DNA from: Paramicrosporidium saccamoebae KSL3
Taxonomy: Eukaryota; Fungi; Cryptomycota
DNA: 10,029 bases
Direction of reading: 5' to 3'
Assembly (NCBI GenBank): GCA_002794465.1
Contig: MTSL01000178.1
Coordinates: 1-10,029, forward strand
A program made the position numbers and the translations under genes. This document shows positions 1 to 10,029 of the stretch, piece after piece; position 1 is the stretch's first letter; each line of letters starts with the position of its first letter. The notes under the pieces are model-generated. The model was not told the DNA's origin. It ran no database searches and was given only the letters and a program-made list of their open reading frames with translations.

Positions 1-1280
1 CCAAGGGGAATGAGTCGGTCGAAAAAGTACGAGAATGCAATCAAATTCTTGGTGCGAATTGCAGGCTGATGGATGCCGTTGAAGGAGCAGGGATGGACAA
101 GACAGGGATCCTCCTTGCGGAACACTGGACGCACCACATTCAGACACGCGTCCCAACCCGACGAATCGCCTGTAAGGGCAAACATCTTTCCGCTCTTATC
201 CACGTCCTCCTTGTGTCCCTTTGTGTAGCAGGGAAAGCGGAGGGCCCGTCCGTCCGACGAATCAGCCAGCATTTTTTGAATGTGTGCCAATTTTATATTC
301 TTCCTCGCCTCCATTAGTCCATAGCCCAAATAGCTCTGTTGGTACAGGTCTACCTGATTTCCATGCAACGCAAGACGATAATAATATTGTGGATGTTTGA
401 GCGGATCAATGTCTGCATATCCATCCCGTGCAATTGCAAATACAATCTGTGTCGAGCCACCACCAAGATCCATGACGACTGAGGTTTCGTCGGGGAGGAA
501 AGGCATTGAGGTGAAGCCGGGACGGAGTTTATCTTGGAGGAAATTGACTGTCACCCAAGCAAAAACGCCCTCTTCCGAGCCGTCCATAACAGCCACCGCT
601 TCGCTGTGGGAAAGTTTTCCATCTCCCAACAGAAACGGATGCGTCTTGATGAATTCTCGCACATTTTGGAGAATGCCCGTCACTGAATACTCTGGAAGCA
701 GACGTAGGCCGGCCGTAGCCTTGACAACAAGCGGCGTGCATTTTCGCGTATCAGGTGGTACTCGCGCCACTGCCGAATCCAAAAGAGGCTTTAGAGATTT
801 TGCAGCCTGCAGAGGGTCAGCATGGTAATGACTAAGGCCAGGCTTGACTTCCTCAAATACCTCATCAACTAGCACATTCAGCTTCGATCCGCAGAACTGG
901 AATTCGTAGACGTGTACCCGAGAGCCGGTGGATCCTGCATCAAATATAATTGCATGTCTGTTTCTTATCCGCTCCTCCTTGCCAGTAGCATCTACGTGGC
1001 ACACCTCTCCCACCTTTCTAATCCCGGCACTGCCTCGAATGGGCGCTCCATCAGGCTGCCAGCCTGGCCGTCTCCGCCAATCTGAAACAAGGAAATAATG
1101 GACAGCTGCCATTAGCAGTAGCAGTGACACTCTTCGATAAACAGCTGTGCGAGAGTTTCGCATTTCGAGAGAGTTGGGCGAGAGGTAACCCATCCTGGTC
1201 TCGTGGGTGGTGGGAGAGAGATGGACGTGTTCTGGGAGAACGGGGGCCGAGGCGGCTGATGATTCTCTCTCGTCGCTCAT
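1..1280 (-). CDS. GDA1: GDA1/CD39-family nucleoside diphosphatase (Golgi GDPase, type II membrane protein), 3'-partial
   Basis: Manual translation gives an uninterrupted minus frame from ATG 1280 to the window edge, so it is missing from the ORF track. It contains apyrase conserved regions IIFDAGSTGSRVHVY, VKATAGLRLLP, VMDGSEEGVFAWVTVNFL and VMDLGGGSTQIVF, plus SYLGYGLMEAR, CSFNGIHQP and FSYFFDR. A single N-terminal hydrophobic anchor reads RRVSLLLLMAAVHYFLVS. In-frame ATGs at 1193 and 1163 are alternative starts. Confidence 0.93.
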   Translation of the reverse strand, partial: MSDERESSAASAPVLPEHVHLSPTTHETRMGYLSPNSLEMRNSRTAVYRRVSLLLLMAAVHYFLVSDWRRRPGWQPDGAPIRGSAGIRKVGEVCHVDATGKEERIRNRHAIIFDAGSTGSRVHVYEFQFCGSKLNVLVDEVFEEVKPGLSHYHADPLQAAKSLKPLLDSAVARVPPDTRKCTPLVVKATAGLRLLPEYSVTGILQNVREFIKTHPFLLGDGKLSHSEAVAVMDGSEEGVFAWVTVNFLQDKLRPGFTSMPFLPDETSVVMDLGGGSTQIVFAIARDGYADIDPLKHPQYYYRLALHGNQVDLYQQSYLGYGLMEARKNIKLAHIQKMLADSSDGRALRFPCYTKGHKEDVDKSGKMFALTGDSSGWDACLNVVRPVFRKEDPCLVHPCSFNGIHQPAIRTKNLIAFSYFFDRLIPL

Positions 1281-1487
1281 GCTCCCCATTTGGGAATTGC
1301 CTTTGTTTCATGTATCATGTTTCCTTTTTGGGACGTGACCCAATCAAGTAATGGATTTATCGATAAAAGCAGTGCTGTTTTACAGTATATGTATAGGGAG
1401 CCTACCGGCTCGTGTAGAGTGGCAATTTGGGATCCGAGACGTTGCTCATGCTCTCCATTTGGGTACTGCCTTTGTTTCACGTACCAT
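1271..1487. repeat. Direct repeat B: GDA1 start region (1271-1318) duplicated at 1440-1487
   Basis: cgtcgctcatgctccccatttgggaattgcctttgtttcatgtatcat versus cgttgctcatgctctccatttgggtactgcctttgtttcacgtaccat: 42/48 identical by hand alignment. It includes the minus-strand ATG AGC. Confidence 0.9.
1402..1449 (-). other. Chimeric 15-codon micro-ORF / candidate uORF MSNVSDPKLPLYTSR*
   Basis: ATG AGC AAC GTC TCG GAT CCC AAA TTG CCA CTC TAC ACG AGC CGG TAG. The start derives from the GDA1 start copy and the remainder from the GPAT C-terminus copy. There is no evidence of translation. Confidence 0.4.
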
Positions 1488-1553
1488 TGTGACGTAGAGG
1501 TAGAGGATTGATTAGTTGGGTATGTGACGTAGAGGTAGAGGATTGATTAGTTG
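1488..1553. repeat. Perfect 31-bp tandem duplication (period 35)
   Basis: TGTGACGTAGAGGTAGAGGATTGATTAGTTG occurs at 1488-1518 and 1523-1553. Confidence 0.95.
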
Positions 1554-1926
1554 AGTGTTTGTGTGCTAGAGTGGATCGCTTTGCTGGGTATTTGAGGACA
1601 GTGAAATGTGTATCCATACTATTATAGGATTAACAGTAAACAAACCCTCCCTTCCCGTCTGGTATTTTCCCCACTACGCGACACCGCGCTTCCTATTTAG
1701 GACGCGGTCCAATCCAAGAATGAATTTACTTGTTGTGTGGTGAGAGTATGACCACAGTGTCGATATAAATGCAAGACAGAGAATTATCAGTTGGTATGGA
1801 CTCACCGGCCTAGCATTGGGGAGTCGATATTTAACTTTTTTTCCATATTTGCACAAGTACCTAGCACCCAGCACTCAGCATATTGATAAGAGCAATGTAT
1901 TGTTTTACAGTGTATGTATAGAGAAC

Positions 1927-3581
1927 CTACCGGCTCGTGTGGAGCGGCAGATTGGGATCCGAGACAGTCTGGGGAGAGTCGCACTCCATAAAGAATCCCT
2001 CCGTTTCTGGTAGACTTATGGGAGAGATGCGGCCTTCCTCCAGACGCTGCTTAAACCAATACCGCCAACTACTGTTCTCGAGTCGGCGCTCGGCCACATG
2101 GGCAGAGTATTCGTTAGGGAGGGGAAGAGGGGGAGAGTGTTGGCGGGCAGAACGACTGTAAAAGCGCCAGGTCTGGATAATATCGTCCTTGTGGTCCTTG
2201 ATATGACGGACGAGCGCCTGGGCCGGATCAGCCCGATCCTCTGCCATGAGCAGTTGGTTCTTGATTTGCACTACAGCTGCATCAGAGAGCCAGGCGGGCA
2301 GATAGGGAAGGGGACAATTAGAGGAACTTGGAACACTGGTACCCAGAGGCACCGCAATAGGACCGCACGAATTGATCTTTGTCTTTCCATTCAGAACGGG
2401 TCCCTCCGCAACCATTCCCTCGGGAATAGAATCCACTGGCGTCATTCTCCTCCTCAACGAGGAAACGTACTTTTCCTGCGAATTCTTCCTCATCTTTTCG
2501 CGATCCTGGTTCCGCATGCAATTCTTCATGTATCCGTCCCATGACAGACACCGCAGCCCCGCAGTCTCAGAGATGAGCGCCTTTACTCGATTGGCAAATT
2601 CAATTCCCGTCTCGTTGGGCTTTCGACGCTGTGGGGGAAGCCACCAGACATCAGCAATCATAAACCAGCGTGTCATTAGGTATAGGGCGTGCTGTGTAAA
2701 GGTTTGTTCGCGCGTGTTCCAGTAGGGATCGAGGAGGCGCTTATTGTATTTTATGGCGACGGGACAGACAAGTGCGTCAAGCTCAAAGGCTCCCTTATGA
2801 AAGAGGACAGTGCTTTCGTTATTCACACAGGTGCCCTCCGGGAAGATGATCAGTGGAGTTGTCTGAGGACGTTTGTTAATGTGTGCCTGCATCCGCTTGG
2901 CAACAGCCACACGATCACGCGCTTCATTACGATTGAAGAAGAGTGATCCGTTTGCTATAAGAGCGTATTTTTGGAACCAGCCAAACAGTCCGCCGTGATT
3001 CTGGGCTACCGTCGCATGGGGGATTTTGTGGGAGCTCATCAAAAAGTAATCAATAAAACTGGTGTGGTTGGCAACAAACAAGTGCGAGTCCTTTGGTGAT
3101 GGCTTCTTTCCGTGGTGTCTGATAAAGGCAGAGAAGCTGAAAAGCCAGGCTTGGCAGTAGACCTTGAAGACCAGTAACAGGAACGGCTGGCTTCGACTGA
3201 CAATGGCTATTGGCAGCAAGAGCACAAATAAAATGCTTGCAGTCAGAATAATGCCCAATCTGATGGGAAACAGGATGCCGTACCGGATTGCCATGCCTCC
3301 TAGGTACAGCCAATACAGCAGGGTGCTCTTGGGTTGCACCGTCGGCTTTGGTTCAAAACATTTGCTGAATTCGTCTCGCGATAGAGCCTGTGCTGCATAC
3401 GATAGGAACATCATTCCATCCTCGAATGCAATCCTATCGACATTAGCCGTTGTGGAGTGGAGAGTTACAGTCGCTGGGACGGAGTTTGTGGGGCAGCGTG
3501 CACCGGACGCATCCGGTCGCGGTGTACAATAGGAGAGACCAATTTGATGGTTGGGATGGGCATGGCGAGTCCCTCGGTCAT
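1927..3581 (-). CDS. Glycerol-3-phosphate acyltransferase, GPAT3/GPAT4/plant GPAT9 type, with a long C-terminal extension; join(3581..3469, 3433..1927), 539 aa
   Basis: Acyltransferase motifs VANHTSFIDY (HxxxxD), FFNR, IFPEGTCVNN and FHKGAF are present. Family-typical segments include DEFSKCF, IRYGILFPIR, PVAIKY, ADVWWLPP, FANRVKALIS and LSWDGYMK. The ORF-track start (3414) lies inside the region homologous to the GPAT9 N-terminal block. Removing the 35-nt intron joins it in frame to ATG 3581 (or 3563). The core assignment is strong; exon 1 is inferred. Confidence 0.9.
3434..3468 (-). other. 35-nt spliceosomal intron in GPAT
   Basis: GTAACT...GGCTAAT...GATAG, with the branch A 9 nt from the 3' end. 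Splicing removes an in-frame TAA and gives CT|G ATT GCA TTC GAG GAT GGA ATG in the GPAT frame. Confidence 0.78.
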
Positions 3582-3588
3582 CCCCAGT

Positions 3589-3622
3589 CTACGTCGTGAG
3601 GGATTGCGGTGTGACTGCTTAC
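3589..3622 (-). other. Probable 34-nt 5'UTR intron of GPAT
   Basis: GTAAGCAGTCACACCGCAATCCCTCACGACGTAG has a near-consensus donor, a CTCAC branch with the A 8 nt from the end, and a TAG acceptor. Size and geometry match the three coding introns. The upstream in-frame sequence meets TAA (3658-3660) before any ATG, so it appears to be UTR. Confidence 0.6.
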
Positions 3623-3823
3623 ATAAATCCCACGATAAGGTCAAAGGAATAAAGCGATTATTTCTTTACTGTTTGGCGGGCTTTCAACAGTCCGTTAGGA
3701 TGGCAAGGGTAGAATGGGATGAGCAGTCGAGTTAAGAAGGGTTGGGCGAGTCGATCCGAATTGCAAGTAGATACAAGCGGGTATGGAGGGCTCAATGATT
3801 GATCGCCCGTCTGGAATTGGAGG

Positions 3824-3829
3824 TTTATT
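3824..3829 (-). terminator. Candidate polyadenylation signal (AATAAA) for ribophorin I
   Basis: Minus-strand AATAAA lies 60 nt downstream of the stop at 3890. It is part of the palindrome TTTATT-A-AATAAA (3824-3836). Confidence 0.4.
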
Positions 3830-3845
3830 AAATAAATGTTCTTCC

Positions 3846-3901
3846 TTAATTACAAGATCAGCAATAATCGCAGAATCAGATATAATTAATTACAAGGTCA
3901 G
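3846..3901. repeat. 16-bp direct repeat duplicating the ribophorin I stop region
   Basis: ttaattacaagatcag (3846-3861) versus ttaattacaaggtcag (3886-3901): 15/16 identical, 40 bp apart. Confidence 0.75.
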
Positions 3902-5713
3902 TAGACGGGCTTCGCATTGGAGCACCCGCTCGTCCAAATCAACAGCATCTTTTTCCAGGCGCGATACAATGTTGGCAGATGACTCACTTATCAGTGACCG
4001 GAGCTTTGCCAACTGCTCCTCATACAGCTTCTTGAGGGCTACCGTAGCCATCAGTGTAGGTCGATCTACCGGTTCTTCATCAGAGAGAACCCTTGCTACC
4101 TCCTCCGAAACACTGAAAAGCTCATCAATGCACGCCCGGGCGTTCTCCTTTTCGCTTCGCACCGATTCTAGATCATGTAAAAGTCCACGTCGCTCACGGA
4201 ATAGCTTGGCTATCATAATACGACCTTTTTCACGATCGACCTGATGGAGACCAAGATTGGCCTCACCAAGTTGGATGAGTAGCAGAACAACTAGGATGCA
4301 AATGGCCGCAGTCATGACCGGTAGTCTAAAGATTGTCCAGCGGGGGTAATCAAAGATCATGGCCGCCTGTCCTAGATGATCTTTGGCAACATTTTTGAGG
4401 TTGATGGAAAATACCAAATTGTCGCCGGCAAATAATGGCATGGGTATTGTAAATTCCTCCTTTATGCTTACAAAAGTGTCCACCGCAGTGACAATGGGTG
4501 CCCCATATGCGGTGGAACCGGCAGGCAAGACTATGCGAAACTTGAATTCGTCAATAGTCACGTCATTGTAAATATCAAACAGGGGCACAATAATCCTCTT
4601 GGCCTTCAGGTTGTCTTCTTTGATATAAACATTGTCAATGAACCCGTCCATCGGCAATGAATAAGTCGCAGTCCAAGCCATATTCCATCCCCCACTAACA
4701 GGGAACCGCGGTGGGACCTCAATTACATGCGAAGTGGGCAGTACTGGCGAGGGACGGCGATGCATGGGGGAGTGGATCAGTCCAACCTCATCCCGGATCT
4801 GGAATTCACTGGCCTGGGAGGGCACTGATATGGGAATCAGCGGCAAGATTTGACTCTCCATTCCGCGCTGGTGAAGTCCTTGAAGGAATTCGATTCGGTT
4901 GAAGCTGTCATCCTTTGTTTTGTGCCCCAGATTGACAATTTCGTACTTTTCAGTGACCAGTAATCGCTTTTTTAATGGACTGATCTCTACCGTGCGTTCC
5001 AGTTTTTGAATTTTGTAAAAAGGCAGCCTCGTCACTGTAAAGTGAACCCAAAGCGATCCCAGTGCATCATGTAATGGTGCAGTGTTTTCATAAACACCAC
5101 AGGTGTACATTGTTCCCGGGAGAGCCCCACCCGCTGGTACTGCGCTTCCTTTCAGACTTCGCGGTTCTGGACAGCTGATCTTGTTCATGGTAAACTCTTT
5201 GATCATCAGCACGTCTGTCTTTTGTCTCAGCGTCGGATAAGGCGAGTAGAAGACGGACGACATTTCACATCGTACCCCTAACGGTGTCTTCTGGTCAGCT
5301 ACCGAGGGTGTCATGATGTAGCGATTGACATAGCTGATTCCTAGCCCAAAACTGACTTTTGGATTGCTTCTTGTCAGTGGAGTCGGAAGATTGATGACAA
5401 AGCAGCGGTGTCCAATGGGACAGTCTGTCTTTTCCGTAACGGGAAGCCTTGAATTTGGACCAGTGTTACCGATGGCGCTAATGTGACTAAAGTCTGCCAC
5501 CATGGCGGTCGGCAGAATGACTTGGTAGTTGTGAACCGGTCCTGCCGTATTCTCATCCAGCGCTGCAACTATCGAGTATTCCTCACGCAACACTGGTGAG
5601 CTAAGATAGACCACCCGCTTTACTTGCTGGTTCACCAATCCCTCTGGGGCAAAACTGTCCAGCAGCACAGCACCCGCCGAGGCGAGGAGCACGCCAAAGT
5701 GCATGAGATTCAT
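3890..5713 (-). CDS. OST1: Ribophorin I / oligosaccharyltransferase subunit 1 (RPN1/OST1), 607 aa
   Basis: Signal-peptide-like N-terminus, then LVNQQVKRVVYLSS, FYSPYPTLRQKT, SFNRIEF, IRDEVGLIHS and PPRFPVSGGWNMAWTATYSLP (ribophorin I RFPLFGGW motif). One C-terminal TM segment (PVMTAAICILVVLLLIQL) is followed by a helical cytosolic tail. The start may be 5713 or 5704. Confidence 0.88.
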   Translation of the reverse strand: MNLMHFGVLLASAGAVLLDSFAPEGLVNQQVKRVVYLSSPVLREEYSIVAALDENTAGPVHNYQVILPTAMVADFSHISAIGNTGPNSRLPVTEKTDCPIGHRCFVINLPTPLTRSNPKVSFGLGISYVNRYIMTPSVADQKTPLGVRCEMSSVFYSPYPTLRQKTDVLMIKEFTMNKISCPEPRSLKGSAVPAGGALPGTMYTCGVYENTAPLHDALGSLWVHFTVTRLPFYKIQKLERTVEISPLKKRLLVTEKYEIVNLGHKTKDDSFNRIEFLQGLHQRGMESQILPLIPISVPSQASEFQIRDEVGLIHSPMHRRPSPVLPTSHVIEVPPRFPVSGGWNMAWTATYSLPMDGFIDNVYIKEDNLKAKRIIVPLFDIYNDVTIDEFKFRIVLPAGSTAYGAPIVTAVDTFVSIKEEFTIPMPLFAGDNLVFSINLKNVAKDHLGQAAMIFDYPRWTIFRLPVMTAAICILVVLLLIQLGEANLGLHQVDREKGRIMIAKLFRERRGLLHDLESVRSEKENARACIDELFSVSEEVARVLSDEEPVDRPTLMATVALKKLYEEQLAKLRSLISESSANIVSRLEKDAVDLDERVLQCEARLLTL

Positions 5714-5746
5714 GCTTAGTCGGAAAAGGCAAAATTACAAGCCCAA

Positions 5747-5756
5747 TTTATTATTA
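5747..5756 (-). terminator. Triple stop TAA TAA TAA with embedded AATAAA at the APM1 end
   Basis: The minus strand reads ATG TAA TAA TAA ATT. AATAAA at 5752-5747 is only 33 nt before the OST1 ATG. Confidence 0.5.
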
Positions 5757-7120
5757 CATGGAGCGACCATCGGGCATCCTGAGGAGATAGTCTCCGTGTT
5801 GCGTTATGTAGCGCACCCATGGCAGGGCGGGATAGCCGCTCTTCTCAACAATCTTCAGGTACCGCACCTGAATACCAGAGGCAGTGTAGTAGGGCACTTC
5901 AAACTTTACAGAGATTGGTAGCAGTTTATGTTCACTGGCATCCTCTACAGAATAAGCAATATAAGGGACGCATACCAGATTTCACACTGGGGAAACCAAA
6001 ACGAGCGCGCATTTGGAATTCCTTTCCGCTTGGGAAGAATCCAATAGTCCATACAATGGCAGCTTGGTCGGGCTCGTACGAGGCCGTTCCAACCGTCGTC
6101 TAAACAATCAGCATCAAGTAAAGTATATACTTTGAATTTCGGTGTATCAGCATCCTCAGGGACAGGGATGATAATTTCCACGCCATTTGCATTCGTCCGT
6201 TTTTTCAGCTGACTCTTGGCCTTGATCAGATACTCAATTCTACTGGCGCTCCATCGCTCAATGACACATTCGACCCAAATGGGTGGCTTCATTGCCGTCG
6301 GTGTCATCCGGTACGACATGAGCTCAAAATCTCCGTCCGGCGGTATAAATGAAATGGCTCGTTCTGATTCAAATTTCTGCAGCCTGACGCATTGGTGGAA
6401 TTTGACGTCTTCCAGATCCACCGTTTTGGCCGTGCGGCCGGTGCGACCAGAATTTTCAAAGAGAATGCGGTCGTTGAGACCGAGCCGCAGTTCGGGCATC
6501 CCAGAGAGGTAGCAGCGCACCTTGACCGAGCCGACAATTTCGGATTGTACAACGTTCCCGTTGCTATTGACAAGCAAATTGAGAGACTCGATGACGTCGA
6601 GGAACACTTCATTCTTCCGATACTTGATACCCTCGGAACGCCACGAGACTGCACTAGTGACAGCGGAGGGGGGACGTGCGGGGCCAGTGTCCAGCTGGAA
6701 GGACTGTTGAGTAATGTACTCTTTTAAAATGTTCTTTTCTGTCGTCTGAGCATGGCCAAAGTCCATCATTTCGTCAAGAAGCTCATAGACCACCACGAAA
6801 TTGTCCCGAAGACTCTCTTCCTCCAACTCCCGAAAGTACTCTGTGAAGACATCGACTAGTCGGTGCAGAAACAACAGCGCTGTCATAACATTCGAGTTGC
6901 GCTTTGTCAGGGCCAATATGTAAAGATTGGCGTGGCGAATGTGTACGTAAGTGATATCGTTGCATGTCAAGATGGGCGTGGCAGTGCGCTTCTGGTCTTC
7001 CAAGTCGGAGAGGAGTCCAACAAACTTTTCTGCAGCATCCGGCGAAATATCGCCGCGATAGTCACGGTGCAAAAGGACCTTTCCCTTTAGGTCCAAAAAA
7101 AAGATGGAAGACAACACCAT
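5754..7120 (-). CDS. APM1: AP-1 adaptor complex mu subunit; join(7120..6131, 6099..5976, 5944..5754), 434 aa
   Basis: Motifs SSIFFLDLKGKVLL, LEEESLRDNFVVVYELLDEMMDFG, VTSAVSWRSEGIKYRKNEVFLDVIE, CYLSGMPELRLGLND, DVKFHQCVRL and FIPPDGDFELMSYR are present. Removing two 31-nt introns restores PKFK|TTVG...WTIGFFPSGKEFQMRARFGFPSV and PISVKFEVPYYTASGIQVRYLKIVEKSGYPALPWVRYITQHGDY, the canonical mu1 C-terminus. Confidence 0.95.
5945..5975 (-). other. 31-nt spliceosomal intron 2 of APM1
   Basis: GTATGCGTCCCTTATATTGCTTATTCTGTAG; removal is required to restore the conserved C-terminal frame. The branch-like GCTTAT has its A 8 nt from the end. Confidence 0.92.
6100..6130 (-). other. 31-nt spliceosomal intron 1 of APM1
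   Basis: GTATATACTTTACTTGATGCTGATTGTTTAG; removal restores PKFK-TTVG. The branch-like GCTGAT has its A 8 nt from the end. Confidence 0.93.
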
Positions 7121-7286
7121 GCTGTGTGAAACGATATGGATAAATGTTTACTGTGAGGTTTGTTATGTAATGATCCGCGGGGTTGGTATTATAATGATGA
7201 TCCATTAGGTTGGTATTATAGAGATGATCCACTAGGTTGGTGTTGTATTGAGGATCCACCAGATTGGTGTTGTATTGGGGATCCAT
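7062..7286 (-). CDS. Possible 74-aa repeat-containing small protein / overlapping uORF (MDPQYNTNLVDPQYNTNLVDHLYNTNLMDHHYNTNPADHY...)
   Basis: An ATG sits immediately before the first full repeat unit, and the repeat variation is biased to synonymous sites in this frame. The ORF overlaps the first 59 nt of APM1 in another frame. The ORF-track start at 7388 is GTG, not ATG. Confidence 0.35.
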   Translation of the reverse strand: MDPQYNTNLVDPQYNTNLVDHLYNTNLMDHHYNTNPADHYITNLTVNIYPYRFTQHGVVFHLFFGPKGKGPFAP

Positions 7287-7301
7287 GAGGTTGATATGGT
7301 A
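7152..7301. repeat. 27-bp minisatellite: 4 full units plus 2 degenerate flanking units
   Basis: Minus-strand units: GATCCCCAATACAACACCAATCTGGTG, GATCCTCAATACAACACCAACCTAGTG, GATCATCTCTATAATACCAACCTAATG, GATCATCATTATAATACCAACCCCGCG (7283-7176). A 24-nt degenerate unit follows at 7175-7152. Confidence 0.95.
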
Positions 7302-7458
7302 GTAGGTAATACTTGTCTCTGTTCCGTGGATATGATATATCCTCGAATCAATGACTATGCTCTCTCGTAATGAACCCTTTAGCCCCACTCAATGGCCACA
7401 CTTTCTAACAATTACGTCTAGAAGCCAGCCTTTGCGTCGGTTCCTGAGAAACGATTGG

Positions 7459-7498
7459 CCTCTCATCCTCTCATCCTCTCAGCATCTCAGCCTCTCGG
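7459..7498. repeat. Degenerate 8-bp tandem repeat, 5 units
   Basis: cctctcat cctctcat cctctcag catctcag cctctcgg, directly preceded by ATTGG (7454-7458). Confidence 0.8.
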
Positions 7499-7551
7499 CT
7501 TCTTGGATACCGTCCATAGAAACGGGCCAGATCTGGATCGGCACAAACACC

Positions 7552-8193
7552 ATGGTCGCTAGTACTCCGCCTGAGGATCCTCGTTCCTCATTGACTCCGC
7601 ATCCGTCACGTACAAAGTCTCCGGGATTGATCAACCTGAATCAGACCTCGCTGACAGCAATGGCCACCATGATAAACAGTCGAAACATTGCGTTGCTGCA
7701 GTCACGGCTGGATCACCACGAGGTGGCGCTACATACGCTCCATGAGCGGGTTGAGGTGCAGAATGCGGTGATTGGGTGTCTGGTTCGGATGGTGGGAGTC
7801 CTTAGAGAGCGATTGCTTGTCAGCGAGCAGACGGTAAAGAAGATGGCAGCGGTATTAAAGGTGGCTGGAGTGCATCTAGTAATGGTCAGAATGGCTGTGC
7901 GGAGTAGTCCAGCATACCGAGAAGGTCTACTTCAGATTGCATCAAGTCAAATATGGAAACTAAAGGGTTGGCTGCTTGCATCCTTGTTCTGTCATGGAGC
8001 CCTGAAATGGGGCCAGATCTACACTGCGCAAGAGATGGCTAGTCTGCTTCTTTTAGGGACAGTGCTGCCGCCAAAGATGATCAGGCGAATGCAACTGGCA
8101 GTAAATCTGACCCTCCTAGCAGGATCAACCTTACTGCTGAAAGAATTCTTCCGAGAAGTCTCCCAAACTCTACCTTTTAAGCTGTTTTTATAA
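7552..8193 (+). CDS. Hypothetical protein, coiled-coil followed by hydrophobic helices (213 aa from ATG 7552; the ORF is open from 7351)
   Basis: An 843-bp open frame fills the gap, and I found no comparable minus-strand frame. A heptad pattern runs through LQSRLDHHEVALHTLHERVEVQNAVIGCLVRMVGVLRERL, and the C-terminal half is hydrophobic. The stop is 36 bp before TTC27. ATG 7552 has a strong context (CAAACACC ATG G). No family was recognised. Confidence 0.6.
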   Translation: MVASTPPEDPRSSLTPHPSRTKSPGLINLNQTSLTAMATMINSRNIALLQSRLDHHEVALHTLHERVEVQNAVIGCLVRMVGVLRERLLVSEQTVKKMAAVLKVAGVHLVMVRMAVRSSPAYREGLLQIASSQIWKLKGWLLASLFCHGALKWGQIYTAQEMASLLLLGTVLPPKMIRRMQLAVNLTLLAGSTLLLKEFFREVSQTLPFKLFL

Positions 8194-8195
8194 AA
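8189..8195 (+). promoter_or_regulatory. TATAAAA element overlapping the upstream stop codon; candidate TATA box of TTC27
   Basis: TTT TTA TAA AAG lies 34 nt before ATG 8230. The call rests on motif and position only. Confidence 0.35.
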
Positions 8196-8229
8196 GACTT
8201 TATTCGCGTAGGCCGAATCCCTGGCAGGC

Positions 8230-10029
8230 ATGACAGTGACAATGAGTCCAGGTATGGCAGCAGGGTTGGAGGATTTTACCCGTGTTGGCTGTCCCGTAGA
8301 GCATCTCCAAATTCATAATGCTCTCGAAATATTTACCGAGTATCTTTCGACCGGAACTATTTGCAAGGACTCTGCACTTGGCACTGCCTGCGTTCTGGCC
8401 TTTGTGCAGGCAAACTGGACAGGCCCCTACTTACCAGAAAGCTTTCCTGATCCTTCTCATGGTGAATGTGTCAAGAAGCTGCAGATGGGAGGAGAAGCAG
8501 TGTATCCGTTGGTACGCTATCCGTGGCTTTTGGTCTTGGCGAAGGAATGTTTAGACGGTTGGTGGCTTCTTCGAGCCCTGCACCTGAACCAAAGACTATT
8601 GGATAGTCCGTCCTCTGAGCTTGTCGAGATGATGGAAGTCCTTATTACCGCAAATGTAAGCAAACTGGGCGAGTTGACGGCCGGCGAAAGTTGTGTAGAG
8701 GCCGCGCTGATAGCGCAGACTAATGGAAATCAAAAGCTTTCCGAGGATCTGATAGAAGCCGCTTGCAAATACAGCGGATTCCGGCATCATCTTACCGGAA
8801 TTCTCGGCCGTCGCACAAAGTTCCAGAGCTTTGATGTTACCCAACTTGCAGTCAAAGTGGAAGAATCCGCCCCTCGAGATTTACCAAAGGGGAGTGAAAC
8901 GACCGGCCCTGCTAATATTGAGCTTCAGGACGAGTATTTACTGGACAGGCCTGATCTGAACGAACCTTTATCGGGAAAAATCTCAGAAACTGGTCTTGCC
9001 ATAATTATGGCTGAGGCCATGCATGTGCTGCGGTTTTACGCAAAAGACGCCACAGTTATAGAAAAGGCAATGGCACTTGTTCAGTGTGTCCTCGAGCACC
9101 CTGGGAACTGGTGTATTTACTCTAGCGCATTATTCCTCCGCTCCAGCCTGGAAAGCAGTCGTGCCCGGTTTGTTGAGCGGGCCGCTCTTCAGTATCAGGC
9201 CCTGGTGGATCAAATGAAGGACACCAAGGTTCCCTTCGAGGATCGAGTCCACTGTCTATTTGCAACGCCTCTACCGCCTGACTGGGAATTGGATCGTCAC
9301 CAAGCCAGACTGTTCGCAGGGTTGGGAGTTTTCCGCACGGCCTCGGTCATTTTTGAGCGTCGTGCAATGTGGGATGAGTACATATCCTGTCTGATCCAAA
9401 TTGGAGAACGAACCAAGGCAGAGGAGCTGCTGAACGAAAAAATTGAAAAGGATCCGCTAAACGTGAAAATGTTGTGCATTCTAGGAGACCTGAAAGACGA
9501 TCATACTCTGTATCAAAAGGCATGGGAAGTTTCCAACAAGAGATTTGCCCGGGCCATGCGTTCGCTTGGAATGTACTACTTTAAAAAGGAAATGATTCCC
9601 GAGGCCATTGAAGCATTCGAGTCTGCCTTGGCACTCAATGCACTTTTTGACAAGATTTGGTTCCTGGTTGGATGTGCTGCGCTGCAGCTCGAAGACTTTA
9701 AGAAAGCTCGAAATGCATTCTCGCGAACCGTCGGAATTGATCCTGAGAATTCCGAGGCATGGAATAACCTGGCAGCTGTGTATCTGTATTCAGGGCAGCA
9801 GGAAGAGGCTTTGCGCGCGTTAAAGGAAGCAGGAAAGCGCAAGTTTGATAATTGGAAGATTTGGGACAATATTTTCAGAGTCTCCTTGTCCCTAGGCGAA
9901 ATTACTGAAGCTATCGCAGCGTATAGAAGAGTTGCAGAAATCCGCGGAAAAGAGACAGACTTGGGAAACCTCGACTACATTTTCGAGACTCTCAAGTCGG
10001 CAATCAGTACTCATGGACTGAGAGATTCA
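8230..10029 (+). CDS. EMW1: TPR-repeat protein TTC27 / EMW1, 3'-partial (600 codons in window)
   Basis: Manual translation is open from ATG 8230 to the window edge, so it is missing from the ORF track. Family motifs include AFVQANWTGP, GGEAVYPLV, WWLLRALHLNQRLLD, LTGILGRRTKFQ, NWCIYSSALFLRS, VERAALQYQALVD and ARAMRSLG. TPR units include WFLVGCAALQLEDFKKARNAFSRTVGIDPENSEAWNNLAAVY and NWKIWDN. Alternative ATGs are at 8242 and 8254. Confidence 0.9.
   Translation, partial: MTVTMSPGMAAGLEDFTRVGCPVEHLQIHNALEIFTEYLSTGTICKDSALGTACVLAFVQANWTGPYLPESFPDPSHGECVKKLQMGGEAVYPLVRYPWLLVLAKECLDGWWLLRALHLNQRLLDSPSSELVEMMEVLITANVSKLGELTAGESCVEAALIAQTNGNQKLSEDLIEAACKYSGFRHHLTGILGRRTKFQSFDVTQLAVKVEESAPRDLPKGSETTGPANIELQDEYLLDRPDLNEPLSGKISETGLAIIMAEAMHVLRFYAKDATVIEKAMALVQCVLEHPGNWCIYSSALFLRSSLESSRARFVERAALQYQALVDQMKDTKVPFEDRVHCLFATPLPPDWELDRHQARLFAGLGVFRTASVIFERRAMWDEYISCLIQIGERTKAEELLNEKIEKDPLNVKMLCILGDLKDDHTLYQKAWEVSNKRFARAMRSLGMYYFKKEMIPEAIEAFESALALNALFDKIWFLVGCAALQLEDFKKARNAFSRTVGIDPENSEAWNNLAAVYLYSGQQEEALRALKEAGKRKFDNWKIWDNIFRVSLSLGEITEAIAAYRRVAEIRGKETDLGNLDYIFETLKSAISTHGLRDS

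Follow-up and report, generated by a model that had tools for sequence, protein, structure and literature searches.

A conserved DUF1752 motif in the C-terminal tail of a Paramicrosporidium glycerol-3-phosphate acyltransferase suggests direct nutrient control

Cells commit to glycerolipid synthesis at the step catalysed by glycerol-3-phosphate acyltransferase (GPAT). To our knowledge, there is no eukaryote in which the adjustment of this enzyme to the supply of nutrients is well understood. The stretch of DNA analysed here (10,029 nucleotides, hereafter the window) holds an open reading frame at 1927..3414 on the minus strand, the strand of all gene features given below. It encodes 495 amino acids free of internal stops and leads uninterrupted from a GPAT3/4/9-type acyltransferase into a C-terminal tail. 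What is this tail, and what might it do for the enzyme? We find in it a conserved motif that suggests direct nutrient control.

The gene is an ER-type glycerol-3-phosphate acyltransferase of the GPAT3/4/GPAT9 family, as the earlier note on this DNA had proposed. A PF01553 acyltransferase domain spans aa 98-222 (2749..3123; Pfam E 1.4e-18, 67.4 bits against a cut-off of 23). Its catalytic motif I (HxxxxD), H117-T-S-F-I-D122, lies at 3049..3066, with N116, H117, T118 and D122 at least 90% conserved in 38 aligned homologues, and its motif III, F191-P-E-G-T195, at 2830..2844, where all 38 have F191, P192, E193 and G194 and nearly all have T195. The remaining GPAT3/4/9 core, aa 223-324 (2443..2748), contains many invariant columns, the LSWDGYMKN block (aa 290-298) and a post-core helix, with helices predicted at 270-285, 294-299 and 302-324. 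At the N-terminus, the AlphaFold2 model shows a hairpin of two helices, aa 31-73 and 76-93 (3136..3324; pLDDT ~90-97), which by analogy with GPAT3/4 probably span the membrane. Foldseek matched the predicted structure best to PlsC (5kym; E 1.1e-6, probability 1.00). The named relatives, 'Glycerol-3-phosphate acyltransferase 9', 'glycerol-3-phosphate O-acyltransferase 3/4' and 'AGPAT6', point to GPAT3/4/9 and not to LPAAT/PlsC proper, and the protein scores far under the cut-offs of the bacterial PlsC models of NCBIfam. Judged by homology, it would acylate the sn-1 position of glycerol-3-phosphate. With animal GPAT3/GPAT4 (AGPAT9/AGPAT6) and plant/algal GPAT9 it shares the PF01553 domain and the HxxxxD and FPEGT motifs, together with the N-terminal membrane hairpin, the LxWDG block and the PlsC-like fold; it differs from them by an added C-terminal extension of ~175 aa that carries a DUF1752 motif.

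The frame continues past the last GPAT block much as first described, at about 175 residues: LSWDGYMK occupies aa 290-297, QEKY aa 316-319, and 176 in-frame residues follow. They open with a linker, aa 325-368 (2311..2442), which is variable and probably disordered (pLDDT <50 over aa 334-369). Next comes tail helix A, aa 373-390 (2245..2298), a P-x-W-L ... K-N-x-L-L segment specific to GPAT tails, with N386 invariant, L389 nearly so, and a helix predicted at 378-393. Nucleotides 2190..2011 then encode aa 409-468, KDDIIQTWRFYSRSARQHSPPLPLPNEYSAHVAERRLENSSWRYWFKQRLEEGRISPISL, which contain TWRFY...RRLENSSWRYWFKQ. This region comprises the first half of the DUF1752 motif, DIIQTWRFYSR (aa 411-421; 2152..2184), with W416 present in at least 90% of homologues; a clade-specific spacer that contains RQHSPP (aa 422-441; 2092..2151) and is ~13 residues longer than that of chytrids; and the second half, here called the RLEN helix, ERRLENSSWRYWFKQRLEE (aa 442-460; 2035..2091), which lies inside a predicted helix at 435-463 and is our candidate docking helix. 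The weakly conserved C-terminal end, aa 461-495 plus the stop codon (1927..2034), has 21.7% identity to close relatives and 9.5% to chytrids, with pLDDT <50. The final 12 codons and the stop lie inside a segment of which a duplicate copy is found at 1376-1440.

Conservation divides the protein sharply. Identity in the catalytic core is 80.2% to close relatives and 58.8% to chytrids; in the linker it is 15% and 6%; in aa 442-460 it climbs back to 78.9% and 65.5%, which puts the RLEN helix on a par with the catalytic core. The W/RLEN/WR residues highlighted from this single sequence recur in orthologous tails: all of the 38 aligned homologues have N386, R444, E446, N447, W450 and R451, and at least 90% keep W416, R443 and W453. 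The nearest genomes are GCA_047514055.1 and the Logan assembly of SRR11844784. Two related genomes have the same layout of the reading frame and the same gene neighbourhood; the window protein is 69-74% identical to its two counterparts (P0001 and P0002), with equal layout in all three, and the order AP-mu / ribophorin I / GPAT / GDA1-CD39 is common to the window and both other loci (L001, L002). A tRNA scan of the window gave no match.

These data bear on the reading that the tail is spurious and no part of the mature protein, produced by mis-assembly, by read-through of an intron or by translation of the 3' UTR, or that the motif is a chance match. The placement of the last 12 codons in a locally duplicated segment and the absence of the exact window protein sequence from the public protein collection could be cited for it. 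Against it, 176 codons pass without a stop in this frame, conservation of the helix across dozens of species equals that of the active site, and the tail is part of independently annotated gene models in over 25 chytrid genomes. Such conservation effectively refutes this reading, which we regard as barely credible.

The tail proved to be a genuine relative of DUF1752 (PF08550, GATA_AreA), the family named in the earlier note. For the window protein taken alone a Pfam assignment fails: depending on the fragment it reaches 13.0, 14.6, 16.8 or 17.0 bits against a gathering score of 20.9, and aligns only to profile positions 16-28 of 28. Both half-motifs are present, W416-R-F-Y419 and R444-L-E-N-S-S-W-R-Y-W453, and the sub-threshold, half-profile match results from the ~13 extra residues between them. 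Orthologous tails do pass: a Geranomyces tail scores 22.2 bits over PF08550 positions 2-28 and P0149 scores 28.3 bits, and 31 of 37 tails match PF08550 at E<=0.01 (best 2.8e-7). Aligned by hhalign, a profile of the 37 tails matched a profile built from 45 non-GPAT DUF1752 cores at 99.1% (E 6.5e-19), and in an exhaustive search with the tail profile GATA factors and other DUF1752 proteins ranked directly after the GPAT tails. The non-GPAT proteins match only tail-profile positions ~39 to 80 and thus lack helix A.

Carriers of the motif beyond GPAT are GATA factors, Reg1-type proteins and one GT4 glycosyltransferase. With AreA/Gat1-type GATA factors and Reg1/Reg2 the window protein shares the two-part pattern W-[KR]-x-[YF] ... 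R-L-E-N-x-x-W-R-x-W, and its aa 411-421 align with TWRV.TK of other DUF1752 proteins. It differs from them in being a membrane enzyme with the motif in its C-terminal part, behind a GPAT-specific helix, and in that the half-motifs of its clade stand ~13 residues further apart. The position is atypical: non-GPAT members mostly begin the motif at residues 6-30 of soluble regulators, and here it occupies aa 411-456 of 495. That the extension ends in a true DUF1752 motif, and that the protein joins GPAT to DUF1752, we consider nearly certain.

This architecture is not a peculiarity of the window gene, and the motif, supposed to be a novelty on GPAT3/4/GPAT9 enzymes, is not unusual on GPAT9-like proteins. 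Nearly every tail-bearing chytrid orthologue in our search contains it, across Batrachochytrium, Spizellomyces, Cladochytrium, Synchytrium, Gonapodya, Hyaloraphidium and other genera; more than 25 named chytrid gene models have both the acyltransferase and the tail module. Three orthologues, two of Cladochytrium replicatum (P0028, P0033) and one of Kappamyces (P0048), carry precomputed PF08550 matches along with PF01553. The combination was therefore already in public protein sets, and our literature search found no paper describing it. These chytrid GPAT9-like proteins have the same domain order and tail module as the window protein; they are only 42-44% identical to it, the spacer in them is short, and many continue beyond the module in another long extension at the C-terminus; unlike them, the clade of the window protein has compact, intron-poor genes. 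None of the algal or microsporidian homologues that we retrieved has the tail extension. Some unnamed sequences also lack it; many of these are short gene calls, so that absence there is unreliable. Taken together, the sequences indicate that the architecture is ancestral, that strong purifying selection maintains it in zoosporic fungi and that microsporidia have lost it; a neighbour-joining tree of the core is too rough to place the window clade firmly.

Within the tail, a conserved extension of ~95 aa on the cytosolic side is predicted to be helical. In the full-length AlphaFold2 model it has pLDDT 50-65 and no defined tertiary fold; modelled alone it reaches a pTM of 0.33, and a Foldseek search with that model gave no match and no recognisable globular fold. 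The tail could be an intrinsic element that acts without an outside partner, either as an amphipathic Trp/Arg-rich helix on the ER or lipid-droplet surface or folded onto the catalytic domain in autoinhibition or dimerisation. Interfacial aromatic and basic residues abound in WRYWFKQRL, the GPAT-specific helix A with its invariant N386 could pack on the RLEN helix, and LSWDGYMKN in the core is weakly similar to the motif. Yet the invariant E446 and N447 are atypical of membrane-surface helices, AlphaFold2 does not confidently dock the tail on the core, and N-terminal copies of the motif are conserved in soluble transcription factors and PP1 regulators, proteins not expected to bind membranes there. 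We judge such an element distinctly improbable.

An outside partner is suggested by the closest relative of known structure. A PDB search with the single tail sequence returned noise only (E >=0.3), and profiles are needed to bring out a match. The tail profile matched 5f74_B (ChREBP residues 102-138) best, at a marginal E of 0.014; an independent profile of non-GPAT DUF1752 proteins ranked 9gcp_B, 4gnt_B and 5f74_B as the top three of 177,635 PDB sequences, with database E-values for the ChREBP match of 0.014-0.2, again marginal. In the opposite direction, PF08550 was the sole Pfam match of the ChREBP segment. Comparison of a Mondo exon profile with DUF1752 by hhalign gave 93.6% and a score of 31.6 over 32 columns without gaps, against a mean of 8.5 (SD 2.5, maximum 17.1) for 300 column-shuffled controls; the Mondo profile is shallow (Neff 1.26) because the 41-aa ChREBP query yielded only 11 vertebrate exon fragments. 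Across the Mondo comparisons values ran from 87.9 to 93.6%, with scores ~7-9 SD above the shuffled controls. The resemblance to ChREBP that the earlier note had pointed out was thus reproduced, as the top PDB match of two independent profiles and with shuffled controls far lower.

The RLEN helix aligns with ChREBP 120-133, and the first half-motif with KWKNFKG. Register and spacing are equal to those of ChREBP alpha2 (KWKNF ... RLNNAIWRAWYIQ versus TWRFY ... RLENSSWRYWFKQ): ChREBP R121, L122, N124, W127, R128, W130 and Q133 correspond to R444, L445, N447, W450, R451, W453 and Q456, while the contact residue I120 is replaced by R443 and N123 by E446. ChREBP 117-137, that is alpha2 or Mondo-conserved region III, binds 14-3-3 without phosphorylation; R128 bridges 14-3-3 E182 and a phosphate, AMP or ligand in the pocket, which W127 lines (PMC11873037, PMC7414219). 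Complexes of alpha2 with 14-3-3 are found in PDB entries 4GNT, 5F74, 6YGJ and 9GCP. Among the residues of this composite 14-3-3/ligand pocket, W127 and R128 match the invariant W450 and R451, and I120, which corresponds to R443, is not conserved. Other Mondo regions (MCR I, II, IV, V and bHLH-Zip) were not detectable, and Pfam found no HLH domain. The match covers only ~32-37 residues and could thus reflect convergence as well as homology.

By analogy with ChREBP, we propose that a soluble regulator, with a 14-3-3 dimer as the likeliest candidate, would dock on the RLEN helix on the cytosolic side. Binding may be of the helix-in-groove, phosphorylation-independent type of ChREBP alpha2, possibly with a phosphate-bearing metabolite in a composite pocket, where the conserved W-R pair would contact it. 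Docking might then change the activity, oligomeric state or location of GPAT with carbon and nitrogen status. That one motif recurs on GATA factors, on Reg1-type proteins and on a GT4 glycosyltransferase accords with a single soluble partner for all of them. We give this 14-3-3 mechanism somewhat less than an even chance; the explanation as a whole, which combines it with the architecture, is one towards which we lean slightly.

Data on yeast Reg1 cut both ways for this proposal. Bmh proteins bind Reg1 region 187-232 (PMC10847541), and DUF1752 occupies residues 173-204 (PMC12520357); the two overlap across the RLEN helix. Bmh binding is described in a review for phosphorylated Reg1 (PMC10847541), which points to a classical phospho-site and not to the helix, and five characterised Reg1 missense mutants, W165G among them, left 14-3-3 co-precipitation unchanged (PMC12520357). 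The same 2025 study explicitly leaves DUF1752 without an assigned function (PMC12520357). The window protein has no strict 14-3-3 mode I/II site; a pattern search found one relaxed site, RQHSPP, in the clade-specific spacer and unconserved beyond close relatives.

AMPK is known to restrain mammalian GPAT activity, which would suit a second reading, in which the DUF1752 helix docks Snf1/AMPK or acts as a metabolite-dependent recruitment element, with GPAT as the recruited substrate or effector. Reg1 again supplies evidence: 2-deoxyglucose-resistance missense mutations fall in and next to DUF1752, and W165G, just N-terminal of the motif, abolishes the 2-deoxyglucose-induced recruitment of Reg1 to Snf1 and Rod1, with 14-3-3 binding unchanged (PMC12520357). 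However, W165 lies outside the 28-residue motif, direct contact between DUF1752 and Snf1 is unmapped, and we found no AMPK consensus site in the window protein. The motif is also present on GATA factors and a glycosyltransferase, and among solved structures the helix has its nearest relative in a ligand of 14-3-3. We therefore consider docking of Snf1/AMPK unlikely, though less so than an intrinsic role.

A PP1 (Glc7)-targeting subunit like Reg1, another partner raised in the earlier note, finds its sole support in the DUF1752 motif common to Reg1/Reg2. In Reg1 itself, PP1 binds at RHIHF (464-468), far from DUF1752 (PMC12520357). The RVxF-type pattern [RK]-x(0,1)-[VI]-{P}-[FW] does not occur in the 495 aa, and a loose match appears at chance level in only 8 of 44 homologues. 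We rejected PP1 targeting through the tail on the absence of this motif and hold it to be very improbable.

Returning to the 14-3-3 proposal, a broader version can be stated. DUF1752 and Mondo-conserved region III may be one ancient module, a metabolite-stabilised, phosphorylation-independent 14-3-3-binding helix attached to AreA/Gat1, ChREBP/MondoA, Reg1, a glycosyltransferase and the GPAT of zoosporic fungi, and in that case a 14-3-3/metabolite switch would gate GPAT flux at the post-translational level. We regard this as rather doubtful, if less so than docking of Snf1/AMPK. Three observations, namely the match to the ChREBP helix, the overlap of the Bmh-binding region with DUF1752 in Reg1, and the motif on GPAT, together yield a concrete hypothesis, in which DUF1752 would be a helical ligand of 14-3-3; our literature search found no paper connecting the three. 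A deep fungal lineage as a whole keeps a signalling motif fused to GPAT and conserves it like an active site. If the hypothesis is true, it would bear on the route of the glucose signal to Reg1-Glc7/Snf1, on the regulation of AreA/Gat1 and on the control of lipid synthesis in chytrids.

The GPAT-tail ORF occupies 1927-3414 on the minus strand (495 codons, free of stops) in eukaryotic, gene-dense DNA of about 50% GC. Pfam places PF01553 at aa 98-222 (E 1.4e-18, 67.4 bits), motifs I (H117-D122) and III (F191-T195) are invariant or near-invariant in an alignment of 38 homologues, and named relatives are annotated as GPAT9, GPAT3/4 or AGPAT6; from this homology we infer GPAT activity. AlphaFold2 modelled the core confidently, with PlsC (5kym) as the best structural match, and two long N-terminal helices (aa 31-93) are compatible with the ER GPAT membrane hairpin. 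Residues immediately upstream of the first ATG (3415-3440, minus strand; DRIAFEDG-MMFLSY) are retained in relatives, for example as FDDGIMFLTY in P0007, a protein found in our searches. No in-frame ATG was found upstream of them before a stop, and the true N-terminus may be an upstream exon or an alternative start.

Nucleotides 2011-2190 translate into aa 409-468 (KDDIIQTWRFYSRS...AERRLENSSWRYWFKQRLEEGRISPISL), exactly as transcribed in the earlier note, and 176 in-frame residues, uninterrupted by a stop, follow the last GPAT block (LSWDGYMK, aa 290-297, to QEKY, aa 316-319). A search of 5.8 billion proteins returned 511 matches; among those listed, the nearest are environmental or genome proteins with 69-74% identity, followed by many Chytridiomycota with 42-44% identity over 93% of the query. 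Of the 120 homologues listed, 43 match R-[LIVM]-E-N-x-x-W-R-x-x strictly and one more matches a relaxed form, and a profile of 37 GPAT tails also detects variants with N replaced by Y or H, including those of Synchytrium, Gonapodya, Hyaloraphidium, Clydaea, Lobulomyces and Gorgonomyces. Neither pattern nor profile found the motif in the microsporidian or green algal homologues retrieved.

The W/RLEN/WR residues are indeed present in orthologous tails: across the 38 aligned homologues N386, R444, E446, N447, W450 and R451 are invariant, while conservation is 90% or higher at W416, R443 and W453. Identity in the RLEN helix (aa 442-460) is 78.9% to close relatives and 65.5% to chytrids, compared with 80.2% and 58.8% in the catalytic core and 15% and 6% in the linker (aa 325-368), indicating that purifying selection acts on the helix as strongly as on the active site. 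A further tail helix upstream, P-x-W-L ... K-N-x-L-L (aa 373-390), is found only in GPAT tails. The core block LSWDGYMKN (2521-2547, minus strand; aa 290-298), whose chytrid form is KLKNLSWDGYFKN, is also matched weakly, as a secondary hit, by RIENSSWRLWFKQ of the tail profile, either by coincidence or because the tail helix mimics or derives from a core helix.

An uninterrupted GPAT-tail ORF is also found at two related loci, L001 (GCA_047514055.1) and L002 (Logan assembly of SRR11844784), in the same order of genes with about 70% protein identity: AP-complex mu subunit (5945-7120 in the window), ribophorin I (3890-5713), GPAT and GDA1/CD39 nucleoside phosphatase (3-1112, extending past the window edge), all on the minus strand in the window. 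This argues against read-through or mis-assembly, and we regard an artefactual or chance tail as next to impossible. In L001 a protein kinase gene additionally lies between those for AP-mu and ribophorin I. Of the 259 positions of PF00928, the AP-mu ORF matches just 1-162, its end is unconserved, and the gene is split in both relatives (L001 318-1893, L002 2492-3539), making an intron near its 3' part likely. The GPAT-GDA1 spacer, about 800 nt in the window versus about 157 nt in L002, is locally duplicated (1271-1557 and 1880-1965): 1376-1440 and 1901-1965, the latter including the last 12 GPAT codons and the stop, share 89% identity; there is also a resemblance between 1271-1318 and 1440-1487, and 1488-1557 holds a tandem repeat of a 35-nt unit. 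At 7181-7297 a 27-nt unit is repeated 4.3 times (82% matches) and encodes, on the minus strand, a YNTNL(M/V)D-type peptide repeat inside an ORF without family match.

The earlier note had assigned the tail to DUF1752 (PF08550). The window protein alone scores 13-17 bits, under the 20.9 threshold, and matches profile positions 16-28 only, because in its clade a spacer (aa 422-441) sets the half-motifs about 13 residues further apart. Orthologous chytrid tails with canonical spacing pass, including Geranomyces (22.2 bits, positions 2-28) and P0149, another protein from our searches (28.3 bits); for Cladochytrium and Kappamyces the matches are precomputed, and 31 of the 37 GPAT tails match at E<=0.01. 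An exhaustive tail-HMM search of 1.84 billion representatives yielded 162 proteins at E<=0.001, of which about 50 span the whole tail; those checked are GPATs, many of them fragmentary. The remainder cover the DUF1752 core alone, which in almost all of them lies at residues 6-30. The non-GPAT proteins scanned were two-finger GATA factors, Reg1-type proteins (RLENASWRTW) and a GT4/GT1 glycosyltransferase type. Aligned by hhalign with 45 non-GPAT DUF1752 cores, the GPAT tails scored 99.1% (E 6.5e-19); judged by these profiles, the tail of the orthologue group is clearly DUF1752. Two proteins from outside the window, P0185 and P0132, carry DUF1752 N-terminally on a GT4/GT1 glycosyltransferase, one of them from the red alga Galdieria sulphuraria, so that the domain is confined neither to fungi nor to transcription and phosphatase regulators.

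The likeness to ChREBP proposed in the earlier note was reproduced in four ways. Against all PDB sequences, the tail profile matched ChREBP best (5f74_B, E 0.014), its positions 44-80 pairing with ChREBP 102-138 (VSPKWKNFKGLKLLCRDKIRLNNAIWRAWYIQYVQRR), such that both half-motifs align at equal spacing. A profile of non-GPAT DUF1752 alone ranked 9gcp_B, 4gnt_B and 5f74_B as the top three of 177,635 PDB sequences (E 0.036-0.2), and PF08550 was the sole match of the ChREBP segment among 24,736 Pfam models (E 0.064). In hhalign, a small Mondo/ChREBP exon alignment gave 93.6% and a score of 31.6 against DUF1752, in a gapless match of 32 columns, and 87.9% and a score of 29.2 against the GPAT tails; 300 column-shuffled alignments gave a mean of 8.5 (SD 2.5, maximum 17.1) for DUF1752 and 10.0 (SD 2.7, maximum 26.0) for the tails, and a reversed profile scored 9.8. 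With W127 anchored on W450, the two share 7 of 14 residues (R121/R444, L122/L445, N124/N447, W127/W450, R128/R451, W130/W453, Q133/Q456). These sequence comparisons show a genuine similarity, well above compositional chance; since the database E-values are marginal in absolute terms and the Mondo profile is shallow, it could reflect either homology or convergence.

ChREBP 117-137 is among the few 14-3-3 ligands independent of phosphorylation; the phospho-acceptor pocket of 14-3-3 is occupied by AMP, a synthetic glue or a free inorganic ion (phosphate or sulfate), R128 links the pocket ligand to 14-3-3 E182, and the lining of the composite pocket includes W127 and I120 (PMC11873037, PMC7414219); ketone bodies reportedly raise binding. 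In Reg1, the conserved region 187-232 binds yeast Bmh1/2 (PMC10847541) and DUF1752 spans 173-204, within which several 2-deoxyglucose-resistance mutations map (PMC12520357); the coordinates place its RLEN helix inside the mapped 14-3-3-binding region. By analogy with both proteins, and given that unrelated nutrient-linked proteins also carry the motif, the reading with the best support, though still somewhat short of an even chance, is that the GPAT tail would offer a docking helix to 14-3-3 at the cytosolic ER face. However, I120 has no conserved counterpart in the GPAT tail, Bmh binding is described for phosphorylated Reg1 (PMC10847541), and the five characterised Reg1 missense mutants bind 14-3-3 normally (PMC12520357). 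The AlphaFold2 tail helices (378-393, 397-407, 412-426, 435-463) also reach only moderate confidence, and structure comparison found no fold match for the tail model. An intrinsic helix with a membrane-surface or autoinhibitory role is unlikely, and recruitment of Snf1/AMPK, or recruitment dependent on a metabolite, based on the Reg1-W165G phenotype, is slightly less so. The PP1 switch suggested earlier is very improbable, as the protein lacks an RVxF motif. Within the clade-specific spacer, RQHSPP (2128-2145, minus strand; aa 424-429), common only to the closest relatives, agrees with R-x-x-S-x-P, a relaxed form of the 14-3-3 mode-I pattern. In 27 of 44 homologues a basic RR-x-[ST] site (aa 322-325 in the window protein) follows at most 160 residues downstream of the LSWDG block.

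No paper describing a GPAT-DUF1752 fusion, or linking DUF1752 to the Mondo region, came up in full-text literature searches. Public protein sets nevertheless already contain the architecture, with precomputed PF08550 and PF01553 matches on three chytrid proteins; contrary to the earlier belief, GPAT9-type proteins therefore do carry the motif, and in chytrids it is the rule. The window gene is one member of a GPAT3/4/9 group with an appended conserved signalling motif, its own spacer being expanded. In a rough neighbour-joining tree of the core, its clade falls among environmental sequences, closer to microsporidia than to named chytrids; if this placement is correct, the tail may tentatively be considered older than the split and later lost in microsporidia.
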